NCBI GenBank assembly: GCA_020381345.1 | Contig: GCA_020381345.1_3636.1 | DNA length: 64,000 nucleotides | Source: a phage | Reading direction: 5' to 3' (one strand) | Translations under genes and position numbers: made by a program | Part shown: piece by piece, positions 1 through 64,000 of the stretch | Position numbering within the stretch: position 1 is the first letter of the stretch | Layout of the letters: the number at the start of each line of letters is the position of its first letter | The notes under the pieces: model-generated | What the model saw: only the letters and a program-made list of their open reading frames with translations | Databases searched by the model: none | Told to the model about the DNA's origin: nothing

Positions 1-109
1 AAAAAAAAAAATTTCTTCCGTGGTGTTGCAATCCGGTCCGGAATGTGGATAATAACAATCAACGGGGAGCTAATCCCCACCACCACAAAAACCAGAAAGG
101 AGAAACAAA

Positions 110-310
110 ATGAGCAACAATATCCGCGTTATTAACTTCAAAAAAGAAGAAAAAATTGCCGTGCTGATTGACGGTCAAGAAATCTTCAAGGGCGACTATG
201 AAGATCATCAAACGGCGATTAGTATCACTCGCGTGATTGGTTACCATAATTTTTACCCCCAAGGCGCTGAGGCAGCGGTTAAACGAATCAAAGAGATTGT
301 AGGCCTGTAA
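110..310 (+). CDS. hypothetical early protein (66 aa)
   Basis: ORF with RBS AAAGGAGA upstream of ATG; first of a same-strand array of small ORFs. Confidence 0.55.
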   Translation: MSNNIRVINFKKEEKIAVLIDGQEIFKGDYEDHQTAISITRVIGYHNFYPQGAEAAVKRIKEIVGL

Positions 311-403
311 AATTTATTTTTAGATGGCCTTGACTCCAGGGCCATCAATAAAGTAAATTTAAACCCTGTTAAAATACCACGCAGTTAACAAGGAGTGATA
401 GAC

Positions 404-703
404 ATGTTTATCCAGGCTAATAATCTTTATTTCTTTGATGGTCAGATCGTAGATGGTGTGGAAGTGGAGATCACCGGGTGCCCTGGCGGTCAGGCTATGA
501 CTTTTCGGAATAATGCCTTTGATGATTCTCATATCGTTATGAGAATGGAAGTTACGAAGCTGGATGACAAGAAAACACTTATTGACTATTCTGTGAAAGA
601 TCATCCAGACTACCACATGATCCATGGTGATTTGTGCACTGTTGACCGTGACAAGGTGGGCGGCATCGTGATCGCTATTGTGAACGATGTTTTCTCAAAC
701 TAA
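404..703 (+). CDS. hypothetical protein (99 aa)
   Basis: Track ORF 395..703 begins at GTG overlapping the RBS AGGAG (391-395); ATG at 404 is the likelier start. Confidence 0.55.
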   Translation: MFIQANNLYFFDGQIVDGVEVEITGCPGGQAMTFRNNAFDDSHIVMRMEVTKLDDKKTLIDYSVKDHPDYHMIHGDLCTVDRDKVGGIVIAIVNDVFSN

Positions 704-720
704 CTTCAGCAGGTGATTTT

Positions 721-1071
721 ATGAAAGTCAAACTATATTACCTTAATGAGCTTAACCCCCTTGCCCAGGTCCGCGCCCTAGCTAATACCTTGATTTGTGA
801 GAAATCTGTATATTGTGTTGAGCTTAACGCCATGCGTGAACGTCTCAAAGGTGGTTACTTTAACATCCATGCCGCCATCAACGGCCTGAATATGGAATTT
901 ATCCGTTTACGTAACAGCCGCCGGAATCTGGCAAGAATGGAACAAGATCCGGCCCACCTTCGTAAGCTGGTTATTGAAAATCATCTGATGTTTAATGCCG
1001 ATGGTGATTATTACCATTTTCACCGCAGACGCTGGTACCGTGGCGGCAATACAGACAAGAATGCAAAATAA
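721..1071 (+). CDS. hypothetical protein (116 aa)
   Basis: ORF followed by a strong hairpin terminator at 1110-1140. Confidence 0.55.
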   Translation: MKVKLYYLNELNPLAQVRALANTLICEKSVYCVELNAMRERLKGGYFNIHAAINGLNMEFIRLRNSRRNLARMEQDPAHLRKLVIENHLMFNADGDYYHFHRRRWYRGGNTDKNAK

Positions 1072-1109
1072 GGCCCCTAGCAGGGCCTGCAGCAATATAA
1101 TTACATAAA

Positions 1110-1140
1110 GGCCATGCGGTTGCATGGCCTTTATTATTTT
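1110..1140 (+). terminator. rho-independent terminator
   Basis: GGCCATGC-GGTT-GCATGGCC stem-loop followed by TTTATTATTTT. Confidence 0.7.
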
Positions 1141-1188
1141 GGCGTTACAACGGCATACGAGGCGCTTAAAAAATTTTTAAAGAAGTAC

Positions 1189-1216
1189 TTGCATCATTCC
1201 CGACAATATGGATAAT
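1189..1216 (+). promoter_or_regulatory. sigma70-like promoter
   Basis: TTGCAT, 16-nt spacer, GATAAT; upstream of ORF 1274. Confidence 0.45.
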
Positions 1217-1273
1217 AAGAGTTGTCGAGGGGGAGGCCCCCAATCATTGACCAGATAGATAGGAGTTAAAATC

Positions 1274-1558
1274 ATGGCTATTGTTACCGCTGGCGATGTA
1301 GTAGAAATGGAAGCAAAATACTTAAAAGCGGGTATGCATATCCTACGGAATGATCAAGAGTTATTATTAACGATGGTTGACTATAATCCCGGCCAGGATT
1401 ATCCAAGCATCGACTACTTTTTTGAGTATGTTGATGAAGAGTTAAAAGAGGATGAGGCCTATTGCGGTGAGTTCTGCAACTTCTTTTGTCCTGATGAGGT
1501 TGTAAAGGTTATTTATCAACCTGGCGTAGCTTTCCCGCTGCACGCTATCAATAAATAA
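1274..1558 (+). CDS. hypothetical protein (94 aa)
   Basis: ORF with RBS TAGGAG upstream. Confidence 0.55.
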   Translation: MAIVTAGDVVEMEAKYLKAGMHILRNDQELLLTMVDYNPGQDYPSIDYFFEYVDEELKEDEAYCGEFCNFFCPDEVVKVIYQPGVAFPLHAINK

Positions 1559-1613
1559 ACCTGGCGGGGCCGAAAAGGCCCCCAATTATGAAAATAAAGA
1601 GAGGTAAATCATC

Positions 1614-1847
1614 ATGATGGAACAAATTAAACGCGCTGAGGCTATTAATGGCAATGTGATCTATTTTGTCAGTAAAAACGAAAAAGGCGTACCATATGCG
1701 GCGGTAATAGTACAACCTGACGGCGATTATTGGTTTACTGTGTACGGCGCTTATTCTTTTGGGCGTCCAGTGCATGATAAAATTTTGAAAGTAGCGAACC
1801 CTACCGGGAAGAATATCACAGCAGAAAAATTTTTTGAAAATAGTTGA
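1614..1847 (+). CDS. hypothetical protein (77 aa)
   Basis: ORF with RBS AGAGAGGTAAA upstream; preceded by hairpin GGGGCCGAAAAGGCCCC. Confidence 0.55.
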   Translation: MMEQIKRAEAINGNVIYFVSKNEKGVPYAAVIVQPDGDYWFTVYGAYSFGRPVHDKILKVANPTGKNITAEKFFENS

Positions 1848-1871
1848 CATGACCGTATAAAACTGTAATAT
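1844..1871 (+). promoter_or_regulatory. sigma70-like promoter
   Basis: TTGACA, 16-nt spacer, TAATAT. Confidence 0.5.
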
Positions 1872-1922
1872 ATAAATCAAAGGGAGCAACAAGCCCCACC
1901 AACCACAAAGAGGATAAAAATC

Positions 1923-2102
1923 ATGGCTATTATTGCAAAGACCGAGATCGTAGGCTTAGATTCTATTCTCCTCGCATATGAGGAAGCTATAGAAATGTAT
2001 GTGGTTTCCTATGGTGAGTATATCCGTGAATATGAATCTATTGATCTAGCTTTTGAATGTTATATTCGCCAGGTTAATAAAGCGTACGATGATTATCGTT
2101 AA
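1923..2102 (+). CDS. hypothetical small protein (59 aa), not in ORF track
   Basis: Hand-translated ATG..TAA ORF just under the track length cutoff; RBS AAGAGGATAAAAATC-ATG with the same CA-rich leader as its neighbours. Confidence 0.45.
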   Translation: MAIIAKTEIVGLDSILLAYEEAIEMYVVSYGEYIREYESIDLAFECYIRQVNKAYDDYR

Positions 2103-2193
2103 AATAGTTTGACAACAAACAACCATCTAACAAAGCATAATACATAAGGTGGTAGAATGATCCGCCACCCGGAACAAAGAAGAGGTAAACACC

Positions 2194-2439
2194 ATGAAAA
2201 GCAATAAAGGTTATAACGGTTACAAAAACAAAACTCATTGGAATGTAAGCCTTTGGATTAATAACGATGAGTCATTGTACCGGTTGGCCCAAGGATTTAT
2301 TAACGCTAATGCTAATCGTAATGATGCGGCGCGGGATATGATGCTTTTTCTGGAGCTAACCGGACAAGATAAGACCCCGGACGGCTTCAAGTACAGCACT
2401 ACGGCGATCCGTGCCGCGATGGTTGGAATGAAACACTAA
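2194..2439 (+). CDS. hypothetical protein (81 aa)
   Basis: ORF with RBS AAGAGGTAAACACC-ATG. Confidence 0.55.
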   Translation: MKSNKGYNGYKNKTHWNVSLWINNDESLYRLAQGFINANANRNDAARDMMLFLELTGQDKTPDGFKYSTTAIRAAMVGMKH

Positions 2440-2516
2440 AAGCACATAGCCGCCTTACCCTGGGGCTGTGGTATCGGCCCCATGAATAAGGTTACTAACA
2501 GAAGAGAATAAACACT

Positions 2517-2621
2517 ATGAAACAGAAATTAATCGATGCAGTGATCTTGGTTATTGCCCTGGGTATTGGCCTGATTGCAACCATGTCTAATATGATCTTG
2601 TCTTCCAACGGTATCGGGTGA
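2517..2621 (+). CDS. small hydrophobic peptide (34 aa), not in ORF track
   Basis: Hand-translated MKQKLIDAVILVIALGIGLIATMSNMILSSNGIG; RBS AGAAGAGAATAAACACT-ATG; single predicted TM helix. Confidence 0.4.
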   Translation: MKQKLIDAVILVIALGIGLIATMSNMILSSNGIG

Positions 2622-2630
2622 GGTTGGCAA

Positions 2631-2846
2631 ATGATCACTAACAAAACAGGCAAAACAGAATTTTTACGCAACTTACAGATCGGCAAGCCTGAGATCTGGT
2701 ACTGCACTAAAACACCGCGTGACGAAATGAAAGACTTCACCGCCACGCTGCAACGGGTAAAGATATCTATCACGCAGAAAAAGGCCTTACTAGTGGTGGA
2801 AGGGGAGATCCCCCAAACCGTTGTTATAGTTGAGCGTACAGCATAG
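2631..2846 (+). CDS. hypothetical protein (71 aa)
   Basis: ORF with RBS GAGGT upstream. Confidence 0.5.
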   Translation: MITNKTGKTEFLRNLQIGKPEIWYCTKTPRDEMKDFTATLQRVKISITQKKALLVVEGEIPQTVVIVERTA

Positions 2847-2937
2847 TTTAATTTATACCGATACCCGAAAATTAACCAACAAAGCATAAACAGGCGGTTA
2901 CCGCCGCCTTAAACGTAGCAGAAAGAGGATAGACACA

Positions 2938-3228
2938 ATGAAAAAGATGATCGCAGTGGTTGCCCTGGTTGTTGGACTTAGTGCGCCTGCAATGGCTAAT
3001 GAGCTGGCAAAAGAGGTTAATCTAACGGATATTCATGCCGTCAATCGAATCGGGGTTACTTATCGCTTATGCCTTGCCACTAAAACTTTTAATGACGGTA
3101 CAACAGAGTACTACGGATTTGAGGGTATCCGGTGCGGTGAACTTGCTCGCGACCTTAAGGAAGATCCAGACCTGGAAGATTTGCCGATGACGGTAAACGG
3201 TAAAGCTTACGTAAACCGCCAACAATAA
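2938..3228 (+). CDS. hypothetical secreted protein (96 aa)
   Basis: N-terminal signal-peptide-like MKKMIAVVALVVGLSAPAMA; RBS AAAGAGGATAGACACA-ATG. Confidence 0.6.
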   Translation: MKKMIAVVALVVGLSAPAMANELAKEVNLTDIHAVNRIGVTYRLCLATKTFNDGTTEYYGFEGIRCGELARDLKEDPDLEDLPMTVNGKAYVNRQQ

Positions 3229-3244
3229 GTAAGGGAGATGTAAA

Positions 3245-3436
3245 ATGAATACTGAACAAGTTAGAAAGGTATTGGCGGTACTGCGTTATCATAATCATAG
3301 AAAGGTCATAGACGATCCTGATTATGTAGATTCAAGCCTGGAAGAAGACACGCTACAAGCTATCAGCCATATGCAAGAATTGCTTAAGCGCATGACAGAG
3401 AAAAACCGACCGGACTACATAGGGGGTAAAATATGA
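3245..3436 (+). CDS. hypothetical protein (63 aa)
   Basis: ORF with RBS AAGGGAG upstream. Confidence 0.5.
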   Translation: MNTEQVRKVLAVLRYHNHRKVIDDPDYVDSSLEEDTLQAISHMQELLKRMTEKNRPDYIGGKI

Positions 3437-3744
3437 TCGCTATTACGCCAACCGTTTTAGATTGGTATCGGCAACGCATAGCTCCTCCGCTGGCTATCTT
3501 CAAAGATGCGGAAGCAAAACAACGCCGGATCTCAATACATGAGATCATCAACCTTAACGCTGGAGGCACACCATACCGCCCAGGGCCTGGCCGTGAGATG
3601 GACAATACGTTAGCGATCCTGAAGATACGCCGTAAACGGTCCTCCCTTACGCTGGACTCCTTACACACAATGCAGTCTCCGTTCCAGGTGACCGGGAAAC
3701 GGATCGCCAGGTCCTGGACAAAGGCCAATGATCGGACCGTATAA
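3433..3744 (+). CDS. hypothetical protein (103 aa)
   Basis: ATG overlaps upstream stop as ATGA (translational coupling); RBS GGGGGTAAAAT. Confidence 0.5.
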   Translation: MIAITPTVLDWYRQRIAPPLAIFKDAEAKQRRISIHEIINLNAGGTPYRPGPGREMDNTLAILKIRRKRSSLTLDSLHTMQSPFQVTGKRIARSWTKANDRTV

Positions 3745-3775
3745 ATAAAAAGTGTTTTGGTACTGATTTTGGGGG

Positions 3776-3804
3776 TTGACTTGTTCGGCCCCTTTTGCTA
3801 TTCT
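3776..3804 (+). promoter_or_regulatory. sigma70-like promoter
   Basis: TTGACT, 17-nt spacer, TATTCT. Confidence 0.4.
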
Positions 3805-3880
3805 TATTAAACGGGCGGCACTTGGGAACAGGGGGAGACAATCACCGGACCTGCCTGTCATATAGGAACTATAAAAACCG

Positions 3881-3909
3881 TTGACATCTGCCAGGGGGTG
3901 GGGTAACAT
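3881..3909 (+). promoter_or_regulatory. sigma70-like promoter
   Basis: TTGACA, 17-nt spacer, TAACAT; upstream of ORF 3963. Confidence 0.45.
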
Positions 3910-3962
3910 TATCTTGAAGGGGCAAAAGTGCCCACACAACAACCAGAAGAGAGGAAAACATC

Positions 3963-4235
3963 ATGTCAAGCTGGATTAATCAAGAAGTCGAATCACGTTT
4001 TAATGCTATTTGGGATCTCATCGAAAAAGAGGACGGAACATCAAGCCCTTACCTCAATAATCTTGAATTCCATTTTGTGGAAGCGATGAACGCAGAACAT
4101 GATCACGAAGGTGGCGCGGATGAGTTCGCTAAAGGTTATGGCTTTAATAATGCCAACGAAATGATCGAGGCGGTTGTACTCCAGGCTGAGGAAGATTATC
4201 AATTAAAAACGCTTGAATTCTGCCGCCGCAAGTAA
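3963..4235 (+). CDS. hypothetical acidic protein (90 aa)
   Basis: ORF with RBS AGAGAGGAAAACATC-ATG. Confidence 0.55.
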   Translation: MSSWINQEVESRFNAIWDLIEKEDGTSSPYLNNLEFHFVEAMNAEHDHEGGADEFAKGYGFNNANEMIEAVVLQAEEDYQLKTLEFCRRK

Positions 4236-4296
4236 TAAGATAATGACACGGGCCAAAAGGCCCACCAAACCAGAACCACACAAAGAGGTAAACATC

Positions 4297-4560
4297 ATGA
4301 AACGTCTTGATCAGCTTAAACTAGTTCAGTACATGGCCTACAAAGTTCTTGAAGTCCAAAAAGGTAGCAAAAAAGAGGTTTGCGAGAAAGCATATAAGAT
4401 CTTTACCCGTAAAAAAGATGATTGGATGTTACGCCAGACTAAAAAAGCCGATATCTTGGGGTACCTGGAAGAAGAGATCCGACTTGAAGAGCAAGAAGAG
4501 ATCCGTCGCAGTGAGGCAGATTATCAGGCAGCTTGGGAAAACTGGATGAGTAACAAATAA
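4297..4560 (+). CDS. hypothetical protein (87 aa)
   Basis: Track ORF 4213..4560 starts at an upstream alternative codon; ATG at 4297 follows RBS AAAGAGGTAAACATC. Confidence 0.55.
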   Translation: MKRLDQLKLVQYMAYKVLEVQKGSKKEVCEKAYKIFTRKKDDWMLRQTKKADILGYLEEEIRLEEQEEIRRSEADYQAAWENWMSNK

Positions 4561-4627
4561 TACAACAAGTTACATGGTCAGGGGGCAATAAAGCCCCTTG
4601 ATTGCATAAAAATTATGCCATCCTTGG

Positions 4628-4656
4628 TTGACATGGATCGGCAGTTTTGCTATATT
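4628..4656 (+). promoter_or_regulatory. sigma70-like promoter
   Basis: TTGACA, 17-nt spacer, TATATT; upstream of ORF 4706. Confidence 0.5.
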
Positions 4657-4705
4657 CTTTTTTGAAGGGAAGTTGTAAGAAAATTAACTAAGAGGTAAAA
4701 ACACC

Positions 4706-5125
4706 ATGAGCATTAAATCTAATAATCCGGCATATAGCTTTGATAACGCTTTTTGTCACGGTCCGGCGGCGAAAGGATTCGAAATCGATGGTAAACTAAT
4801 TATTGTCAATGTTGACGGGGAAGAGGTTGCAGTATATCCGGTGGCAGACGTAAAAAGCCGTTTACAATGCCGCATTGATGTTACCGCCTATCAGCTTGAT
4901 CCGGTCCGCATAGTTGCCCTGGTCCTGGAAGAAGAAATTAAAGCCATGCACCATAGCAACAGGTTTATTGGTGACGCACAGGATAATATGAAGGTATGCC
5001 GCCATAAAGTTAATGAAGTGCTTAAAGAATATGGCTTTAAAGATCTGATGATCAAACGTGAGGAAAAATTCCGCTACCGTAACGACCTGGCAAATCGAAT
5101 CTATGAAATATACGAATCATTATAA
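4706..5125 (+). CDS. hypothetical protein (139 aa)
   Basis: ORF with RBS AAGAGGTAAAAACACC-ATG; last plus-strand gene before the non-coding region. Confidence 0.55.
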   Translation: MSIKSNNPAYSFDNAFCHGPAAKGFEIDGKLIIVNVDGEEVAVYPVADVKSRLQCRIDVTAYQLDPVRIVALVLEEEIKAMHHSNRFIGDAQDNMKVCRHKVNEVLKEYGFKDLMIKREEKFRYRNDLANRIYEIYESL

Positions 5126-5143
5126 TTTCTTAACTAAACTATC

Positions 5144-5172
5144 AGGGGCTTTAAAAGGTCCCTTTCTTTTTG
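5144..5172 (+). terminator. putative rho-independent terminator
   Basis: Imperfect stem AGGGGC/GTCCCT followed by TTCTTTTTG. Confidence 0.45.
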
Positions 5173-5776
5173 TCTGTATTTCTCCTACCACAAACGGCCC
5201 CACCTGGCAAGTGGAATAATTGACTAGCCATCAATCCCACACACTGTACAAATATACATGTAAAATAGCTATTGCATAATCTTTCATTGTGTGGTAGCAG
5301 GGCCATTTTTACACGTTTTTCCTTCCAAAATTGCACGTAATGCAGCTATTGCACAAAATTTAACCTGATGCATATCTTCAGTGTCTTGTCAACAACTAAA
5401 AATCTTTATAAGTCATACACTTACACAACCACAAAAGCGTGTTCTACGTGAAAAATCGGGTATAACTATAGCCACTAAATTCCAGAATTCACGTAGCGTC
5501 ACCATTCTATAGTCTGCTAAGCATTTATTCCAACCATAGAATAACGGAATAGTCAATACCTGCATAAAATAATTATTCGTTTAAACTGCATAACATAAAT
5601 CAGCCAGGGTGTCAACATTTTTCGTAAACAGTCCGAAATTGTCACGGTAAGTTATCATAAACAGAGAAATCTTTAGTCGTCTAATGTTTACTGTACATTA
5701 CTATACTGACTGGAATCATTAGATGACTAAGAGAAAGATAAGAAACAATTAACAGTCTAATTATATTAACGATAAC

Positions 5777-6051
5777 AATAACAGCGGTTAAAGTCATGGC
5801 GCGACGGAGTCGCGACATAATAACACCGAGTAACCCTCACCCCCGTGAGCGTTGCGAATGTTATTATGCCATGACTAAATCATTTCAACACGTAACTATA
5901 GGCATAACAACATTCCCTCGGTGTTATTATGTCGCTAGTTATTATATAACTGTTAACAATAACGCCTCGGGAATAGTTCTGCCTGCACGATGTTTATAAC
6001 AGCAAGTTATGATCAACATTTCACAGATTATAATAACAGCGGTTAAAGTCA
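5777..6051. repeat. 20-bp direct repeat AATAACAGCGGTTAAAGTCA, two copies
   Basis: Identical 20-mers at 5777-5796 and 6032-6051. Confidence 0.7.
5812..5935. repeat. perfect 19-bp inverted repeat flanking an 86-bp loop
   Basis: GCGACATAATAACACCGAG (5812-5830) is the exact reverse complement of CTCGGTGTTATTATGTCGC (5917-5935). Confidence 0.7.
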
Positions 6052-6709
6052 GGCGTAGAAACAGTGGAAGTGTAAACAGTCAATCATGTAAATGATAAGT
6101 ATGTGAACAGTTATCCATGTAAACTATTAGACATGCAAACAATCAGGTGTGCAAAAGTGTCAAGGGTGTCACCAGTATGTCAGACAAGTTTTCCTCCTCT
6201 TTGTCAAGTGCTGCATGAAAAATTTACAAACTGGTATGGTAGCATTTTTGCGGCCCTGTTTACATTCAGTAATGTATGTATAATCCTTGTTGTGTGGGCG
6301 TTTAGACGTCTAGACGGTTGGAAGTCCACAGGTCAATATCTAATCTATCGGCTGCTAACTATATCCCACACAAATAGTAAGAAATATAATTGTTATGCGT
6401 GTAAACAGTAACTCATGTTATCAATCCCTGTATGGATCGCCAGTGGTGCGCATAATGGGTATTATGTTAAATTGCCAGTAATGATAACTATTCTCACAAT
6501 GATAGGTATTCTCATTCCCCCACACAAGATAGGTTGCAAATGTTGTGCCACTGTGTGAACGGCCTCACCTATTAATTTGCCTCACTGCCTCGATATTTGA
6601 GAATTATTATAAGAATGAGAAGTATTCCCATTTCGTCCGCCTGGCAGCACTCCTGTAGGTCAGGTCAAAATCGGGAGAGAACTGGACCTGTTCAGATATT
6701 TCTGGCTGG

Positions 6710-7894
6710 CTCTTCAGGTCTGTGTGGGAAAAGCCGACCCCTCCGGCGGCGGGGAGGTGGTCAATTAAAAAATTTACGGGGTATATGAAGCGCTCTTCAG
6801 GTAAGGCATGTATTATGGGATGAAACCCTCTTCAGGCAATGATATTTGTGGGTGTGATATTTGCTGGAAAGCCAGATATGACGGGACTCCCGGCGGGGCA
6901 GGGGTAGTACAGACAGGGAAAATATGGGGATGTAGTTGGGTGAATTGATCGGTCAGGTAGGGTATGGAATATGTTACAGGTATGTTAAATATGGAGGGTG
7001 AATATCTGTAGGATTTGTGTGTAAAATCAAAGACTTAAGTGGTGTTGTGGTATTTTCTATAAATAATTCAAGTTTAATAGGTAATATTTGTCCCTATCCA
7101 CTTTGTGTGGTAAACAAATTCAGATGAGATTGGTTTACAAGTGTATACATAATATACAAATTAAAGATACAAGAAACCCCCCTCCCCCTTCGGCTACCAT
7201 TCACCTTTTCCTCTGACTGGTACTTAAACACTTATTCAGACTCTTCAGGTTATCACCCATATATCATATGGCAGTGACTGGTGTCCTCCGGCCCCTCTTT
7301 CGTCACCCGTCCGCTTCGCCATGCTAATGCCATAGCCAAAGGTTCGGTTGTTCACCCTGTTCACTCAGGTGTATCTCCATACCCCTTCAAACCGAAGAGA
7401 ACAGAAAACCCGAATTACTCGGTAAAAGAAAAGAGAAGAACTTAATTTTATCAGGATAGGCAAGAATGTCAAGGCATGACTGCTCACTAAACAAGCAAAC
7501 AGTCATGTGTGGGAGGTAAGTGATTGTGGTTGTAGGAAATTTAGTTGAAAGATGTGTTATAGGTGCTTCCAGCACTTTAGCCGGGCAGCTAATTGTGTGT
7601 CAGTCCAGCGGTTCATCCTCTACTTCACTGAAATCAATGTTCATGGTCTCTTCCCAACCATCGATCTCAGCACAAGAGTGGAGTTCTTTAGGGTTTACTC
7701 CCAAAGCCTCAGCAACAGAGTCTATATTTAACACCTCTGGCAGGTATGATTCATCGAATTCAAGGTAAATCAGGCCACGAGTATTGTCAGCTCCACCAAA
7801 TAGTTCTATCTTCATGAAATCTCCTTCGGAAAATGAGTGTGAACAGGATTATACGTCCCAATGCGCAGGAATTATGCACGTTTGCCTCTTCAGG
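6710..7894 (+). repeat. five same-strand copies of CTCTTCAGG
   Basis: Exact 9-mer at 6710, 6793, 6828, 7241 and 7886; copies at 6710, 6828 and 7886 are followed by TGTGGG and the one at 6793 by TGGG; two are followed by CCGGCGG(C)GGG tracts. Confidence 0.6.
7600..7815 (-). CDS. hypothetical acidic protein (71 aa)
   Basis: ORF track; strongly acidic composition. Confidence 0.45.
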   Translation of the reverse strand: MKIELFGGADNTRGLIYLEFDESYLPEVLNIDSVAEALGVNPKELHSCAEIDGWEETMNIDFSEVEDEPLD

Positions 7895-7933
7895 CCATGC
7901 TTTAGCATGAGGAACCTGTGTGGGCTCGGTGCT

Positions 7934-8146
7934 TCATAGTCTACCACCCCTGAACTCTTCGTGCTCAGGCATAATAGAGAACCAGATATCTACGATGTCT
8001 TCCCACGTTAGGTCATTAGCCTCAGGATCTACCTGGAGCGAAGATGGAGAATCTTCAGAATCGAAGTTTTCCTCTTTCACTGGCTCAGCCAAGGGACATA
8101 TAGTCACTCCTTTTGATGTCTCTTCAGATGCATGTGTGTTGATCAT
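7934..8146 (-). CDS. hypothetical acidic protein (70 aa)
   Basis: C-terminal part of track ORF 7934..8347; ATG at 8144-8146 overlaps the upstream peptide stop as ATGA. Confidence 0.45.
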   Translation of the reverse strand: MINTHASEETSKGVTICPLAEPVKEENFDSEDSPSSLQVDPEANDLTWEDIVDIWFSIMPEHEEFRGGRL

Positions 8147-8244
8147 GTTCCACCCGTGAGTATTCCGGCAACAGCCGCTATGGACGTAATGATCATCAGG
8201 ATCACCACTAAAACTTCGGACAATGTTTTCATTGTGTATTCCAT
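8143..8244 (-). CDS. small hydrophobic peptide (33 aa), not in ORF track
   Basis: Hand-translated MEYTMKTLSEVLVVILMIITSIAAVAGILTGGT; RBS GGAG 4 nt upstream. Confidence 0.4.
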   Translation of the reverse strand: MEYTMKTLSEVLVVILMIITSIAAVAGILTGGT

Positions 8245-8506
8245 ATTCTCCAAATGATGTGTGGATATTATCACTGGAGCGGTAATGTGTCAACAGAAAC
8301 GCCGCGAGGGTTTGGTTAAAATCCGAGCGTATGGTGATTTGGGTCAAAACGGACGTGCGTTCTCGCTACGCTCGAAAGAGAGATTTGTTTGTAGGCCGTC
8401 CTTAAACGCTCTATAATGAGATTATCTGCCCAAGGTATGCAATCGTGCACCAGATAAAGAAAAGGACGCCACAGAGCGTCCTAGGTGTCTTAAATTTGAT
8501 ATTTTG

Positions 8507-8818
8507 CTATACCCACGAGGGCTTATCAAGATTGGAGTAGCTGAAAGGTGTCAAAAGGTGACTGTCAAAATCTCTCAAACTATCCAAATCTTTTTCCTCG
8601 TCCTGACACCATCTGTGCCTACATTTATTGTTGTAGTGCATGGAATGCATAGCGTTCTGCAACTTAACAGGTACAAGTGATTCAGGAGTAGATAGTATTG
8701 TAGGGTATGCCAGAACCACCTCAAACAGTGGAAACACATCGAAACTAAAGTCTACCTCTGCAGAGGTTGATGGCATATAGGAGTATTTAGCCGCCTTTGT
8801 AGACATAATCCACCTCAC
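8507..8818 (-). CDS. hypothetical protein (103 aa)
   Basis: ORF track. Confidence 0.5.
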   Translation of the reverse strand: MRWIMSTKAAKYSYMPSTSAEVDFSFDVFPLFEVVLAYPTILSTPESLVPVKLQNAMHSMHYNNKCRHRWCQDEEKDLDSLRDFDSHLLTPFSYSNLDKPSWV

Positions 8819-9141
8819 ACAGGTTTGATAATACCTTCACCTAATAACTCTTCATATCTAATCTTATCCGGATCCCACTCCTGGATAATTTCGAAGACAA
8901 TATCCAACCCAGGAATAATCACTTCTCCAGTGTCAAGTTTGGCAAGAACAAAACCAGAAGGCTGAATGGTTTCCCAGTTGCGACGATTGGAATAGAAGAC
9001 CTCGAAAATATCACCGACCTTGATCTGTTGATCAAGATGTTCAAGATTCTCTTTCATATAGACGCAGCGGATTTTTCGTGCAGGCCATAGACCACCTGCA
9101 TCACGTTCATTTAGCTCTTTCACAGTGATTGGCATTCTCAT
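8815..9141 (-). CDS. hypothetical protein (about 108 aa)
   Basis: Track ORF 8815..9192 would read through an intergenic hairpin; the internal ATG at 9141 has RBS AAGGA. Confidence 0.45.
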   Translation of the reverse strand: MRMPITVKELNERDAGGLWPARKIRCVYMKENLEHLDQQIKVGDIFEVFYSNRRNWETIQPSGFVLAKLDTGEVIIPGLDIVFEIIQEWDPDKIRYEELLGEGIIKPV

Positions 9142-9193
9142 AGCTGGTTCCTTTTGCAAATAGTGAAAGAGGGGCCGTAGCCCCTCTGCCATA

Positions 9194-9499
9194 TTATTCT
9201 ACAGAGCGTTTGAACAGAATGTCTGCCTCAGACATGTGCTCAACCTCTTCTTCAATCTTAGCGCGACGTTTTTCAGCTTCGTAGCGGATATCAAACTCTG
9301 TAGCCACCAAAGATTTGATGAATTTAGGAGAATACAGATGATCCTGCTTCTCAACAAGAATGATATCCTTGATGGCATCTTTCAAATCTTTAATCTGAAG
9401 CTGGAGTTCCACCAGTTCTTCAATTGTTTTGCGAAGGCGATCACGTTCTGCAGTGTCAGAAGGAAGAGAGGTGAACAGTTCAACTTTAGATTTAGCCAT
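9194..9499 (-). CDS. hypothetical coiled-coil protein (101 aa)
   Basis: ORF track; followed by hairpin GAGGGGCTACGGCCCCTC. Confidence 0.5.
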   Translation of the reverse strand: MAKSKVELFTSLPSDTAERDRLRKTIEELVELQLQIKDLKDAIKDIILVEKQDHLYSPKFIKSLVATEFDIRYEAEKRRAKIEEEVEHMSEADILFKRSVE

Positions 9500-9527
9500 A
9501 GTAAGAGTCTCCTTATGTTGTTTTAAA

Positions 9528-9779
9528 TTAACGTTCTACAAAAATACCGTTCAGTTCAATAACCAGGAATTTCTGGTCTTCACTATCGTCTCGTGCCAGC
9601 ACCTCACAGACGTATCGGTCATCCCCATCATCATCGCAGTCAAATACAAGACTGAGGACTTTATCATGATAAACCTTCGCCACTATCGCCTCGTAAGTAT
9701 TGCCGATTGTGAATCCAAGATAATCTCCAATGCATTTGACAACAACATGATCGCCAGCATTCAAGTCAATCTTCGTCAT
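9528..9779 (-). CDS. hypothetical protein (83 aa)
   Basis: Internal ATG at 9779 with RBS AAGGGG 8 nt upstream. Confidence 0.45.
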   Translation of the reverse strand: MTKIDLNAGDHVVVKCIGDYLGFTIGNTYEAIVAKVYHDKVLSLVFDCDDDGDDRYVCEVLARDDSEDQKFLVIELNGIFVER

Positions 9780-9934
9780 TACTGCGCCCCTTGGGTAATA
9801 ATACTGTATGTAAAACTTTAACCAGAGATGTGAATAACGCCCCAAAACACACCGATAGCGCTAAAACAGACAAGGCCATCATTAAAGCTTCAGTAAAATC
9901 AGTCACCCCTCACCTCTTGTTAGTCACTATACTG

Positions 9935-10198
9935 TCATTTATCCTTGCCGTCAAGAACTTTTTTAAATCTTTCAGGGATATCGCCTGTTCTTAGATAGCT
10001 CATGACCTCACAAGGTTCCCACTTAAATTTCTTACAAAGCAGGGCGGCTGAGATTGTTTCATTGCGAAAAGAAAGGATATTAATATCCCATTCTGAGAAC
10101 CCCAACTTCCGAAGGGTAGCTACAGAAATCCTCACCGCAACCCAGCAGCAAAAACATGCAACAAACGCCACTGCTATAACCCACATCAGGATGTTCAT
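9935..10198 (-). CDS. hypothetical membrane protein (87 aa)
   Basis: N-terminal hydrophobic helix MNILMWVIAVAFVACFCCWVAV. Confidence 0.5.
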   Translation of the reverse strand: MNILMWVIAVAFVACFCCWVAVRISVATLRKLGFSEWDINILSFRNETISAALLCKKFKWEPCEVMSYLRTGDIPERFKKVLDGKDK

Positions 10199-10207
10199 AC
10201 AAGCACC

Positions 10208-10291
10208 TCACTGAAATACAAGACACAGTGCTAAGGTTACAGACCAGCAAATAACTAACAGTGCCGTTGCAACCTTGGCAAGATTTATCAT
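10208..10291 (-). CDS. small hydrophobic peptide (27 aa), not in ORF track
   Basis: Hand-translated MINLAKVATALLVICWSVTLALCLVFQ; ATG overlaps upstream stop as ATGA; GAGG 7 nt upstream. Confidence 0.35.
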   Translation of the reverse strand: MINLAKVATALLVICWSVTLALCLVFQ

Positions 10292-10575
10292 AGTGCCTCT
10301 AAGATTTCATATCCTTCGGGTCGGAATACAAGCCACTCCGTGGCTCCGTTTGGTCGATACGCTTTATACAGAACAACCTGATCTCGGCACATGCACATAG
10401 CTACATAGTTTTCATCCACACCTGCAGCCTGCATTGCAGCTTCTTCTCCGGCAACTGCTTTGCTTACAACCTCCTTAGTAGGCAGGTGTGCGATCAGCTC
10501 GTCACCATCATTAATTCCAAAATGGCTGAGCTCCCCATTGGTATCTTTAATCTTAATTTTAACCAGATCTTTCAT
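10288..10575 (-). CDS. hypothetical protein (95 aa)
   Basis: ORF track; start adjoins upstream stop. Confidence 0.5.
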   Translation of the reverse strand: MKDLVKIKIKDTNGELSHFGINDGDELIAHLPTKEVVSKAVAGEEAAMQAAGVDENYVAMCMCRDQVVLYKAYRPNGATEWLVFRPEGYEILEAL

Positions 10576-10904
10576 TAGTCTTCCTCCAGGTTCAAAGGCC
10601 CTAAGATTTCATATGCCAGATTAGAAGTTACCAGAGGGTCTTCTGCATCTTTAGTATTATACCACCCGTGAATAACCAGAGTCCCACTCTGTTTCATATC
10701 CAACTGGAACTGTTCTGCAGTTTCCTCATCCATCTCTAAGATTTCCATAAGGTATTTGATGTTAGGAAGGTATGCAGCTGTTACAGTTCCCTCCACCAAA
10801 CCTTCGGGCCAACCTACATCTGGATGACAAGTAGGAACCAGGTTGGTCAGCTTAATGGTGTACGCTTTTTCTGCACGAGCCTTCAGTAACTGGTCAATCT
10901 TCAT
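10575..10904 (-). CDS. hypothetical acidic protein (109 aa)
   Basis: ORF track; member of tandem small-gene array. Confidence 0.5.
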   Translation of the reverse strand: MKIDQLLKARAEKAYTIKLTNLVPTCHPDVGWPEGLVEGTVTAAYLPNIKYLMEILEMDEETAEQFQLDMKQSGTLVIHGWYNTKDAEDPLVTSNLAYEILGPLNLEED

Positions 10905-11254
10905 TATTCGTCCTCCTCTTCGGTGCCTGCTTCCAGTAATAAGTTAAGAATATCTTCTGCACAAGGCTCATAGAACTCTTGGCCTTCATTATCGATGATT
11001 TTGTAGTCATCTCCGCGAATAATCAGAGGATCACTCTCAAAATTATCGAGACCTTTAACAACGACAACACGATCGATTGCCATCATTGTAAGAACTTTAT
11101 CGACATCTTCCTCTGCTACACCATACTGCAGCAGAATGTCTTTGGTAGGAGGAACAGCATCCACCACAACGCCGTTACCAAAACCTTCTGGAAGTTTAGC
11201 TAAAATATCTTCCGGAACCACATTCACATCAAAACCGGTAATTTCTACTTTCAT
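10904..11254 (-). CDS. hypothetical acidic protein (116 aa)
   Basis: ORF track; MKVEITG-type N-terminus shared with neighbours. Confidence 0.5.
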   Translation of the reverse strand: MKVEITGFDVNVVPEDILAKLPEGFGNGVVVDAVPPTKDILLQYGVAEEDVDKVLTMMAIDRVVVVKGLDNFESDPLIIRGDDYKIIDNEGQEFYEPCAEDILNLLLEAGTEEEDE

Positions 11255-11515
11255 TTACAGCACCTCTTCGTCAACTACTTCATAAAAATGGCCTGGGATT
11301 GCAATAGCGTTCTCACCTTCACCTACAAACACAGTTCCGTCAAGAATCAACATCATAAGAATGTCTGGAATATCCTCTTCCGGAACGTTGCCAAAACTTT
11401 TAATCAGTTTGTAGGTTGGAAGATTTACCTCTAAGATGTCACCATCTTTAGAACGGAAATCTACACCGTCCTGAATCTCTGCCGTTTCAAGGTTTTTCAA
11501 TTTAATCTTCATCAA
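11255..11515 (-). CDS. hypothetical protein (86 aa)
   Basis: ORF track; MMKIKL N-terminus. Confidence 0.5.
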   Translation of the reverse strand: MMKIKLKNLETAEIQDGVDFRSKDGDILEVNLPTYKLIKSFGNVPEEDIPDILMMLILDGTVFVGEGENAIAIPGHFYEVVDEEVL

Positions 11516-11591
11516 TCAGTCTCCTGTCTTGTTAAGATGAAGGTATTATTTCACACAGGGTTGGTGTTGTCAACACCTGTGTGCAAGAAAA

Positions 11592-11987
11592 TTACTGAAA
11601 CAGTGCGGATAAATTACCTTCTGGTGGGAACTTATCTGCCAAAAACGGTGTTAGCACAGTAGCCTTCTGAAGATCTGGGGTCCACTCGTTGTTCAGAACA
11701 TCCCAGTAGTACGCAATGTTACTGTGTGGGTGCCGCATTACGAACTTTTTCCCTTCGTAGTCATCTGAAACCTCTACAGAAGAAATAACAACAGAATCTT
11801 CAAGGGTTTCTTCATAGAAAGATCCGCCTTCAAATTTCCAACGAGATGCAAGAGCCCCTGCCTTGAACGCTGCAGATAACGGACTGTCGGCAAGAACATA
11901 CATTTCTTGCACTCTGTCGCTGCGATCCTTGCTTCTTACGTTGTACACAGTATCTGAGCTATACTCAACACGGTATAGGCTTACCAT
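11592..11987 (-). CDS. hypothetical protein (131 aa)
   Basis: Paralog of 13794..14192 (shared HP-S--YW---WTP block). Confidence 0.5.
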   Translation of the reverse strand: MVSLYRVEYSSDTVYNVRSKDRSDRVQEMYVLADSPLSAAFKAGALASRWKFEGGSFYEETLEDSVVISSVEVSDDYEGKKFVMRHPHSNIAYYWDVLNNEWTPDLQKATVLTPFLADKFPPEGNLSALFQ

Positions 11988-12346
11988 TACCGCACCTCCT
12001 CAATAACTTCCACATCTGAACCCACCACAAATGCAAAAGGACAGGTTTCATGAAAGACATCCGGATCGCCGCCAAGCTTGCTAACAATTTCTCCACCACT
12101 AATAAACACAAGCTCACCGATATTCATCAGATTGCTGAAATAGTATCCATAATGATTAAAGAATGCAGCAGGGTCAGGTAGACTAGTAGCCTCAAGTTCT
12201 ACATCGGTTGAGATTACTTTCTTATCATAACCTCTCGCCTTCTGAGATGCAAGATCTGCAGAATCTTCAGGCGACCGGAGATGCACAGGAATTGTTTCAC
12301 CAATAAAGCGTACTTTCATATTATCACCCAACAACCATAGCTTCAA
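11987..12346 (-). CDS. hypothetical protein (119 aa or shorter)
   Basis: ORF track; internal MKVRFIGE start possible. Confidence 0.45.
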   Translation of the reverse strand: MKLWLLGDNMKVRFIGETIPVHLRSPEDSADLASQKARGYDKKVISTDVELEATSLPDPAAFFNHYGYYFSNLMNIGELVFISGGEIVSKLGGDPDVFHETCPFAFVVGSDVEVIEEVR

Positions 12347-12587
12347 AAGGGGTCATGAACGAATAAACGGCATCATCATCTGCTTCAGGGAATGCTCCCA
12401 AAGACTTCATGTCTGAGCCTTTGACAAATACAAGGTTTTGATCAAAAGCTTCTTGGGGGTCAATCCGATACATATTTCGTAGAATATCACCTACCTCTTC
12501 ATCAAGAGGTGAGTATGCTGTGCACGTTTTTCCGATCAAGCTTTGAGAATCAGGGTATCCACCTGAAGTTTTAAAATAAACAATCAT
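12324..12587 (-). CDS. hypothetical protein (87 aa)
   Basis: Resembles the 14205/14449/18104 family (GYP and VxVKGxDxxSxGA motifs). Confidence 0.5.
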   Translation of the reverse strand: MIVYFKTSGGYPDSQSLIGKTCTAYSPLDEEVGDILRNMYRIDPQEAFDQNLVFVKGSDMKSLGAFPEADDDAVYSFMTPFEAMVVG

Positions 12588-12678
12588 ATAGTATCACCTC
12601 TGGTAAGAGATTGGGATTCCTTTCCCACAAATAATTACAAACCTTCCTTATAGAGGAAGCATGCTAATCCAAGCAGGA

Positions 12679-12948
12679 TTATTCCTCTACAATCTCATAC
12701 ACATCAGGAGTTACAATCAACTCTTCTCCGTTACCCGGTGCAACAAACACCACCATGCCTTCAGGTGTGTGCTTTTTAGCCATCTCGATAACATCTTCTC
12801 GCAGAGCTGGCTCCATCAGATCAAAACCTTCACCCAGGGCATCACGAACCACCTTCATATAGTCAACTGGTTGTGCTTCGACAATCATGCCTTCAACCAG
12901 TCCACAGTTTTTGTCTGCCAGCTCAGTTTTGAATAATTTAATTTTCAT
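12679..12948 (-). CDS. hypothetical acidic protein (89 aa)
   Basis: ORF track; MKIKLF N-terminus. Confidence 0.5.
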   Translation of the reverse strand: MKIKLFKTELADKNCGLVEGMIVEAQPVDYMKVVRDALGEGFDLMEPALREDVIEMAKKHTPEGMVVFVAPGNGEELIVTPDVYEIVEE

Positions 12949-13085
12949 TTAGAGGTCTCCTCAATTATTTGATATTAATAGCCGTAACCTAACACATTAA
13001 CTACAACTGCGATTGCAAACATAATTTCAAAGCATGCAATCTCTACATTTGGGACTAATTTCTTAATCATACCTATTGTAGCACC

Positions 13086-13403
13086 TCATTCTCCAAAGTC
13101 AATCTTTACTTTGCCTTTCCCCTTACCTTTCTTTCCACCGCATTTAGCCAGCTGACGTGCTGCAACATCTACCATACGGTCAGTTGCCTCGTAAGCATCA
13201 CTACCTTTAGCCTTGGCAATAACTTCTTTTCCAGAATTGTCAAAAATGAGCGCCATAACTTCCTGGTGATCATTTTCAACTTTTACACTTACACGTGCAT
13301 GATTTACAGAAGGATGTAGACGCTCCAGTTTTGACATTTTGTGGGAAATGAAAGACACCATACCTTCGGTGATTTCTACGTTGCCAGTGATCTCAATTTG
13401 CAT
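13086..13403 (-). CDS. ribosome hibernation promoting factor / RaiA-family homolog (105 aa)
   Basis: MQIEITGNVEITE N-terminus, VKVE block and ARQLAK C-terminal motif match the short HPF/YfiA family as recalled from E. coli; Lys/Gly-rich tail. Confidence 0.75.
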   Translation of the reverse strand: MQIEITGNVEITEGMVSFISHKMSKLERLHPSVNHARVSVKVENDHQEVMALIFDNSGKEVIAKAKGSDAYEATDRMVDVAARQLAKCGGKKGKGKGKVKIDFGE

Positions 13404-13485
13404 AACGTGTTCCTTTTAAAGAAGAGGGAATAACTCTCTCTTTGAAAACAATAATACTATAACTGAAGCGTTGTGTCAACAGTTT

Positions 13486-13776
13486 TTACAGCTTGTTGTC
13501 GATAGTTTTTAAAATATCCACAGCGAGATCTGCCATTTTTCGAACATACTCTGCAAACTCAACAGGATCCTTGATCAAAGAATTCACAGGGTCGTACCCT
13601 AGAGCGTTTAAAATGGCTGCAGCATCTACAACCTTCTCATCATTTGCGAAGATCTCTCCGTCAAACTTGTAGGTCCATTTTGAGTCAACCTTAGCAGAGC
13701 AGGGTTTGTCCATGCTTGTTACACCATCGTCTTTAAACTCTCCTGCGTTATCAATATTTAGAATTAAATCCATCAT
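13486..13776 (-). CDS. hypothetical protein (96 aa)
   Basis: ORF track. Confidence 0.5.
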   Translation of the reverse strand: MMDLILNIDNAGEFKDDGVTSMDKPCSAKVDSKWTYKFDGEIFANDEKVVDAAAILNALGYDPVNSLIKDPVEFAEYVRKMADLAVDILKTIDNKL

Positions 13777-13793
13777 GGTGACACCTCACTGTT

Positions 13794-14192
13794 TCAGTTT
13801 AGCTTTTCTTCAACAACCCCATAACTTGGGGCAGAGTCAAGAGCTTTCTGGTTTAAAAGTGGCGTAGCAGAATCTGCAAACGGTGTCCAAGTTTTTGTTC
13901 TGGCATTCCAGTAATGCTTAACTCTGGAATCTGGATGCACTATAACAAAAACTTTTTCACTTGTCAACACATTAATTTCTTCTACACCCTTGCTGATAAT
14001 TTCTCCGTCATAGCCCCCAGTCTGGTATCCTTCGTACCAGGTTCTTGCATAGGCATAGCCAGCCTGCCAGCATGCAGCCTCCTCCGAGGTGGAGACTACG
14101 TAGAAGTCTTTCTCAAATTCTGGAATACGCCCTTGCTTTACGCTCCAAGCCCCGCGAATTTTCATTGTAACTTTAAACAGTTTATTTTTCAC
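13794..14192 (-). CDS. hypothetical protein (132 aa)
   Basis: Paralog of 11592..11987. Confidence 0.5.
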   Translation of the reverse strand: MKNKLFKVTMKIRGAWSVKQGRIPEFEKDFYVVSTSEEAACWQAGYAYARTWYEGYQTGGYDGEIISKGVEEINVLTSEKVFVIVHPDSRVKHYWNARTKTWTPFADSATPLLNQKALDSAPSYGVVEEKLN

Positions 14193-14204
14193 AACGGTTA
14201 CCCA

Positions 14205-14459
14205 TCACAGCTCTACAATATCTGCATCTGACCCTACCCCAAAGGCATAGTAGGACTCTTCCCCGAAATAATATTCAGGTGCACCAGCGGTGATCAGGTC
14301 TGATCCTAAGATAAACACCACGTTGTGGCCTACATAACTGTGATGTTGCCGCACAGGATCATCCCACGGCAACCCTTCAAAGTATACCGCAGGGACGACC
14401 TTTCCTTTCAGGAAGGATTGCCCCAAGTAGACGTTAGAATCAAGAATTTTAACCTTCAT
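14205..14459 (-). CDS. hypothetical protein (84 aa), MKVK-LDS family
   Basis: Paralog of 14449..14676 and 18104..18337 (MKVKxLD, YxGQ, GxDLIxAGA). Confidence 0.5.
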   Translation of the reverse strand: MKVKILDSNVYLGQSFLKGKVVPAVYFEGLPWDDPVRQHHSYVGHNVVFILGSDLITAGAPEYYFGEESYYAFGVGSDADIVEL

Positions 14460-14676
14460 GATCGTCCTCCACTATCTCTACATCCTCACCTAGGGCAAAG
14501 TTGTAGGTCCACTGACTGTCAAAGCATTCCTGAGATGCACCAGCGGCAATAAGATCTGCCCCTTTTATTTTTAAAAGGTCAGGGTAATCTTCGTTAGGGA
14601 CAGCAGTAAACACTTTCCCCACTAAAGGCTCCTGACCAATATAGAAGCTTGAATCTAAAACTTTAACTTTCATCAA
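14449..14676 (-). CDS. hypothetical protein (75 aa), MKVK-LDS family
   Basis: Paralog of 14205..14459. Confidence 0.5.
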   Translation of the reverse strand: MMKVKVLDSSFYIGQEPLVGKVFTAVPNEDYPDLLKIKGADLIAAGASQECFDSQWTYNFALGEDVEIVEDDHEG

Positions 14677-14960
14677 CGGTCTCCATCAGGTGGTTGTGGG
14701 ACGTAAACACTGTTACGAATATCGTCCGCAGTATAGTAATAAGTGTCTCCAACCCTATCTCTGGCTGCAATGTACTCTGCTATACCAATAAGTGCCATTG
14801 ATTTGGTGGCGTATCTTCCCCACTCGTTAGCTCCCCAGTAGAATTTAGACCAATAGGGAATAAGACCGAACAAATATACCTTTTGACGAACTTCCCAGTA
14901 AGTGCCTTTCCCGACAAGTTTAAACTCAACTTCACCACTGTTAATCTTTTTCATTATCAA
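14673..14960 (-). CDS. hypothetical protein (95 aa)
   Basis: ORF track; 4-nt overlaps with neighbours. Confidence 0.5.
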   Translation of the reverse strand: MIMKKINSGEVEFKLVGKGTYWEVRQKVYLFGLIPYWSKFYWGANEWGRYATKSMALIGIAEYIAARDRVGDTYYYTADDIRNSVYVPQPPDGDR

Positions 14961-15253
14961 TCTCCCTCTACCGTGGTCGGATTGTCAGTAAGAAATTGAG
15001 CATTAGCTGGAGGCACACCTGACATTTTCCACACGACCATAAGTTTGTAACCAGGCACTCTATTAAGCGCAGATCGAGTAGAGTTTGTGCACGTATACTT
15101 TCGCTTTCCAAACCCGTTCTCCATCATAATCCAGTACCCAGTATCTTTGTCACCAGGTATTGGTAGACCACCTTCATCAACCCACTGAATGGACCACGGC
15201 ACGATGGCTACAGCTTTATATTTAAACTTTTTAAACCACTCAAAAAGTTTCAT
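14957..15253 (-). CDS. hypothetical protein (98 aa)
   Basis: ORF track. Confidence 0.5.
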   Translation of the reverse strand: MKLFEWFKKFKYKAVAIVPWSIQWVDEGGLPIPGDKDTGYWIMMENGFGKRKYTCTNSTRSALNRVPGYKLMVVWKMSGVPPANAQFLTDNPTTVEGD

Positions 15254-15256
15254 AAT

Positions 15257-15346
15257 TCAGCCTCGCATAGACATAATCACTATAAACAGGCAAACAATGA
15301 ATCCGAATGCCACGCCACCCATAAACGTTAATATTGATGCAATCAT
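15257..15346 (-). CDS. small hydrophobic peptide (29 aa), not in ORF track
   Basis: Hand-translated MIASILTFMGGVAFGFIVCLFIVIMSMRG; lies between two tightly spaced genes. Confidence 0.35.
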   Translation of the reverse strand: MIASILTFMGGVAFGFIVCLFIVIMSMRG

Positions 15347-15348
15347 AG

Positions 15349-15534
15349 TCAATCAGCCTCGCTTGGCAACTCTTCCACCTTAACATGCCGAAAAGTGTTA
15401 CCGTAATGGTTGATCCATGACATCAGCTCACTTTCTTGCTCTTCCTCTGGGATGAACTCTCGAATACTGACAAGTTTTAAGAAAACCCAATCACAATCTG
15501 CACCCATTCTACCAGACAGACAATAGTGCTTCAT
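15349..15534 (-). CDS. hypothetical protein (61 aa)
   Basis: ORF track. Confidence 0.45.
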   Translation of the reverse strand: MKHYCLSGRMGADCDWVFLKLVSIREFIPEEEQESELMSWINHYGNTFRHVKVEELPSEAD

Positions 15535-15553
15535 AAAAACCCTCCATCCTGGT

Positions 15554-15754
15554 TTAGAATACTGCCTCTTTTAATGATCCAAGGAGCAGCAGGTGTGAAA
15601 TCTGATCCACATCCATGGTAGATTCAATCTCCTCTTTTTTGAAAGGTTCTCGGCAAAACAGTACTACATTTGGGTTTTCGCTACGCACTATATAATACAG
15701 ATCGTTCAAATCATTCTCATAGTAGGTATTAAATTTAAGAATTTTGTCACTCAT
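15554..15754 (-). CDS. hypothetical protein (66 aa)
   Basis: ORF track. Confidence 0.45.
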   Translation of the reverse strand: MSDKILKFNTYYENDLNDLYYIVRSENPNVVLFCREPFKKEEIESTMDVDQISHLLLLGSLKEAVF

Positions 15755-16038
15755 TTTCTAATCCTCTTCTTAGATTTTTGTGCAGAAACGCTTTCTGCAA
15801 TACGAGACAGGCGTTCTTCTGAAGCTTTACCTACCCCAGGTTTCTTGAGCGGGTTATCTTTATGACCGCAATCCAATTGGATGCTAGATACCTCCCCAAC
15901 CTTGTAAGTCAATTCTAACAAAAGGTTGTCGTCCTTGTCAAATGTTTTTACGATAAATTTTTTATCGTCCTCCTGAACTTCATACCTAGTACCTGCAGTA
16001 TACAGCATGGTGCCATCAGTGTAGGATATCCAAATCAT
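15751..16038 (-). CDS. hypothetical protein (95 aa)
   Basis: ORF track; basic C-terminus. Confidence 0.5.
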   Translation of the reverse strand: MIWISYTDGTMLYTAGTRYEVQEDDKKFIVKTFDKDDNLLLELTYKVGEVSSIQLDCGHKDNPLKKPGVGKASEERLSRIAESVSAQKSKKRIRK

Positions 16039-16382
16039 TGCACCTCCTTCTGCTGCAACAGCATTAACTCTTTGTTGGAAATCTTTACTGCTGTCTTTAT
16101 TGTTCCATCTTCACGGAACCACGACCAGAATTCTACAGTGTCACCACTATCAAGCAAGGCATGACCATGGTAAAAATCCTTGTCCTTAGACAGTTTCTCA
16201 TCTATATCTGCATCGACACATTCGTGATCCATAGCATTTTGCCTGAATGCATCGGTTATGCCAATGCATGCCTTGCTCTCAAGACTGGTATATCCGATAT
16301 CTTTTAATTCAGTTTCCCAAGTCCAGTATCCTACAAAAGCCACAACAGCTACCCACATTAATATCGATTTAATCTTTGACAT
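16035..16382 (-). CDS. hypothetical membrane/secreted protein (115 aa)
   Basis: N-terminal hydrophobic segment ILMWVAVVAFVGYW. Confidence 0.5.
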   Translation of the reverse strand: MSKIKSILMWVAVVAFVGYWTWETELKDIGYTSLESKACIGITDAFRQNAMDHECVDADIDEKLSKDKDFYHGHALLDSGDTVEFWSWFREDGTIKTAVKISNKELMLLQQKEVQ

Positions 16383-16442
16383 TCTCTCTACCTCTTTCTT
16401 AATTTGTTTAATTATGGCACATCCTTTGTGCCTTGTTGCACA

Positions 16443-16904
16443 CTACTTAAACAACAGTTCAAAATAGTGCAAAATTAACAGAAGTTGAATTACGCCTAGC
16501 ACAACAGCAAGTATGTTAATCTTAGAATCAAAAAACTTCTTAACTTTTACCCTAAAAGGTTCCTTAATGTCCTTTACGATCCTATCTATAGATGACCTCA
16601 TATCCCTGATTACCATCCTGAACATTAAAGACGGATGATCCCTCTCTGTAACGGAATCGAAAACATACTCTCTTTGATCACAAGGGCCGCCAGCTCTGCG
16701 TATTAACCTCTCCACAGAGACCTCGTACGACACACCTGTAACGTAATCATCTATGACAAGGAGTGACGGGTCTTTATCGTCCAAGGGTATCAAAGTTATC
16801 TTTCCAGATTTTGTTAAAATTTCTCCTTTTTCAAGTAAGGTGTACCAATGCTCTCTGCCAAGACTGTTGAGGCACGTTTTTACATATTTAACAAACATCG
16901 TCAC
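16443..16904 (-). CDS. hypothetical protein with C-terminal TM helix (153 aa)
   Basis: ORF track; C-terminal ILAVVLGVIQLLLIL. Confidence 0.5.
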   Translation of the reverse strand: MTMFVKYVKTCLNSLGREHWYTLLEKGEILTKSGKITLIPLDDKDPSLLVIDDYVTGVSYEVSVERLIRRAGGPCDQREYVFDSVTERDHPSLMFRMVIRDMRSSIDRIVKDIKEPFRVKVKKFFDSKINILAVVLGVIQLLLILHYFELLFK

Positions 16905-17104
16905 CCCTCATCGCACGTCTGATATAACCACTCTATAAAATCTTGATACCATTCGCCCTCTGAGCGCTCCGTAGGCCAATAATCTTCACCCTCTCGTGCA
17001 TTAAAATCTGAGTATTCAACTTTCCACTCCTTTACCAGCTCGTGGAGAAGGTTTTCAGCCTGCTCTAAAGATTTATTTTTTGCCATTGCTGTCTCCTTTT
17101 TCAA
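16901..17104 (-). CDS. hypothetical acidic protein (67 aa)
   Basis: ORF track. Confidence 0.45.
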   Translation of the reverse strand: MKKETAMAKNKSLEQAENLLHELVKEWKVEYSDFNAREGEDYWPTERSEGEWYQDFIEWLYQTCDEG

Positions 17105-17305
17105 GATAGTTATACATCAGAACTGCACCACCTAAGATGGCTACCAGTAACAATACCCCAGATAGCATCTCAATAAACATGGCTTGAAACACTGGAAGGT
17201 CTCCCTAAATTAACGCACCATTTTAAATACATGCTCTTTTCCCATAAAGGTGCCTGGCTAAGATCTGCGTAGAACGCAATCTCTTTAAGAACAGTATAAA
17301 CAGTT

Positions 17306-17542
17306 TTAGGTGCGGTCTCCATCCCTACTCTCCTTTTTCTCCTTACGGATATTCTTGTAGTAATCAACTAGGCACATTATTACAATGAAGATAACAATAG
17401 GCCAAAAAGGTGCAGCAGTGATGATGGTGATAAAATCATCAAACTCCACCTTTCGTCTAGCTAAGATGCATACACCTGTCAAGAATACCGCTGTTATAAC
17501 GGCTATTACCAGGTAACCTATTAGCACAGCATTTATACTCAT
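17306..17542 (-). CDS. small two-TM membrane protein (78 aa); holin candidate
   Basis: Two hydrophobic helices and a charged C-terminus (KNIRKEKKESRDGDRT). Confidence 0.45.
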   Translation of the reverse strand: MSINAVLIGYLVIAVITAVFLTGVCILARRKVEFDDFITIITAAPFWPIVIFIVIMCLVDYYKNIRKEKKESRDGDRT

Positions 17543-17573
17543 TAGTCCTCCCTTTTGTAGGTTAAATTATATA

Positions 17574-18107
17574 CTACAGATGGTTGCTTATGGTGTCAAG
17601 AAAATTATCTCGTTCTTTCTCGGAGTTTTCACGGGTGTAGCTGAAAAACATATCTAGAATAACCTTATTGATATATTCCAGCTCCTCTGTGTTCAGGTAC
17701 TTAGCAGGATCTACAATGACATCCCAAATATCATACAGACCACACTCATGATATCCATAACGCCACTCAATTGTCAAGCTGAGCGGCAAATCTTTACCGT
17801 CACAAACAACCTTCCATCTACATATGTTGGTATCTGGGCGTATCTGTGCACGGTATACCTGTACAAAATCCAATTTGAATTTGAGGTATTCGTCATGCAA
17901 TTTAAGCACAAAGTTCTCGATTTGTGGAGACACTTTTGCAGCAAACTGTGCGTATTTGTATTTGCACTGGATGATCTTTCTGCGTTTTGCAGTTAAATTT
18001 TTTGCCGCCAGTTGTTCTTCAGTGTATCTCCACCTACGATCAACAAACGCAACAGGGTCTTTGTCCCCATAGAGGTCTTCCCAGTTAATCAGAAGCATAC
18101 CTGTCAC
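17574..18107 (-). CDS. hypothetical protein (177 aa)
   Basis: ORF track. Confidence 0.55.
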   Translation of the reverse strand: MTGMLLINWEDLYGDKDPVAFVDRRWRYTEEQLAAKNLTAKRRKIIQCKYKYAQFAAKVSPQIENFVLKLHDEYLKFKLDFVQVYRAQIRPDTNICRWKVVCDGKDLPLSLTIEWRYGYHECGLYDIWDVIVDPAKYLNTEELEYINKVILDMFFSYTRENSEKERDNFLDTISNHL

Positions 18108-18337
18108 TCCTCCACAACTTCAAGGCCTTTACCGCCTCGCTCTGGCAGATTACTTAAAGATAGGTAATACATATAATCAGGAGAGATCCTGCCAGACTCT
18201 GCACCTGCAGATAGTAAATCTTTTCCCTTAACCATGACAACATTATCGTTTGCAGATAGTCGTTTTGCTTCCACAATTTTACCAACGCAGTCAACCAAGG
18301 AAGGGTACCCTAAATCTGTAAGAAATTTAACTTTCAT
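18104..18337 (-). CDS. hypothetical protein (77 aa), MKVK-LDS family
   Basis: Paralog of 14205..14459. Confidence 0.5.
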   Translation of the reverse strand: MKVKFLTDLGYPSLVDCVGKIVEAKRLSANDNVVMVKGKDLLSAGAESGRISPDYMYYLSLSNLPERGGKGLEVVEE

Positions 18338-18376
18338 GCTACCTCCTACTTCTACCGTCCCTGGTAAGATAAATTA

Positions 18377-18775
18377 TTACTGAACAAAGCGCGGAGCTGG
18401 GAAGGATAACTCTTCTAAAGAGAAGATTTCATTCCCCACAATCCATGTTGCAGGATCATCTGGGTTGACTGGATAGATAATCATCACCTCGTCAGTGTTA
18501 CATACCCGCTTTTTACCTGTGGAGTCATCAGCAACCAGCATGCGCGGTTCTTCAGAAATGCACAGGTAGCCTCCTCGGCCCACTGTTCCTTCCACAGGGT
18601 CTTGCCCTTTGATCACGATGATTATCTTCTCTCCTGAGGCGATATTACCTTGCACACTCACCGTTTGACCAACCTTGGATGTGCCAATCTTAGTGACTTC
18701 GAACATTACATCCCGAATTACTGTTGCATAATCGCCAGACACTTTCTTACCTTCTTTAGTGATCTCAATCTTCAT
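18377..18775 (-). CDS. hypothetical protein (132 aa)
   Basis: ORF track; MKIEITK N-terminus. Confidence 0.5.
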   Translation of the reverse strand: MKIEITKEGKKVSGDYATVIRDVMFEVTKIGTSKVGQTVSVQGNIASGEKIIIVIKGQDPVEGTVGRGGYLCISEEPRMLVADDSTGKKRVCNTDEVMIIYPVNPDDPATWIVGNEIFSLEELSFPAPRFVQ

Positions 18776-19044
18776 ACACTGGGCTCCTTAAATGAATCTA
18801 TGTAATCAATTAAATCCCAAGCATCCCTATGACCTGTCAGAGGGTATACTTCTCCAAGAGGGATCATAGCAATAAGTCTATCAAAAACCCAATCTGGACG
18901 CAACATTTTATGGTGATACTCCCACTCACCTTCTACAGACTTTTTCTGAGTGATCAGGATCTCTGTGTAGTGTTTCGCCTGTCTTGAGTAGATTGAGAAT
19001 GACTTGTACATAAATGGCCCCCTCTTGTTGAAAACAAAATACAC
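18772..19044 (-). CDS. hypothetical protein (90 aa)
   Basis: ORF track. Confidence 0.45.
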   Translation of the reverse strand: MYFVFNKRGPFMYKSFSIYSRQAKHYTEILITQKKSVEGEWEYHHKMLRPDWVFDRLIAMIPLGEVYPLTGHRDAWDLIDYIDSFKEPSV

Positions 19045-19046
19045 TA

Positions 19047-19361
19047 CTACCAGGTCACTGTCAAGTAGGCAACTGTGTTATTTTTCTCCGGAGAGATGCC
19101 AACAACATCCACCTGCAGACCTCCTGCCCTCAAATCCCCAACAATGTGTGGGAAGTAGTCTGAGAGATGCGAGGGTAGATTTATCGAAAATCCGCATCCC
19201 AGAAAGCCTGCTAACGCTTTATTTTGTATCTCCCCTACAATCGCATCATAAATGGAGTTAAGCTCGTCAGGGAGCGTTACAGGACGTTTTAGCGCTAACT
19301 GGTGTAATTTGTCCTTAGCACTCATTTTCATTTCAGGTCTACCTCTGGTGGTGCCAACCAC
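19047..19361 (-). CDS. hypothetical protein (104 aa)
   Basis: ORF track. Confidence 0.5.
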   Translation of the reverse strand: MVGTTRGRPEMKMSAKDKLHQLALKRPVTLPDELNSIYDAIVGEIQNKALAGFLGCGFSINLPSHLSDYFPHIVGDLRAGGLQVDVVGISPEKNNTVAYLTVTW

Positions 19362-19861
19362 ATAAATGGCGGCAAGCCTAAACGGTTTTTCTTATCCCAC
19401 ACAAAATATGCATATGCTTGCCCGTCAGTTCTGCCATTTGATTGAAATGACGGACGCTTAGATATTGTGATCACAGTGGTAGGTGCATTATCAAGCCACC
19501 ATTCAAATCTGGCTTTGCTTTCCAGAAAATTAAGACGTAAAAGCATAATAACTACGTCAGCATCTTTCAACGCCTTGTCTACAAACTCACGAGCTAAGCT
19601 GTATGGTGGGTTGGTGATAATACAGTCAACATGGTTGTATTCTGTATTCAGATAGTCAACACCTTCTTGGATTTCTCCCCATGCAGATCCTAACGGCATA
19701 CGGGAGTAGAACACACCTGAGGCACTATTCCTGCAAGGCTCTAAGTAGGTCCAGTCTTCTGGGAACGGAATAAGGTCATACAGCCCTTCTGCACACCACT
19801 CCGGTGTCACATACTCATCGTAGGCGTTACGTTGTTCATCAGGTTTTCTAGCACAAGTCAT
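19328..19861 (-). CDS. DNA methyltransferase (N6-adenine or N4-cytosine type, 177 aa)
   Basis: Catalytic motif IV CIITNPPYS in translation; no adjacent restriction gene. Confidence 0.65.
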   Translation of the reverse strand: MTCARKPDEQRNAYDEYVTPEWCAEGLYDLIPFPEDWTYLEPCRNSASGVFYSRMPLGSAWGEIQEGVDYLNTEYNHVDCIITNPPYSLAREFVDKALKDADVVIMLLRLNFLESKARFEWWLDNAPTTVITISKRPSFQSNGRTDGQAYAYFVWDKKNRLGLPPFMWLAPPEVDLK

Positions 19862-19912
19862 GCAAATCTCCAGATCATAAAAGCCCTCCGAAGAGGGCTT
19901 TAGAATTAATGT

Positions 19913-20962
19913 TTAAACTTCTTCGACAATTCCTGCACCCAGGATTTTTTCATTGAGCTCTTTTGCTGTTTTAATAATATTATCTACCAGACGCTTGCGA
20001 GTCTTATCTTTCACCTTAACCTCTTCACCGCCGTTCAGAGTAGTCTTCAATTGAGACAGAATATCCTGAAGTTCAACGACAGAGAATCTCTGCAGATCTT
20101 CTGAAGTAATCTCACCCAGGGCAATTCGGACGGTCTCGCCACTTTCCATCTGCAGATTCAGGAACACAGTGTGAACATCACCTTTCGAACCACCCGCTTT
20201 TGCAGATTCAACAGCATGAACTAACTCATCTAAAGATGTGCACTGGTGAATCTCCGGAAGACCTGCTTCACCTAACACGCCTTCTTCATCACCTTTTGCC
20301 AGAAGCTTTTTCGGTTTTTGTCCGTTCTGGATGCGTTGTATGTTGCCTTCATCCAGAATAATAGCTCCAGTGCGTGCTGCCAGCTCTTCTCCGTCCAACC
20401 ACACTTCGCCGCCAGCTGTGATGGATGCGATCTCATCTTCTGTCAGCACCCCACCGTAGTATTTTTCGATTAAGCGTTCGAAACGTTTTTTCCAGTAGCT
20501 GACCTGAGTATTCATGTTCACACCGTTACCATAAGTGCCACCTTGGTAGTAGTGGAACATAAACTCTGTGTCCGGAGCCACAGTGCGTTCTTTGCAACCC
20601 AGCCATAAGATTGTTCCCGCAGAGCAGCACATCCCTTCAGCATGTGCAACAACGCTTGCCTGAGACTCGCGGAATGCCTGCAGATAAGCCATTGCAATGT
20701 GCACGCAACCCCCAGGACTATTGATGATCACCCGAATGCTTTCTTCCGGCTGAGCCATACGGATCGTCTGCAGACGAGACATATGATCTTGTAAGTCTTC
20801 CAAATCGTCGATATAAAGAACGTGGTCAACAACTGGTGTTGGGTAGCTGTATGTTTCCATAATACCACCCGGCATACCGAACATTTTATTACTCATAGGT
20901 TCGAAACCGTTCTGTTTTTCTTTCATGCCGTGTACCATGGTGCTACGAGGTGTTAAATTCAT
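19913..20962 (-). CDS. ClpP-family serine peptidase with C-terminal extension (349 aa)
   Basis: INSPGG motif and MCCSAG serine region typical of ClpP/S14-S49 peptidases; followed by hairpin AAAGCCCTC-TTCG-GAGGGCTTT. Confidence 0.65.
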   Translation of the reverse strand: MNLTPRSTMVHGMKEKQNGFEPMSNKMFGMPGGIMETYSYPTPVVDHVLYIDDLEDLQDHMSRLQTIRMAQPEESIRVIINSPGGCVHIAMAYLQAFRESQASVVAHAEGMCCSAGTILWLGCKERTVAPDTEFMFHYYQGGTYGNGVNMNTQVSYWKKRFERLIEKYYGGVLTEDEIASITAGGEVWLDGEELAARTGAIILDEGNIQRIQNGQKPKKLLAKGDEEGVLGEAGLPEIHQCTSLDELVHAVESAKAGGSKGDVHTVFLNLQMESGETVRIALGEITSEDLQRFSVVELQDILSQLKTTLNGGEEVKVKDKTRKRLVDNIIKTAKELNEKILGAGIVEEV

Positions 20963-21022
20963 GAGAAATCCTTAATATTGGAAGTTGAAAGCTATTTATT
21001 TAAACCTGATTCACATTTACCT

Positions 21023-21334
21023 TTATTTAGCAATCACTATAGAGTACTTACGATTGTCAGAAGCATCGCAGCTCAATGATTGCCAGTCTACCACATACCA
21101 CGTATCATTGTCAACAATCACTTTATCGCCTGTTCTGTAGCAGGTGCTGCTTTCAATAATCCGAGACTCGATAAAGAATCTGTGTCGGCGCTCACGTAGC
21201 AACGCTAAGTTGATTATATTGCCACCACTGTCCTTGATCCATACATTCTTGGATCCTTTATATGCCAGAATTGTCTCGCCGTTATAGACAAACAGGCAGT
21301 ATATTTTATTTAGTTTCTCTTGTATTGTGGCCAT
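21023..21334 (-). CDS. hypothetical protein (103 aa)
   Basis: ORF track. Confidence 0.5.
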   Translation of the reverse strand: MATIQEKLNKIYCLFVYNGETILAYKGSKNVWIKDSGGNIINLALLRERRHRFFIESRIIESSTCYRTGDKVIVDNDTWYVVDWQSLSCDASDNRKYSIVIAK

Positions 21335-21437
21335 ACTATCTCCTTCTCCTTGTCTTGTCCGATAATAATATCTAAAGCTTACCTGTTTGTCAACAACTGT
21401 TTTAGATATTTAAGGGTGGAATAACCACCCTTCTGTA

Positions 21438-22226
21438 TTACTCGGAAACAGGGGTCCAAATATGATTTGCACGATCCTCTATAAGATTGAGAGCAATCTG
21501 ACGACCCAACCCGGAACGAACGACATCGTCTGGACTATCAAAGCTGATCATTCCAACCTCGGGATCTGGATGACGAGTAAAGAAATCCGTCACCCATGCA
21601 AGGCCAGATTTACCAGGGATGTCACGTTGACTATTATCGCCCATAATTACAAGGGTGGCCTGATCAGAGATCCTTGTAATAATTGACAACATTTCTTCAG
21701 GGTTAGTTTGCTGTGCCTCGTCAATCAGGACAAAGCATCGCTCATCGAAACTACGACCACGAATGCTTTCAACTTCACAAATCTCGATACGGCTGTTCTG
21801 ACCATCTCCCAGCATTGCGGCAAAAGCACCTTTGCCAACACGACGACAAATAGTGTCCATCATGCTTCGAAGATAGGGCCACAGTTTTTGCATTGCATTC
21901 CCTGGTTTAAATCCTGAAGTCTTTCCTGTCTGAACGTAAGGACGTGCAACAATGATCTTATCAATCTCGTTCTTACGCAGAAGATCACCTGCATATGCAG
22001 ATGCCATGAATGTCTTACCGGATCCAAACACACCGTTTACAATAATAATCTTACGTGACCCTAGATAATCAAGATACTTTTGCTGCTTCTTATTCATTGG
22101 TCGGAGAGCTGGAGCAGTGTGCTCTCTTTCGTCAGCAAATTTCTCAGCAGCCTTACGCAGGCGATCAGATTTGCGAGCCTCTCTAGCTTCATCACGCATG
22201 CGTTTTGTTTCTTTAGCTCGACCCAT
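21438..22226 (-). CDS. phoH: PhoH-like ATPase (262 aa)
   Basis: Walker A GVFGSGKTF plus LIDEAQ Walker-B-like box. Confidence 0.8.
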   Translation of the reverse strand: MGRAKETKRMRDEAREARKSDRLRKAAEKFADEREHTAPALRPMNKKQQKYLDYLGSRKIIIVNGVFGSGKTFMASAYAGDLLRKNEIDKIIVARPYVQTGKTSGFKPGNAMQKLWPYLRSMMDTICRRVGKGAFAAMLGDGQNSRIEICEVESIRGRSFDERCFVLIDEAQQTNPEEMLSIITRISDQATLVIMGDNSQRDIPGKSGLAWVTDFFTRHPDPEVGMISFDSPDDVVRSGLGRQIALNLIEDRANHIWTPVSE

Positions 22227-22264
22227 GTTGGGACTCCTTTCAGATTGAGATGTGCCAAGTACTT

Positions 22265-22615
22265 TTACTGCAACAGTTTTTCAATAGCCGCTTCCATGCT
22301 GCTTGCAACAGCCTGAACTCGGATATTCATCTCTTCTTGGTGGATCAGCTCCTTAAGCTCTTTAACGGTAAATTCTTTAGAGAAACCTTCCACCATGATC
22401 TTGTGCAAGGCTTCTTGCGTGTCCACTTGCAAGAACTTTTCCAGTTTGTTGGCAGAGGCTTCTAAATCAGCCCGAATACGAGGGTCATCTGTGCGATTCA
22501 GCATTAGACGTAAGCCATCAAGATTAGTAGAAATAGCATCTGCATGTTGAGTAACTAACCGTGGCAAAATGAGATCTACAAACTTATTAGCCAAATCGAT
22601 ACGTTCTTGTGTCAC
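22265..22615 (-). CDS. hypothetical protein (116 aa)
   Basis: ORF track; GTG start overlapping upstream small ORF stop. Confidence 0.5.
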   Translation of the reverse strand: MTQERIDLANKFVDLILPRLVTQHADAISTNLDGLRLMLNRTDDPRIRADLEASANKLEKFLQVDTQEALHKIMVEGFSKEFTVKELKELIHQEEMNIRVQAVASSMEAAIEKLLQ

Positions 22616-22725
22616 TGTTGCACCCCCTCTTCATCCTCATGATATTTCTTTTCACGCTTGTGTTTTTTCTTAAGCTCAAGCGCAATCTCTTTTTTGTACG
22701 CCTTCTTCAAGGCTTTTTTAGCCAT
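22612..22725 (-). CDS. small lysine-rich protein (37 aa), not in ORF track
   Basis: Hand-translated MAKKALKKAYKKEIALELKKKHKREKKYHEDEEGVQQ; RBS GGAGG 6 nt upstream. Confidence 0.45.
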   Translation of the reverse strand: MAKKALKKAYKKEIALELKKKHKREKKYHEDEEGVQQ

Positions 22726-22787
22726 TTGGCACCTCCTCTGCTTTCATTACGACAATTATAACCAACTTAACAAAGCTTTGTCAACGA

Positions 22788-23261
22788 TTAGTCAACCTGA
22801 ACCCAACCGCCTGCTACTTTTTTAAACATTCTTTGGTTATCGCTACCTCGGAACGGTTTCTTGGTTGGTAAATCTTTTACATACTTACCGTCAATGATGA
22901 TATCAGCCAGTTTAAGAACATCACTAGAGATATGGTCAAATGTGAACCCAGTATATACAAGAATAGTTTTCTTGTCACCAAATTTTTCCTTAATTTTCTC
23001 CATCAGGCTAATAATATCTGGCTCATTATAGTATGCTAAGGGTTCTCCACCCAGCAGAGAGATACCACCCACAGACGGGTTATCTAAATCTGACAAGATT
23101 TTTTGCAAGTCTTCTTCAGTGAACTCTCTTCCCTTATCTTTTGACCAAAATGCCTGATTAAAGCAACCAGGGCAAGCGTGTGGGCACCCAGATACCCACA
23201 AGGCAGTTCTAATACCTGGCCCTTCGGTGTAAGATATTTCTGTGTATCCGGCAATGTTCAT
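22788..23261 (-). CDS. nrdG: anaerobic ribonucleotide reductase activating protein NrdG (157 aa)
   Basis: Radical-SAM cysteine cluster CPHACPGC; lies next to nrdD. Confidence 0.8.
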   Translation of the reverse strand: MNIAGYTEISYTEGPGIRTALWVSGCPHACPGCFNQAFWSKDKGREFTEEDLQKILSDLDNPSVGGISLLGGEPLAYYNEPDIISLMEKIKEKFGDKKTILVYTGFTFDHISSDVLKLADIIIDGKYVKDLPTKKPFRGSDNQRMFKKVAGGWVQVD

Positions 23262-23426
23262 AGATACTCCGCATCACATTTAGGGCAATGCCAAATAAAA
23301 TCGTCCAGTGCCTTGCACCAACGAAGATTGCAACGACAACCACACTTGCAAATTTTATAAATACCTTTAGACATATTGTACCTCCTTAGTTTATAGCATG
23401 TTTAAGATATGTGTATCTTTCTACGA

Positions 23427-24446
23427 TCATTTACCACAGATCTCTTTGTATGCTGCTTCCACTATGCTAAACACTTCAGGTCTGTAGTGAAAGAATTCAG
23501 TGCTTCCACTAAATGCTTTAGAGAAGTTTATTTTATACTTATTGAAGGCTTCATGCACAGATTTTTCTACACTCAGTATGTTTTCAGTCGATCCGCCCCA
23601 TGTTTTTACTATGTGGAGATCATAAATACCTGCACCAGCCTTCTTGGATGCTCTTAATATCCTTCCCTTCCTCGCTTCTACATTGACGCTCACACCGATC
23701 TTCATAAGTGTTGGCGCTTCTAAGTTATCAACCATGAGGTAAAGCTTCCCATAGTTGTGAGATAAGAAACCGTTTTTGGCACATTTAGGGCATCCACGAC
23801 CAGACAGGTGGCAAGAAGGTGTCTGGGTGAAGTGATTTCCACAAGTGTTGCAGATTATCTCTACCTTATCTTCGCAAGTCATATAATCTATAAAAGAGTA
23901 GTCATATTTATCGCCATGGATTTCTTTGGCTCTTTCTATGAATTCAGGGCCTTTATTCCTTTTTGCTGCGCTAATGAGTTTACTACACTCAGGGCACCCT
24001 TGGCCTTTCAAATGGTTAGATGGGGATTGCAAGAACACTCCGTGCTCAGGGCATACAATTTTTACAGGAGTTTTATAGTTAACATATCCAACCTTAGAAT
24101 AATCATAGGTGTCACCGTGGATTTTTACAAATTTTTTGATAATATCACTAGAATCGTTTCTAAGCTTATTGCCTACTGGCACTCTACCACACTTAGGACA
24201 CCCACTACCGTCAAGGGTATGATGTCCAGCGATCTGCGTAAACTCACCATGAACAGGGCATACAATTACAACCTTACTTTTAGCAGTTTTATATACGGTT
24301 TTTGAATAGTCATATTTATCGCCATGTACTTCTCTAGCTCTTTTTGTAAATTCTTCAGTCGTAAGTTGTTTTCCTCTAGGCATCTTTGATCCCTCTTGGT
24401 TCTCATAGATTAGCCAAGTATGCCACATCCTTGTGGCTTCTGTCAA
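23427..24446 (-). CDS. free-standing endonuclease-like protein with three zinc-ribbon repeats and GIY-YIG-like C-terminal domain
   Basis: Three ~50-aa repeats HGDKYDYS..CPxHGxF..GxGCPKC; C-terminal GKLYLMVDN..MKIGVSVNVEARKGR; inserted between nrdD and nrdG; likely start at internal MPRGK. Confidence 0.55.
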   Translation of the reverse strand: MTEATRMWHTWLIYENQEGSKMPRGKQLTTEEFTKRAREVHGDKYDYSKTVYKTAKSKVVIVCPVHGEFTQIAGHHTLDGSGCPKCGRVPVGNKLRNDSSDIIKKFVKIHGDTYDYSKVGYVNYKTPVKIVCPEHGVFLQSPSNHLKGQGCPECSKLISAAKRNKGPEFIERAKEIHGDKYDYSFIDYMTCEDKVEIICNTCGNHFTQTPSCHLSGRGCPKCAKNGFLSHNYGKLYLMVDNLEAPTLMKIGVSVNVEARKGRILRASKKAGAGIYDLHIVKTWGGSTENILSVEKSVHEAFNKYKINFSKAFSGSTEFFHYRPEVFSIVEAAYKEICGK

Positions 24447-24449
24447 GTA

Positions 24450-25412
24450 TCAGCAACTACAACTTCCATAGTGCTTAACCCGTTCTATAACTTCCGCTTG
24501 CTTACCTTTATTGTAAGGACGGGAGTTAGGACTGGAAAGGTATCCAGACACACGTCGAATTACACTGATCGTTCCCTCTTCATGGTTTCCACACTCTGGA
24601 CATACAAAGCCTCTAGCTGTTGCACTGAACTCACCAGAGAAACCACACTTGAGACATTTATCCACAGGCTGGTTGATACCAAAATACATAATGTGTTTAT
24701 ATCCGAAATCAACAAGAGCTTCCAAAGCATCTAAGTTGTTTTTCAGATTTGGTGTCTCTACGTATCCGATGTTGCCACCAGAGGAGATCATAGCAAAACC
24801 TTCCTCATACTCCCACTTATCAAAAGGAGAGCTATTGATCCATACTGGCTGATGGAAACTGTTGGTGAGATATTCATGCTCGTGCTTCAACACTTCAGGA
24901 TATTCACGATCCAGACAGGTTGCAGCTTTATAGCATAGACTCTCAGAAGGGGTGCCGTACAAGCTAAACGCTAGTCTACTTTCCTTCTTGTATCTCTCAC
25001 AAGCATCTCTCATGTGCTGAAGTATTCCAAGAGCTAAAGCCTTGTCACCCTCCCTGCCCAAAATCTGACAGGTTTCATACACACCAATATACCCAATACT
25101 GATGGAAGCGTACCCGTCATAGAAGAGTTTATCAATACTCTCTTCAGGGTCCAGGCGAGCAAGAGCGCCTTCACACCACATGATAGGGTTCTGCCCTGCC
25201 TTTGTCCCTTTTAGACGATTAACCCTTACAAGGTGAGCCTCGTATGCAAGATCCAGGTATTCGTCAAGAACTGCAAAGAAATCAACACCTTCCGTCTTAG
25301 CTTTTGCCGCAATCATTGGCAAGTTAAGGCTAACAACACCCAAGTTGAATCTGCCAAGGTATTTCTCCTCGCCTGTTACAGGGTCGCTATATTTCGATAA
25401 GAAACTTCTACA
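24450..25412 (-). CDS. nrdD: anaerobic ribonucleoside-triphosphate reductase NrdD, exon 3 of 3
   Basis: Starts CRSFLSKY and ends with glycyl-radical motif RRVSGYL; the track prefix MDLRTTLNIM is intron read-through. Confidence 0.8.
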   Translation of the reverse strand, partial: CRSFLSKYSDPVTGEEKYLGRFNLGVVSLNLPMIAAKAKTEGVDFFAVLDEYLDLAYEAHLVRVNRLKGTKAGQNPIMWCEGALARLDPEESIDKLFYDGYASISIGYIGVYETCQILGREGDKALALGILQHMRDACERYKKESRLAFSLYGTPSESLCYKAATCLDREYPEVLKHEHEYLTNSFHQPVWINSSPFDKWEYEEGFAMISSGGNIGYVETPNLKNNLDALEALVDFGYKHIMYFGINQPVDKCLKCGFSGEFSATARGFVCPECGNHEEGTISVIRRVSGYLSSPNSRPYNKGKQAEVIERVKHYGSCSC

Positions 25413-26174
25413 CATTATGTTCAGGGTGGTTCGCAAGTCCACCCCCGCACCTTTACGTGCTGCTGCATGTTCCCATGCAGATCAGACTATATCTTCACAC
25501 TTAGTGTGTCTACCATTTCGAGTGTCATCGGCTTACACCCTACACCGCTACATTCATCACGGTTAGTCGTTAGGCATTTCGTAACAGAACTCGTAATCAT
25601 AGTTATTAGGCGCACCACGTTTCAGGATAGCAGATATTCTTTTTCTATCCACTCCTAAAACATCAGCACAACATCTCAGACTTTTAAAGTGGAAAACCTC
25701 ACCAGTTAATTTGTTGGTGGCTTTCACACCGTGGCATCTTGTGTAAAAAGCATAACAGTTGTTGTTGTATCCTTCTTGCGTATTGTCTGGGCAAGCTCCC
25801 CACTCAAGGTTGTATACACTGTTATCTTTCCTGTTGTCCCCTTTGTGCTTAACATAGGGTAAATTGTCTGGATTTGGTAAGAACGCTTCAGCAACAAGTC
25901 TGTGAACCCTTAGGCAAACAGTCTTTTTGTTCTTGCGTATCCTAACAAGACGGTAACCTGTGTTTATCTCTTCCCACGAATGAATAATTCTTTCATTTTC
26001 GTAGCGGGTGCAATAAACATTGCCCATCTCGTCAATTTCATAACCTTCAAAATCACGAATTTGTTTTCTCATTTCAGGACTCCTCTTGGTCAGGAGTTCT
26101 GTTACGTTTAGCACGGGATTGTCCGTTCTGGAGTTTCCCCGTTTAGATAGATTTTACATGAGCAGTTATAGTTT
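25413..26174 (-). mobile_element. group I intron (nrdD intron 2) carrying an HNH homing endonuclease ORF
   Basis: 762-bp insertion between in-frame exons; exon ends in U and intron ends in G; contains CTAAACGGGG and ACAATCCCGTGCTAAA elements and a 3' block GATATAGTCTGATCTGCATGGGAACATGCAGC. Confidence 0.7.
25563..26072 (-). CDS. HNH homing endonuclease (intron-encoded, about 169 aa)
   Basis: HNH region RVHRLVAEAF..KHKGDNRKDNSVYNLEWG; RBS AGGAG before internal ATG; frame differs from nrdD. Confidence 0.7.
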   Translation of the reverse strand: MRKQIRDFEGYEIDEMGNVYCTRYENERIIHSWEEINTGYRLVRIRKNKKTVCLRVHRLVAEAFLPNPDNLPYVKHKGDNRKDNSVYNLEWGACPDNTQEGYNNNCYAFYTRCHGVKATNKLTGEVFHFKSLRCCADVLGVDRKRISAILKRGAPNNYDYEFCYEMPND

Positions 26175-26474
26175 ACCCATGCTCGTTACTTTACCATCTG
26201 TCGAGCCTGTCACTTTACGATTTAGTGGAACAGAGACAAAGTCAGGATAAATCCGCTCTGCAGAGCATTCCAGAGCTAATAGTTTCAAATCATAGTTAGG
26301 ATCTCCAGGGTTCATGTTGACACCCTCTTCTAGGAAGAACAGCACTTTAGGGAACACAGGTGTGATACGTTCTTCACCAAGACCCATTTTGTGGACTTTC
26401 AAGTAGTTTTTGGTAATCATTCTACCAAATACTGAGGTGTCCAGACCTAAACTTAATGTGATAAAAGGGGTTTG
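26175..26474 (-). CDS. nrdD: anaerobic ribonucleoside-triphosphate reductase NrdD, exon 2 of 3
   Basis: In-frame translation QTPFITLSLGLDTS..VFPKV..GDPNYDLKLLALECS..KVTGS..SMG matches the middle of E. coli NrdD. Confidence 0.75.
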
Positions 26475-26731
26475 CGGTCCCCACCCTTATGTTTCCACAA
26501 GGCCAGACTATCTCTTGCCTGAAATCACACCGTGTGATTCTTAATCAGACCTCTGCGTTTCGGAATCTTCCATAATCCCTACACCAAAAGGTTAGTCGTT
26601 ACAACCGCCTCACTCCTTGTGAAGCTAGTCACGGGATTGGCATAGCTTTCGCCTTAGCGTTCCCCGTTAGCCAGCGATCAGCTGACCCCTCATACTGAGG
26701 TTAGCAGAGTTTTAAAACGGCCAGTTTGTTA
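26475..26731 (-). ncRNA. group I intron (nrdD intron 1), ORF-less, about 257 nt
   Basis: Separates exon 1 (..NTLTSVNG) from exon 2 (QTPF..); the apparent exon 1 stop TAA is the intron start; GCCGTT near the intron 5' end can pair with exon end AACGGU; 3' end AGATAGTCTGG resembles the other introns. Confidence 0.6.
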
Positions 26732-27592
26732 ACCGTTGACAGAAGTTAACGTATTGATTTGATAGAGCAAAGTCTGCATGCTGTCAAACACGTCTTTATC
26801 TGTCATTTGCATTGCAACAGTCTCAGCATCTGGCAACCAATGTTCCTGGCAAAATTTAAGGTTCTTCTCATAGGTTGCTTCAGCATACTGTGCCAGATAA
26901 TGATCAATATGGCTCATAGTCTGACCACCATATTGAGCACTAGCTACCGCACTAGAGATTTGACTAAGGATTGTTGTTGCAACCCCTATTGACTTCGGCT
27001 TACTGACATGGGCGTTACCAATGTTGAATCCGTTTTCCAACATATCTGGATAATTTACCAAACAACAGTTTGTTAACGGACTGATCAAGTAGTCAAGATC
27101 ATGCACATGGATGAAGCCTCTATTGTGCTCTTCTGAGACACGGTCTGGCAGGATCTGTGTTGATGCAAGGTGTTTGCTAAGGATGCCTGCAAGCAGGTCA
27201 CGATGAGTGTGTACATGATTGGTAGGCTTATTTGCGTTTTCTTTTGTAAATTCATCACAAGTGCGATCCAAGAAGCCACTAATATCTGCAAGCAGTTTTC
27301 CACCTGCCTCTCTGTTATTATCTCTTGTCTGCCTATACTGGATGTATTCTCTGGCTGCACATTTTAAACCCATATCCATAAGAGCGTCTTCAACAAGGAT
27401 ATGGATATTTTTTACAGAGATCGTGCACTGGTCGGTTGGTAGATTGTTAGCAACAACTTCATTAACCGCGCAGGCGATCCGGTAAGCTTCTTCTTCAGTA
27501 TGTCCAGACTCAAGTAAGGCGGACTCTGCCGCCTTGATCACCTTAATTCCGTTATAGAACTCTTCTCTACCGTCCCGTTTTACAACTTTCAC
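26732..27592 (-). CDS. nrdD: anaerobic ribonucleoside-triphosphate reductase NrdD, exon 1 of 3
   Basis: N-terminal ATP-cone-like region MKVVKRDGREE and HRDLLAGI..HDLDY match class III RNR. Confidence 0.8.
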
Positions 27593-27867
27593 TTTTTCTC
27601 TCCAAAACCATTCTTAACAAAAGAGATGAAATCATCGGCACCGCCTATATGGGCACTTTCAAGATTACTTTCTAAGAAGATCTGCGGCAACGTTCTGGGT
27701 ACGATTGGACTGCACTTCTCAATAAGCTCTTCTTTTGTGTAACCCTCGCCAAGTGTCTTATATACAAAAGGCAGACCTTTACTGACTGCAAATTCTTTTG
27801 CTCTTACACAATGTGGGCAGTTATCTTTACCGTAAATAATAAAGAAAAAAGATTTTTCACAGCTCAT
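27589..27867 (-). CDS. glutaredoxin-like protein (92 aa)
   Basis: CPHC active-site motif after a beta-strand (IIYGKDNCPHC). Confidence 0.65.
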   Translation of the reverse strand: MSCEKSFFFIIYGKDNCPHCVRAKEFAVSKGLPFVYKTLGEGYTKEELIEKCSPIVPRTLPQIFLESNLESAHIGGADDFISFVKNGFGEKK

Positions 27868-27870
27868 GTA

Positions 27871-28959
27871 TTAAAACTCCCAAATTTCTTCTTCAGCGTC
27901 ATTAACAGTTGTGTTGACGCGGTAGTCAGTGTTCGACATTTCTTGGTTCGCCGTCTGTTGCAATGAAGGTTTCATCCACACCTGCATAAACGGTAGAGGG
28001 TCCTTTGTTGGCGGCACAAAGTCTTTGTCGATGCCGTAGTAATCATAAATCGGTGAGCAGTTATAGTCAACCCATTCTTTAAGCAACGGTGAGTTAAGAC
28101 CTATAATCGCTCTTCCTTCGCTGAAAATATAGTCACTCCAACCGTACTCTTTGGTTCGTACTTCATCAAGAATCTCTTTTAACTCCCCTTTTATCTCAAG
28201 GAAGCTTTTCTCCCATGCTGGATCATTAAGCAGGATATCAATGATGGCAAAATCACCTTTCGAGTGTAGCATTTCGTCAAGCATGATTTTTTGAACAAGC
28301 TGCGCCACCTGAACAAAAATACCCTGTTCAGCTACTGCGAAAGTGCATGCAAAACTTGCAATAAACTCAATACTTTCCAGAGCTAAAAGTGCAAAAAGCG
28401 CTCTAAGAATGCATTTCCGCACAATATCTTCTTCAACACTAGAAGGATCCAGTCGGTATTTTGCACCAATAACCTCAAGCTCTTGCATGTACTTGACAAT
28501 AACGCCAGATCTGCTCAGAACGTTTTGGTTTTCCTGAATCTCTTCTATAATCTCACGGGCATTGGGGAGGCATTGTCTAACAATCTCTGAGTAAGTTAGT
28601 GCGTGAAGAACTTCAATCTCTGACTGTTTCATCAATAGAGTGAAAAGCTCACTATTAGTGATGAATGGTGAAAAGAGGCAGATGATCGATCTTGCCGCAA
28701 CGCTATCAGCCTCCCATTGCCACATCAAGGTCTGCACCATTACATCATAAGTTGACTTGGAGCATGTTACAAAATCTGAAATAGATTGCGACAAATCCAC
28801 TTCATCCTCTGCCCAGTCTTGTTCTTTTTGTTTTTTGTACAGTTCGAACAGTTGTGGATATTTTTTGTTGATAGAGTCGTACATACCCATTTGCTGTCCC
28901 AGAAACAGCGGATAGTCACCAGTTTTATGAGCGGTGTTCTCAGCATTAAATACAGCCAT
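27871..28959 (-). CDS. nrdB: ribonucleotide reductase small subunit NrdB (about 362 aa)
   Basis: Position after nrdA and size; start placed at ATG 28959 (RBS GAGGTAG) rather than the track start, which overlaps nrdA. Confidence 0.75.
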   Translation of the reverse strand: MAVFNAENTAHKTGDYPLFLGQQMGMYDSINKKYPQLFELYKKQKEQDWAEDEVDLSQSISDFVTCSKSTYDVMVQTLMWQWEADSVAARSIICLFSPFITNSELFTLLMKQSEIEVLHALTYSEIVRQCLPNAREIIEEIQENQNVLSRSGVIVKYMQELEVIGAKYRLDPSSVEEDIVRKCILRALFALLALESIEFIASFACTFAVAEQGIFVQVAQLVQKIMLDEMLHSKGDFAIIDILLNDPAWEKSFLEIKGELKEILDEVRTKEYGWSDYIFSEGRAIIGLNSPLLKEWVDYNCSPIYDYYGIDKDFVPPTKDPLPFMQVWMKPSLQQTANQEMSNTDYRVNTTVNDAEEEIWEF

Positions 28960-28997
28960 TATTCTACCTCTAAAATGGGGCCGAAGCCCCTTTAAAA

Positions 28998-31313
28998 TTA
29001 TAGTGCACAGCTTTCGCAATACGGATCTTCAACTGAACTATCTGCAATCAAAGGATAGTTCTTTCTGGTTTCATCTTCAGCCTGTTTCTTGGCATGAAGT
29101 TCCTCTGCCAAGGAGTCACCCGCACCAACCCTGGAGTTTAAATAATACCATGTCTTCATTCCGAATTTAGTGGCACGGATAAGGTACCCTAGCTGCTCCT
29201 TCATTGAAATTTTACCATCTTTCAACTTGGTGTAGTCTATGTATAAATCCGCGCTGATTGCCTGACCTGTAAATTTTTGAATCACAGCATACATATCGAT
29301 CATGTCGTTAGTATCAACGTCCCAAGCCGAGGTGTAATACTCTTTCAACTCATCATAGTCAGGAACGATAAACAGCACCTGCCCTTGTGGCGACTTTTTA
29401 AAGATAATGTGCTCACGGACAGGATAAACCCCGTTAGTGGTGTTTGTTGCCAGCGAAGAGCTTTCATTAGGCATATATGCTTCAAGAACGCTATTACGTA
29501 GCCCACCATTTTCAATGATTTCTTTACGTAACCCTTCCCAATCCTGTTTAAGAGAAGGATCTTTCACCACGCTATCGACCTCTTTGTTATAGGTGTCGAT
29601 TGGTAACCAACCCTCCGGGTATTTTGTTTTATGCATCCACTCACAGACACCACGCTCTTTTGCCAATCGTAAACTTGCCTTATGCAAACTGTAGCTGTGA
29701 AGTTCTGCAAGATCGTGAACAAGCTGTTTACTTTCAGGAGATCCGTAAGTAACCTTGTGGCTGGCAATAAAATGTGCAACATTGGTAAGGCCAACTCCGA
29801 TGGATCTGCGTTTTTTAACAGTGCTCTCCATATTTTCATACGGATATGTCATGATTTCCATAACATTGTCAATCATAAGCACCGTGTAATATGCAACATC
29901 CTCATACTCCTCTGGGGTAACCCTTCCAGCTACAAGGGATGACAGGAAGCACAATGCAACTTCGCCATCATCAACATCGTGCTTGAAGATATTACGCATA
30001 TCTGAATAGCCTTTTGTCGGGAGGGCTATTTCTGCACACAGGTTACTTGAATAGATCACATCTTTAAAAGGTGTATGTCTATTCATCTCGTCTGTCCAGT
30101 ATACGAACAGCCTTCCAACCTCAGTACGCTGCGTGAGCAGTTCAACAGCAAGATCTCTAGCTCGGATCCATGTTTTAGGAATACTGTCATCTTTAGCGAT
30201 ACGATCAACCTCTGCATCAAACTCCTCCATAGACATGGTGAAGATACCCTCATGCAGTTGAGGCGCGTGCTTATAAGAAACAAGCATCCAATCTAAATTC
30301 TTAGCCACACGGTTGATAAACGACCTGTTAATACCTATAGAGTAGTCCATGGTGTTGATTCTTTTTGAAGCAACAGTCATAGGGTTTCTCAAACGGATTA
30401 GTTCATCAATCTGCGGATCCAGTGCAAGGAATGATACTGTTGCAGAACCGCCACGTGATTGTTGTCTGTTCTCCTTAACCCCAGCATCAATACCTCGATA
30501 ATATGGAATCTTACCCATATGTTTAATAGTGTTACCACGAACACCATCGCCTGCAGATCTTGAGGATAAGTAGTAGCCGATACCTGCCTGGTTAACCGTC
30601 ATTGTGTACGCAACTTCACGTGCCACACCAATAGATTTTGCTGTATCGTCAGCTTTTATTACACAACAAGATGCATACCCTGTCTTACCTGTGCGCAGCC
30701 CGTTTAAGTACGGTGTCGGGGCATTGATCTTTAAGTCGGACAGATAAGTGTATAATTTTACAACATCGTTGATACGACGTTCTTTCGGCATATTCTTCAT
30801 GACAGCCATTGCTATCCCCATAAACATCATCTGGGGAGATTCAAACAGGGTGTCTTTAAGAGTATCTTTGATCCCGTATTTGTCGCGAAACTGTTTAAGG
30901 ACTGCATAGCCGTAACCGAGATCTTTACTGTGGTCAATAACAGCGCCTAAAGTGTTTAGCTCGGTAAAGCTATAACCCATATCCTCCCAATACCCTTTCT
31001 CAACCATGTCGTTGTAAAATGATGGTAAGGAAGGGATCTTTGTAAACCCTCCAAAAGCCTCTTTATAAATCTGACCAATAAGAACACGACCAGCCATACG
31101 GGAATGTGCTTCGTCTTTACGGCTAACACAGGAGTCTATGATAGCTTGGTTAACTTCTTTGGTCGTACATCCATCATACAGTCGTTTGTATGCATCCAGT
31201 GCAATATGTGACCAATTTCCGTTACCGTCGTCACCGAAAATAGCTGCCTTATTTAAACGTTCTGGATCGAATGCCACTTCACATCCGTTGCTTTTAATTA
31301 CCTTGGTGATCAA
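28998..31313 (-). CDS. nrdA: ribonucleotide reductase large subunit NrdA (771 aa)
   Basis: Size, C-terminal CESCAL-type tail and adjacency to nrdB. Confidence 0.85.
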   Translation of the reverse strand: MITKVIKSNGCEVAFDPERLNKAAIFGDDGNGNWSHIALDAYKRLYDGCTTKEVNQAIIDSCVSRKDEAHSRMAGRVLIGQIYKEAFGGFTKIPSLPSFYNDMVEKGYWEDMGYSFTELNTLGAVIDHSKDLGYGYAVLKQFRDKYGIKDTLKDTLFESPQMMFMGIAMAVMKNMPKERRINDVVKLYTYLSDLKINAPTPYLNGLRTGKTGYASCCVIKADDTAKSIGVAREVAYTMTVNQAGIGYYLSSRSAGDGVRGNTIKHMGKIPYYRGIDAGVKENRQQSRGGSATVSFLALDPQIDELIRLRNPMTVASKRINTMDYSIGINRSFINRVAKNLDWMLVSYKHAPQLHEGIFTMSMEEFDAEVDRIAKDDSIPKTWIRARDLAVELLTQRTEVGRLFVYWTDEMNRHTPFKDVIYSSNLCAEIALPTKGYSDMRNIFKHDVDDGEVALCFLSSLVAGRVTPEEYEDVAYYTVLMIDNVMEIMTYPYENMESTVKKRRSIGVGLTNVAHFIASHKVTYGSPESKQLVHDLAELHSYSLHKASLRLAKERGVCEWMHKTKYPEGWLPIDTYNKEVDSVVKDPSLKQDWEGLRKEIIENGGLRNSVLEAYMPNESSSLATNTTNGVYPVREHIIFKKSPQGQVLFIVPDYDELKEYYTSAWDVDTNDMIDMYAVIQKFTGQAISADLYIDYTKLKDGKISMKEQLGYLIRATKFGMKTWYYLNSRVGAGDSLAEELHAKKQAEDETRKNYPLIADSSVEDPYCESCAL

Positions 31314-31618
31314 TTTGCTTCCTCCACTTCATTAACGTATTTATCAAGGCAGGTATCAGTATCTTGCTGGATAAAGGTATCCTCTTCTACAGAGATATTT
31401 ATAATTTTACCTGTATACTCGTCATAATAAACATCATCATACATTTTAATATCGTTTGTCAGGCCGTTGAACCAAAGCCAACCAACATATTCTGCCCGAC
31501 TTGCAAAACCAAGATCCTTCCACTTGGAGTTATGGCTCATCTTCACCACCTTAGCTTTCAATACCGAATAATTTTTCCAGGCGATGCAGATCTTCAAAAT
31601 TGAAAGGTTCATCAACAA
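31310..31618 (-). CDS. hypothetical protein (102 aa)
   Basis: ORF track; start overlaps next gene. Confidence 0.45.
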   Translation of the reverse strand: MLMNLSILKICIAWKNYSVLKAKVVKMSHNSKWKDLGFASRAEYVGWLWFNGLTNDIKMYDDVYYDEYTGKIINISVEEDTFIQQDTDTCLDKYVNEVEEAN

Positions 31619-32051
31619 TATGAATATCTTCAGCCTTTTCAGATTGTTTTGTATACTTTCTTACATTAACACGATCCTCTACTGGGATATCATACGGGAG
31701 ATCTTGAACAAGCATTGCCTCACCAGGTGCTTTATCCACATCTAAAATATCTACACCGTTATACATTTGCGGGTATCTAAAGTCTGCACGCATGACACCA
31801 GCAAATACATCTGCCTTTCGATAATGTGTTGGCTTATTTTTGCATCGAACGTTTTTTCCACGAAGAACATCAATACTTTTTAAATCAAACCCTACGGCAA
31901 AGAGTGCAGCTCGGAGACCGTTTCGTGTGCGAACGTTAAACCCGGGAACGGTAGATAGGAAATCCAAAGTAACTGAAATAAATGTCTTTTTAGGAATCAT
32001 AACATTACTCATATCTGTCTCCATTTCTGGCTCACTAACAAAGTGAGCCAT
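31551..32051 (-). CDS. hypothetical protein (166 aa or shorter)
   Basis: ORF track. Confidence 0.45.
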   Translation of the reverse strand: MAHFVSEPEMETDMSNVMIPKKTFISVTLDFLSTVPGFNVRTRNGLRAALFAVGFDLKSIDVLRGKNVRCKNKPTHYRKADVFAGVMRADFRYPQMYNGVDILDVDKAPGEAMLVQDLPYDIPVEDRVNVRKYTKQSEKAEDIHIVDEPFNFEDLHRLEKLFGIES

Positions 32052-32110
32052 TATTATAGATTATCTGATACTATTAGTCAACACAAAAGTTACCTATCGC
32101 TGTGATAGGA

Positions 32111-33094
32111 TTAACCTTTCACGAAGTGGTTATTAAGCAGTTGTCTGTGCTGAACCCACCCACAAAAGTTGGCAGACCAGAATTTACCATCACGGTCTTG
32201 ATGGGTTACACCTTCCTGCCAAGTACTGATGTCTTGTGTGATTTCACATGAAGACAGGTAGTAGTTTAAACGTTCCATTGCGTTATCGTGATCCATAGGT
32301 GTTGCCTGGTGCTCGTAAGGGCTTGCATGAATACGATCCCCACCAATCAATTTTTTAGCCACACTGTCTGCCTTTTCAAACGTGCTGTCAATATTTCGAT
32401 AAGATACTTGTGCACAGCAACTAGCACTGATAGACAGAGCTTCTTTAGTATCGAGAATGCAGAGCTTTCCTTCTGTGTCACGCACAGCGTAGTTAAACTC
32501 TCCGTCCAAATAAACGTGCTCTACATATGGGGTGTGCCATTGACCCGGTTTAAGGATTTCAGGAGTGCTATTCCCAAGAGCCTCCCACATACAATTAGCC
32601 AACATCTGAATCGTAGGATCCGCATCGTGCCAGCAACGGAGGTGGAAAAAATTATTCCATTCGGTGCTTGTTACAACTGTTTTCATTCGCTGAAAAGGCT
32701 CCACTAGGCGGTTACATACTTGCTTATGATAACCAGCAAGGGCGAACTTCTCTGCATGCCAAGCGGCGTTTTTTGCAGCTTCTTTCCAAAACTCTTCAGG
32801 AGTTAGCTCTATGTCAGTGTACTCTACACGGATCTTTTGATCGTGTTCCCCACCATCTTCCATTCCTCGCTTATTTACACCGAAGCGAACTGGCATTGCC
32901 GGATTCTCCAAAATCTGCTGCAGCATCTTGCCGAAAGGAACTGCACGGGAAGACATGGCGTTTCGGCTGAACACTCGGTGCGTCATAAGCTCTGAGTGAA
33001 TAATTCGAGGATACTCTAGCTCAAAAGTGGTGATACGCTTACCTTTCTCGGAAATGCTGTCAGCAATGATCTTTGCAGTGCACAGTTTTAGCAT
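32111..33094 (-). CDS. thyX: FAD-dependent thymidylate synthase ThyX-like (327 aa)
   Basis: ThyX-type motif HRVFSRNAMSSR; sits in the nucleotide metabolism cluster. Confidence 0.7.
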   Translation of the reverse strand: MLKLCTAKIIADSISEKGKRITTFELEYPRIIHSELMTHRVFSRNAMSSRAVPFGKMLQQILENPAMPVRFGVNKRGMEDGGEHDQKIRVEYTDIELTPEEFWKEAAKNAAWHAEKFALAGYHKQVCNRLVEPFQRMKTVVTSTEWNNFFHLRCWHDADPTIQMLANCMWEALGNSTPEILKPGQWHTPYVEHVYLDGEFNYAVRDTEGKLCILDTKEALSISASCCAQVSYRNIDSTFEKADSVAKKLIGGDRIHASPYEHQATPMDHDNAMERLNYYLSSCEITQDISTWQEGVTHQDRDGKFWSANFCGWVQHRQLLNNHFVKG

Positions 33095-33294
33095 TATTTA
33101 GCTCTCCTTGTTTTAATTTTGGAAATTTCGTCTGGGTTTATATTGGCCTTAAATGCAAGGTATCTGTTAAACATATCAGAGCACATATCTTGGGTGATCC
33201 TGGAGGCATACACTAGCTTACCCCCCAGATCATATACCTCCAGCCAGTCACCGTATCTGACTACAGGATCGCCACCTTTAGAACATCTGCCCAT
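33094..33294 (-). CDS. hypothetical protein (66 aa)
   Basis: ORF track. Confidence 0.45.
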   Translation of the reverse strand: MGRCSKGGDPVVRYGDWLEVYDLGGKLVYASRITQDMCSDMFNRYLAFKANINPDEISKIKTRRAK

Positions 33295-33295
33295 T

Positions 33296-33889
33296 TCAAA
33301 TACCTTCTAAAAACTTTCCTATTTTATACCAACTATTAGCGGTATAGTCAACACTGACCTTTAACTCCTCGAATTGCTCATAAGGCGTATCTTTTAGGAT
33401 TTTAATAACTTCAGGTCGTGAAGCGAATTGGTTAAGGTATTCATGCCTGTCGTCAATTATAACATCTACAGCCACATTTCCTTTGAAATGTGTGGCGTAG
33501 AAGCCGTGACCCTGGGTGTGATCGTCCAGATCCATAAAATCACTGGTCCAACGCTTTAAGAACCTTGATTTAGATGCAAGGTGACCTTTCTTGCATACCG
33601 AGATAAATGCAAGCTTGTGACCACGAGCCACCAAATCTTTCATAACCTCAATAGCCCCCTCTTCAGGCTTAAGAAAGTCGTAGAGGAATGGGTCACTCCA
33701 GAAATCAAAAGGCCCTATGATGTTTTCTTTGGGGCGATCAGGCCAATACTTTGACAGATCGTAATACATCAGTCCATTAGAAGGTTTAGCGACTGTCTTA
33801 CTGGCTGGACCATACAAACGCTCCAACCACTCCCACCATGCTGTTCCTGAATCTACCAGTGTCAAATCTACATCAATTCCGATTAACAT
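33296..33889 (-). CDS. HAD-superfamily phosphatase, possible 5'(3')-deoxyribonucleotidase (197 aa)
   Basis: HAD motif I GIDVDLTLVDS. Confidence 0.55.
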   Translation of the reverse strand: MLIGIDVDLTLVDSGTAWWEWLERLYGPASKTVAKPSNGLMYYDLSKYWPDRPKENIIGPFDFWSDPFLYDFLKPEEGAIEVMKDLVARGHKLAFISVCKKGHLASKSRFLKRWTSDFMDLDDHTQGHGFYATHFKGNVAVDVIIDDRHEYLNQFASRPEVIKILKDTPYEQFEELKVSVDYTANSWYKIGKFLEGI

Positions 33890-34500
33890 TCTTCTTGGGC
33901 CTCTTTAGCATCAATATACTTGCACACAATCTCCGATGCACACTCCCAAGGTGCACCTTCAGGGTTTACAACATCGAACTCAATCCCTTTTATTCCGTTC
34001 TTTTCCAGACTTAGATAGGTTCTGGAATCATTTCCCCAGTCATATCCGACACGGTGAATACGGAACAACAACAGATCTCCACCTGTGCTGTATGCGTACT
34101 CGCTAAGGCATGCCAGCTCCTCTTTGAAGCCACCATCGGAGTAAACAACAACCCCTTTACCTTTAGGGAAATCTTTCTTCAAAGATTCGACTGCGGATTT
34201 ACCGAAAGCATCTTCACCAAAAATAGGTTTAATCAGATTTTCACTACAATGGATCATCCATTCTCGCGGAGAAACATGCTTGCCGTCTATCATTAAGAAA
34301 GGGCAAGGCTCTTCTTTGTAGTGGCGGTCATAAAGTGCATTCCAGAGCTGAGGAGTTACACCAGCTGCCTTAATTACCACACTGAATAGCAGCTCCTTAA
34401 CCTCACGGTGGTGTGAGTTAGGAATAGCTTCCAACAAGAGATCTGCAATGTGATCCTTACCACTACTAGGTGGGGCGTTAAGAACAATAATATCCATCAA
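33883..34500 (-). CDS. P-loop nucleotide kinase-like protein, possible dNMP kinase (205 aa)
   Basis: Walker A-like NAPPSSGKD near the N-terminus. Confidence 0.4.
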   Translation of the reverse strand: MMDIIVLNAPPSSGKDHIADLLLEAIPNSHHREVKELLFSVVIKAAGVTPQLWNALYDRHYKEEPCPFLMIDGKHVSPREWMIHCSENLIKPIFGEDAFGKSAVESLKKDFPKGKGVVVYSDGGFKEELACLSEYAYSTGGDLLLFRIHRVGYDWGNDSRTYLSLEKNGIKGIEFDVVNPEGAPWECASEIVCKYIDAKEAQEEC

Positions 34501-34700
34501 AAACCTCCGTGGTATTCTTCAACTGCATCAATAATACTTTTACACTTATCTACCAGCTCGTTAGCCACTACAGCATCGTCTTCCCAAACAGCTTCCTCAA
34601 TCTGATCAAGCAATGATCGCATCTTGCCCATCATTTCTGGGATAAAGTTTTCTGAAAAGCTGTCTGGAATTGTTAACTTTAGTGTCATTGCGGTCTCCAA
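34497..34700 (-). CDS. hypothetical acidic protein (67 aa)
   Basis: ORF track. Confidence 0.45.
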   Translation of the reverse strand: METAMTLKLTIPDSFSENFIPEMMGKMRSLLDQIEEAVWEDDAVVANELVDKCKSIIDAVEEYHGGF

Positions 34701-34715
34701 CCATTCTATGCGTTA

Positions 34716-35174
34716 TTAGAAGTTTGTTTTTACACGTCCCTTTTCATCAACCTCGTTGTTAGCTAAAAGCGTTACAAAGTCTGTGAAACGGACATGAAGA
34801 ACTCTTTTCTTATCAAGGTATCCTAAAGCCACCCCTGAGAAATTTAGCATCAAAGGGGCTAAAGAAGCTCTGGCACTGAAATGCTGTTGTTCTACCCTTC
34901 CAACACCCTTAGTGTAGGATGGGTTAAGATTGTAAGTTCTGAATCCTAGTTTTGTTGGAGCTTTAGAATTAAAAACAACTTTATAGCGTTTCTTACTCAA
35001 CTTATGCTCCAAGATAAGCATTCCCTTATCACCCTTGATAAGTTGAAAATCTGTAAAGTGCTCTTTTAAGACGAAAGGTAGTGCCAGCCCCATCGCCTGC
35101 CCCCTTTGTACCGCTGTCTCACCAAAAGCTTTTGCATCAGTAAGTTCTTTGGTCAAGTCTATGCTTTTGATCAT
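34716..35174 (-). CDS. hypothetical protein (152 aa)
   Basis: ORF track. Confidence 0.5.
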   Translation of the reverse strand: MIKSIDLTKELTDAKAFGETAVQRGQAMGLALPFVLKEHFTDFQLIKGDKGMLILEHKLSKKRYKVVFNSKAPTKLGFRTYNLNPSYTKGVGRVEQQHFSARASLAPLMLNFSGVALGYLDKKRVLHVRFTDFVTLLANNEVDEKGRVKTNF

Positions 35175-35955
35175 ATCTGGTCTCCAAAATGTATTGTAGT
35201 TCTTTCTTGCCTATACTCTTCATTCCAGCAGTCTTACCTGCTTCTTCTTGAAAAGAAGAATAGCATTCAGCAAACACTCTGTCAACACCGTCAACTAAAG
35301 ATTTTATGAAATATGTAGATTCTTCAGATTTTGGATCATCATCGCCCAATACTTTTCCAGCGTTATACCCAACACGTCTTACACAGAAGTCGTAGTCATC
35401 CGGTGTGCTAAAAGAAAATAACTTATTCTCTCCAATCTCTACAGGATCCCTATTGCACGCCTTTTTCTCCCAAATTTGGAAAACACATGGCACGTCATAA
35501 GGTTTGCCATTAAGTAAAAACGAGTTCTTAGGGCACCTTTCGCTGTAGACAAGGTGCATAGACATGTCCAGTTTGTTTGCAAAAAATATTTTTTCAAATG
35601 TCCGTGGCAAGATGAAGGCTATAGCCCCGCCAAGCTCTAGCAATGATGCACAATGGTTAAAGAATTTGCAAGCTAAAGATGAATTCTTGCCAAATGGTGG
35701 GTTACCTATGAAGACATCTGCCTTGGGATGCACCTCCAAGAAGTTTGCCTGAATGCACTGTGTTGGCCCTTCAAATTCAGGATCTGGTACTAAATCGTAC
35801 GACAGTATCTCTGAAAATAGTTTTGAAAAAGAACCCCTTCCAGCAGAAGGCTCAACGTATGCACAATTCCCATACTTATCTTTTACTCTACCAACAAGAT
35901 ATTCTGCATACTCAGGGTTTGTGTAGTATTTGTCGTTAGACTCTTTCTTGCTCAA
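35137..35955 (-). CDS. N6-adenine DNA methyltransferase
   Basis: Motifs EPSAGRGSF and VFIGNPPFG; the track N-terminus reads through a terminator hairpin, so a TTG start at 35955 with RBS GGAGG is proposed. Confidence 0.65.
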   Translation of the reverse strand: MSKKESNDKYYTNPEYAEYLVGRVKDKYGNCAYVEPSAGRGSFSKLFSEILSYDLVPDPEFEGPTQCIQANFLEVHPKADVFIGNPPFGKNSSLACKFFNHCASLLELGGAIAFILPRTFEKIFFANKLDMSMHLVYSERCPKNSFLLNGKPYDVPCVFQIWEKKACNRDPVEIGENKLFSFSTPDDYDFCVRRVGYNAGKVLGDDDPKSEESTYFIKSLVDGVDRVFAECYSSFQEEAGKTAGMKSIGKKELQYILETRYDQKHRLDQRTY

Positions 35956-35961
35956 AGTGCC

Positions 35962-35992
35962 TCCAAAAGGAAAAGGGAGGCGCAAGCCTCCC
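35962..35992 (-). terminator. rho-independent terminator
   Basis: Minus-strand stem GGGAGGC/GCCTCCC followed by TTTTCCTTTT, just after the exonuclease gene. Confidence 0.6.
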
Positions 35993-36000
35993 TCTACTTG

Positions 36001-36984
36001 TTAGATTATCTGAATCAGGGTGTTTTTCATCTCTTCTCGGGTACGGATGTTGTTACGATCACGAACAACAGATCCACAACCTTCACAGCGGTATGTTTTA
36101 AATGCACTCAGCTGAGTATATGCCAAAGCTTCTTCCTCGTGAAGGTGTTCTCCACCACAGCGTGGGCAACGAACCTTTGGCTCCTCGTCCTGGTAGTACA
36201 ATGACATGTTTGGGTGCTGCTTAGCAAACGGGCGAGCCAGCAAATACAAGCCTTCCAGAGACAGGATATCACCAACATTATACTCCCGCATCTGTTTAAA
36301 TGCCTCAAGATCGCCATGGACACACTTGATCCACATTTCAAATGTGTGGTCAATCAGTTTCTGTCGGGCCAGTTGGAAGTATTTGCATGCATACTCTAAA
36401 GTGTTTGCATTCAAACGGAATGCCTTCTTGATCATTTTAAGGGTGTCAACCTCTTTGTAGGAGCTTGTTGGAGGCAACCCGTGAAATGCAAATCGTTGGT
36501 TGGCCCACCCACAGTCAAAACCTGAATTGTGGGCTACTGCGACATCGCATTTATCAAGATAATACCACAAGTCCTGAATCAATTCAAGATCATTGTGAAT
36601 ATCTTCGCCCCACATTTTATAATCAGGAAGAGCGCAGTCAACCACACTAGGACTGTCTAACCACTTACCTGCGAAAGTTAGCATATATGGCATAATTTCA
36701 ATACCGCAGGTTTGAATGTTGGTCTTATAGTGCCCAAAGAACCAGCCGTTTGTTGGAGATGTCTCTGTATCATACACCCAAACTTTAGCACCTTTGTGCT
36801 CTTCAAGGAAGCGCTCCGTTGCTTCTCCTACAATCTCTGACATATTCTCTTGTGCACGTTTAAGCTGCAGTCGGATCCAGCTCTCACGTGACTCACGGCC
36901 TAAAAATTCACGAGCAATTTGTCTATTAGTGTATCCCTGTTGCTTTAGTGTTAAAATTTGCTCAAGAGTTAACTTTGTCATCAT
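36001..36984 (-). CDS. DnaQ-like 3'-5' exonuclease with N-terminal HTH (327 aa)
   Basis: Exo motifs VWVYDTETS and AHNSGFD; N-terminal GYTNRQIAREF; C-terminal CPRCG..CEGCG zinc ribbon. Confidence 0.6.
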   Translation of the reverse strand: MMTKLTLEQILTLKQQGYTNRQIAREFLGRESRESWIRLQLKRAQENMSEIVGEATERFLEEHKGAKVWVYDTETSPTNGWFFGHYKTNIQTCGIEIMPYMLTFAGKWLDSPSVVDCALPDYKMWGEDIHNDLELIQDLWYYLDKCDVAVAHNSGFDCGWANQRFAFHGLPPTSSYKEVDTLKMIKKAFRLNANTLEYACKYFQLARQKLIDHTFEMWIKCVHGDLEAFKQMREYNVGDILSLEGLYLLARPFAKQHPNMSLYYQDEEPKVRCPRCGGEHLHEEEALAYTQLSAFKTYRCEGCGSVVRDRNNIRTREEMKNTLIQII

Positions 36985-36996
36985 CGTTAAGATTCC

Positions 36997-37218
36997 TTAG
37001 TAAAACTGAAGAATGTCTTTTAAAGCGAAGTCACGATATTCGCCCTTGTCTACATCGAAGGCACGCATCAACCACTGCTCTTCTTTATGATACTCTGTAG
37101 AGCCAAACCATAAATTAGGCTCAGTAACGCAGCGATCTGCAACAACACCTTTCCAGTTACGGTATTTCATCCTGATCAGGACTGAGTCGCAAGGATTGAA
37201 TACCTTTTTCATCCCCAT
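36997..37218 (-). CDS. hypothetical protein (73 aa)
   Basis: ORF track. Confidence 0.45.
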   Translation of the reverse strand: MGMKKVFNPCDSVLIRMKYRNWKGVVADRCVTEPNLWFGSTEYHKEEQWLMRAFDVDKGEYRDFALKDILQFY

Positions 37219-37762
37219 AGAAATCTCTCTCCTCAGTTTTCTTTATAAACTCTTGCATGTAGAACTCAATAGCCTCATGCTTGGTGCACTCCGGATCAAT
37301 GACAAGATTGAGATCTGATTCTGCTCGTGCAATAATCGTAGCTTTAGAGCATCTCCTCAAGAACTTTGTCATATCATCTCTGTAGTTTTTGTGGAGCGGG
37401 AAGTCGCTGTAGTCTTTCTCCAAATAGTCAGCCATCCGGCGCAACGCCTCTGATAAACTGCAATCTGTATACTCGTTACAGTATTTCATCCAGTATTTAA
37501 GCACATACCCCTCAAAGGTATTAGTGCATTGAGACAAAACACCCCTGCAACGACCAGTCAGATGATCATGATCTAAACAAGGCTTACGAAGTGGCTCGCA
37601 CAAGATCGGATCAAGACCATCCTGCTCCTCTGACAATTCTTTTCGAAAGTTGGCTATGTCCTTAGAATCTTTTAACCACCCGTTATGAACTGGGGCTTTG
37701 ACAGCTTTCTTTCTTATTTTACGCTTTGCGATAATCCCTCCAGATGAGCCCTGCCTATCCAA
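37157..37762 (-). CDS. endonuclease VII-like resolvase (HNH-type)
   Basis: Motif CEPLRKPCLDHDHLTGRCRGVLSQCTN resembles the T4 endonuclease VII signature; true start probably internal. Confidence 0.55.
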   Translation of the reverse strand: MDRQGSSGGIIAKRKIRKKAVKAPVHNGWLKDSKDIANFRKELSEEQDGLDPILCEPLRKPCLDHDHLTGRCRGVLSQCTNTFEGYVLKYWMKYCNEYTDCSLSEALRRMADYLEKDYSDFPLHKNYRDDMTKFLRRCSKATIIARAESDLNLVIDPECTKHEAIEFYMQEFIKKTEERDFYGDEKGIQSLRLSPDQDEIP

Positions 37763-38343
37763 TAAGCATCTGCGAGATCGGCCTTACCTTGTACCAAATT
37801 GATCCCGTCTAGGAACCCAGGTTCAGATACTTCGCAGGCCTTAACCATCAACTTTTTATCCATTGTAACAGGTTTCTTCACAGTATGCTCTTTACCTGTC
37901 TTTTTGTCAAGCTTTTTCTTCTCCTCAAAAGCAAGTTCTTCAGGAAGATGACTACGAGCAAACTTTTTGGCAGTTGTTGGTGTCACTGTGTGGACCTTAA
38001 ACAGGCCGTCATTTTCACAATCAGCTAAGGCATCCCAAAGCATAATTTCAAGACCGTAAAACAACCCAGCCAGTTCACGTGTGGCATCCCCGCGTGATCC
38101 AAAGGAAAGCCCTTCCATAACCACGGTGTCAACGTGATGCGTGTGGATATAATATCTGACCTGTTTGCAGATCCAGTCAATACGCTCAGCAGCTGTTGCA
38201 AAAGAAACCGTCCCTGGTTTCTTCTCTTTTGCAGATGAGCTTTGAGTTCGTAACACAACCTTATGAACAGGCTTTCCATCGTCCCATACAACGCAAGCTG
38301 TGTGTGTCAACGACTGGTCTATGGATAATAGACGCTCTCTCAT
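37714..38343 (-). CDS. RuvC-like Holliday junction resolvase (209 aa)
   Basis: N-terminal LSIDQSLTHTACVVWDDG and VVMEGLSFGSRG resemble RuvC-fold motifs. Confidence 0.55.
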   Translation of the reverse strand: MRERLLSIDQSLTHTACVVWDDGKPVHKVVLRTQSSSAKEKKPGTVSFATAAERIDWICKQVRYYIHTHHVDTVVMEGLSFGSRGDATRELAGLFYGLEIMLWDALADCENDGLFKVHTVTPTTAKKFARSHLPEELAFEEKKKLDKKTGKEHTVKKPVTMDKKLMVKACEVSEPGFLDGINLVQGKADLADAYWIGRAHLEGLSQSVK

Positions 38344-38675
38344 GCTTCCTCATCCTCCTCTCCTTCATCAGGAGCATAAGCCTTATCTTTGAACAAGACG
38401 AGAGAGCAAAGCTTAACATCTGTTTCCACACTGGTGAACATGCATAACCGCTCGCCCTCAATCAACTCACAATCCTCTTTTAAAACAGCAGACCATACAC
38501 GGTCATCTGCGTAATCATCTGTGTACAGGATGTATGAAATAGTGTCATCTTCATACAACCGCCACATACCTGTGGCAACAATAAATGTATTTTTTGTTTT
38601 AATGGTCCCTGTTGTATGATCATCCTCAAAAACAGCTTCCATAATTGCATTATCTACAGAATTTTTAGTCATCAA
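38340..38675 (-). CDS. hypothetical protein (111 aa)
   Basis: ORF track. Confidence 0.5.
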   Translation of the reverse strand: MMTKNSVDNAIMEAVFEDDHTTGTIKTKNTFIVATGMWRLYEDDTISYILYTDDYADDRVWSAVLKEDCELIEGERLCMFTSVETDVKLCSLVLFKDKAYAPDEGEEDEEA

Positions 38676-39811
38676 ATTGCTCCAACATTTCTAAGAACGT
38701 TAACAAGTTTTGTTTGATCATTGAATGTTCGCTTCATATACAAACAGTCAAAAATTATACTCATCCACTGACCTACGGAAATTCTACGATCAATACCATT
38801 GAAGTCAGTATACTTAACAACACCTTTCGGGAACCACTTCTTGTACTGATCAATAATAGCCGCCCACATCTCCTTTGGAGTGCTGCACTGAGACAGTAGG
38901 TAGAATGCTGAGGCATCCCCGAACTTACCTTTACCGATAAGTCCTTGATACGGCTTAATGTTGTCAGCAGAGTCACCACACAGCATTTGGTATCCGAAGA
39001 ACAGCATTCCGTAACCACCAACCTCTCCATTAGGCTTCATGAAGATGTTACCCATACCGTTATCGATCAGCATAGGGGTTTCCCTTACAAAATCTCCCTT
39101 ATCATTTCGCATGGGATCGAACACAAGCCCCGGTAGTGTTCTTTGGTCCTTATCAATAGAGATAATAAACTTGTTGAACTTACCTGTTTTTTGGTAGTGG
39201 TTCCAACCTTCAAATTGCTGGATAGCTAACCAGTCGTCAGCCTCGATACCGTTGATCACTTGAGCATTATACTGCTTTTGGAGATACTGTCTTGCATCTC
39301 CAAGCAGCAGTGGTCGAAGAGTATTGTTACGGTTGGCTTTATATCTTTCCGGCATTGGGAGATCTAGTCTGAAGTTACCTGTGCCTCCCAGCACCCCAAC
39401 GCACCGATCTTCCGGAATACCGAGATAATTAAGGACTGCATTAGCTTTACACTTAATTGTGTGCAAGCAGTTCTCTACAGGATCTGGGGTTTGGATATCC
39501 AAGACATCGAAATCTTCTCGTGTCCACGGAATAAACTCCTTGCCAGCCTTTTTACATGCAGCTTCACGGTTGGTATTCTCAGCTTTTAACCAACCACCAA
39601 CGGTGTTCTTCTGCCGCCCCCAGAACTCTGTTCGTGTTTTAAACATCTTCTTACGTCCGGAGGCTTTGTGTGTTACCTCAATTGTCCTTTTTTCACAACT
39701 TGCTGCAGCTTGATATGCAACCTGATCGAAGTCATAATAAACTATAGCGTCAGGTTCAAGAAGATCAGCCAGACAATCTATGGACTCAATAAGTGGATAT
39801 TCTCTACTCAA
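38672..39811 (-). CDS. 5'-3' exonuclease / flap endonuclease (379 aa)
   Basis: Motifs INGIEADDWLA and GDSADNI resemble FEN-family metal-binding and H3TH signatures. Confidence 0.6.
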   Translation of the reverse strand: MSREYPLIESIDCLADLLEPDAIVYYDFDQVAYQAAASCEKRTIEVTHKASGRKKMFKTRTEFWGRQKNTVGGWLKAENTNREAACKKAGKEFIPWTREDFDVLDIQTPDPVENCLHTIKCKANAVLNYLGIPEDRCVGVLGGTGNFRLDLPMPERYKANRNNTLRPLLLGDARQYLQKQYNAQVINGIEADDWLAIQQFEGWNHYQKTGKFNKFIISIDKDQRTLPGLVFDPMRNDKGDFVRETPMLIDNGMGNIFMKPNGEVGGYGMLFFGYQMLCGDSADNIKPYQGLIGKGKFGDASAFYLLSQCSTPKEMWAAIIDQYKKWFPKGVVKYTDFNGIDRRISVGQWMSIIFDCLYMKRTFNDQTKLVNVLRNVGAI

Positions 39812-40112
39812 AGACCCTCCTGTTAGTTATTCTGCAAGATGGTTGGATGCTGTAATGGAATGCATCATCACTCTCTGCAATAAGTGACTCAACATCCCAA
39901 TACTTTTCAAAAAGGAACGGATTAGACCCCCAGTGGTGGGTTATTTTCATCAAGGAGTCTGGTATCATATAACCACAGATCTTAATTACATCGCCAGGTT
40001 GAATTGTGTTTTCATGAAGGTTGCTTGCCTTCTTCAGAATCATACCTTTATGATTCTCGTTTGCATACAACTGGACAATATCTTTATCTTCAACAATAAA
40101 AATTTTAAGCAT
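39804..40112 (-). CDS. hypothetical protein (102 aa)
   Basis: ORF track. Confidence 0.5.
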   Translation of the reverse strand: MLKIFIVEDKDIVQLYANENHKGMILKKASNLHENTIQPGDVIKICGYMIPDSLMKITHHWGSNPFLFEKYWDVESLIAESDDAFHYSIQPSCRITNRRVFE

Positions 40113-40171
40113 GTCTAGTTCTCCTAGTTTATAAATATCTGACTGATAATATCAGATTAATAGCACTTTTG

Positions 40172-40465
40172 TCAAGACTTTTTAGTCTTTCTTGGAGAGC
40201 TTTTTGTTGATCTTTTCCTTTTGTGGTAGATTCCAAGTGCAGCGTTTTCTTGGGCGCACGTTTTAACAGTTCTCAGACAAGAACTTTCAGCTTTAGGCAG
40301 GTTTAACTCCCACCAACCAAGCCAGTAAAGTTCTGATTCAGACAACTGCTCAGATTCAGCCTTCCGATACAAGGCTTGCATACCTCTGATGATATCGTCC
40401 AGAGGTGTATCGAATACAAAAGCTGTCTTATCGAATTTCTCTTTTACAGGTCTCTTAGCCATCAA
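40172..40465 (-). CDS. hypothetical protein (97 aa)
   Basis: ORF track; basic C-terminus. Confidence 0.5.
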   Translation of the reverse strand: MMAKRPVKEKFDKTAFVFDTPLDDIIRGMQALYRKAESEQLSESELYWLGWWELNLPKAESSCLRTVKTCAQENAALGIYHKRKRSTKSSPRKTKKS

Positions 40466-40970
40466 GGTAACCCTCTATCCACGAAAAGTCAGTCTTCCAT
40501 TCTGGAACTTTACTAAGCTCACGCCACTCTGCAAAGCAGTCTCGGTAATACGCCTCTGCCATACCTTTGGTGATCTTATTCACCTTAGCCAACTGATTAA
40601 CTGCCTGAGCATACTTTCCACGGATATTTGCTAACCCAGGATGCACCGATGTGTGACAATCTGGGCACAACGCTATCAGTCCGACAAGCCGGATCACTCC
40701 CTCTTCGAAAGTGTAAAGTTCATGACACTCCACTGGGTGTTTGCTGCCTTTACCGCCGCACACCTCACAGGTGTAGTTGGCTTCTCTATAGCACTTCTTG
40801 CGGATCTTATCCCACTCACTCTTCTTCACAGCGTTTCGGAGGTTATTATACCAAGCTGTTTCTGGGATCAGTTGCACAATAAGCCTTCGTTCAGACTTCA
40901 TTAAACGTCCGTCTTCCACGTGTTCTCCCTCATTCAAAGAAATGGGTGCGAGGGCAGGAACCTGCCTCAC
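40455..40970 (-). CDS. zinc-binding HNH-like nuclease domain protein
   Basis: Cys/His arrangement CEVCGG..HPVECHELY..CPDCH; start may be the internal MKSERRL. Confidence 0.4.
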   Translation of the reverse strand: MRQVPALAPISLNEGEHVEDGRLMKSERRLIVQLIPETAWYNNLRNAVKKSEWDKIRKKCYREANYTCEVCGGKGSKHPVECHELYTFEEGVIRLVGLIALCPDCHTSVHPGLANIRGKYAQAVNQLAKVNKITKGMAEAYYRDCFAEWRELSKVPEWKTDFSWIEGYLDG

Positions 40971-41136
40971 CTTGTCTCACAAGCTCGTAGAGCTCACCTT
41001 GGCTTGTCTCATAAAGGCAAATACGTTTACCATTGTCCCGATATACATCGACAAGATACGCTGTTTCACCTGCAAACACGACACCACAGGCCAGACATGC
41101 CGCCATGAACAAAATTGCCAACAGAAAATCTTTCAT
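40930..41136 (-). CDS. putative secreted protein or lipoprotein (about 68 aa)
   Basis: Signal-peptide-like MKDFLLAILFMAACLACG; RBS GAGGGGGG; directly downstream of endolysin. Confidence 0.45.
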   Translation of the reverse strand: MKDFLLAILFMAACLACGVVFAGETAYLVDVYRDNGKRICLYETSQGELYELVRQGEAGSCPRTHFFE

Positions 41137-41201
41137 GGTTAAACCCCCCCTCAAACATTTTATGAGGTGACAATACCACTTCCGTGTGGTTATGTCAATG
41201 A

Positions 41202-41672
41202 TTAATCCAGGACAACACCGCCTGCCTTTTTAAACACCTCGATCAACTTCTCGATCTTCTGTTCATGCTGACCATATCCAGCACCAGGTAACGAAGCCCA
41301 GCGGGAACGGCATTTGCGGATAGCCTCGTGGATACGCCCTTCGTCAATGTCGGCGAGAGCCTTGCACTCACGGATCAGTTGCAACGCAATCTTGTCCTGA
41401 CTGGCAGGGCCAAAATCTGGTAATCCTAACTGTTTCATATAGTGTTTAGCGAACTTCTCCAAAACCTGGTAACGCCCAGCAGCGGAGGAGGTAAGTTTAG
41501 CATTTAGCTTAACGTAAACACCGGGATGCTTGCTGTAATCGCTGAACAGCTTGCCACCGACTATGACATCGTATCCCCGATCCTTGGTAGGTTGTCTACC
41601 GTTATCTGTGCCTTCCGAATATGCGATCATATCCAAGAAAGCTTTTCGTTGAATATTTTTATCAAGTTTCAT
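41202..41672 (-). CDS. endolysin, lambda R-like lytic transglycosylase (156 aa)
   Basis: Near colinear match to recalled lambda R (QRKAFLDM..SEGTDNGRQ..GYDVIVGG..GRYQ..WASLPGAGYGQ). Confidence 0.85.
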   Translation of the reverse strand: MKLDKNIQRKAFLDMIAYSEGTDNGRQPTKDRGYDVIVGGKLFSDYSKHPGVYVKLNAKLTSSAAGRYQVLEKFAKHYMKQLGLPDFGPASQDKIALQLIRECKALADIDEGRIHEAIRKCRSRWASLPGAGYGQHEQKIEKLIEVFKKAGGVVLD

Positions 41673-41800
41673 TTTTCATACTCTCCAGTTTACTCATAAC
41701 TAACCCGATCAACAACACTGCATAGTGTGGTTATGTAGGTGCCAATTGAAAAAAAAACCCTCATTCAATTGGCTACCGTTACCTACTAAACCTTCCTACA

Positions 41801-43084
41801 TCATTCCAGAACCTCCCAAGTGTATGGGTTAACATTTCGGACGCAGATACCGACAGGGAATTGGTAGTTGTTGTCTTCTGTCCTTGCTTGATATTTGAAG
41901 GTGACAAACTTGCCGATCATTTCCTGCATCCTGTCATAGCTACGCTCCTCGTGCGTGCCTTTCATCTTCATTTTAACAACAACACCTTCCTTGTCAACAC
42001 AGATAAGAACACCTTCATCATTCTTATCTTTCTCAACGTCAATAACTTTCACCTCTGCGTCGTTGAACTTTTTCCATTTCAATGCTTCAGATGTTCGCTG
42101 ACCATACTCATATTTACCACAGAAGTTACGCATAATGGTACCTTCATATCCCTCAGACATAAATATACCAACAGACTCTTCGCACCGATCAACTGTGTAT
42201 GCAAGCTCTGCATCAACAACCTTAATATGATCAAGCATCAAAGAAGCAATAGCACCATTTGCCTCCATAAGATCCTTACAGCGTCCAGACTCTGTTTCAG
42301 GATCCCACCACACCTTGTCGCTAGGAATATCAAAAATGTGATACTCCAGATCGTAGCTACAGTACCCACCGTAACGCAAATCATCACGAACAGGCTCAAC
42401 ATCGACAGGAATATCTACCTTGTTGAAGTTTTTGTATGTTGATAAGCCTGCCTTAATTGCGGCATGACGGCGTTTTTTATCTGCCTCATAGTCTTTATCG
42501 ATCTCGGCCTGAATCTCTTCCTGTGTGCGCCACCGTTTAGCAAGAGACACTATTTTCTGCAAAGGAAGACCATGAATGTAGAGTTCCCCATCAAGTTGTT
42601 TAATCCCAGTGGTAGAATGGAAAGAACGAAGTTGCTCTAAAAGATTTCCTTGAATAGGGTAGGACTTATTACCACGGGAAATAAATTTAGGCTCACCATT
42701 TTGGAAAACAACAAGCAGACGAAGGCCATCTAACTTACGCAAGATCCAGCAAGGTAGTTTAAGTGCCTTGCCACGCTTCAGGTAGTCATGCACCAGCATG
42801 GGTAAAAGGTCAACACCCTGCTCGCAATCTTCCATGTTTTCAACATACCCCAGACGGACTTGTTTTTCCCACTTGCTGATAGCCTCAAGCTCGGCCTGTT
42901 GCTCAGCTGTAGTCTCGTTGGCACGACCTACGTTCTTAGGTGTGCATACCGTCTCTTTGTACTGCAATTTACCGTCAAGCTTGCCAAACTCTACGATAAC
43001 CTTTTCGCCATCTGTAAATACTTTCCATTGCTGGTAACTTCCATCCTTATTCAGTGCATAAAGTGTTGTTTTGATTTGATGCAT
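41801..43084 (-). CDS. ATP-dependent DNA ligase (427 aa)
   Basis: Adenylation motif I KLDGLR. Confidence 0.7.
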   Translation of the reverse strand: MHQIKTTLYALNKDGSYQQWKVFTDGEKVIVEFGKLDGKLQYKETVCTPKNVGRANETTAEQQAELEAISKWEKQVRLGYVENMEDCEQGVDLLPMLVHDYLKRGKALKLPCWILRKLDGLRLLVVFQNGEPKFISRGNKSYPIQGNLLEQLRSFHSTTGIKQLDGELYIHGLPLQKIVSLAKRWRTQEEIQAEIDKDYEADKKRRHAAIKAGLSTYKNFNKVDIPVDVEPVRDDLRYGGYCSYDLEYHIFDIPSDKVWWDPETESGRCKDLMEANGAIASLMLDHIKVVDAELAYTVDRCEESVGIFMSEGYEGTIMRNFCGKYEYGQRTSEALKWKKFNDAEVKVIDVEKDKNDEGVLICVDKEGVVVKMKMKGTHEERSYDRMQEMIGKFVTFKYQARTEDNNYQFPVGICVRNVNPYTWEVLE

Positions 43085-43353
43085 TACTCTGCCTCTTCCT
43101 TAAAAATTTTAAACATCTCTTCTTTACTCATTACCAACCAGTCTCCCATAAAGTCAACTAACCAATCCCCCTGGTATAAGACCAGGTTACCAAACGGCTC
43201 AACAAGCTCACACATGCGACGAATATCTCTGGTCCGAACAGGTGACCATGTAAACACGCCTGTATCAATCCACCGTTGCAGATCAGATACTGATGAAGAG
43301 CTTCCGTCAAACTGGTGGGCTTCTACAGGTTTAGCAAGATTAAATAACGGCAT
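43084..43353 (-). CDS. hypothetical protein (89 aa)
   Basis: ORF track. Confidence 0.5.
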   Translation of the reverse strand: MPLFNLAKPVEAHQFDGSSSSVSDLQRWIDTGVFTWSPVRTRDIRRMCELVEPFGNLVLYQGDWLVDFMGDWLVMSKEEMFKIFKEEAE

Positions 43354-43678
43354 TGCAGTCCTCCTTCTGTAGTAGGTCTTTTATAGGATAAACAAGTAAG
43401 TGTGGATCGGAATAACGTATAGTCCTATTCTGCCACACTATGAACTTTATTACAACCAAATTTACAATATCTTTATCACCATGTAGCCCAACACACACAT
43501 TTGTCCATATTTTGTGGTTGAAGATCTTGCTATCGATGTAGATTTTAGTGTCAAACTTATCTTCCATTCTACCTATAAGTTTGATCAGCTCCTTCATCTG
43601 ATCCCCAAACACAGCATCGTTTTCAAGATCTCTAGAGTGCTTGTACATAACTATCTGCCTCACTTGCATACTTTCCAC
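43340..43678 (-). CDS. hypothetical protein (112 aa)
   Basis: ORF track. Confidence 0.5.
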   Translation of the reverse strand: MESMQVRQIVMYKHSRDLENDAVFGDQMKELIKLIGRMEDKFDTKIYIDSKIFNHKIWTNVCVGLHGDKDIVNLVVIKFIVWQNRTIRYSDPHLLVYPIKDLLQKEDCNAVI

Positions 43679-43711
43679 AACAAGTAAAGCCGGGTGATCC
43701 CGGCTATGTTG

Positions 43712-44425
43712 TTAAATATACTCTGTTACATCCTTGAAGCTTGAAGGCTTCATGATCTTACCTTTACTGTCAAGGAATATGATAACTTTATTACCGTTGT
43801 AGAATTCTTCCTTGGCAACAAAACCTTCATATCGACCATCAAAGCGTCGTTCAAGATCTTTAATCTCCAACTCGATTAGTTGTTCAGCAGGCATATCTGC
43901 ACTGGCACCGTGTGAATACCGTAGATGGTTGACCCGTGCAAACTTGCTGTCATTCGATTTGAGAACCTTACGCATCATCCCGCACACATCGCCGCGAAGC
44001 TGGAACAGCAAAGCTGTTGACAACTCTGCTAAGCGGTAAGCAGACGCTCTTTGCTTAGAGGTGTTTTTCGCAGCGATCAGTGTATCATAGAACTCGCCGA
44101 TCTTGAACTTAAGACCTCGCGGATTATCAAACAGGTTTGACCACTTTTCGTGATTGTCATTAACAAGATAAGCGGCATAACTTGTGACAACATGAAGATC
44201 GCAGGCCTCTTTTAGCAGGTGATCTCCACCATCACCTTTCTCCAGCTCTTCCAAAACCTCATTGAACTCTTCCTCAATGAAGCTAAGCTGTAATTCGAAT
44301 GGTGTGTATGATTTTTTCACTTTAGCTGCCACACGGTTCCAGTTTTCCACCCAATTGGCAGACCAAAGGTAGTTTTCAGGCTGAGACAGTTTTTCCAGGT
44401 TGTCGATCAGTTTAGTATTCAGCAT
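43712..44425 (-). CDS. hypothetical protein, possible MazG-like NTP pyrophosphohydrolase (237 aa)
   Basis: Acidic stretch FIEEEFNEVLEELEKGD..EACDLH resembles the MazG EExxE..D pattern; weak. Confidence 0.35.
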   Translation of the reverse strand: MLNTKLIDNLEKLSQPENYLWSANWVENWNRVAAKVKKSYTPFELQLSFIEEEFNEVLEELEKGDGGDHLLKEACDLHVVTSYAAYLVNDNHEKWSNLFDNPRGLKFKIGEFYDTLIAAKNTSKQRASAYRLAELSTALLFQLRGDVCGMMRKVLKSNDSKFARVNHLRYSHGASADMPAEQLIELEIKDLERRFDGRYEGFVAKEEFYNGNKVIIFLDSKGKIMKPSSFKDVTEYI

Positions 44426-44438
44426 TAAAGGTCTCCTT

Positions 44439-45200
44439 TTAAAGTTCCATAAAGTTTTCTACAGTTTCAATAAATGCTTTATCAGAGAAAGCGTCAACAG
44501 CACCGTTAAACCATACAGGGATCCCGCGATCCTCATATTGATAAAGGTCGCTACGTGAAATGCCACTTCCATCTGCACTCTGCGAATCATACTTGTTTAC
44601 AATCAGCAGTTTTGTTCCTTTACAAGTAGCAGGAAACAATTCCCAGTTAAAATTAATAACTGTGTTAGAACAACCCACTAGGATCACCATATCATTGCTG
44701 GTGAGAGATGTCAACAGGTCATACATGTCTGTATACTTAGGAGCAACCTCGCCGAAGAACACTACATTGGGCTTAACCCAGGTATACTTGCCTGTATCTA
44801 CCTCCGTGTATCCGATATTTTTAATTACATCATTACCTTCAGCATCTTCGTAGGTGATTTCAGGCAAATACCCGTGGACATGTAAAATATCTTCATGTTT
44901 TACACCAGCACGCTCCAGCAAATCATCTACATTGGTGGTAAGGTTGATCACACGACCAGACCAGCGGGAATACCACTCAGCGATCCGAAGATGTGCAAGG
45001 TTAGGATCAACACTGCCCAGAGCTACACGACGTGCATTGTAAAAGTCATGCACCTTATAGTAGTTCTTGGCAAAGGTGTGGATGTTGCACACCTCATCGA
45101 TGCTGAAATTCTCCCACATTGCAGTGCTACCAGATCGGAAGGTGGGAATACCAGATTCTGCGCTCAAACCAGCACCAGAAATAACAATAAGTCGTCGCAT
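44439..45200 (-). CDS. Sir2-family NAD-dependent deacylase / ADP-ribosyltransferase (253 aa)
   Basis: Sirtuin NAD-binding motif GAGLSAESGIPTFR at the N-terminus. Confidence 0.75.
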   Translation of the reverse strand: MRRLIVISGAGLSAESGIPTFRSGSTAMWENFSIDEVCNIHTFAKNYYKVHDFYNARRVALGSVDPNLAHLRIAEWYSRWSGRVINLTTNVDDLLERAGVKHEDILHVHGYLPEITYEDAEGNDVIKNIGYTEVDTGKYTWVKPNVVFFGEVAPKYTDMYDLLTSLTSNDMVILVGCSNTVINFNWELFPATCKGTKLLIVNKYDSQSADGSGISRSDLYQYEDRGIPVWFNGAVDAFSDKAFIETVENFMEL

Positions 45201-45208
45201 AAATGTCC

Positions 45209-45559
45209 TTAGTAGATGTTTTGTTTGATCTCTATTCCAAACTTCTTGAATGAGTCAGCAGCAAGCATAAATTTACGAGCTGCCGATGGATTAGAAGTAT
45301 GCACGAAAATAATCACGTTGTCAATAAGTGGTGGCTTTCCGAATACAAGTTTCTCCTCTAGCGCAGAGAAGCAGTCGTACCCTTCAAGAACTTCACCTAG
45401 ATCATTGTCAAAATACCATTCAGATACGCGTCTGTAGAGCTTTCTCTTATCATTAAGAAAATCCATAAATTCAGAAGAATTCTTTAGCCACAGAGCGTCT
45501 GGGAGTCCATAATCTGACGGATCTCTAAAATCATCAAGCCACACAATCCACTTCTTCAT
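45209..45559 (-). CDS. hypothetical protein (116 aa)
   Basis: Internal ATG overlaps the RNA ligase stop as ATGA. Confidence 0.45.
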   Translation of the reverse strand: MKKWIVWLDDFRDPSDYGLPDALWLKNSSEFMDFLNDKRKLYRRVSEWYFDNDLGEVLEGYDCFSALEEKLVFGKPPLIDNVIIFVHTSNPSAARKFMLAADSFKKFGIEIKQNIY

Positions 45560-46473
45560 TGCATATAGTCCTCGTTGTGGAAATAGCAGTCCAGTATCTC
45601 GCGACGCTCCTGCTCTAATAAGCAATTCCACACATCTTCTGTATAGTTGCTACGAATAAATTTTACCATACCGTAAAACTCCTCGTCAACACGTTTAAAA
45701 ATATCGTCATCCCAAATCTTCCATGCTTTACCTCTCATTACGGCCTTCCGTGCCAAATAGTATGGAGACTTGATCTTCAGCTGCAGGTCATAAGGGTAGT
45801 AAGGCTTACGGATCATATACCCTTCGCCCCTTGTTTCTGCAGCTAATTCTTTTGCATAGCTGAACGGGATTTCACGCACAGTGTGAGGACGTTTTGCACC
45901 AAGGTATTTGGCAATCCCATCTAAAGCTGCTTCTGGTAGCATTATTCCAGAATCATTATATCTGCAACCTATCAAATATGCGCCATGGTCTTCTTGAACA
46001 ATATGCGGATCTGAAGGGTGACAAATTTCAAACATGAATGTCATGTTTTCATTGCCCATAACCTTCTTGATAAGATCTAAATTACCACATTGCTCTTGGA
46101 TGGTTTCCTTTGCAAGGTTACAATATGGAGAATCAAGAGACCCGGTTGTTGAGAACAATAGTTCACCTTTATGAGATGATACCACACCGAGGAATCCGTT
46201 CTTTTTCTCTACCGCAGTAACAAGTTTACTGTCCGGTAGGTTGGTGGAGTTTTCTCCTAAGTTGAATACTTTTGTGAAAGGCCATGCCACAACATTCCCC
46301 TCATTGCCAACAACAATACCTCGGCACTCCAGTAAACGCGGAGACAAATGCCACAGATTGTTGTAGAATACTTTTCTGGCATATTTATAGATCTTTAATC
46401 CAAGATCTGGATAATACCGACTGGTTACAAGACCTTTGTCTACTAGGTCATCTGCATTAAAATACTTCATCAT
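45556..46473 (-). CDS. Rnl1-like RNA ligase
   Basis: Matches recalled T4 Rnl1 in LECRGI, KVFNLGEN and the nucleotidyl-transfer lysine region EKKNGFL; start placed at ATG with RBS GAGGA. Confidence 0.75.
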   Translation of the reverse strand: MMKYFNADDLVDKGLVTSRYYPDLGLKIYKYARKVFYNNLWHLSPRLLECRGIVVGNEGNVVAWPFTKVFNLGENSTNLPDSKLVTAVEKKNGFLGVVSSHKGELLFSTTGSLDSPYCNLAKETIQEQCGNLDLIKKVMGNENMTFMFEICHPSDPHIVQEDHGAYLIGCRYNDSGIMLPEAALDGIAKYLGAKRPHTVREIPFSYAKELAAETRGEGYMIRKPYYPYDLQLKIKSPYYLARKAVMRGKAWKIWDDDIFKRVDEEFYGMVKFIRSNYTEDVWNCLLEQERREILDCYFHNEDYMQ

Positions 46474-46534
46474 ACGTTCCTCATTTGTCATTTTGTCAGT
46501 CTATCCTGCCACACAAATAACCTAGTGTCAACAC

Positions 46535-46563
46535 TTGAAATTAACAAAACAGTTAGGTATACT
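46535..46563 (+). promoter_or_regulatory. sigma70-like promoter
   Basis: TTGAAA, 17-nt spacer, TATACT in the divergent region between RNA ligase and kinase. Confidence 0.5.
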
Positions 46564-46591
46564 ATCATTAAAATTAAAACGGAGGATTGCT

Positions 46592-47002
46592 ATGTCTAAA
46601 ATGCTATATATCGTGCGTGGTCTGCCAGGGTCTGGCAAATCAACACTGGCAAATGCGCTATCTTTAGAAGGTCTGTATCCACATTTTGAGAACGACATGT
46701 TCTGGTATGACGATGACGGCAATTACAACTGGGATGCAAGTAAAGTAACACTCGCAGCAAAATGGTGCAAAGATAACGTAGAAGATATGATGCGTATGGG
46801 ATACGACCGTATCGTGGTAAGTAATACGTTTACAAAAGAAAAACATGTGCAGGAATATGTTGACATGGCAATCAGTCATGGGTATAGTTATACCGTGATC
46901 GTGGTTGAAAACCGCCACGGTAATAAAAGCATTCATGATGTTCCAGACAAGGTTGTGGATCGTATGGAACGCCAGCTTAAAAACTGCATTAAACTTAAAT
47001 GA
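46592..47002 (+). CDS. P-loop kinase, polynucleotide 5'-kinase-like (136 aa)
   Basis: Walker A GLPGSGKST; RBS GGAGG 6 nt before ATG 46592. Confidence 0.6.
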   Translation: MSKMLYIVRGLPGSGKSTLANALSLEGLYPHFENDMFWYDDDGNYNWDASKVTLAAKWCKDNVEDMMRMGYDRIVVSNTFTKEKHVQEYVDMAISHGYSYTVIVVENRHGNKSIHDVPDKVVDRMERQLKNCIKLK

Positions 47003-47009
47003 GGAATGT

Positions 47010-47564
47010 ATGAAATACTTTGTAACAAGCGACACACACTTTCTCCACCAGCGGGTCATGGAGTTTGATTCATGTCAAAAACACAGATCTCAGTATGATC
47101 ACAATCTTGACAGTATGAATGCGGGAATCATCGCCGAGTGGAACTCTGTTGTGTCACCTGCAGACACTGTGTTCCACTTGGGAGATATTGCGTGCACTAA
47201 TGATAAGAATATCAACAAATTACTTCCAGATATTCTAAATATGTTGAACGGACATATTATTCTTGTTCGTGGCAACCATGACACAAGGACGACTGTCAGA
47301 ATTATGAAAGAGTTCGGTCATGAGGTTGTAGATTATTACGAGCTTCGCCACAACAAGAATTTGATCTGTATGAGCCATTACCAGTTTGCAAAGTGGAACA
47401 GAAAGCCTCACGGATCAGTCCAACTGTTCGGTCATGCTCACGGAACCACACAACAGTTGTTTGGCAGGCAGCTTGATGTCGGTTGGGATGTGTGGGGGAG
47501 ACTCTTACCATTAGAAGAGGCATACCGTACTGCAATGAGTTTTGATATTGACAGCAGGGAGTAA
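47010..47564 (+). CDS. calcineurin-like metallophosphoesterase (184 aa)
   Basis: Motifs SDTHF, GDIA and GNHD; track ORF 46905..47564 is an upstream-extended version of the same frame. Confidence 0.6.
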   Translation: MKYFVTSDTHFLHQRVMEFDSCQKHRSQYDHNLDSMNAGIIAEWNSVVSPADTVFHLGDIACTNDKNINKLLPDILNMLNGHIILVRGNHDTRTTVRIMKEFGHEVVDYYELRHNKNLICMSHYQFAKWNRKPHGSVQLFGHAHGTTQQLFGRQLDVGWDVWGRLLPLEEAYRTAMSFDIDSRE

Positions 47565-47611
47565 TCCCTGCTATTTTAAAGAAAATTGCCACACAAGGAG
47601 AATCAGGAGAT

Positions 47612-47962
47612 ATGAAAGATGGGGATAAGCTGCTATATCTTAAAGTCCCCCTTGAAATACTATCTATGTCAAAAGTTTTGAATGACACAACTGGGGAGGT
47701 TGTTGTTCTTGACTTGTATGACAAGATCGTATACTGCTACCTGCACAACTGGTATAAGCTTGGAGGAAATTCACGCTTCACACCAAGCACAAGGAAAATT
47801 GCAGCAGATGTTGGGATAAAGAAAACAAAAGCAGCAGCGTGCGTTAAAACTTTAGAATGTGCAGGAGTGGTTGAAACATCCACACAAGGGAGAGGTAAAA
47901 GATGCACATTTTCCAAAGTTTTGCCACCAGAAAAAGTTATTCGAATGTCAACAACTGGTTAG
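47612..47962 (+). CDS. putative DNA-binding protein (116 aa)
   Basis: HTH-like segment TRKIAADVGIKKTKAAACVKTLECAGVV; sits just upstream of the iteron array. Confidence 0.5.
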   Translation: MKDGDKLLYLKVPLEILSMSKVLNDTTGEVVVLDLYDKIVYCYLHNWYKLGGNSRFTPSTRKIAADVGIKKTKAAACVKTLECAGVVETSTQGRGKRCTFSKVLPPEKVIRMSTTG

Positions 47963-48035
47963 ACCAGTAAAAACTTAAATATCTGTACTATAAGGATTCG
48001 TATGTTTTATGTTCGCTCTGGAACAGAGGTTAGTA

Positions 48036-48121
48036 ACTGTCCGTGATACGGACACTACTGTCCGTCACGCGGACACATCTGCCCGTAATACGGACACTAA
48101 CTGTCCGTGATACGGACACAT
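48036..48121. repeat. four tandem ~21-22-bp iterons, each a GTCCGT-N4-ACGGAC palindrome
   Basis: Units start at 48036, 48057, 48079 and 48101; the third is degenerate (GCCCGT). Confidence 0.75.
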
Positions 48122-48250
48122 AAAGAATATAACTAAAATAACTAAATAATAAAAAATAAAAGATCTAGTACTTATGGTACTAAAGTACATATACTTAACT
48201 TATGTAGAATATACTAGATCCTAAGTACCATGTTTTAAATTTATTACTTA
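48122..48250. other. AT-rich tract with GTAC-containing palindromes (possible DNA unwinding element)
   Basis: About 130 bp of strongly AT-rich sequence right after the iterons, including AGTACTTATGGTACT. Confidence 0.4.
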
Positions 48251-48623
48251 CTATAGGTAGTGTCGGCCCTTCATTGGCACTCGCCTACGAGGGGCGAGAT
48301 GCCGGGCCTCCGTAGTGCACACAATAACAGAAGTGCATACATGCAGGTATGTTAACATGTGTGGTAGCGAAGCGATAGCGCAGGCCAAAGGCCGAGCACT
48401 AATGTGGGCCACCGACGAAAGCTTGCCAGCGCCGTAAGGAGTCGGTTAAGAGTCTCCCGCGCGAGTTTGGATAAAGTTTATGTGTGGAAACGGACAAGGA
48501 GGCCCCTAAATAGCCCCACAGCTATATAAACTATACCAGGTAAGGCAATCGCACCAGTTTGATAGAAAAGCTCGTTACAAAGCGATACAGTGAGTTTTTC
48601 TATAACTTGAAGAGGAGGCAGCT

Positions 48624-49202
48624 ATGAGTCAACGCAAAGATGACCGTGAAAAGATTGCAAAACGTTATCAGAATGAAGAACAGATGGAGAAAACTTTCAA
48701 GTGGAAGCCAGGTTTCCAGCGTAATCATTCTAACGCTCGTGATCGTAAGCATCCGGATAAGTGGTTAACACCGCCAAATGATGGCATTCAGGTTGGTGAT
48801 GAGAAGGAGCTGTCACCTGGAAAAGATGGCAACTACATTCGCACTAAGGAAGCAGGTCCAAAGGATGACAGCTATCTTGTAGATAAGGTTCTTGACGGTG
48901 TTGAGGTAGGTGTTGACACTGCACGAAACCTTTTTCTTGGTTGGTATCGCACAGGGTTTTTCGACATCAAGGCTATTCGTCGTGTTTGTGATATTAAAAA
49001 GTCTGCCTATGATGATGACTCCCTACATCGCACTCTGAGACAATACTCAGAGAGATACGGTCATCCAGTTATCACTCTTGACGATATTAACGAAGTGATG
49101 TATCATGCAGAGGTTGTTGCAGGTAGGTTCGGTGATGCATATCTCGGTATCCTTTCTGCAAAGGATGAGGTAATGTTAAATAAGATTTACTATGAACGCT
49201 GA
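48624..49202 (+). CDS. hypothetical protein (192 aa)
   Basis: ORF with RBS GAAGAGGAGG upstream. Confidence 0.55.
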   Translation: MSQRKDDREKIAKRYQNEEQMEKTFKWKPGFQRNHSNARDRKHPDKWLTPPNDGIQVGDEKELSPGKDGNYIRTKEAGPKDDSYLVDKVLDGVEVGVDTARNLFLGWYRTGFFDIKAIRRVCDIKKSAYDDDSLHRTLRQYSERYGHPVITLDDINEVMYHAEVVAGRFGDAYLGILSAKDEVMLNKIYYER

Positions 49203-49212
49203 GGGGCGATTA

Positions 49213-49401
49213 ATGAACAATCCGGTAGCAAAGAACTGTAATAAGTTCAACAAGTCTGCGATTCACACTGACAGGAAAAAGGGTTGGTTTCCTGACATTG
49301 ACGAGGAGCTTGAGAGTTACTTTGAAGATTTAGTCACCAATGCAGATGAGGTTGCGATTAAAGAATATGCAGACAGGAGGGATAAGGCCGGAATCTGTTG
49401 A
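49213..49401 (+). CDS. hypothetical protein (about 62 aa)
   Basis: Internal ATG at 49213 with RBS GAGGGG. Confidence 0.45.
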   Translation: MNNPVAKNCNKFNKSAIHTDRKKGWFPDIDEELESYFEDLVTNADEVAIKEYADRRDKAGIC

Positions 49402-49426
49402 CAAAAATAATGTTACCTGATAAGAT
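49398..49426 (+). promoter_or_regulatory. sigma70-like promoter
   Basis: TTGACA, 17-nt spacer, TAAGAT. Confidence 0.45.
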
Positions 49427-49477
49427 CTGCAATATGATGTGATACAATTTTAACTTACGAGGTCTACAGGTAATGCT

Positions 49478-49720
49478 ATGTTTAAGGTTAAGCTCGTTTT
49501 TCGTTCCATGAATGAGGATTATTTAGAAGATGAAGGTGAATTTCGTGCACTGGATGATGCAATAGATTTTGCCAACGACTTAGCTTGTATGAATACGGGT
49601 TATGGGTTATGTTGTTGGGATGGTGGTGTTCAGATCGGTGATAGCAAGATCTTCTACTTCTACCCTGAGCCCGATAACAAACAAATTAAGTATGTTTTAT
49701 TTATTTGTGCTTTACAATGA
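49478..49720 (+). CDS. hypothetical protein (80 aa)
   Basis: ORF track. Confidence 0.5.
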   Translation: MFKVKLVFRSMNEDYLEDEGEFRALDDAIDFANDLACMNTGYGLCCWDGGVQIGDSKIFYFYPEPDNKQIKYVLFICALQ

Positions 49721-50007
49721 GGTTGTTTTCGTGTATCATGATGAATATCCAATTTAAAGATGAATTTGATGGCTTTATCTCCGGATGCTTTGAAACAGGG
49801 TTCGGAGAAGACTGAGTTCCCCTTAGAGGGCTTGATAGTGCACCACACTTAAAATGGTAGGGGCAGCCAGCACATGACGATGTGACCCCAGCCAACCTGT
49901 AATAAGGTCGAGCCAAAGCGCGGTAATAGGCTCTGGTAACCCACTTGTTGGGTCTTGTTGGTCCAGGACGCTGGACAAGTCGCAGGGAATACCACCCTGC
50001 GGCGAGC

Positions 50008-50036
50008 TTGACAATCAGTGTTTGCTATGATAAAAT
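50008..50036 (+). promoter_or_regulatory. sigma70 promoter
   Basis: TTGACA, 17-nt spacer, TAAAAT; preceded by hairpin CGCAGGG..CCCTGCG. Confidence 0.55.
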
Positions 50037-50064
50037 CCACTTATCACGTGATAATGGAGGAAAC

Positions 50065-50403
50065 ATGGCGGATACAACTAAAAAGCGTCGCCGTAGAGGC
50101 AGACCTCTGAAAGAGGAGTCCAACGCCATTCAGCTAGAGAAGAACATCCTTGATATGAAGGAATCTTTTATAGCGATGGTTCCAGAAGCTCACAAAGTTT
50201 TAAGAGAGCTGATGTTGGACCCGAAAACCAAACAAAATATTCGTCAAAGCATTGCAGAGTATGTTCTTGACAAGGCAGACCGAATGCAGGAAGAATATGA
50301 TGAGATGTTTGGTGAAGAGGAAGAGGTGGTAGTAGAAGAGGCTGAAAAACCAGCACCTTTTATGCCGTTTACCACAGAAATACAGCCTGTTAGCAATAGC
50401 TAA
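50065..50403 (+). CDS. hypothetical protein with Arg-rich N-terminus and acidic C-terminus (112 aa)
   Basis: ATG 50065 with RBS GGAGG; N-terminal KKRRRRGRP. Confidence 0.55.
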   Translation: MADTTKKRRRRGRPLKEESNAIQLEKNILDMKESFIAMVPEAHKVLRELMLDPKTKQNIRQSIAEYVLDKADRMQEEYDEMFGEEEEVVVEEAEKPAPFMPFTTEIQPVSNS

Positions 50404-50412
50404 AATATTTTC

Positions 50413-50441
50413 TTGACAAACTTTGCTTAACAGTGTAATAT
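50413..50441 (+). promoter_or_regulatory. sigma70 promoter upstream of the tRNA cluster
   Basis: TTGACA, 17-nt spacer, TAATAT, about 60 nt before the first tRNA. Confidence 0.55.
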
Positions 50442-50499
50442 TGTAAACATGGTCTCCCACCTTTTCTGGCGGCTAAGGTGTAAAAGAAAGCCACCCAGT

Positions 50500-50574
50500 G
50501 CCCTGTTAGCTTAGTGGATAAAGCAGCGGCCTTCTAAGCCGTTGACACTGGTTCGAGTCCAGTACGGGGTGCCA
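50500..50574 (+). tRNA. tRNA-Arg (anticodon TCT)
   Basis: Hand-folded cloverleaf: acceptor GCCCTGT/ACGGGGT, anticodon loop CTTCTAA, T-loop TTCGAGT, encoded CCA. Confidence 0.7.
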
Positions 50575-50704
50575 AGTTCTTTTTAATGTAGCTTACTTTA
50601 GCAGAGTAAATCTTCGGCAAGTGGCGGTAACCACTTTACCGATACCTCATAGTTAGTGGTGAGAACACTAGCTATTTTAAAAAGAATTTAAATATTAGTA
50701 TTTA

Positions 50705-50792
50705 GGTGAGTTAATTCCGTAGGGGTAGCGGGGCAGACTGTAAATCTGTTATCATTGCGATTCGGGTGGTTCGACTCCATCACTCACCACCA
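50705..50792 (+). tRNA. tRNA-Tyr (anticodon GTA), long variable arm
   Basis: Acceptor GGTGAGT/ACTCACC, anticodon loop CTGTAAA, T-loop TTCGACT, CCA; 88 nt. Confidence 0.6.
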
Positions 50793-50906
50793 AATTTATA
50801 TTTTTAAATGCATAAATCATACAGATAATGGCATTGATATTTATCGTCGTTTATACTAGTCACTAACTGCTCGAAAATCAGTGTCATTATCAGTATTGTT
50901 TATAAA

Positions 50907-50997
50907 AGAGGGTAGGGAGCAATGGTGCTCAAGCGGTCTTGAAAACCGTCCCGTTGAGGATTACTCGATGATGGTTCGATTCCATTATCCTCTGCCA
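50907..50997 (+). tRNA. tRNA-Ser (anticodon TGA), type II
   Basis: Acceptor AGAGGGT/ATCCTCT, anticodon loop CTTGAAA, T-loop TTCGATT, CCA; 91 nt. Confidence 0.6.
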
Positions 50998-51095
50998 TAT
51001 TGTTGACCTTGTAATTAAGCGAAAGCCGGAAGCAGAACCGGATTATCAAATGTTACAGTCGTCATCGCCGACTAGCAACATGGTCAACATACTGA

Positions 51096-51192
51096 GCTAG
51101 GTAAGCCCTTTGGCAAGGGCGAGGATTTTTAATCCTGAAAATAGACGAGGTAGTCGTTGAATACATAGGTGGTTCGATTCCATCACCTAGCA
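51096..51192 (+). tRNA. atypical tRNA-like element (97 nt), anticodon uncertain
   Basis: Acceptor GCTAGGT/ACCTAGC, D-arm GCCC/GGGC, T-arm GGTGG-TTCGATT-CCATC, but non-canonical anticodon arm, 29-nt extra arm, A at position 8, no CCA. Confidence 0.35.
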
Positions 51193-51199
51193 CCTTTTT

Positions 51200-51275
51200 G
51201 CTGATGTAGCACAATTGGTAGTGCAATTGATTTGTAATCAATAGGTTGCAGGTTCAAGTCCTGCCATCAGCACCA
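51200..51275 (+). tRNA. tRNA-Thr (anticodon TGT)
   Basis: Acceptor GCTGATG/CATCAGC, anticodon loop TTTGTAA, T-loop TTCAAGT, CCA. Confidence 0.7.
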
Positions 51276-51276
51276 T

Positions 51277-51351
51277 GGCCCTGTAGCTGGAAGGTTCAAG
51301 CAAGCGACTCATAATCGCCAGACGGTGGTTCAATTCCACCCAGGGCCACCA
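51277..51351 (+). tRNA. tRNA-Met or Ile2 (anticodon CAT)
   Basis: Acceptor GGCCCTG/CAGGGCC, anticodon loop CTCATAA, T-arm GGTGG-TTCAATT-CCACC, CCA; D-stem weak. Confidence 0.55.
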
Positions 51352-51362
51352 AATAATGAATA

Positions 51363-51439
51363 CTCCGCGTAGCTCAGCTTGGTAGAGCGCCTGATTTGGG
51401 ATCAGGAGGTCGAGTGTTCGAATCACTCCGTGGAGACCA
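51363..51439 (+). tRNA. tRNA-Pro (anticodon TGG)
   Basis: Acceptor CTCCGCG/CGTGGAG, D-arm GCTC-AGCTTGGTA-GAGC, anticodon loop TTTGGGA, T-loop TTCGAAT, CCA. Confidence 0.7.
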
Positions 51440-51485
51440 CTTTCAGTTATACTTTAAACATATACAAACAAAAGGAACCTTTAAA

Positions 51486-51755
51486 ATGTATACACTTAAA
51501 ATTGTAGAGCGTGTAAATCCAACCCATACCGTAGATTTTCGTGACGATTTCAATCCTCTGGCTGTAAATCTTCGAGAGTCATATCATGAACTCAGCTGCG
51601 ATGCAGTGGTGGTCTTTTTTGAAGACAACTCTGAAGGGGCGGTAGCTTGTGTTGTTGATAGTGAGCAGAAGTTTTATATTTACAGAGATGTAGATGCATA
51701 CTTGATGAATGAAAATGCAGTTACTGTTAGAATCATCCACCGAGTGCCTCGATAA
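51486..51755 (+). CDS. hypothetical protein (89 aa)
   Basis: Track ORF 51396..51755 overlaps tRNA-Pro; internal ATG 51486 used. Confidence 0.45.
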   Translation: MYTLKIVERVNPTHTVDFRDDFNPLAVNLRESYHELSCDAVVVFFEDNSEGAVACVVDSEQKFYIYRDVDAYLMNENAVTVRIIHRVPR

Positions 51756-51810
51756 GTATTAGTCTCCTTTTAGTTAGTTTCGATCTATTTAGGTTACTCA
51801 ATTTTAACCC

Positions 51811-51846
51811 GCCCCGTTAGCTGTATAGCTGCGGGGTTTTTTCGTT
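51811..51846 (+). terminator. rho-independent terminator
   Basis: GC stem CCCCG..CGGGG followed by TTTTTTCGTTTC. Confidence 0.6.
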
Positions 51847-51860
51847 TCTGGAGCCTTAAA

Positions 51861-52259
51861 ATGATTTCAGTTTTAACATGGCTGAGCAGGTATAGAGGGA
51901 TCATAAAAGGTTTAGTTTTTGCAGCTGCGATAGGTACAGCTTATCTTGGGGCCGTGTATTGGTTTAACTCTAAGCTTAATGATGCCTACCAAGAAGGTGT
52001 GTCAGCAACAGAGTTAAAGTGGGAACGGATCCTTGATCAGCAACAAAAGCAGGCCGACAAAATTAAAATGGGCCACGCAGAGGAGGTTAAAAACCTTGAA
52101 AAATCCCTTTCTGATCTACAGGATAAATTAAATATGGCTGAGAAGGCAGGTAAAGAAAAGCAGATTATTTACCTCCAGTCACCTGAGGGTAAGAAGTCAA
52201 CACTCCCTGATCAGCTTATAGATATTTATAATGAGAGTATTAATCAGGAGGGTAGATGA
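51861..52259 (+). CDS. i-spanin (Rz-like, 132 aa)
   Basis: N-terminal TM helix then coiled-coil periplasmic domain; overlaps the next lipoprotein gene by 4 nt. Confidence 0.6.
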   Translation: MISVLTWLSRYRGIIKGLVFAAAIGTAYLGAVYWFNSKLNDAYQEGVSATELKWERILDQQQKQADKIKMGHAEEVKNLEKSLSDLQDKLNMAEKAGKEKQIIYLQSPEGKKSTLPDQLIDIYNESINQEGR

Positions 52260-52543
52260 GAGTTGCTACACTGTTTATTGTGTGCTTGTTATTATGTGGG
52301 TGTGCAACCAGCGTTGAGAGAGAATACAAGATTGACCCTCCGGATGTAGGAAGGTTGATTGTTAAACCCCCAGAAGGTGCCATGAAACCACCTGCTAAAG
52401 CTATGCCTTTGAAGAAAGGTGCGCCAGATGCAGTGAATTCTGGCATTATGAGGGATAATAATCTGTCTTGTAGCAATGATAGAGCTAAATTGATCATTTT
52501 GCAAGACTATATTAGAACACTGTTTCCAAAGGAGAGAGGTTAA
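52256..52543 (+). CDS. o-spanin (Rz1-like outer-membrane lipoprotein, 95 aa)
   Basis: Signal peptide with lipobox LLLCGC and proline-rich mature region. Confidence 0.6.
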   Translation: MRVATLFIVCLLLCGCATSVEREYKIDPPDVGRLIVKPPEGAMKPPAKAMPLKKGAPDAVNSGIMRDNNLSCSNDRAKLIILQDYIRTLFPKERG

Positions 52544-53285
52544 TGTCTAAGATTTACGGACCGTGTTCTGAAAAGCAGAAGATGATCCTAGAAAACGATG
52601 CAGATATTTTGGTAATCGGCGGTGCCGCAGGGTCTGGCAAGTCGTTCCTCTTGCAGTTGATGCCACTTAAAATTATTGATGACCCCCACAGCTCTGTGGT
52701 TATGTTCCGAAGAACAACCCCGCAGTTGGAAGGTGAGGGTGGACTATGGCCTAAAGCAGTAGCTATTTATAGTGATCTGCCTGAAAACATTAAGCCAAAG
52801 TTCAGAGAGAAGGATCATAAGTTCATTTTTCCACGGTTTGATCCGAACACTGGTAAGTGGGATAGAAGCAAAAAGGGAGCTGTTGTAAAATACTGCCACA
52901 TGGAGTATGTACAAGATAAGCTTAACCATCAGGGGCTTGAGTACACCATGGTTTGCTTCGATGAGGGCACGCAGTTCGAATGGGAGCAGATAGACTATCT
53001 GATGTCTCGTCTGCGATCTCAGTCAAAGTATCCATCAAGAATGGTTATCAGCTGTAACCCCGATTCAGAACACATGCTTGCCAAACTGGTTAGATGGTGG
53101 TTGGACGATGAAGGGTATCCAGATCCGGAGAAATGCGGTAAGAAAAGATATTTTATCCGACGCGACGGTGAATTTATATGGGGAGACTCTAAAGAAGAGT
53201 TGATAGAGAAATACACCACGGTTAACGGACTGGGTGTGGAGATCAAGCCAAGACCGTTGTCATTCTCGTTTATAGGCGCAACCAT
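52543..53285 (+). CDS. terL: terminase large subunit, exon 1 (ATPase domain); 3' boundary approximate
   Basis: Walker A ILVIGGAAGSGKSF and Walker-B-like MVCFDEGTQ; apparent stop at 53290 lies inside the intron. Confidence 0.7.
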
Positions 53286-54264
53286 TAAATGATAGTGGCT
53301 TCGTGCAGAAATGCACGTCGAATAACTTCGTTAATTGCTGGAAAATCCGATTGCTAAACGGACAATCAGCAGCTATAATTACCCTTCCGAACCTGTAGTA
53401 GGGAGATGTTTGAAATGAAAAATTTAGGCTTTTTAGGCTACAATCATTATTGTGCTACATACGATGGCAGAATTTACAGTCTGTATTCTAATAAATTCCT
53501 CCATCCTAATGTGCAGAAAAAGACTGGCTATGCTATGGTAACTTTGTGCGAGGACGGTAAAAAGTTCCAAGTGCTCGTTCACAGAGTGATTGCTATGACT
53601 TTTGTTGATAATGATAATCCCAGCGTGAAAACTCAAGTAAATCACCTTGATGGCAATAAGTTGAATAACGCCGCATGGAACCTTGAGTGGACAACACCTG
53701 AGGAAAACACACATCATGCTCATGAAATGGGACTTAAAAAGGACTATGTCAATAAATACAGGTCCCTAGATGATGCCACTGCTCTTGAAATATGTAGACT
53801 GTTAGAGCAAGGTGCAAGGGTAAAAGACATTTGTGAAATGTTTGGTGTCAATCAACCACTTGTAAGTGGTATAAAGAATGGCTCAGTATACCCAGATATT
53901 TCTAAAGAGTTTAACTTTAGAAAAGTGCCAACCTCTAATAGGATAAGTGAGCACAAGATAATAGGTATCTGCGAGGATCTTAGTGATAGGGTTTTGTGTG
54001 TAAATAAAATAGCTAAGAAGTGGGGCGTAAGTTTTAGTGTTGTTAAAGGAATAAAAGACCGTAAGACTTACACCTATATTTCAAACAATTACGATTGGTA
54101 ATGTAGTTCAACGACTATCCCGAGAGGGAGTAGGGCGCAAGCTTATGGCGCTCGAAAAGCGAAGCACCCTGAGATGGGTGGTGATATAGTCTACTCTGCA
54201 TGGTAACATGCAGCGGCACGTAATGGTGCGGAGGGTGGTGTTGCGACCACCTTTGAATATAAGG
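53286..54264 (+). mobile_element. group I intron in terL carrying an HNH homing endonuclease ORF; boundaries approximate
   Basis: About 980 bp between the ATPase and nuclease halves; contains CTAAACGGACAATC and a 3' block nearly identical to nrdD intron 2. Confidence 0.65.
53406..54101 (+). CDS. HNH homing endonuclease (intron-encoded, 231 aa)
   Basis: HNH motif VLVHRVIAMTF..VNHLDGNKLNNAAWNLEW; own RBS GGGAG. Confidence 0.7.
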   Translation: MFEMKNLGFLGYNHYCATYDGRIYSLYSNKFLHPNVQKKTGYAMVTLCEDGKKFQVLVHRVIAMTFVDNDNPSVKTQVNHLDGNKLNNAAWNLEWTTPEENTHHAHEMGLKKDYVNKYRSLDDATALEICRLLEQGARVKDICEMFGVNQPLVSGIKNGSVYPDISKEFNFRKVPTSNRISEHKIIGICEDLSDRVLCVNKIAKKWGVSFSVVKGIKDRKTYTYISNNYDW

Positions 54265-55069
54265 ATTCGATAATCCTGTCTGCTTGAGAGACAACCCAGA
54301 ATACCTTGCTTTTCTTGAAGGTCTGCCCGAGCTTGAAAAAGCCCAGCTTCTTCATGGCAACTGGTTTGCAAAGCCTGAGGGTGCAAACTATTTTCAAAGA
54401 TCTTTCCTTCGTGATGCCGATAGAGTACCCCTTGGATCAGTATCTTGCAGGGCATGGGATAAGGCAGGAACCGAGAGAACTTCCGGTAATAAATTTCCTG
54501 ACTTTACCGCCAGTGTTAAGGTAAGTAAAGATAGCGACGGCTTTTATTACCTGTCCGGTGATTATTGTCCTGAGAACGTGGATGACGGGAGGTATTCCAC
54601 AGGTCTGGAAGGCAAGTTCTGTAAAAAGGCTGGTGAACGAGATGTGATCATCAGGAAACAGGCGCAGTTTGATGGTGATGATTGTATAATCGTATTCTCT
54701 GTGGACCCCGGTCAGGCAGGTAAGAGTGAGTTCTTAACATCCTCCAGATCCTTGCTCGCCGAAGGGTTTAGGGTTGAAGAAGACCCAATGCCTTCCAACA
54801 AATCTAAACTGACAAGGTTCTCACCTTTTGCCAATCTTGCCCAACAAGGAATGGTTAGGATTGTAAAATCCAGTTTCCATCCTGATACTCTGGAAGCATT
54901 TCTGACTGAACTTGAAAAATTCAACGGGGAAAGATCAACATTTAACAGGAAAGACGACTGGGCCGACTGTGTAGCTTCTGCGATTAATTTCCTGGAGAAA
55001 GAGGAGGTAGCACTTCCTTGTGTGATTCCATCAATCTCATCACCTTCTATGTTCAAGCGTTTTATCTAA
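54265..55069 (+). CDS. terL: terminase large subunit, exon 2 (nuclease domain); 5' boundary approximate
   Basis: Open frame continuous from 54263 with no ATG; acidic residues consistent with a terminase nuclease domain (IIVFSVDPGQAG, DDWADC); track start is TTG. Confidence 0.65.
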
Positions 55070-55118
55070 GTGTTGCCAATCTTAATTAGATGTGGTAGAA
55101 TAGAGTAATCGGAGATAC

Positions 55119-55148
55119 TAGCCCTCTAACACGAGGGCTATTTTGTTA
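55119..55148 (+). terminator. rho-independent terminator
   Basis: TAGCCCTC-TAACAC-GAGGGCTA followed by TTTTGTT. Confidence 0.6.
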
Positions 55149-55171
55149 TACTGTTTTGAGGGGTAAAGCTT

Positions 55172-56728
55172 GTGTCCAAAAAGAACCGCAGGAAACACAA
55201 CGCCACAGCCAAAACTGTGAATAAATCTGGGAACGCAGGCGCACCAACTCATAATGTTCGTATGAGTGAGATCGGTTCTGGCGCACTTTCCCAAATTATG
55301 GCAGAGTCGCAATCTATGATGGTTGAGGAATTGCGTTGGCCTCAGCTGATTGCTACAGTGGAGACTATGAAATGTGATTCCACAGTTGCTACTGCCTTAG
55401 ATACAAAATATGTTTTCATCACGAAAGCATTTAATGATTTTAAGATCCTTTATAATGTTAAAAGTGAAGACTCTAAGAAAGCTGCCGAGCTTATAGAGTA
55501 TTCTTTGCGTAATTTGGCAAACCAACAAACTCTTCGAGATATTGCAAGAAGCGCAGCTACCTTTAACGAGTATGGTTTTTCACTGTTTGAGAAAGTATAC
55601 CGCAGAGAGAGAGAAGGTAAATATGCCGGGATGCTTCTTATTGATAAAATTGCATTCCGACCTCAGGCCAGCCTGTCCAGATCAGAGCCGTTTGTTTTTG
55701 ATAAGAATAGCAGAACACTGACAGGTATTTATCAGTCACCTAATGCATTTCTAAACACTCAGAATGCACGCTGGGCTGGACCTCTTGCTGCAATGCCTTC
55801 AAAAGGCTTTAATGAGCCTGAAATTTTCATCCCTGCTAAAAAGCTTATGCTCATGACCCTGTCAGGAACAGAATCTAACCCTGCAGGTGTGTCACCTATG
55901 ATAGGTTGCTACAGATCTTTCCGTGAGAAAGTTCTGATTGAAAACCTTGAGGTTGTTGGCTGTTCCAAAGACCTTGGTGGCGTGCTTGAGCTGAAAATTC
56001 CTTCCAATATTTTGAACAAGGCCAGCATTGACCCGAATTCAATGGAAGGGAGAATGGTTGCAGACCTTATGCTTGACGCAGCAAACGCCCATAGTGGTGA
56101 GCAAAGTTTCTTTATACTTCCGTCTGATAGAGATAAGTCTGGTAAAGAGCTTTACTCCATGACCCTGAAGGGGGTTGACGGTATGGGTAAGCAGTATTCC
56201 ACTAAAGATTTGATTGATGCCCGTAAGAAGGCGATTCTTGACCGTTTCGGTGCTGGCTTTATTAACCTCGGTAACGATAACGTTGGATCCTTCTCTCTGT
56301 CTGAGTCAAAACAGTCTATCCATGGTCATTTTGTTCAGCGTGATATAGATATTATCACTGAGGCCTTCAATAAAGATCTTATTCCACAGCTTCTGGCATT
56401 GAATGGTATCATCCTTGAAGATGATGATATGCCTAAACTGAAACCTGGTCTGATTGAAGAAGTGGACATGGAGAGCTTCTCCAAGTTTGTCCAGAGGATC
56501 GGTGCTGTAGGTTACTTGCCAAAAACTCCTGCAGTAATTAATAAGATTCTTGAAGTAGGCGGGTTTGATGAAAGATTTGACGAGGACATGGATCAGGAAG
56601 AGCTGATGAAGCTCTTGGGCCAGGACATCAGTAGAGCTGGTGATGGAATGGCTGCAGGATCCACTGGTAACGGCACTTCTAAGATGTCATCAACCAGAGA
56701 TAATTCCATATCCAACATGGAAAATTAA
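55172..56728 (+). CDS. putative portal protein (518 aa)
   Basis: Large ORF directly after terL, GTG start with RBS GAGGGG; call by position and size only. Confidence 0.55.
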   Translation: MSKKNRRKHNATAKTVNKSGNAGAPTHNVRMSEIGSGALSQIMAESQSMMVEELRWPQLIATVETMKCDSTVATALDTKYVFITKAFNDFKILYNVKSEDSKKAAELIEYSLRNLANQQTLRDIARSAATFNEYGFSLFEKVYRREREGKYAGMLLIDKIAFRPQASLSRSEPFVFDKNSRTLTGIYQSPNAFLNTQNARWAGPLAAMPSKGFNEPEIFIPAKKLMLMTLSGTESNPAGVSPMIGCYRSFREKVLIENLEVVGCSKDLGGVLELKIPSNILNKASIDPNSMEGRMVADLMLDAANAHSGEQSFFILPSDRDKSGKELYSMTLKGVDGMGKQYSTKDLIDARKKAILDRFGAGFINLGNDNVGSFSLSESKQSIHGHFVQRDIDIITEAFNKDLIPQLLALNGIILEDDDMPKLKPGLIEEVDMESFSKFVQRIGAVGYLPKTPAVINKILEVGGFDERFDEDMDQEELMKLLGQDISRAGDGMAAGSTGNGTSKMSSTRDNSISNMEN

Positions 56729-56783
56729 AAATTATCAACACAGGGGGTTGCAAAACCTCCTTTGGCGTGATAAAATAATCCAC

Positions 56784-57215
56784 ATGGGGAATAAGATGCC
56801 ACAGGAAGAAATGATTTCCTACGAAATCATCTACGAACCTGACACTAAAGATGCTCACGGTGAGTGGATGAGTAAAGACACCATCAAAAAGGCTAAAGAT
56901 AACTGGGACGCAGCATACGCCGCAGGCCTAGTTTCTGAGAACCTTTTCCACTTGACCTCTACAGATGCTTTCACCATTGAAAAGACGTGGATTCAAGAAG
57001 AGTTTGATGTTGTAGTGATTGGCACTGAGCAGGTCATCAAGGCTGGCTCTTGGGTTGCTAAAGTTAAATACAATAATCCTGAATTATGGGAAGCTAAGAA
57101 GGCTGGCATTGTTGGTGGCCTAAGCATTCAGGCAACAGGTAATGTTGATGAAGAAACTGGTGAAATTACCAACGTAAACTTCGGGATCAGTGTTGTAGAA
57201 GAGGGCAATGAATAA
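56784..57215 (+). CDS. hypothetical head morphogenesis protein (about 143 aa)
   Basis: Between portal and scaffold-like gene; track start overlaps portal, so internal ATG used. Confidence 0.4.
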   Translation: MGNKMPQEEMISYEIIYEPDTKDAHGEWMSKDTIKKAKDNWDAAYAAGLVSENLFHLTSTDAFTIEKTWIQEEFDVVVIGTEQVIKAGSWVAKVKYNNPELWEAKKAGIVGGLSIQATGNVDEETGEITNVNFGISVVEEGNE

Positions 57216-58192
57216 TGTCTGAAAAAACGATTACTATTAAAGAGAAGGGGATTGCCCTGTGCCATAAGGCGCAAGGCTATAGCGCTAACAACAGACCTGT
57301 ATCTCTTTTGATGAAGAGTGATCTTAAGCCTGAGCAGTTAACAGACGATATTGTTAAGGCACTTCGCCAAGTTACTGTGGAGCTTAGTTTTGAAGAATAC
57401 CTGCGTCGTTTCTTCGATATGTGGTATGATGATGCTAAAGCACTTGCACACATGCTTGGTTTTGAGATTGAAGAAGAGGCTTGGGCTAAAGAGCACCCCG
57501 ATTGGGAATGGGCGCAAGCTGACGCAGAGTCTTGTATTGCATGGCTGGAAGAGCGTTGTGATAACGTGACCATTCATAAGGCTGCAAAAGAAGGCAAGCA
57601 GCTTAGTGTGGTAGATCAGTACAGCCTGTTAAAAACACAACAGATTTTTGAACAAGTAACCGCTGATCTCTTCGATAAAGAAGGGAACCTGATCAAGGCG
57701 GTACAGGAACCTGCTGAGGTGGATAAAACTACCGAGGTGGATGATGTTGCAAAATCCGCAAATACCGAGGAGAATCCGGTGGACGTAACCAAAACTAAAG
57801 AGTATCTGGATCTGCTGAAGCAAGTAGAAGAGCTGAAAGCAACCCAGAGTAAAGCTGAAGAAATCATCAAGGCCCAGGTTGAAGTTGAAAAAGCTAAAAT
57901 GCTGACTAAGGCTCAAGCTTTAAGCTTTGTTGGTGAAGAAGATCACGCAACCCTGGTTGACTTCATGCTGGAAAAAGCTAACGAACCTATCGTAGCTATG
58001 CTGGAGAAAGCTCAAGCAAAAATTGAAGAGCTGGAAGCAGAGGTGCATAAAACTAAAGAAGAGTTTGCCACCACTGAACATGGTAATGATGGCGAACCTG
58101 TTGTGGATGATATTGCAAAATCCGCAGAAGAAATTCTTGCTGAAAACGTTGCAAAAGCACTTGCTCGTGCACGTGCAGAATCTAACAAATAA
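57215..58192 (+). CDS. putative scaffolding protein (325 aa)
   Basis: Acidic, coiled-coil-rich C-terminal half; sits before decoration and capsid genes. Confidence 0.5.
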   Translation: MSEKTITIKEKGIALCHKAQGYSANNRPVSLLMKSDLKPEQLTDDIVKALRQVTVELSFEEYLRRFFDMWYDDAKALAHMLGFEIEEEAWAKEHPDWEWAQADAESCIAWLEERCDNVTIHKAAKEGKQLSVVDQYSLLKTQQIFEQVTADLFDKEGNLIKAVQEPAEVDKTTEVDDVAKSANTEENPVDVTKTKEYLDLLKQVEELKATQSKAEEIIKAQVEVEKAKMLTKAQALSFVGEEDHATLVDFMLEKANEPIVAMLEKAQAKIEELEAEVHKTKEEFATTEHGNDGEPVVDDIAKSAEEILAENVAKALARARAESNK

Positions 58193-58212
58193 TACATTAA
58201 CGGGGGAAATAA

Positions 58213-58602
58213 ATGATTACCGCTCAATATTCTGATATCGTGCTCGGCAAAGTTGATTCTAGCGATGCTGGCTACAATTTTAAAGAGATGGAAATTACAC
58301 TGACAGAGCACCACCATGCTGGTACTGTTGTAACAAAAACTGGCACTATCGCTAACGATGATGGCTCAGACGTTTATGGTGTTCTTGTAGACCGAGCTTT
58401 GGTAAAAGATGCAGGAAAAGTTCATCTTGCTGAGCCTCTGCAAACAGGTCAGAAATATAAACTGGTTGTTGCAGTTCACGGTGTTACCTTTGCAAAAGAT
58501 AAGCTGCTGGGGTCTAACGGTGAAGCAGCTAAGCAGGCTGTTCTTGAAAAGCTGGAAGCTCTGGGTAACAAAGTTCACGTCCAGACTCTTGGTGAAGAGT
58601 AA
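58213..58602 (+). CDS. putative head decoration protein (129 aa)
   Basis: Small ORF directly before the capsid gene; call by position. Confidence 0.45.
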   Translation: MITAQYSDIVLGKVDSSDAGYNFKEMEITLTEHHHAGTVVTKTGTIANDDGSDVYGVLVDRALVKDAGKVHLAEPLQTGQKYKLVVAVHGVTFAKDKLLGSNGEAAKQAVLEKLEALGNKVHVQTLGEE

Positions 58603-58650
58603 GTCCTAAATTGTTCGGGAAAATATTTAAGTTTTACTTTGGAGAAATAA

Positions 58651-59661
58651 ATGATTACTCGTAAAGATGAATTTGGCATTGTTGATTTAGGTGCTACTCT
58701 GGACCTTGTTCCACGTCAATTCCGCCTGATTACTGGTATGGATCTGTTCGAAACCCGTCTCGGCACCTCAACAATTGCTCAGATTGAGCGTGTTGATGAA
58801 GTTGTAACCGACATTCCGGCACGCCGTCGTGGTGGTGAGCGTAACTACGTTGGTAGTGAACGTGCTCAGGTTAAAAACCTGAACATCCCGTTCTTCCCTC
58901 TGGACAAAGGCATCACCGCAGCAGATGTTCAGAACTTCCGTCGTTACTTCACCCCTGATGCTCCGAAAACTGTTCAGGACGTAGTAACCCGCGTTGTTCG
59001 CCGTATCCGTGTTTCTCATGAAGCACTGCGTGAGAAAGCGCTGTTCCAGGCTATTCTGGGCAAATCCTATGCACCTGGTGACACCACCTGTCAGTATGAC
59101 TACTACACTCTGTGGGGTGTGTCTCAGAAATCTGTTGAAATTGACCCTGCAAAAGCAGATCAGGATCCTATGGAGGTTCTGGAAGAAGCTCGTCTGCACA
59201 TCGCGCTGCAAGCTGGCGATAACGCAGCTGGCTACCGTATCGTGGCTCTGTGCTCTCCTGAGTTCTTCAGTGCAATCACTCACCACCCGCTGGTAGAACT
59301 GGCATACACCTACTACGGCTCTGCTCAGGAACCTCTGCGTCGCCGTCTGGGTGCTGGCGGTCAAGACAGCGTATACCGTGTGTTTGAGCATAAAGGTATC
59401 ACCTTTATCGAAGATATCTCTGGCAATATTCCTAAGAAAGAAGCTCGCATTCTGCCGATGGGTATTGATCAGATGTTCCAGCTGCACTTTGCTCCGGCAG
59501 ACGATGTTAACGAAGCAAACACTCCAGCACAGGAACTGTATATGTGGTATAAACACTCTGCATACCTGCGTGAAGAGAAGATTGAATCTGAAACTTCCAT
59601 GCTGGCAGTTAACACCCGTCCAGAGCTGGTTGTTAAAGCAACTCTGAAAGGTGGTGAATAA
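58651..59661 (+). CDS. putative major capsid protein (336 aa)
   Basis: Position in head module, RBS GGAG, and a very strong terminator immediately downstream. Confidence 0.6.
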   Translation: MITRKDEFGIVDLGATLDLVPRQFRLITGMDLFETRLGTSTIAQIERVDEVVTDIPARRRGGERNYVGSERAQVKNLNIPFFPLDKGITAADVQNFRRYFTPDAPKTVQDVVTRVVRRIRVSHEALREKALFQAILGKSYAPGDTTCQYDYYTLWGVSQKSVEIDPAKADQDPMEVLEEARLHIALQAGDNAAGYRIVALCSPEFFSAITHHPLVELAYTYYGSAQEPLRRRLGAGGQDSVYRVFEHKGITFIEDISGNIPKKEARILPMGIDQMFQLHFAPADDVNEANTPAQELYMWYKHSAYLREEKIESETSMLAVNTRPELVVKATLKGGE

Positions 59662-59685
59662 TCACTGAGGTGATTCATCCCATAT

Positions 59686-59720
59686 GGGGAGGGGGTTCTC
59701 CCCCTCCCCTTTTTATTTAT
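59686..59720 (+). terminator. strong rho-independent terminator
   Basis: GGGGAGGGGG-TTCT-CCCCCTCCCC followed by TTTTTATTTAT. Confidence 0.8.
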
Positions 59721-59742
59721 TAGGGTTTAACAGGAGTGTCCC

Positions 59743-60570
59743 GTGAAGCGAACCGTCTACCCAGTCGAGTATGATCCTCTATTAAGAGTTTTCAACAATC
59801 AGTTAAGTTTTTATCAATTTTTAGCACAATATAACCCAGAAATCAATGTTGGTTTATCAGCCCTGCTGCCACCAACAGAATTCGTTATTGGCAGTGTTCA
59901 CTATCCGTGCAGAACGATTGTAGACTTCTTCGAGAAGATTGCAAAACATACAGGCCTGCCAATTGATACTGGTATTTCAACTATCCGTATGGGTGTTATT
60001 CTTCTGTTCTTCACAGAGAACCTTGATGAAAGTACTTTAACACTGCAAAGCGGGGATGTCAATATCACACTCACTCCGTCAGTGTTTAAAGAGGTAGATG
60101 CTGCTTTCCAAGTTTCCGTGGCAGAGGGCCATTTATGGGACCCTGTAGGGATGCCTAAAAAAGTGACCATAAACGATGAGCAATGCAACATTGTTTATGA
60201 AGAAGATACCCAAACTTTCACCATTGAGTGGCCTAAGAAACGTTCTCAGGTTGTAAATCTTGGACTGGTCTCTACGATAGCTCCACCGCCTGAACCAGAG
60301 CCGGAGCCGCCTGTAGGTCCTACTGAACCTGGTGGTGACGGTGAAGTTACTGTAGCAGATCCGCAAGATGTGACTGTATCCTCTTCCTCATTTGTAGCCA
60401 TTGAGAATAAGGATGAAATCCTTAAACAGGCCGCAGCTCTTAACAACGAAGATGACAAAAGTGGTTCAAAAGATGCACTCCAAACCTTCGCTAAAGAGTA
60501 CGGTGTTACCTTAAGTAAGGCAAAAACTTTCCAAAATATGATGAAAGATTTTGAGGCTGCACTGGCATAA
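59743..60570 (+). CDS. hypothetical structural protein with Pro/Glu-rich linker (275 aa)
   Basis: GTG start with RBS AGGAG; internal PPPEPEPEPP linker. Confidence 0.5.
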   Translation: MKRTVYPVEYDPLLRVFNNQLSFYQFLAQYNPEINVGLSALLPPTEFVIGSVHYPCRTIVDFFEKIAKHTGLPIDTGISTIRMGVILLFFTENLDESTLTLQSGDVNITLTPSVFKEVDAAFQVSVAEGHLWDPVGMPKKVTINDEQCNIVYEEDTQTFTIEWPKKRSQVVNLGLVSTIAPPPEPEPEPPVGPTEPGGDGEVTVADPQDVTVSSSSFVAIENKDEILKQAAALNNEDDKSGSKDALQTFAKEYGVTLSKAKTFQNMMKDFEAALA

Positions 60571-60580
60571 TTTTGTTAAG

Positions 60581-60616
60581 GCCCCTTCCAAATCAGGAAT
60601 GGGGCTTTATTTTTAC
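60581..60616 (+). terminator. rho-independent terminator
   Basis: GCCCCTTCC..GGAATGGGGC stem followed by TTTATTTTT. Confidence 0.55.
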
Positions 60617-60629
60617 GAGGTATTTTCAA

Positions 60630-61250
60630 ATGGCATGGTATGAAGATGAAGAGATTATCCCGTCACCACCTAACCATGATGGTGTAGTCGATACCCCAGA
60701 AGAACCACCAAAAGAAGATCCTGTTCCTCCGGAACCTGATCCAGACCAACCTCTTATTGATATTATGAGGTTATTGCTTGGCAATGTTGATGAGGAAACA
60801 CTCCCTGATGAGGTAATTAAAACATTCCTTGACATGGAGAAGCTGAAACTAAATTATCCGGCAGATCCTGATAAGCTGCCCCTGCTTAAGTACAATGTGC
60901 TTGTGCAGCTTGTGCGGTGGCTGATGATGCAGGAAGTGTCCAGTGGTAATGCAAGTATAACTTCCCGTCTGGAAAAAATAGGTGATGAGACCATAGAGAT
61001 TCGTGGTGGATCTGCCTACGCCCAATGGAAGGATTTCCTTGATTGGCTGCTGGCACACCCAGACTATGTAGATTCTGAGCTAGATGCTTACAGCAGAATG
61101 ATTATCATTGGTGGTGTTCGTGTAGACGAAGGAATTCGGGTTAAATTTAATGAAAACAGCAACGGACCGTTCGATGTCCAGGGGATTACACCTATCAGTG
61201 GTCTAAATAACCAACCTCCTCGACACCCAAGACGCAAACGCAGTTTTTAA
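60630..61250 (+). CDS. hypothetical structural protein (206 aa)
   Basis: ATG 60630 chosen over the upstream alternative start, which overlaps the terminator. Confidence 0.45.
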   Translation: MAWYEDEEIIPSPPNHDGVVDTPEEPPKEDPVPPEPDPDQPLIDIMRLLLGNVDEETLPDEVIKTFLDMEKLKLNYPADPDKLPLLKYNVLVQLVRWLMMQEVSSGNASITSRLEKIGDETIEIRGGSAYAQWKDFLDWLLAHPDYVDSELDAYSRMIIIGGVRVDEGIRVKFNENSNGPFDVQGITPISGLNNQPPRHPRRKRSF

Positions 61251-61303
61251 AAATTGTTGCTTTTGATGTATCTTTGTGGTAAAATACATTAGTGAGGGAT
61301 ATA

Positions 61304-61762
61304 ATGCTAAAGGTTAAATGTCAAACAAGGTTCAACCTAAAGCGTTTAGATCGCTTCTACAAAGAACTTGTGAGACTTGAAAGTAAAACAATAACCTACG
61401 GCTTTTATGACGAACCTCACCCGTCAGGCTTAAATATGGCAACATTGGCAGCCATTCACAACTTCGGTTGGAACGGGCTGCCTGTTCGCAATTTCATGGA
61501 GACAGCCTTTGCATTTCATAGTACTCAACTACAGACCTTGACAGAAAAATTGTTGAGAGCTATGGCTAGAGGATCAAGTGCAGAGGCTATTCTTAAGCAG
61601 ATGGGGGACACAGGGGCCAAAGCTATCCAGTTTGTTATTGAGGCTGGGCAGTTTAGTAATCCTACTGTTAGTGAGCAGTGGGCACAAGAAAAAGGCTTCA
61701 ACGAGGCTATGCGGCATTACGATGTGCTGCTTGAATCTGCAACCTTTAAAATCGGACAGTAA
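61304..61762 (+). CDS. hypothetical structural protein (152 aa)
   Basis: ATG 61304 with RBS GAGGG; upstream TGTGGTAAAAT extended -10-like element. Confidence 0.45.
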   Translation: MLKVKCQTRFNLKRLDRFYKELVRLESKTITYGFYDEPHPSGLNMATLAAIHNFGWNGLPVRNFMETAFAFHSTQLQTLTEKLLRAMARGSSAEAILKQMGDTGAKAIQFVIEAGQFSNPTVSEQWAQEKGFNEAMRHYDVLLESATFKIGQ

Positions 61763-61776
61763 AATAAGGGGGTTGA

Positions 61777-62202
61777 GTGGCAGCAGGTTATAAGCTGATA
61801 GGAAAGAACAGACTAATACCTCGTAAAACATTCAAAGGTCGCCACAGAGTGTATAACAAAACAGTTGGTGGCCCTTTTGCCAACGAGGGGTTAGAACTTG
61901 AGTATGAAGAGTTTGATGTCTTAGAGTGTGTTGTGCAGCCGTTGACAGGAAGAGCAGCCAAAGATTACTCCTCTCAAATAAACCCTGAAGGTGACAGACA
62001 GTACGAGGCTTTTACAGTTTACTCCTCAACCAAGTTGTATAGTCCGGATGAAGGAACATATGCAATGGCTGATCAAATTCAACTTCCTGACATCCGTGGT
62101 GACTTGAAATGGTTTACCGTTTTAAAATGCGATGCATATGTTACCTCTGGTGGTGGGAGATATAGATTTTTTGTGGTAGAAGAGCCTGAAGGAGAAAACT
62201 GA
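61777..62202 (+). CDS. hypothetical structural protein (141 aa)
   Basis: ORF track. Confidence 0.45.
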   Translation: MAAGYKLIGKNRLIPRKTFKGRHRVYNKTVGGPFANEGLELEYEEFDVLECVVQPLTGRAAKDYSSQINPEGDRQYEAFTVYSSTKLYSPDEGTYAMADQIQLPDIRGDLKWFTVLKCDAYVTSGGGRYRFFVVEEPEGEN

Positions 62203-62753
62203 TGGAAGCTTTCGAAAAAGTTTTTTCTGATCTTGAAACAACCATTGCTAAGCTTGTCAAGGTTGCCACAGGAAGAACTGTAGTTCTGGCAGAAAGCTCT
62301 ACCATACCGAAGCCGGAAGGTGAGTTTGTACTCTTACAAACCTTGGCGATCAATCCCACCACTTGGGAAGATAATGAGTTTCAAGATGCGGAGGGTAATG
62401 CTTACGTCACCCACAGCTACACTGTTACCTATCTGCTAACAGCTTATCGTGGCAGAGCATATGCTGCACTTAGCAGAGTATTGCAAGCAATAAACCTTCC
62501 AATGTTTTATGACAAGTATTTCCCTCTGGGATCGTGCTTTGCCTACTCTAACAATTCAACAATCTCACCTCAAAGAGTGCCGTTGAATAAGCAGACGTAT
62601 GAAAATAGAGCCACTGTGATGCTGACATTTAACGTAAGGTTTGTTGAAACAGACATTGGGGCTTTTGAGGATCTTGAGGGAATTAAGGCTGAAATAACCA
62701 CACACTTCCCTTCGCCCAATTCTGGTAAAGCGGTTACAGACAGTGGTCAGTAA
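62202..62753 (+). CDS. hypothetical structural protein (183 aa)
   Basis: ATG overlaps upstream stop as ATGA. Confidence 0.45.
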   Translation: MEAFEKVFSDLETTIAKLVKVATGRTVVLAESSTIPKPEGEFVLLQTLAINPTTWEDNEFQDAEGNAYVTHSYTVTYLLTAYRGRAYAALSRVLQAINLPMFYDKYFPLGSCFAYSNNSTISPQRVPLNKQTYENRATVMLTFNVRFVETDIGAFEDLEGIKAEITTHFPSPNSGKAVTDSGQ

Positions 62754-62825
62754 TCGTTATAATTGTGTAGTGTAATGATTACACTGCGTGTTTGATATCC
62801 GTGCACAGATATTAAGAGGAAACAA

Positions 62826-64000
62826 ATGCCATATTTAGATAAAGTGGTAGATGTCACAGTTAACCTCGGAACCCAGCCTATTGACACTGTAGGTTTCGAA
62901 ACTCCCCTGTTCATCGCTATCCACAACAACTTTACTGAGCGAGCTCGCGTATATGCAGAGCTGGATCAGATGGTGGAAGATGGTTTCGCACAAGGCTCTG
63001 CAGCGTATGAGTTTGCAGCAAAAGCTTTTGGTGGTGTATTCCCTCCACAATACGTTATGATCGGCAGACAGGCCAAAGAAAATACAACTGTAGATTTTAA
63101 AGGTATTGCTGCCGCAGCTGATACCGATGTCGTAATGACTATTGCAAAAGGTAGCTACAATACTTCTTTGATAGTGCCTATCTCTGGTGGAACAGGTGCA
63201 ACTCAGATTGCAGAGTCAATGAAGACTAAAATTGAAGCAGATGATAGCTTGAACGATATCACTGTAGAGGCTTCTGAAGGTGTTCTCACCATCACTGGTG
63301 ACTGTACTGTTGGTTACCATACTGGTAACTATACAATCAAAAATATCGCCAATGCTGAAAAACCTTCTACAGTAGTTGATAAGATCAATGCTGAGCGTGA
63401 CAATTGGTACTTCCTGTGCCATGAAGACCACACCGACATTGAAGCATGTGCTAAGTGGGCTCAGGCTAACTACAAGCTGCATGTCTACTCTACTGCAGAA
63501 GATGTGACGGGTAAAGATAATAACATCGCCACCAAACTGAAAGCTGCACAATATGACAGTGTCGGCATGTACGATCCTCGTGCAGATAAGGACTTCCCGG
63601 AGGGTGGTATCATAGGTGCTATGGCATCCAACGATCCGTCTTACGGCGACAGCTTGCACTTAAAACAGATGCCAGGTGTGATTGCACCGTCTCTGACTTT
63701 AACTCAGCGTATGGCTATTTGGGAAAACCACGTTAACTTCTACAGAATGATTAACGGTGTTGGCGCTTTCTGGGAAGGTAAGTGTGCTTCAGGTCAGTAT
63801 GCAGACGCTATTCGTTTTGCACACTGGATCAAGTTCAGATCTGAAGAATCTATGTTTGGGTACATGCATCGTCGCTCCAACATGGGTTTAAGCATGAAGA
63901 TGTCTGATGATGATCTTCCGGTTATCAAGTCTGTCCTGATGAACAACCCAATCAACACTGGCATTAAGAATGGTGCGATCCTGACAGGTTTTGACGAAGA
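62826..64000 (+). CDS. putative tail sheath or major tail protein, 5' partial (runs past window end)
   Basis: Hand-translated frame from ATG 62826 (RBS AAGAGGA) is open for more than 390 codons to the window edge; absent from track because incomplete. Confidence 0.4.
   Translation, partial: MPYLDKVVDVTVNLGTQPIDTVGFETPLFIAIHNNFTERARVYAELDQMVEDGFAQGSAAYEFAAKAFGGVFPPQYVMIGRQAKENTTVDFKGIAAAADTDVVMTIAKGSYNTSLIVPISGGTGATQIAESMKTKIEADDSLNDITVEASEGVLTITGDCTVGYHTGNYTIKNIANAEKPSTVVDKINAERDNWYFLCHEDHTDIEACAKWAQANYKLHVYSTAEDVTGKDNNIATKLKAAQYDSVGMYDPRADKDFPEGGIIGAMASNDPSYGDSLHLKQMPGVIAPSLTLTQRMAIWENHVNFYRMINGVGAFWEGKCASGQYADAIRFAHWIKFRSEESMFGYMHRRSNMGLSMKMSDDDLPVIKSVLMNNPINTGIKNGAILTGFDE

Follow-up and report, generated by a model that had tools for sequence, protein, structure and literature searches.

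Terminase recognition arrays such as the R-sites of lambda cosB, the pacL and pacR boxes of SPP1 and the hexamers of P1 pac lie beside the site at which the genome end is cut, and the characterised pac and cosB sites are compact, spanning about 100–200 bp. For T7, Dunn and Studier reportedly described in 1983 the SRL and SRR arrays of short repeats, which are said to lie just inside the terminal repetition. P1 furthermore uses Cre-lox to cyclise or resolve its genome. In T5, the untranslated region of the terminal repeat contains repeats, palindromes, DnaA boxes and an injection stop signal, and a role of the iss region in the control of DNA ejection has been proposed (Davison 2020, bioRxiv 10.1101/866236). 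The corresponding DNA of rV5-like phages was depicted in the rV5 genome paper as a grey 'non-coding' box without ORFs and without an assigned function; its authors did not find the bidirectional terminators that they expected between genes 163 and 164 (PMC3606486). Korf et al. (2019, PMC6563267) described 458-bp terminal redundancies in two vequintaviruses, EdH4 and HdK5.

We analysed a stretch of 64,000 nucleotides (the window) from a Vequintavirus, an rV5-like E. coli myophage, in which the 9-mer CTCTTCAGG recurs in a single orientation next to the physical end of the genome. By analogy, these boxes would resemble the terminase arrays in being short, oriented repeats beside a genome-end site that are found nowhere else and whose copies are partly redundant. 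Unlike the compact terminase arrays, for which the small terminase is a known binder, they are spread over 1.2–2 kb, one of them lies beyond a gene, and their binder is only putative. Like SRL and SRR, the boxes are short repeats of uniform sense arrayed on the immediate inner side of a short direct terminal repeat, in the genome of a virulent phage. However, the sequences differ, the T7 arrays are much denser, and T7 has its own RNA polymerase and a transcription-coupled processing of concatemers. From the sequence comparisons described below, we tentatively favour the view that the boxes are orientation-locked candidate protein-binding sites of a terminus-processing or packaging module.

The box cluster beside the genome end

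Exact copies of CTCTTCAGG start on the plus strand at positions 6710, 6793, 6828, 7241 and 7886 (boxes A to E), in 1.2 kb of DNA without credible ORFs and with uneven spacings of 83, 35, 413 and 645 bp. The sequence-only reading had noticed five exact same-strand copies between 6710 and 7894 and a TGTGGG after three of them. Both observations hold, the hexamer occurring at 6723, 6847 and 7919, that is, 5, 10 and 24 nt past boxes A, C and E. The genome-wide count that it proposed yielded eight copies in the window, all on the plus strand, compared to 0.58 expected from dinucleotide shuffles; none of 100 shuffles reached eight. By our own calculation, the binomial chance that five of eight copies fall within 1.85% of the window is ~1e-7. 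The remaining three copies (25140, 32792 and 33659) are located antisense within minus-strand ORFs, the sense strand reading CCT-GAA-GAG. One-mismatch variants of CTCTTCAGG show the same strand bias, which follows the gene strand, and the three coding-region copies thus look like a by-product of codon usage. The part of the genome outside the window, for which we used positions 1–93000 of EdH4, contributed one extra copy, again in a CDS. There are ~9 copies per ~136-kb genome, five of them in 1.2 kb, and none was found in other intergenic DNA of the window and EdH4 1–93000. The longer element TGTGTGGG occurs 12 times (2.06 expected), with seven copies falling within 5236–7924. Alignment of 20 distinct box instances led to the extended consensus TG-N-CTCTTCAGG-C.

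The termini were mapped from EdH4, a relative with 96% identity, rather than from the window phage. Its exact 459-bp end duplication maps to 6183–6641 of the window at 90–96% identity, thus placing box A (6710–6718, plus strand) 69 nt inside the genome end, where the right boundary of the direct terminal repeat reads ..CATTTCGTCCGCC^TGGCAGCAC.. in the window. Several independent records begin or end at the repeat coordinates. The cluster therefore adjoins the terminal repeat and, like pac and cosB sites, stands beside a genome-end cut site, a context that the sequence-only reading did not contain. The region matches ~120 Vequintavirus genomes at 89–98% identity; in these records it lies between convergent gene blocks and is either unannotated or covered by small, inconsistent ORF calls. 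Variability is distributed unevenly: positions 5850–6175, directly left of the repeat, are hypervariable, the repeat itself is conserved, and positions 7175–7500 are almost invariant, beyond the level of the neighbouring genes. Among the small proteins flanking the region, only a GapR-like regulator three genes away has an informative domain. In some records the neighbouring 87-aa protein is annotated as FtsK, but it showed no FtsK similarity in Pfam or PDB, and this identity was rejected.

Each box is accompanied by further elements. Box A is followed by its TGTGTGGG partner element (GTGTGGGAAAAGCC, 6721–6728, plus strand) and by a GC-rich hairpin, GACC-CCTCC / GGAGG-t-GGTC (6736–6762), after which GGCTTTTCC comes next on the minus strand, as in a terminator. 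Box B (6793–6801, plus strand), a 35-bp tandem duplicate of box C that is restricted to the window lineage, has the hexamer TATTAT 9 nt downstream (6811–6816). Box C itself (6828–6836, plus strand) is preceded by ATGAAACC and followed by two GATATTTG elements on the plus strand (6841–6848 and 6856–6863), the first of them fused to TGTGGG; a third GATATTTG copy was found at 6592–6599, ~45 nt inside the repeat boundary. Box D (7241–7249, plus strand), with TATATC 10 nt downstream (7260–7265), is embedded in a nearly invariant non-coding block of 330 nt (7175–7500), which also contains a sigma-70 promoter conserved on the minus strand (7472 to 7445) and, at 7422–7400, a covarying hairpin accompanied by a U-tract. 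Box E (7886–7894, plus strand) occupies a 118-nt spacer between two minus-strand genes, and its partner element TGTGTGGG(C) (7917–7924, plus strand), 22–25 nt past the box, is a conserved island in the divergent lineage described below.

Conservation in the genus, a divergent lineage and other genera

The sequence-only reading had also proposed a check in relatives, and this comparison revealed all five boxes in 15 of 16 complete Vequintavirus loci, the exception being ECP26 (L013), which lacks box E. A divergent lineage was represented by the IMG/VR contigs L006 (the same contig as L024), L023 and L025. Here, the neighbouring 71-aa protein is 42–45% identical and the non-coding DNA can be aligned in patches only. 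These contigs carry three to six boxes, all in the same orientation, at positions orthologous to A, C, D and E and at the extra positions X and F; the array covers 2 kb in L006 and 1.2 kb in the window. Between the window and L006 the 9-mer matches at nine of nine positions in A, C, D and E, whereas the 40-nt flanks of A, D-left and E are 0.50–0.53 identical vs 0.48 for shuffled sequence. Box A was found in all Vequintavirus loci, in L006 and L025, and in Seunavirus 4MG, while Certrevirus has the variant CTCTTTAGG. The box C module is the part best conserved between the lineages (76% identity between window positions 6820–6918 and L006). Box D is kept in L006 and L025, followed 9 nt downstream by TATATT and TGTATT, respectively, and is deleted in L023. 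Box E is intact (9/9) in L006, L023 and L025 despite an identity of only 42% in the adjacent protein, and the sole conserved islands around it are TTTG-N-CTCTTCAGGC and TGTGTGGGC. Polarity was strict as well: to the right of the repeat all copies share one orientation, and the only two copies detected on its other side (L006 6373 and KPP-1 3145) are inverted.

For other genera, the dif-like site described below was used as an anchor to locate the region in Seunavirus 4MG, Mydovirus KPP-1 and Certrevirus PcCB7V; the homologue of PVP-SE1 gp115 was rejected as a synteny anchor because gene order is not conserved. All three share a layout of rightward genes, ~1.7 kb of non-coding DNA and then leftward genes, with a recognisable repeat boundary (TTGTCCGTC^TAACAC, CTGTCCGTC^TAGCAC and TTCGCCATGCC^TGGCAGC, respectively), and the terminus sequence conserved across genera is ..TCGYC.GCC^TRRCA... 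In 4MG, an exact CCTCTTCAGG stands ~45 nt right of the boundary, followed by a CCCTCC..GGGAGGG hairpin, and a cgCTTCAGG-N10-TATAAT is additionally present. PcCB7V has two copies of CTCTTTAGG 25 bp apart, the second of which is followed by GTGTGGGAAA..AAGCC and a CCTCC-cgga-GGAGG hairpin and corresponds to the box A module; this hairpin comes directly after the last minus-strand gene and is itself followed by a T5 tract. Hairpins of the CCTCC/GGAGG type thus come after the box in L006, L023, L025, 4MG and PcCB7V. In the Septuagintavirus W70, CTCTTTAGG precedes two GATATTTG(T/G)GG elements, an arrangement matching the box C module. In 4MG, PcCB7V and W70 alike, the box next to the conserved terminus sequence is exact or differs at one position. 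The boxes of 4MG and PcCB7V are separated from the conserved boundary by 45–300 nt, and on both sides of the inferred terminus of 4MG, KPP-1 and PcCB7V there are GATATTT(T/G) elements. KPP-1 exhibits degenerate copies only, apart from the inverted exact copy left of its boundary. No boxes were found in Phapecoctavirus Schickermooser, though it shares the 139-aa neighbour gene and has a terminal repeat of 329 bp. The 139-aa protein was thereby discarded as a box binder, EdH4 being the converse case in which the gene is absent and all boxes are kept.

These comparisons also bear on the assumption that the cluster arose by chance or as a functionless by-product of mutation or duplication. Boxes B and C do represent a recent 35-bp tandem duplication, and codon usage explains the three coding-region copies, but the failure of all 100 shuffles to match the count, the perfect 9-mers at four orthologous sites amid flanks of chance-level identity, and the presence of the box in other genera speak against it. 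The cross-lineage conservation effectively refutes this explanation, to which we assign next to no probability.

Transcription, the dif-like site and other DNA transactions

Phage-specific promoter elements had been one of two functions proposed from the sequence alone. In such a model, the boxes would form the -35/-30 element of rightward promoters, with a -10 element 9–10 nt downstream being read by the host sigma-70 polymerase and CTCTTCAGG by a putative phage factor, be it an activator like MotA of T4 or a remodelled region 4 of sigma; the products would be non-coding RNAs from the genome end or, where present, the transcript of an HNH gene. Copy F of L006, L023 and L025 fits this model, since it reads TTGACTCTTCAGG-N10-TATATT and combines a TTGACT -35 with a 17-bp spacer and a TG-extended -10. 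An ORF for an HNH_3 endonuclease (Pfam, E = 1.3e-18), equipped with a GGAGG ribosome site, follows ~50 nt downstream, and copy F is degenerate in the window lineage, which has no HNH ORF. The hexamers downstream of B (+9) and D (+10 in the window, +9 in L006) as well as the TATAAT of 4MG are -10-like, TTGnCT occupies the -35 position in half of the copies, and an A-tract is placed upstream of B and C in the manner of an UP element.

The layout of B, D and F is reminiscent of T4 middle promoters, which combine a MotA box at -30 with a sigma-70 -10 at a fixed distance of 11–13 bp: the box is found at about -31 to -23, TAnnnT follows 9–10 nt downstream, and the -35 is weak or absent, as in the geometry of sigma appropriation. 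Unlike T4 middle promoters, however, half of the copies lack a -10, and the boxes stay within the terminal region rather than preceding a class of genes. rV5-like phages are not known to encode MotA or AsiA homologues. Copies A, C, E and X show no TAnnnT at the right spacing in any lineage, and in the window lineage, which is devoid of rightward genes, transcripts would run antisense into the leftward operon. Furthermore, the box is missing from every other promoter or intergenic region, and the promoters listed for rV5 (33 of the sigma-70 type and 8 'late' ones) are all devoid of it; the late consensus tGTGGTAaAAtA does bear a resemblance to the TGTGTGG partner element. A generic promoter scan assigned no box copy of the window 9/12 of the consensus, and the sigma-70 combination of -35, 16–18 bp spacer and -10 was detected at copy F of L006, L023 and L025 only, and at none of the window copies. 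A literature search for a Vequintavirus transcriptome returned nothing usable. The promoter proposal thus fits B, D and the F copy of the divergent lineage and fails for A, C and E; as an explanation of the boxes in general we regard it as possible but doubtful.

Alternatively, the boxes might act as RNA, with CCUGAAGAG, often after CCCACACA, being the place where read-through transcripts of the leftward operon are processed or bound by a protein, and CUCUUCAGG lying in rightward non-coding RNAs. Consistent with this idea, box E lies within a leftward polycistronic unit, the region has a conserved minus-strand promoter and terminators, and in both lineages a small hairpin with different stem sequences separates CCCACACA from the box at E. 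Yet there was no Rfam match at an E-value of 10 or better between 6600 and 8000 (at the gathering threshold, Rfam 15 reported only tRNAs, elsewhere in the window), fold z-scores ranged from -1.17 to +0.65 on both strands of 6690–7080 and 7165–7440, and the distance from CCCACACA to the box varied from 2 to 25 nt. Box A, moreover, is situated just beyond the minus-strand terminator-like hairpin and hence may not be transcribed. A function in RNA appears improbable to us. Two individual identities were rejected: a hammerhead core, for which the minus-strand CCUGAAGAG offers CUGANGA but neither a stem II/GAAA arrangement nor an Rfam match, and the boxA/boxB elements of lambda, where the resemblance of box B to CGCUCUUA and of the minus strand of box C to the nutL boxB loop fails across copies.

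A separate observation concerns the terminal repeat itself. At 6445–6472 it carries a near-perfect E. coli dif (XerCD) site, GGTGCGCATAA-TGGGTA-TTATGTTAAAT. Compared to dif of E. coli K-12, GGTGCGCATAATGTATATTATGTTAAAT (PMC2731167), the XerC and XerD arms (11 bp each) are unchanged, with two differences in the 6-bp centre. Of 5426 complete E. coli genomes, 5403 have a single chromosomal locus that matches the dif-like stretch. Its arms are invariant in every Vequintavirus locus examined, and the site is present in both repeat copies of EdH4. Related sites in the equivalent region of 4MG, KPP-1, PcCB7V and W70 exhibit an unchanged XerD arm, one or two changes in the XerC arm and a centre that always differs from the host's TGTATA. 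A search of a phage collection additionally listed many phages of Cronobacter, Enterobacter, Erwinia, Salmonella and Klebsiella, together with CTXphi and gokushoviruses, which exploit Xer. By analogy with Cre-lox in P1, two directly repeated dif-like sites at the ends of a linear genome could allow the host XerCD to cyclise it, and centres unlike that of the host would disfavour recombination with the chromosome. Our literature search found no paper linking Vequintavirinae with Xer or dif.

The boxes could also be polar sequences that guide or assist a different DNA transaction at the end of the genome, such as Xer recombination at the dif-like site 240 nt away, replication priming or initiation, control of DNA ejection, or nuclease protection. 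Their strict polarity relative to the end is in agreement with this proposal, as are the dif-like site within the repeat, the three perfect DnaA boxes in the equivalent repeat of the L006 lineage, the G-rich and then AT-rich stretch downstream of box C, and the abundance of repeats and palindromes in an untranslated region, as in the iss region of T5. In both phages, a large gene-free region at the genome end combines repeats and palindromes with sites for host proteins, here the dif-like site and the DnaA boxes of the L006 lineage. The T5 region, in contrast, is part of a 10-kb repeat and tied to two-step injection, and its motifs are unrelated. We know of no two-step injection in rV5-like phages. 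A likeness to KOPS and Chi lies in the short asymmetric motif whose orientation relative to a DNA end or dif site matters; however, neither the box nor its partner TGTGTGGG matches Chi (GCTGGTGG) or KOPS (GGGNAGGG), and five copies are far fewer than expected of a genome-wide skewed motif.

Other findings argue against such a transaction. The boxes persist in the L006 lineage although the dif-like site has been lost there, with the DnaA boxes in its place, and KPP-1 has the site with degenerate boxes only, so the two features are independent. The spacing is not iteron-like, no DnaA box within one mismatch was detected in the non-coding region of the window, and the convergence of genes on the region fits a terminus better than an origin. 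We consider this group of functions unlikely. An iteron-type origin was rejected on account of the uneven spacing, the absence of an adjacent initiator gene and the converging genes; the AT-rich stretch at ~7040–7170 varies between relatives. Accessory sequences of the cer/psi type for Xer, whose place is the XerC side of the core site, were likewise rejected, the boxes being on the XerD-arm side and persisting in the L006 lineage without a dif-like site. A more elaborate variant would regard the boxes as polar guide or loading sequences, KOPS-like in logic, for an end-acting DNA translocase (terminase or host FtsK), within a terminal module where, through the dif-like sites of both repeats, a virulent myovirus borrows the host XerCD for genome cyclisation or resolution, as P1 does with Cre-lox. 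We rate this variant as improbable.

A candidate terminus-processing module

The second function proposed by the sequence-only reading, protein-binding sites, gained good indirect support, in that the 9-mer is invariant amid chance-level flanks, orientation-locked, restricted to one region of the genome and associated with no RNA family or fold. Adjacency to the terminus, polarity, the single location, conservation across genera whose terminal DNA cannot otherwise be aligned, and co-occurrence with GATATTT(G/T) elements, which are also located just inside the repeat near the cut, fit a DNA-level recognition element for a conserved end-acting protein. We thus infer that a protein binds the boxes and that the process served is packaging or terminus processing. 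In this preferred reading, the boxes (TG-N-CTCTTCAGG-C) would be double-stranded DNA recognition sites for one sequence-specific, orientation-sensitive protein, which would be encoded either by the phage, with conservation across Vequintavirinae, or by the host, with conservation across Enterobacterales. Together with the GATATTTG and TGTGTGGG elements and the CCTCC/GGAGG hairpin, they may constitute a cis-acting module just inside the right boundary of the 459-bp repeat. This module would mark and organise the genome end so that concatemers can be processed and packaged, in analogy to lambda cosB and the pac sites of SPP1 and P1, and several bound copies may assemble a terminus-processing complex and set its direction relative to the cut site.

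Some observations are at odds with packaging. The array is 1.2–2 kb long and unevenly spaced, with box E beyond a gene; single copies are dispensable, as seen from the deletion of D in L023 and the missing E in ECP26; the copies of KPP-1 are degenerate; and B, D and F resemble promoters. The packaging and promoter models are not exclusive, since a protein that organises the terminus could also regulate local promoters. We ranked terminus processing or packaging first, promoter boxes second and other end-related transactions third. The box feature is real, conserved and previously undescribed, while its kind, repeated candidate protein-recognition boxes beside a phage genome end, is familiar.

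For rV5-like phages, this means that the ~2.5-kb 'non-coding' box, which has been without an assigned function since 2013, holds the genome ends and deeply conserved, orientation-locked elements. The box can thereby be tested as a module that acts in cis in packaging, end processing or early transcription. Typing, biocontrol and therapy collections make wide use of rV5-like phages. There is a value for engineering in showing which DNA must stay in cis. The finding is also of value for the orientation and annotation of these genomes and for understanding how myoviruses with short terminal repeats make and use their ends. The dif-like site, if functional, would add large virulent tailed phages to the filamentous phages and microviruses that exploit Xer.

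Sequence at the boundary of the terminal repeat

The left boundary of the terminal repeat, window position 6183, is the exact point at which conservation rises, from about 0.1-0.5 to about 0.9. Directly left of it lies a hypervariable AT-rich stretch (5850-6175), which holds repeats of the ATAATAACA type as well as an inverted repeat with perfectly matching 19-nt arms (5812-5830 and 5917-5935). Close to the repeat boundary we found two 18-bp tandem AATGATAnnTATTCTCA repeats together with a GATATTTGAGAAT element (6480-6514 and 6592-6641). Since the Phapecoctavirus Schickermooser, which is unrelated, carries similar forms (AATGATAATTATTCTCATT and GATATTTGGGAAT) in its own terminal repeat, these elements may represent terminase or host-factor sites common to both phages.

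A candidate small RNA in a near-invariant block

The almost invariant block 7175-7500 contains, on the minus strand (7472-7400), a conserved sigma-70 promoter with a CU-rich stretch no more than about 25 nt downstream, after which come a hairpin and a U-tract. The promoter reads TTGACA-N16-TGaTAAAAT in the window and TTGCAA-N17-TATAAT in L006, an IMG/VR contig of a divergent lineage. The hairpin stem covaries between lineages (CCGAG/TTCGG versus CCAGAA/TTCTGG). We regard this arrangement as a candidate for a small RNA, roughly 40 nt long.

Genes beside the terminus and an unusual tRNA-like gene

The genome terminus is adjoined by a plus-strand gene (4706-5125) for a 139-aa protein of unknown function (phrog_12277). 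This protein holds the same position in Vequintavirus and Phapecoctavirus with 88-99% identity, far exceeding the conservation of neighbouring proteins. Despite this high conservation, the gene is deleted in the relative EdH4. In L006 (7776-8486, plus strand), in the related contigs L023 and L025 and in the Septuagintavirus W70 (2462-2944 of its locus), the non-coding DNA at the terminus harbours inserted genes for HNH_3 homing endonucleases; the window lineage has none. Within the tRNA cluster of the window, ARAGORN reported a tRNA-like gene of 99 nt with a four-base anticodon (atcc; 51096-51194). Its Rfam tRNA score is weak (35.5 bits), and it could be a frameshift-suppressor-like tRNA, an intron-containing tRNA or a pseudogene.

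A dif-like site in the terminal repeat

Within the terminal repeat (6183-6641), a dif-like (XerC/XerD) site, GGTGCGCATAA-TGGGTA-TTATGTTAAAT, is present on the plus strand at 6445-6472. The match to Escherichia coli dif is near-perfect, with both arms identical and two mismatches in the centre. The site is unchanged across the Vequintavirus loci examined, and EdH4 bears it in each of its two repeat copies. Our literature search found no earlier description of this Vequintavirus site. In L006, L023 and L025 its place is occupied by three tandem perfect DnaA boxes (TGTGGATAA; L006 6845-6884) in the terminal-repeat region, reminiscent of the array of DnaA boxes found where T5 has its injection stop. 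Sites related to the dif-like one were observed at the equivalent position in Seunavirus, Mydovirus, Certrevirus and W70, with centres that never equal that of the host. The dif-like site might serve XerCD-mediated cyclisation of the linear phage genome.

Follow-up and report, generated by a model that had tools for sequence, protein, structure and literature searches.

Candidate membrane microprotein genes among the tiny hydrophobic open reading frames of an rV5-like Vequintavirus

Do very short hydrophobic open reading frames (ORFs) lying between longer phage genes encode proteins, or do they arise by chance or serve some purpose other than the peptide? The question is raised by a 64,000-nucleotide stretch of phage DNA (contig GCA_020381345.1_3636.1; hereafter the window), which belongs to a Vequintavirus, an rV5-like E. 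coli phage. An initial annotation of this DNA listed five unannotated tiny ORFs, each predicted to form a single hydrophobic helix and said to be coupled to neighbouring genes. They are labelled here A (8143-8244, minus strand), B (10208-10291, minus), C (12975-13070, minus), D (15257-15346, minus) and E (2517-2621, plus). All five were found at these positions, with lengths of 33, 27, 31, 29 and 34 aa, respectively. The window has 122 relatives of 89-98% identity, all Vequintavirus.

The single helix was borne out in each case, the best 19-residue Kyte-Doolittle windows scoring 2.27-2.95, with charges confined to the peptide ends except for E10 and E15 in ORF C. In size and hydropathy, all five resemble single-pass membrane microproteins, a class taken here to have a length of up to 50 aa and a single hydrophobic stretch of 19 residues or more. 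Searches of A-E against the PHROG, Pfam and NCBIfam profile libraries returned no match to any family of known function. Such peptides could be the translation of chance open frames in U-rich spacers, devoid of function: short ORFs are common, numbering 285 in 18 kb when those of 20 aa or more are counted, and T-rich sequence readily yields hydrophobic products. Their distribution argues against this reading. Among the 416 ORFs of 25-45 aa in the six frames of the window, nine are transmembrane (TM)-like, and their share is 4/34 in coding-strand gaps as against 0/37 in opposite-strand gaps and 2/291 inside long genes; TM-like tiny ORFs in coding-strand gaps exceed chance. When the size range is set at 22-60 aa, seven TM-like ORFs lie on the coding strand, all within 2.5-17.2 kb. 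Two tiny TM genes missing from the initial list were included in the analysis, namely ORF F (17073-17192, minus strand, 39 aa) and ORF G (9766-9906, minus strand, 46 aa).

Conservation of the reading frames in related phages had been proposed as the test of the initial annotation, and its outcome was divided: A, B, D and E display a synonymous excess in frame, whereas C has no codon signature. Purifying selection in the proposed frame was likewise detected for F and G; in A, B, D, F and G the excess is significant in their own frame and in neither of the other two, although the small ORFs offer low substitution counts (14-25 distinct changes each). ORF F accumulated 22 synonymous and 6 non-synonymous changes (S22:N6, p=4e-10), and ORF G S18:N17 (p=2e-4). 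In B and D, a second open frame exists on the same strand, and its substitution pattern is anti-coding. These in-frame signatures, together with the length kept by B and E despite near-complete sequence turnover and the horizontal spread of D described below, leave the chance-frame reading very unlikely, and the evidence already speaks against it in the case of A, B, D and E. Conservation of the ORFs is genus-deep, as synteny stops short of other Vequintavirinae genera.

ORF A is intact in 22 of 22 alignable relatives, with changes of S13:N7 that fall on codon positions [3,3,14] (p=4.6e-4; other frames not significant). Its start is most likely the second ATG, giving a 29-aa peptide with one TM helix (8143-8232) in place of the 33 aa obtained from 8244, because PHROG 34195, which matches at full length (E=4.6e-21, residues 5-33 of the 33-aa form against profile positions 1-29 of 29), has 29 residues, and the divergent relative L014 lacks the first ATG and carries AGAGGAG before the second. 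A sigma-70-like promoter lies upstream on the minus strand (8265-8293, TTGACA-17-TAATAT, with TG), preceded by a terminator-like hairpin at 8463-8482. The gene is replaced in B9-1 and S127 BCL3. A 137-aa ORF at 7934-8347 was rejected as spurious upstream of 8146, since a coding signature sought in 8245-8347 was absent from every frame.

ORF B (84 nt, 27 aa, one TM helix with K6) is matched over its full length by tblastn in every one of the 118 records that gave a hit, and all 25 loci compared keep it intact (S13:N12, p=0.003, significant in its own frame alone). In the L014 allele, 41 of the 84 nt differ (51% identity), as against identities of about 82% over the 6-kb alignment block and 69% over the 300-nt flanking segment, and all 27 codons, K6 and the stop position are kept. 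The pN/pS ratio is moderately below 1 (0.56 against L014; 0.7-0.8 against WM and YP-6), and the stop codon alternates between TGA and TAA among relatives. ORF E, with an N-terminal KQK, one TM helix and a conserved C-terminal tail (ATMxNMILSSxGIG), occurs as two alleles of identical length, in which codons 1-20 are about 49% identical in nucleotides and codons 21-34 are 81-86% identical; the first halves are unrelated, and each has its own Shine-Dalgarno sequence. Its pN/pS is 0.43 (p=0.0035, in frame only), and PHROG 14631 matches over its full length (E=8.1e-23, profile 1-34 of 34).

ORF D (one TM helix, a conserved GGxxxG motif and a C-terminal R28) is full-length in 91 phage records, with changes of S8:N6 at codon positions [6,0,8] (p=0.0067). 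Homologues occur in unrelated E. coli prophages beside other neighbours, where the 29 codons and GGxxxG are kept at 78% nucleotide identity with a pN/pS of 0.25-0.26 (p=6e-4). No significant match was obtained for D in PHROG, Pfam or NCBIfam, the weak ones being phrog_6302 (E=0.0038) and Pfam entries with E>0.04.

Because of the enrichment in gaps, the synonymous excess in frame and the retention of length and features in divergent copies of B, E and D, we consider that A, B, D and E, together with the nearby F and G, probably do encode proteins, namely inner-membrane microproteins of 27-46 residues that cross the membrane once.

ORF C stands apart, and the initial annotation had rightly ranked it the weakest of the five. 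In the window it encodes 31 aa (KK at the N-terminus, a TM helix with E15 in it and a final GYGY), whereas in most relatives it begins 6 nt further upstream, from 13076, and encodes 33 aa. Its changes (S6:N14, codon positions [8,6,6], p=0.26) carry no coding signature, and 2 of 25 loci are disrupted, by a nonsense codon in Mangalyan and a missing start codon in S127 BCL3. From the substitution pattern, some or all of the locus may function at the nucleotide level. In the stronger form of this idea, the block at 12975-13049 would act mainly as nucleotide sequence, either as a protein-binding DNA site or as part of the regulatory region or 5' untranslated leader that precedes the downstream 89-aa gene, and the ORF would be incidental or secondary; we give this explanation less than even odds. 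With 8 distinct changes per 75 nt, where the median is 25, the block is the second most conserved window in 10 kb, and its synonymous sites are as conserved as the rest (S1:N6). Strong promoter-like sites also fall in several others of the most conserved windows, and here a sigma-70-like promoter (13075-13102, minus strand, TTGACT-16-TACAAT, with TG), at the place where the Gotham record annotates a predicted promoter, ends 4 nt before the start codon of C in the window, overlaps that of the relatives and would begin transcription at about this codon. The unstable start codon and a 7-bp inverted repeat within the core (GATTGCA-N17-TGCAATC) point the same way. Against this, the fold is no more stable than that of shuffled sequences (z=-0.28), Rfam returned no match, the palindrome occurs once in the window and the coding strand of the core has no sigma-70-like promoter. 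Moreover, 83 of 118 records share the same 33-aa peptide, which is TM-like, and the change of the usual ATG to ATA in the window is accompanied by GTG to ATG two codons later, which resembles start-preserving compensation. PHROG 15151 matches C at full length (E=2.9e-24, profile 3-33 of 33), and C is possibly a TM microprotein gene too.

The proposed coupling to neighbouring genes is compatible with the junctions, where tiny ORFs of the coding strand abut or overlap the adjacent genes. The reported ATGA overlaps were confirmed: ORF A shares one with the gene downstream of it (70 aa), its stop running into that gene's ATG at 8143-8146, and ORF B shares one with the gene upstream (95 aa), whose stop is overlapped by the B start codon at 10288-10291 (GTGA/TGATG in L014). 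The stop of B lies inside the Shine-Dalgarno sequence (GAGGTG) of the gene for an 87-aa membrane-anchored protein (9935-10198), which is followed by ORF G; the stop of E lies inside the GAGG of the next gene (ATG at 2631); and D begins 2 nt after the upstream stop and ends 3 nt before the next ATG. The overlaps are kept across relatives, and stop/start overlaps or gaps of a few nucleotides, conserved in this way, would be expected of coupled cistrons. The same architecture could mean that translation itself matters and the peptides do not, the ORFs being spacer or leader cistrons that deliver ribosomes or open the downstream Shine-Dalgarno sequence. The stops of B, D and E in or beside the next Shine-Dalgarno sequence and the ATGA shared by A and B with their neighbours would suit such a role, as would the direct ATGA joining of the flanking genes where D is missing. 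A pure spacer would not, however, be expected to show pN/pS of 0.25-0.56, to keep its helix, K6 (B), GGxxxG (D) or C-terminal tail (E) over 50-78% nucleotide identity, or, in the case of D, to be retained in prophages beside different neighbours; we regard this explanation as improbable.

ORF D also has a modular structure, being a 96-nt cassette between 10-nt direct repeats. On the minus strand, the upstream copy of GCGAGGCTGA lies at 15353-15362, and the downstream copy, at 15257-15266, takes in the 3' end of D, from its last codons through the stop, as well as the next gene's Shine-Dalgarno sequence; two occurrences were counted in the window versus 0.06 expected. JEP1 and L014 lack exactly the 96 nt, JEP1 keeping one repeat copy, and where a genome has no D, its two flanking genes meet in an ATGA overlap. 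The prophage copies are flanked likewise, by CGAGGCTGATTATG. This is a concrete case of a micro-gene inserted or lost at a gene junction with its neighbours undisturbed. More broadly, the sequence comparisons suggest that the tiny genes are accessory, being gained, lost, replaced or fast-diverging while their neighbours stay conserved. A bolder and rather doubtful extension is that D is a self-contained micro-gene cassette (Shine-Dalgarno sequence, 29-codon TM ORF and a stop doubling as the next Shine-Dalgarno sequence) exchanged between virulent rV5-like phages and temperate E. coli prophages through recombination at the 10-14-nt junction repeats on either side of it. The prophage arrays, which are headed by D and comprise 8-10 conserved, mostly unannotated tiny single-TM genes between the lysis and packaging modules, and the fast-turnover B and E would then form an exchangeable toolkit of TM microproteins, which, if true, might serve, for example, the exclusion of competing phages or counter-defence.

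As for what microproteins of this kind might do, their genes sit in dense small-gene arrays flanking the ORF-free terminal region of an rV5-like phage and, under the proposed mechanism, would be transcribed, presumably early, together with their neighbours from sigma-70-type promoters. Sites of this type recur throughout the small-gene array, including the one just upstream of ORF A, and the rV5 paper describes 33 consensus-like promoters and "88 mainly small ORFs" in this region (Kropinski et al. 2013, Virol J 10:76). Translation would be coupled to that of adjacent genes through overlapping or abutting stop and start codons and Shine-Dalgarno sequences embedded in the preceding stop. The helix would then enter the host inner membrane and act by helix-helix contact with a partner, either a neighbouring phage membrane protein (e.g., the 87-aa anchored protein encoded after ORF B) or a host membrane protein, likely in the service of host takeover or exclusion of competing phages. 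Any specific biological role is put forward tentatively, with clearly less confidence than the existence of the genes.

A different function would be direct perturbation of the membrane, by type-I-toxin-like depolarising peptides or by lysis-timing factors (holin or antiholin accessories). Size and composition recall TisB (29 aa), ShoB and Fst, and the type I toxins TisB, ShoB, Ibs, Ldr and Fst are, like the peptides studied here, hydrophobic single helices, of 19-35 aa. The prophage homologue of D is located about 0.9 kb downstream of a holin-lysozyme-Rz cassette, heading an array of tiny TM ORFs, and rV5 gene 129, near ORF F, is called a putative holin (rV5 Table S3). Nevertheless, no Pfam or NCBIfam toxin or holin family was matched, and a search for antisense RNA families (Rfam, E<=1) gave none save a spurious snoRNA; A-E lie inside polycistronic arrays, unlike the toxins, which form standalone loci. 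In rV5, over 20 kb separate the lysin (gene 89, at 71.6 kb) from the counterpart genes (Table S3), and the peptides are shorter than typical holins, with 0-1 C-terminal charges. Membrane perturbation is accordingly unlikely. Type I toxin identity was rejected for A-E for want of a toxin family match and an antisense RNA, and holin or antiholin identity for want of a charged C-terminus and an endolysin neighbour, prophage D alone being near a lysis cassette.

The reading of these ORFs as microprotein genes is largely ordinary, in that four of the five frames (A, C, D and E) are already recorded as hypothetical or membrane proteins in related phages, and "unannotated" was true only of the gene track accompanying the initial annotation. 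C, E, F and G correspond to rV5 genes 145, 173, 131 and 156, near-identical in sequence and at the same positions, each listed as "membrane protein, 1 TMD" in Table S3 (Kropinski et al. 2013, Virol J 10:76). A, C and E are PHROG families, as are F (15251) and G (16755); BASEL phages, among others, carry annotations for A and D, and A also matches JES2013 gp152. D has no annotation in rV5 itself and most records. The rV5 paper and its supplements were searched for detection of the peptides and reported none, the "MS evidence" of Table S3 concerning larger structural proteins only. The main value of the present analysis is one of annotation: ORF B, conserved in about 118 genomes, is uncalled, and it alone of the five is absent from the annotation of every record and from a collection of 15 billion proteins, with no match in PHROG, Pfam or NCBIfam. 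Common gene callers such as Prodigal apply a 90-nt minimum, and a length of 84 nt would explain why B was missed everywhere.

Comparable sets have been described as predicted families of small genes from many phage genomes (Fremin et al. 2022, Cell Rep 39:110984, as cited in PMC11188072) and as hydrophobic intergenic microproteins of Enterobacteriaceae (PMC11188072). They share with the window ORFs short, mostly hydrophobic or TM frames, purifying selection and omission from standard annotation, and differ in being catalogues. Unlike A, C, E, F and G with their PHROG or rV5 counterparts, ORFs B and D are not in PHROGs. Among phage proteins of known activity, T4 Imm and Sp are accessory, non-essential membrane proteins of 83-97 aa for superinfection exclusion, and the 37-aa levivirus LysM, a single-gene lysis protein, illustrates that a peptide of fewer than 40 aa is able to inhibit a host membrane enzyme. 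The rV5 peptides are likewise phage-encoded, non-structural and predicted to be membrane-inserted, but lack homology to these proteins. Host membrane proteins could plausibly be modulated by TM peptides as small as these, which makes A-E sensible choices for functional screening in a genus of phages applied in O157 biocontrol and therapy. In bacteria, AcrZ, KdpF, CydX, MgrB and MgtS are small inner-membrane proteins that bind larger membrane proteins. The microproteins differ from them in sequence, phage origin and fast evolution, so that the analogy is functional only, and resemble them in their 30-50 aa, single helix, small-xxx-small or GxxxG motifs and often adjacent, translationally linked partner gene, an arrangement paralleled by ORF B, which directly precedes the gene for the 87-aa membrane-anchored protein.

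All five tiny open reading frames (ORFs) of the initial annotation are present where it had placed them, namely ORF A (8143-8244, 33 aa over this span), B (10208-10291, 27 aa), C (12975-13070, 31 aa) and D (15257-15346, 29 aa) on the minus strand, and E (2517-2621, 34 aa) on the plus strand. Their hydrophobic character was likewise borne out, each containing a 19-residue window with a hydropathy of 2.3-2.95, with charges confined to the ends of the peptides, except for two glutamates in C. The ATGA overlaps claimed with neighbouring genes were recovered for the stop of A with the following start and for the start of B with the preceding stop, and the stops of B and E are located inside the GAGG of the next gene. 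Across all six frames, 9 of the 416 ORFs of 25-45 aa were transmembrane (TM)-like; by location, these included 4 of 34 in coding-strand gaps, 0 of 37 in opposite-strand gaps and 2 of 291 inside genes, a distribution that differs from chance expectation. At lengths of 22-60 aa, the coding strand has seven TM-like ORFs, every one of them within 2.5-17.2 kb; these are A-E and two single-TM ORFs with a clear coding signature that were absent from the original list, F (17073-17192, minus strand, 39 aa) and G (9766-9906, 46 aa). The start codon of F is GTG in the window and ATG in the FV3 clade.

For the region 8000-15600, identities of 89-98% were found with 122 phage records, every one of them from Vequintavirus, the genus of rV5-like E. 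coli myophages. The label 'Campylobacter phage', with C. jejuni as stated host, is borne by eighteen of these records (GenBank MG0656xx, e.g. loci L021-L025, L027 and L028); they share 95-98% identity with rV5-like coliphages, and all nine of those opened carry an UNVERIFIED flag. ORFs A-E sit within two small-gene arrays converging on a 2.4-kb ORF-free stretch. The corresponding part of rV5 is characterised in its genome paper by '88 mainly small ORFs' and by 'no observable ORFs from 104013-106618'; the same paper counts 33 consensus-like sigma-70 promoters across the genome and 15 transmembrane-domain proteins. The ORF-free stretch between the converging arrays (approximately 5300-7600) also lacks tRNAs and corresponds to the rV5 'non-coding' region; the record of phage Gotham presents a 459-bp terminal repeat and the genome end at approximately window 6150-6610.

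The description of the five ORFs as unannotated held for B but not for the other four, which already appear in the annotation of relatives or in public collections. Table S3 of rV5 lists, as 'membrane protein, 1 TMD', gene 145 (33 aa) corresponding to C, gene 173 corresponding to E with a longer N-terminus, gene 131 corresponding to F, and gene 156 corresponding to G. PHROG phage protein families of unknown function were matched by A, C, E, F, and G, while an exact-sequence look-up in public collections retrieved A, D, E, and F as hypothetical proteins, and C in the 33-aa form of most relatives, not in the 31-aa form of the window. A is recorded in JES2013 and BASEL collection phages, and D in BASEL phages and E. 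coli records. B was absent from every record examined and from the exact-sequence protein collection. The minimum gene length in Prodigal is 90 nt, a floor that would explain the absence of B (84 nt) from annotation.

Conservation of the reading frames in relatives, the check put forward by the initial annotation, was assessed on 25 related phage loci by counting distinct substitutions per codon position. Only three related loci were found in IMG/VR. Conservation was testable within Vequintavirus only, synteny with another genus having failed: Proteus phage Mydo had a single gene in common at the nucleotide level, in a different neighbourhood, and no synteny. Frames proved conserved for A, B, D, and E, but not for C. 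The ratio of distinct synonymous to nonsynonymous changes (S:N), the substitutions at codon positions 1, 2 and 3, and the in-frame significance were 13:7, [3,3,14] and p = 4.6e-4 for A, counted from 8232 and intact in 22/22 loci; 13:12, [7,6,12] and p = 0.003 for B (intact in 25/25); 8:6, [6,0,8] and p = 0.0067 for D (intact in all 15 carriers); 22:6, [4,2,22] and p = 4e-10 for F (14/14); and 18:17, [12,7,16] and p = 2e-4 for G (26/26). In these counts, the other two frames gave no significant codon signal for any of the five, and accepted neighbouring genes yielded p values from 4e-4 to 8e-28 in the same test. By tblastn, 118 records carry B in full length, 91 carry D, and 72 the first allele of E. 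When A, B, C, E, F, and G were pooled and searched at the nucleotide level against 5,426 E. coli genomes, no match was returned; D alone had prophage homologues.

The strongest evidence for conserved frames is that of the divergent comparisons available for B, E, and D. Relative to the window, the divergent IMG/VR relative L014 is approximately 82% identical over a 6-kb alignment block and 69% over a 300-nt segment around B; 41 of the 84 nt of B differ, with its 27 codons, K6, hydrophobic core, and stop position all kept, and a pN/pS of 0.56 (p = 0.011) in frame only. E occurs as two alleles of 34 codons, each with its own Shine-Dalgarno sequence, in which the first 20 codons are essentially unrelated (approximately 49% identical) and the last 14 are 81-86% identical (pN/pS 0.43, p = 0.0035). 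In the window (9935-10291), B is followed consecutively by an 87-aa protein carrying a TM helix at its N-terminus, and then by G; these three membrane proteins might work together.

D lies in a unit of 96 nt bounded on either side by the direct repeat GCGAGGCTGA of 10 nt (15362-15353 and 15266-15257), the only two copies in the window versus 0.06 expected. Exactly these 96 nt are missing from JEP1 and L014; relatives without D keep a single copy of the repeat, resembling an empty site, as is clearest in JEP1, where the two genes neighbouring D then share an ATGA overlap. S127 BCL3 and YP-6 also lack D, according to tblastn and annotation. Among 5,426 complete E. coli genomes, 10 carry homologues of D, located in prophages that have no relation to rV5; at 78% nucleotide identity, these homologues retain the 29 codons and a GGxxxG motif (pN/pS 0.26, p = 6e-4). 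The prophage ORF is likewise flanked, by CGAGGCTGATTATG, and this shared arrangement fits insertion or deletion of D, putatively via recombination at a short junction repeat. A second open frame over D was rejected, as substitutions fall on its codon positions 1 and 2. In the two prophages L015 (strain PAR, 6015-6886) and L016 (strain M1/5, 6015-6660), the D-like ORF is directly followed by 8-10 tightly packed single-TM ORFs of 20-47 aa, common to both in order and sequence; on one side of this array lie a holin-lysozyme-Rz cassette and a 180-aa gene, on the other the terminase genes, and in this stretch RefSeq annotates one overlapping 64-aa CDS in PAR and none in M1/5.

The start of A most likely lies at 8232, given that its PHROG profile is 29 residues long, that the first ATG is missing from L014, where AGAGGAG precedes the second, and that the GGAG ahead of the first ATG is not conserved. 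Ahead of A lie a hairpin resembling a terminator (8482-8463) and, at 8293-8265, a promoter-like site; A is replaced in B9-1 and S127 BCL3. A 137-aa ORF at 7934-8347, recorded as a long CDS in JEP1 and certain other relatives, was rejected as an alternative to A; no frame with a codon signature was found in 8245-8347, so that upstream of 8146 this ORF is spurious. The segment 8245-8347 holds the promoter-like site.

For C, a constrained peptide and a nucleotide-level element are roughly evenly balanced, and both may apply. The same 33-aa peptide sequence is found in 83 of 118 records, and the window carries paired changes, ATG to ATA at codon 1 and GTG to ATG at codon 3, which look like compensation preserving a start codon. 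Most relatives have ATG at codon 1, against ATA in the window and S127 BCL3 and ACG in rV5_ev158; codon 3 is variously GTG, ATG, ACG and others, and the first nine codons as a whole, start included, are hypervariable. Against a coding role stands the missing codon bias of substitutions (S:N 6:14, positions [8,6,6], p = 0.26; core 1:6), and C is disrupted by an in-frame TAG in Mangalyan and lacks a start codon in S127 BCL3. Its core (12975-13049) shows 8 distinct changes per 75 nt versus a median of 25 among 25 genomes and ranks second in conservation among the windows across 10 kb, several other top windows coinciding with strong promoter-like sites. A promoter-like site at 13102-13075 would start transcription approximately at the start codon of C, and the core holds a 7-bp inverted repeat, GATTGCA-N17-TGCAATC, of which a search found no further copies; Rfam and RNA folding gave no RNA family or stable fold. 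Directly upstream of C lies a ribosome hibernation factor gene (HPF/RaiA-like, 13086-13403), whose 3' end is variable, with lengths of 312 or 318 nt in relatives.

The best-supported reading is that these ORFs encode putative accessory single-pass inner-membrane microproteins, whose genes would share transcripts with their neighbours, driven by host-type promoters, and would be linked to them by translational coupling; transcription starts are predicted near 8258, 13068 and 15335. Several features would favour helix-helix contacts, or contacts made by the tail, over general damage to the membrane: D has a GGxxxG motif and A an AxxxG motif, E has a conserved C-terminal tail and an exchangeable anchor ahead of it, and B lies directly before the 87-aa membrane-anchored protein, which is followed by G. 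Fast turnover of B and E, replacement of A, and presence/absence polymorphism of D would be in keeping with genes whose targets, in the host or in competitors, vary. The original observation holds. Features of this kind are ordinary in large virulent phages, and most of those described here had already been annotated in relatives. What is new is limited to three points: the conserved gene B, which is unannotated; the D cassette between its direct repeats, with homologues in prophages; and the conservation of C at the nucleotide level, which is unexplained. Pfam and NCBIfam searches gave no meaningful match, and family membership with the systems to which these ORFs can be likened is unsupported. 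The likeness is one of analogy, to small subunits of the AcrZ, KdpF, and CydX type, to Imm and Sp of T4, to LysM, and to type I toxins.

Follow-up and report, generated by a model that had tools for sequence, protein, structure and literature searches.

An HPF/RaiA-family protein of rV5-like phages, conserved under purifying selection, with a partly replaced putative ribosome-contact surface

The phage hpf gene has been annotated since 2008, when ORF144 of rV5 was named a sigma-54 modulation factor (record DQ832317). In Mizuno et al. 2019 (Nat Commun 10:752) its 105-aa product (ABI79209) appears with four relatives in a list of virus-encoded HPFs; the authors aligned the viral protein, placed it among the gammaproteobacterial HPFs, and proposed competition with the host homolog. 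Mathieu et al. 2020 counted hpf among the auxiliary genes in five rV5-like phages of the gut, and we found nothing in the literature on phage HPF experiments beyond these two papers. In the databases the gene goes by 'sigma 54 modulation factor', 'hpf', 'ribosome hibernation factor', or 'RaiA', and in the records of the bov*/NWU phages hpf is labelled 'ATP-dependent protease La type I'. The sequence-only reading of this DNA implied that the gene was new, which these earlier records contradict.

Mizuno et al. 2019 also report ribosome experiments of the kind that the sequence-only reading had proposed as checks. They expressed rV5 HPF from pBAD24 in E. coli NM522, with 1 mM arabinose present from the pre-culture until an OD600 of 1, pelleted the ribosomes through 0.5 M NH4Cl, and analyzed the 70S and 100S fractions by mass spectrometry. 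Peptides of viral HPF, among them the C-terminal VKIDFGE, were detected in the crude extract and not on 70S or 100S ribosomes, and the level of 100S ribosomes was unchanged by expression of the viral protein.

The window, by which we mean the whole stretch of 64,000 nucleotides that was analyzed, belongs to an rV5-like Vequintavirus, and its hpf-like ORF is gp144 of that phage. The 3 kb around hpf are 97-98.5% identical at the nucleotide level to rV5-like myoviruses (genus Vequintavirus) in 121 records, which include FFH2, phita32, rV5, and the BASEL phages. The ORF starts with ATG and translates as MQIEITGNVEITEGMVSFISHKMSKLERLHPSVNHARVSVKVENDHQEVMALIFDNSGKEVIAKAKGSDAYEATDRMVDVAARQLAKCGGKKGKGKGKVKIDFGE, with the N-terminus MQIEITGNVEITE and a Lys/Gly-rich C-terminal stretch. 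It had been described accurately from the letters, except that its strand was left unstated; it is the minus strand. The features at the locus are as follows.

13086..13403, minus strand: hpf-like coding sequence, ortholog of rV5 ORF144 / ABI79209, 105 aa and stop codon (ORF listing, PF02482, TIGR00741)
13140..13403, minus strand: core domain, residues 1-88, with the β-α-β-β-β-α HPF/RaiA fold (AlphaFold2, Foldseek, dN/dS)
13089..13139, minus strand: Lys/Gly-rich C-terminal tail, residues 89-105 (GGKKGKGKGKVKIDFGE), predicted to be disordered (pLDDT <50 for residues 90-105)
13410..13416, minus strand: Shine-Dalgarno-like AAAGGAA, 6-7 nt before the ATG (sequence reading; an RBS is annotated at the same place in Murica)
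13451..13479, minus strand: σ70-type promoter TTGACA-17-TATTAT directly upstream of hpf, 'P144' of rV5 (consensus scan, 11/12 matches)
13075..13102, minus strand: second promoter-like site TTGACT-16-TACAAT with TG, overlapping the last hpf codons (consensus scan, 10/12; a consensus match only)

Within Vequintavirus, the window protein differs from that of rV5 by A33V, Y35H, and F52L, and some isolates have an extra Asn, reading GNNVEIT as in E. coli instead of GNVEIT. The hpf core differs from that of rV5 at about 6% of nucleotides (17/264, mostly synonymous) and the surrounding 3 kb are 97.6% identical; hpf may have a recombination history unlike that of its neighbors. Eighteen records named 'Campylobacter phage' (MG0656xx) also match the hpf region of this E. 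coli phage, the best of those listed at 97-98.5% identity. One of them, 'Campylobacter phage' D1, is an UNVERIFIED, unannotated record classified as Vequintavirus, and the host label is probably wrong or reflects contamination.

It is virtually certain that the phage protein is a member of the HPF/RaiA family, and the homology to HPF/YfiA proposed from the sequence alone is borne out by profile, sequence, and fold searches. Both family profiles scored above their cutoffs: PF02482 (Ribosomal_S30AE, 'sigma-54 modulation protein') at 51.2 bits against a gathering cutoff of 23.7 (E 2.1e-13), with phage residues 3-88 covering profile positions 1-83 of 88, and the NCBIfam model TIGR00741 (HPF/YfiA family; yfiA) at 49.8 bits against a cutoff of 40.9. 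The protein is nearer to short HPF than to RaiA and is an equivalog of neither, scoring 58.4 bits against the cutoff of 125 for the short HPF (YhbH) equivalog NF007780 and 19.3 bits against the cutoff of 158 for the RaiA (YfiA) equivalog NF007654. A phmmer search of the PDB likewise gave E. coli HPF as the best match (2RQL, E 9.2e-13, residues 1-89 on 1-89), with E. coli YfiA far weaker (E 0.11), and no PDB entry was closer to the phage protein than the cellular HPFs. The E. coli HPF reference that we used agrees with the PDB chains over residues 1-89, and within this span the motifs MQIEITGNVEITE, VKVE, and ARQLAK, recognized by the sequence-only reading, are present and align with MQLNITGNNVEITE, LKVE, and ARQLTK. 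Among phage protein families, phrog_12469 matched at 230.7 bits over positions 1-105 of 105 and PHROG 8990 ('S30EA') at 30 bits.

The AlphaFold2 model has a mean pLDDT of 83.7, with values of about 87-95 over residues 1-80, and places strands at residues 2-7, 33-42, 47-55, and 60-67 and helices at residues 13-29 and 70-89. The top 34 Foldseek matches in the PDB are all HPF, YfiA, or pY (best E 1.5e-9, TM 0.8-0.9), and the model superposes with an rmsd of 1.1-1.2 Å on V. cholerae HPF (4HEI) and on the HPF in the E. coli 100S ribosome (6H4N_x). The weaker matches at ranks 36-45 are dsRNA-binding domains.

The gene lies in a run of small minus-strand ORFs of about 20 kb, downstream of a ClpP-like protease and of replication and nucleotide-metabolism genes. 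All ORFs of at least 250 aa in the window lie beyond 19.9 kb, in phage DrSchubert the corresponding region consists of small minus-strand genes without a break, and the rV5 genome paper describes the region as '88 mainly small ORFs' in transcription unit 82-163. The placement of hpf in a 'block of small early genes' thus holds for the block, by ORF size and by synteny with DrSchubert, while 'early' is a reading of the promoters: host-type σ70 promoters suggest that hpf would be expressed early. P144 is already annotated in the rV5 record as a sigma70-type promoter, and its -35 context, AAACTGTTGACA, is also kept in a contig of a divergent lineage described below (L003). The second promoter-like site is without annotation in rV5, and its position would suit driving the downstream small ORFs. 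The extended promoter motif ACTGTTGACA has 17 matches in the window against 6 expected, a modest enrichment that is uninformative for function. A literature search for transcriptome or timing data on rV5-like phages found none, and the rV5 genome paper has predicted promoters only. The 5' UTR of hpf is not more stable than shuffled sequences (z = +1.1), giving no sign of a regulatory leader, and an Rfam scan of 10-17 kb found nothing at the hpf locus and one chance sub-threshold match elsewhere. A Pfam scan of nine neighboring small ORFs found no domains, so that the context suggests no functional partner.

Several other features of the window were noted along the way. Modules of paralogous small genes flank hpf on the minus strand (11255-12587 and 13794-14676): the 131-aa ORF 11592-11987 resembles the 132-aa ORF 13794-14192 (28% identity, E 3e-10), and two ORFs of about 80 aa, 14205-14459 and 14449-14676, are paralogous to each other (41% identity, E 3e-15) and more weakly related to 11987-12346 and 12324-12587. 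Many of these flanking ORFs end in acidic C-termini resembling E-[IV]-V-E, and none has a known domain. Immediately after hpf is a 31-aa hydrophobic ORF (12975-13070, minus strand, MIKKLVPNVEIACFEIMFAIAVVVNVLGYGY), which the records of rV5 and the BASEL phages list as a hypothetical protein of 33 aa and which has no counterpart in L003 by tblastn at E 1e-3; it probably encodes a small membrane peptide. Two genes downstream of hpf, an 89-aa ORF (12679-12948, minus strand) is called 'sigma 54 modulation factor' in APCEc02, nom, and nomo, and is probably labelled likewise in navn and SophiaRose, whose rows list that name twice. This ORF has no Pfam match and no similarity to hpf, and the label looks like an off-by-one annotation in APCEc02 that propagated. 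Elsewhere, a tRNA cluster at 50500-51439 on the plus strand comprises Arg-TCT, Ser-TGA, Thr-TGT, Met-CAT, and Pro-TGG, and at 51096-51194 ARAGORN also calls an odd 99-nt element whose 'anticodon' has four bases (atcc), perhaps a tRNA that is degenerate or unusual.

By tblastn, the protein is found in 119 records of the phage collection, all of them Vequintavirus at 94% identity or more except for one Salmonella genome contig. In the roughly 118 Vequintavirus records the protein is 94-98% identical, with the same neighbors and promoter as in rV5 and DrSchubert. We also found an ortholog in an uncultured sister lineage of the rV5-like phages, represented by four Logan/ENA contigs of 15-125 kb (L003-L006; the longest of the cluster is about 137 kb). 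This protein, P0004, has 103 aa and is about 64-65% identical to the window protein, and the gene order around it is kept. The small ORFs around hpf in this lineage are 40-60% identical at the amino acid level, and the syntenic blocks range from 40 to 87%. The lineage has no representative in the 50,697-record phage collection.

We used the hpf coding sequences of 10 other Vequintavirus records and of the four sister-lineage contigs to look at selection. Over core codons 1-88, nine of the 10 Vequintavirus comparisons with the window gave dN/dS of 0.036-0.072 at dS of 0.25-0.55; the tenth, with the near-identical DrSchubert, has 3 differences and is uninformative for dN/dS. Pooled pN/pS for the core is about 0.07. 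The hpf core is under strong purifying selection. A decaying pseudogene is ruled out by these dN/dS values.

The gene also appears to have been in these phages for a long time. An exhaustive phmmer search of 1.84 billion representatives recovered P0004 at 65% and otherwise nothing above 45% identity or 49 bits (a word-indexed protein search had returned 5 matches only). Given this isolation and the lack of any cellular match above 45% identity, we infer that the phage hpf clade is old and isolated and not a recent pick-up. Recent transfer from the host, suggested by the 2019 paper, is unlikely: no cellular HPF is more than about 45% identical, and the base composition, GC3 included, is fully that of the phage (GC 0.42, GC3 0.34).

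The C-terminus also differs from that of the cellular proteins. A Lys/Gly-rich tail had been claimed from the sequence alone, and residues 89-105 indeed contain 6 Lys and 6 Gly. In cellular homologs α2 runs on as K-H-K-[DE]-K-[LMI]-[KR], whereas the Vequintavirus protein has a break at G89-G90 followed by (K/G)n, and none of the 38 cellular representatives compared has a (KG)n tail. The tail of the sister lineage is a different sequence and likewise basic (KYSKSKGIDKRTAKWDY). Among the Vequintavirus sequences the GGKKGKGK segment stays intact, its codons changing synonymously, while the last 5-7 residues vary by frameshift or truncation, giving proteins of 99 aa in Murica, 101 aa in APCEc02, and 103 aa in JEP1. 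'Campylobacter phage' D1 is also among the records with an altered C-terminus, and one record ends in '…DFWD'; some of these variants may be homopolymer sequencing errors. At the 3' end of hpf the DNA GTAAAGATTGAC(TTT) is conserved even where the hpf frame is shifted, and this conservation, together with the overlapping promoter-like site, suggests that the protein end may be constrained at the DNA level.

In the core, we compared the residues that touch the ribosome. A 2025 cryo-EM preprint (10.1101/2025.10.07.680626) gives the α2 contacts of short HPF and RaiA as K80, R83, K87, K89, K91, and K93, places K26/Q29 near C1496/G1497, beside m3U1498, and has H/R55 and E60 touching the C-terminus of uS9 and T53 and V/H62 touching m2G966. 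We aligned the phage proteins with 38 cellular representatives and with E. coli HPF and YfiA, and in E. coli HPF numbering scored ten basic positions, eight from the preprint (26, 29, 80, 83, 87, 89, 91, and 93) and two, 17 and 23, added on conservation alone. The window protein is basic at 6 of the ten and P0004 at 5, compared with 9 for E. coli HPF, 8 for RaiA, and at least 9 for 27 of the 38 cellular representatives; three cellular sequences score as low as the phage proteins, and their C-termini look truncated or frameshifted. K23, K26, R29, R83, K87, D69, Y71, and D75 are retained in both phage lineages; the window protein also retains K91 and E60, and K91 and Q84 occur in Vequintavirus only. 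Position 8 is deleted in both lineages, and the replaced residues are R17, K80, K89, K93, T53, and H55, which are V, V, G, G, L, and F in the window protein and V, T, S, G, R, and F in the sister lineage. The tail lysines are out of register with the conserved basic positions. Because the same positions are affected in both lineages and the gene is under purifying selection, the change looks like a stable functional shift and not decay.

We re-read Supplementary Data 2-5 of Mizuno et al. 2019 for the host factors, since the main text does not mention RaiA or RMF. Host RaiA is present on the washed ribosomes of two parallel preparations (score 22.6 in the bS21 sample; score 137 with 6 spectra in the bL12 sample). 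In the cells that expressed viral HPF, RaiA, HPF, RMF, and viral HPF are all missing among 71 ribosome proteins, while the crude extract of these cells contained all four (scores of 188, 210, 217, and 94, respectively). Because RaiA survived the wash, the wash does not strip this class of factor completely, and the negative result for the viral protein is meaningful, though not decisive. It means that viral HPF is less salt-stable on ribosomes than RaiA, or does not bind. The same data carry a hint, from a single non-quantitative comparison, that viral HPF keeps host RaiA off ribosomes. Viral HPF was low in the crude extract, which weakens both the negative binding result and the hint of RaiA displacement.

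These data bear on the function that had been guessed from the sequence, namely that during takeover the protein keeps the ribosomes of the host inactive or diverts translation. The sole published experiment lends this no support, as the protein was not recovered with 70S or 100S ribosomes. The finding goes half way towards the refuting outcome of no ribosome association, in that the protein was absent after 0.5 M NH4Cl from the ribosomes of E. coli cells expressing it from pBAD24. There was also no discernible effect on 100S dimers, and the cells grew under continuous induction, which argues against gross toxicity under the conditions of that study.

We tentatively favor a mechanism in which gp144 would be a weak, salt-labile binder of the decoding site that competes with host factors, and not a classical silencer, and we regard this as plausible though short of probable. 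Soon after infection, gp144 would dock like HPF or RaiA in the 30S decoding channel of vacant host ribosomes. Docking of the core would be weakened by the replacement of R17, K80, K89, K93, T53, and H55 and the deletion of position 8 in both lineages, and the flexible Lys/Gly tail might stand in for the helical basic C-terminus, leaving the core where, by analogy with RaiA, the tail of that protein leaves towards the RMF site. Such transient, salt-labile occupancy could compete with host RaiA/HPF (and RMF) and build no 100S dimers, so that ribosomes would be capped yet quickly recoverable for phage mRNAs, instead of entering durable hibernation. For action at this site speak the family and fold matches, the purifying selection, the promoter, and the retained residues. 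We base weak, competitive binding on the 6/10 or 5/10 basic positions, the absence of viral HPF from ribosomes washed in 0.5 M NH4Cl, the unchanged 100S level, the growth under continuous induction, and the hint from the missing RaiA. Against it, the one published binding test is negative, and the loss of contacts fits complete loss of binding equally well. A weaker binder would also have to be in excess to displace a tighter one.

A bolder form of competition, which we consider unlikely, is that gp144 would act as a decoy against hibernation: its core would have been selected for weak and quickly reversible binding, its tail would sterically exclude RMF, RaiA and HPF would be evicted or excluded, and 100S formation would be prevented. 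If so, the ribosomes of slow-growing gut E. coli would stay available for phage mRNAs, and the RaiA loss in the published supplementary data would be the first trace of the effect.

It is similarly doubtful that gp144 works as a classical hibernation or shut-off factor, which would bind tightly to vacant ribosomes, block the tRNA and mRNA sites, and with host RMF form inactive 70S and 100S ribosomes, shielding the parked ribosomes from RNases until phage mRNAs need them. The full-length homology and shared fold with E. coli HPF, the 58 bits with the HPF model against 19 with that of RaiA, the retention of R83, K87, K23, K26, D69, Y71, and D75, the σ70 promoter, and the strong purifying selection all fit this model. 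However, expression in E. coli changed no 100S level, left no detectable protein on 70S or 100S ribosomes, and allowed growth under induction; both phage lineages lack 4 of the 10 conserved basic residues; and the Gly-Gly break with its long tail resembles the RMF-opposing arrangement of RaiA and not that of HPF. A general silencer would also silence translation of the phage.

The absence from ribosomes in Mizuno et al. 2019 could instead mean that the protein has taken up a new function, a reading to which we give rather little weight. The dsRBD-like HPF fold would then work off the ribosome, binding other RNA (phage or host mRNA, tRNA) or a protein, with the tail as a nucleic-acid anchor. 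This would agree with the loss of contact residues in both lineages and the conservation of the new residues under purifying selection, with the isolation of the clade among 1.84 billion representatives, where the sister ortholog alone exceeds 45% identity, and with the dsRNA-binding domains among the weaker fold matches. On the other hand, most fold-defining residues and several rRNA contacts (R83, K87, K23, K26, D75) are kept, and the context suggests no other partner, with no RNA family or structure nearby.

We think it improbable that gp144 serves as a ribosome shield, occupying the A and P sites to guard the decoding center or 16S rRNA from abortive-infection toxins or RNases activated by infection. 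The fold and predicted binding site are those of cellular HPFs, cellular HPFs are reported to guard ribosomes against nucleolytic decay (S. aureus HPF against RNase R, PMC8406268), the promoter is of the early type, and the unusually broad host ranges of Vequintavirus would fit the carriage of a counter-defense gene, a link that we infer. This reading depends on the same putative ribosome binding, however, and the neighboring genes have no recognizable domains. Finally, a decaying passenger gene from an enterobacterial host, functionless in the phage, would account for the frameshifted or truncated C-termini of some isolates and the lack of a phenotype in E. coli, but the selection analysis effectively refutes it (dN/dS of about 0.05 over dS of up to 0.55), as about 119 records and the sister lineage (64% identity, with synteny and promoter kept) have an intact ORF and its composition is fully phage-adapted, so its chance of being right is close to nil.

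Were its function solved, gp144 would offer a clear example of a virulent phage that encodes a host stress-response factor acting on the ribosome, and it might account in part for how well rV5-like phages do on gut E. coli, which are often slow-growing. To the published work we add the purifying selection, the conserved promoter, the eroded contact surface, and the novel tail; the last two, with the possible exclusion of RaiA, make for a sharper hypothesis.

Among known systems, gp144 and its Vequintavirus orthologs are the same gene at the same position with the same promoter, P144, and the differences are only allelic. The best match outside the phages is E. coli short HPF (YhbH, 95 aa; 2RQL, 6H4N chain x), at 41-44% identity depending on variant and alignment and an rmsd of 1.2 Å, with the same β-α-β-β-β-α domain and the N-terminal motif MQ(I/L)xITGxNVEIT common to both; the helical KHKDKLKQH end of E. 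coli HPF is replaced by the tail, predicted to be disordered, in the phage protein. E. coli RaiA (YfiA, protein Y; 113 aa) shares the family, the fold, and a tail that extends well past α2, as it does in the 105-aa phage protein, for which the RefSeq name is 'ribosome-associated translation inhibitor RaiA'. In contrast to these likenesses, RaiA is only 24% identical, its tail ends acidic where that of the phage is Lys/Gly-rich, and it stayed on ribosomes through the salt wash after which viral HPF was absent. The HPF of Cronobacter phage GAP32 (111 aa) and the 'S30EA' phage proteins of PHROG 8990 belong to the same Pfam family as the window protein, which has its own PHROG, 12469; neither the window protein nor E. 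coli HPF gave a tblastn match to them at E 1e-3, and Mizuno et al. 2019 place GAP32 elsewhere in the tree, implying independent acquisition. Long HPF (Firmicutes, Thermus, and others; ~190 aa) has the same fold in its N-terminal domain (5njt, 5nd8, 6qbz), whereas the phage protein has 17 tail residues, predicted to be disordered, in place of the C-terminal dimerisation domain.
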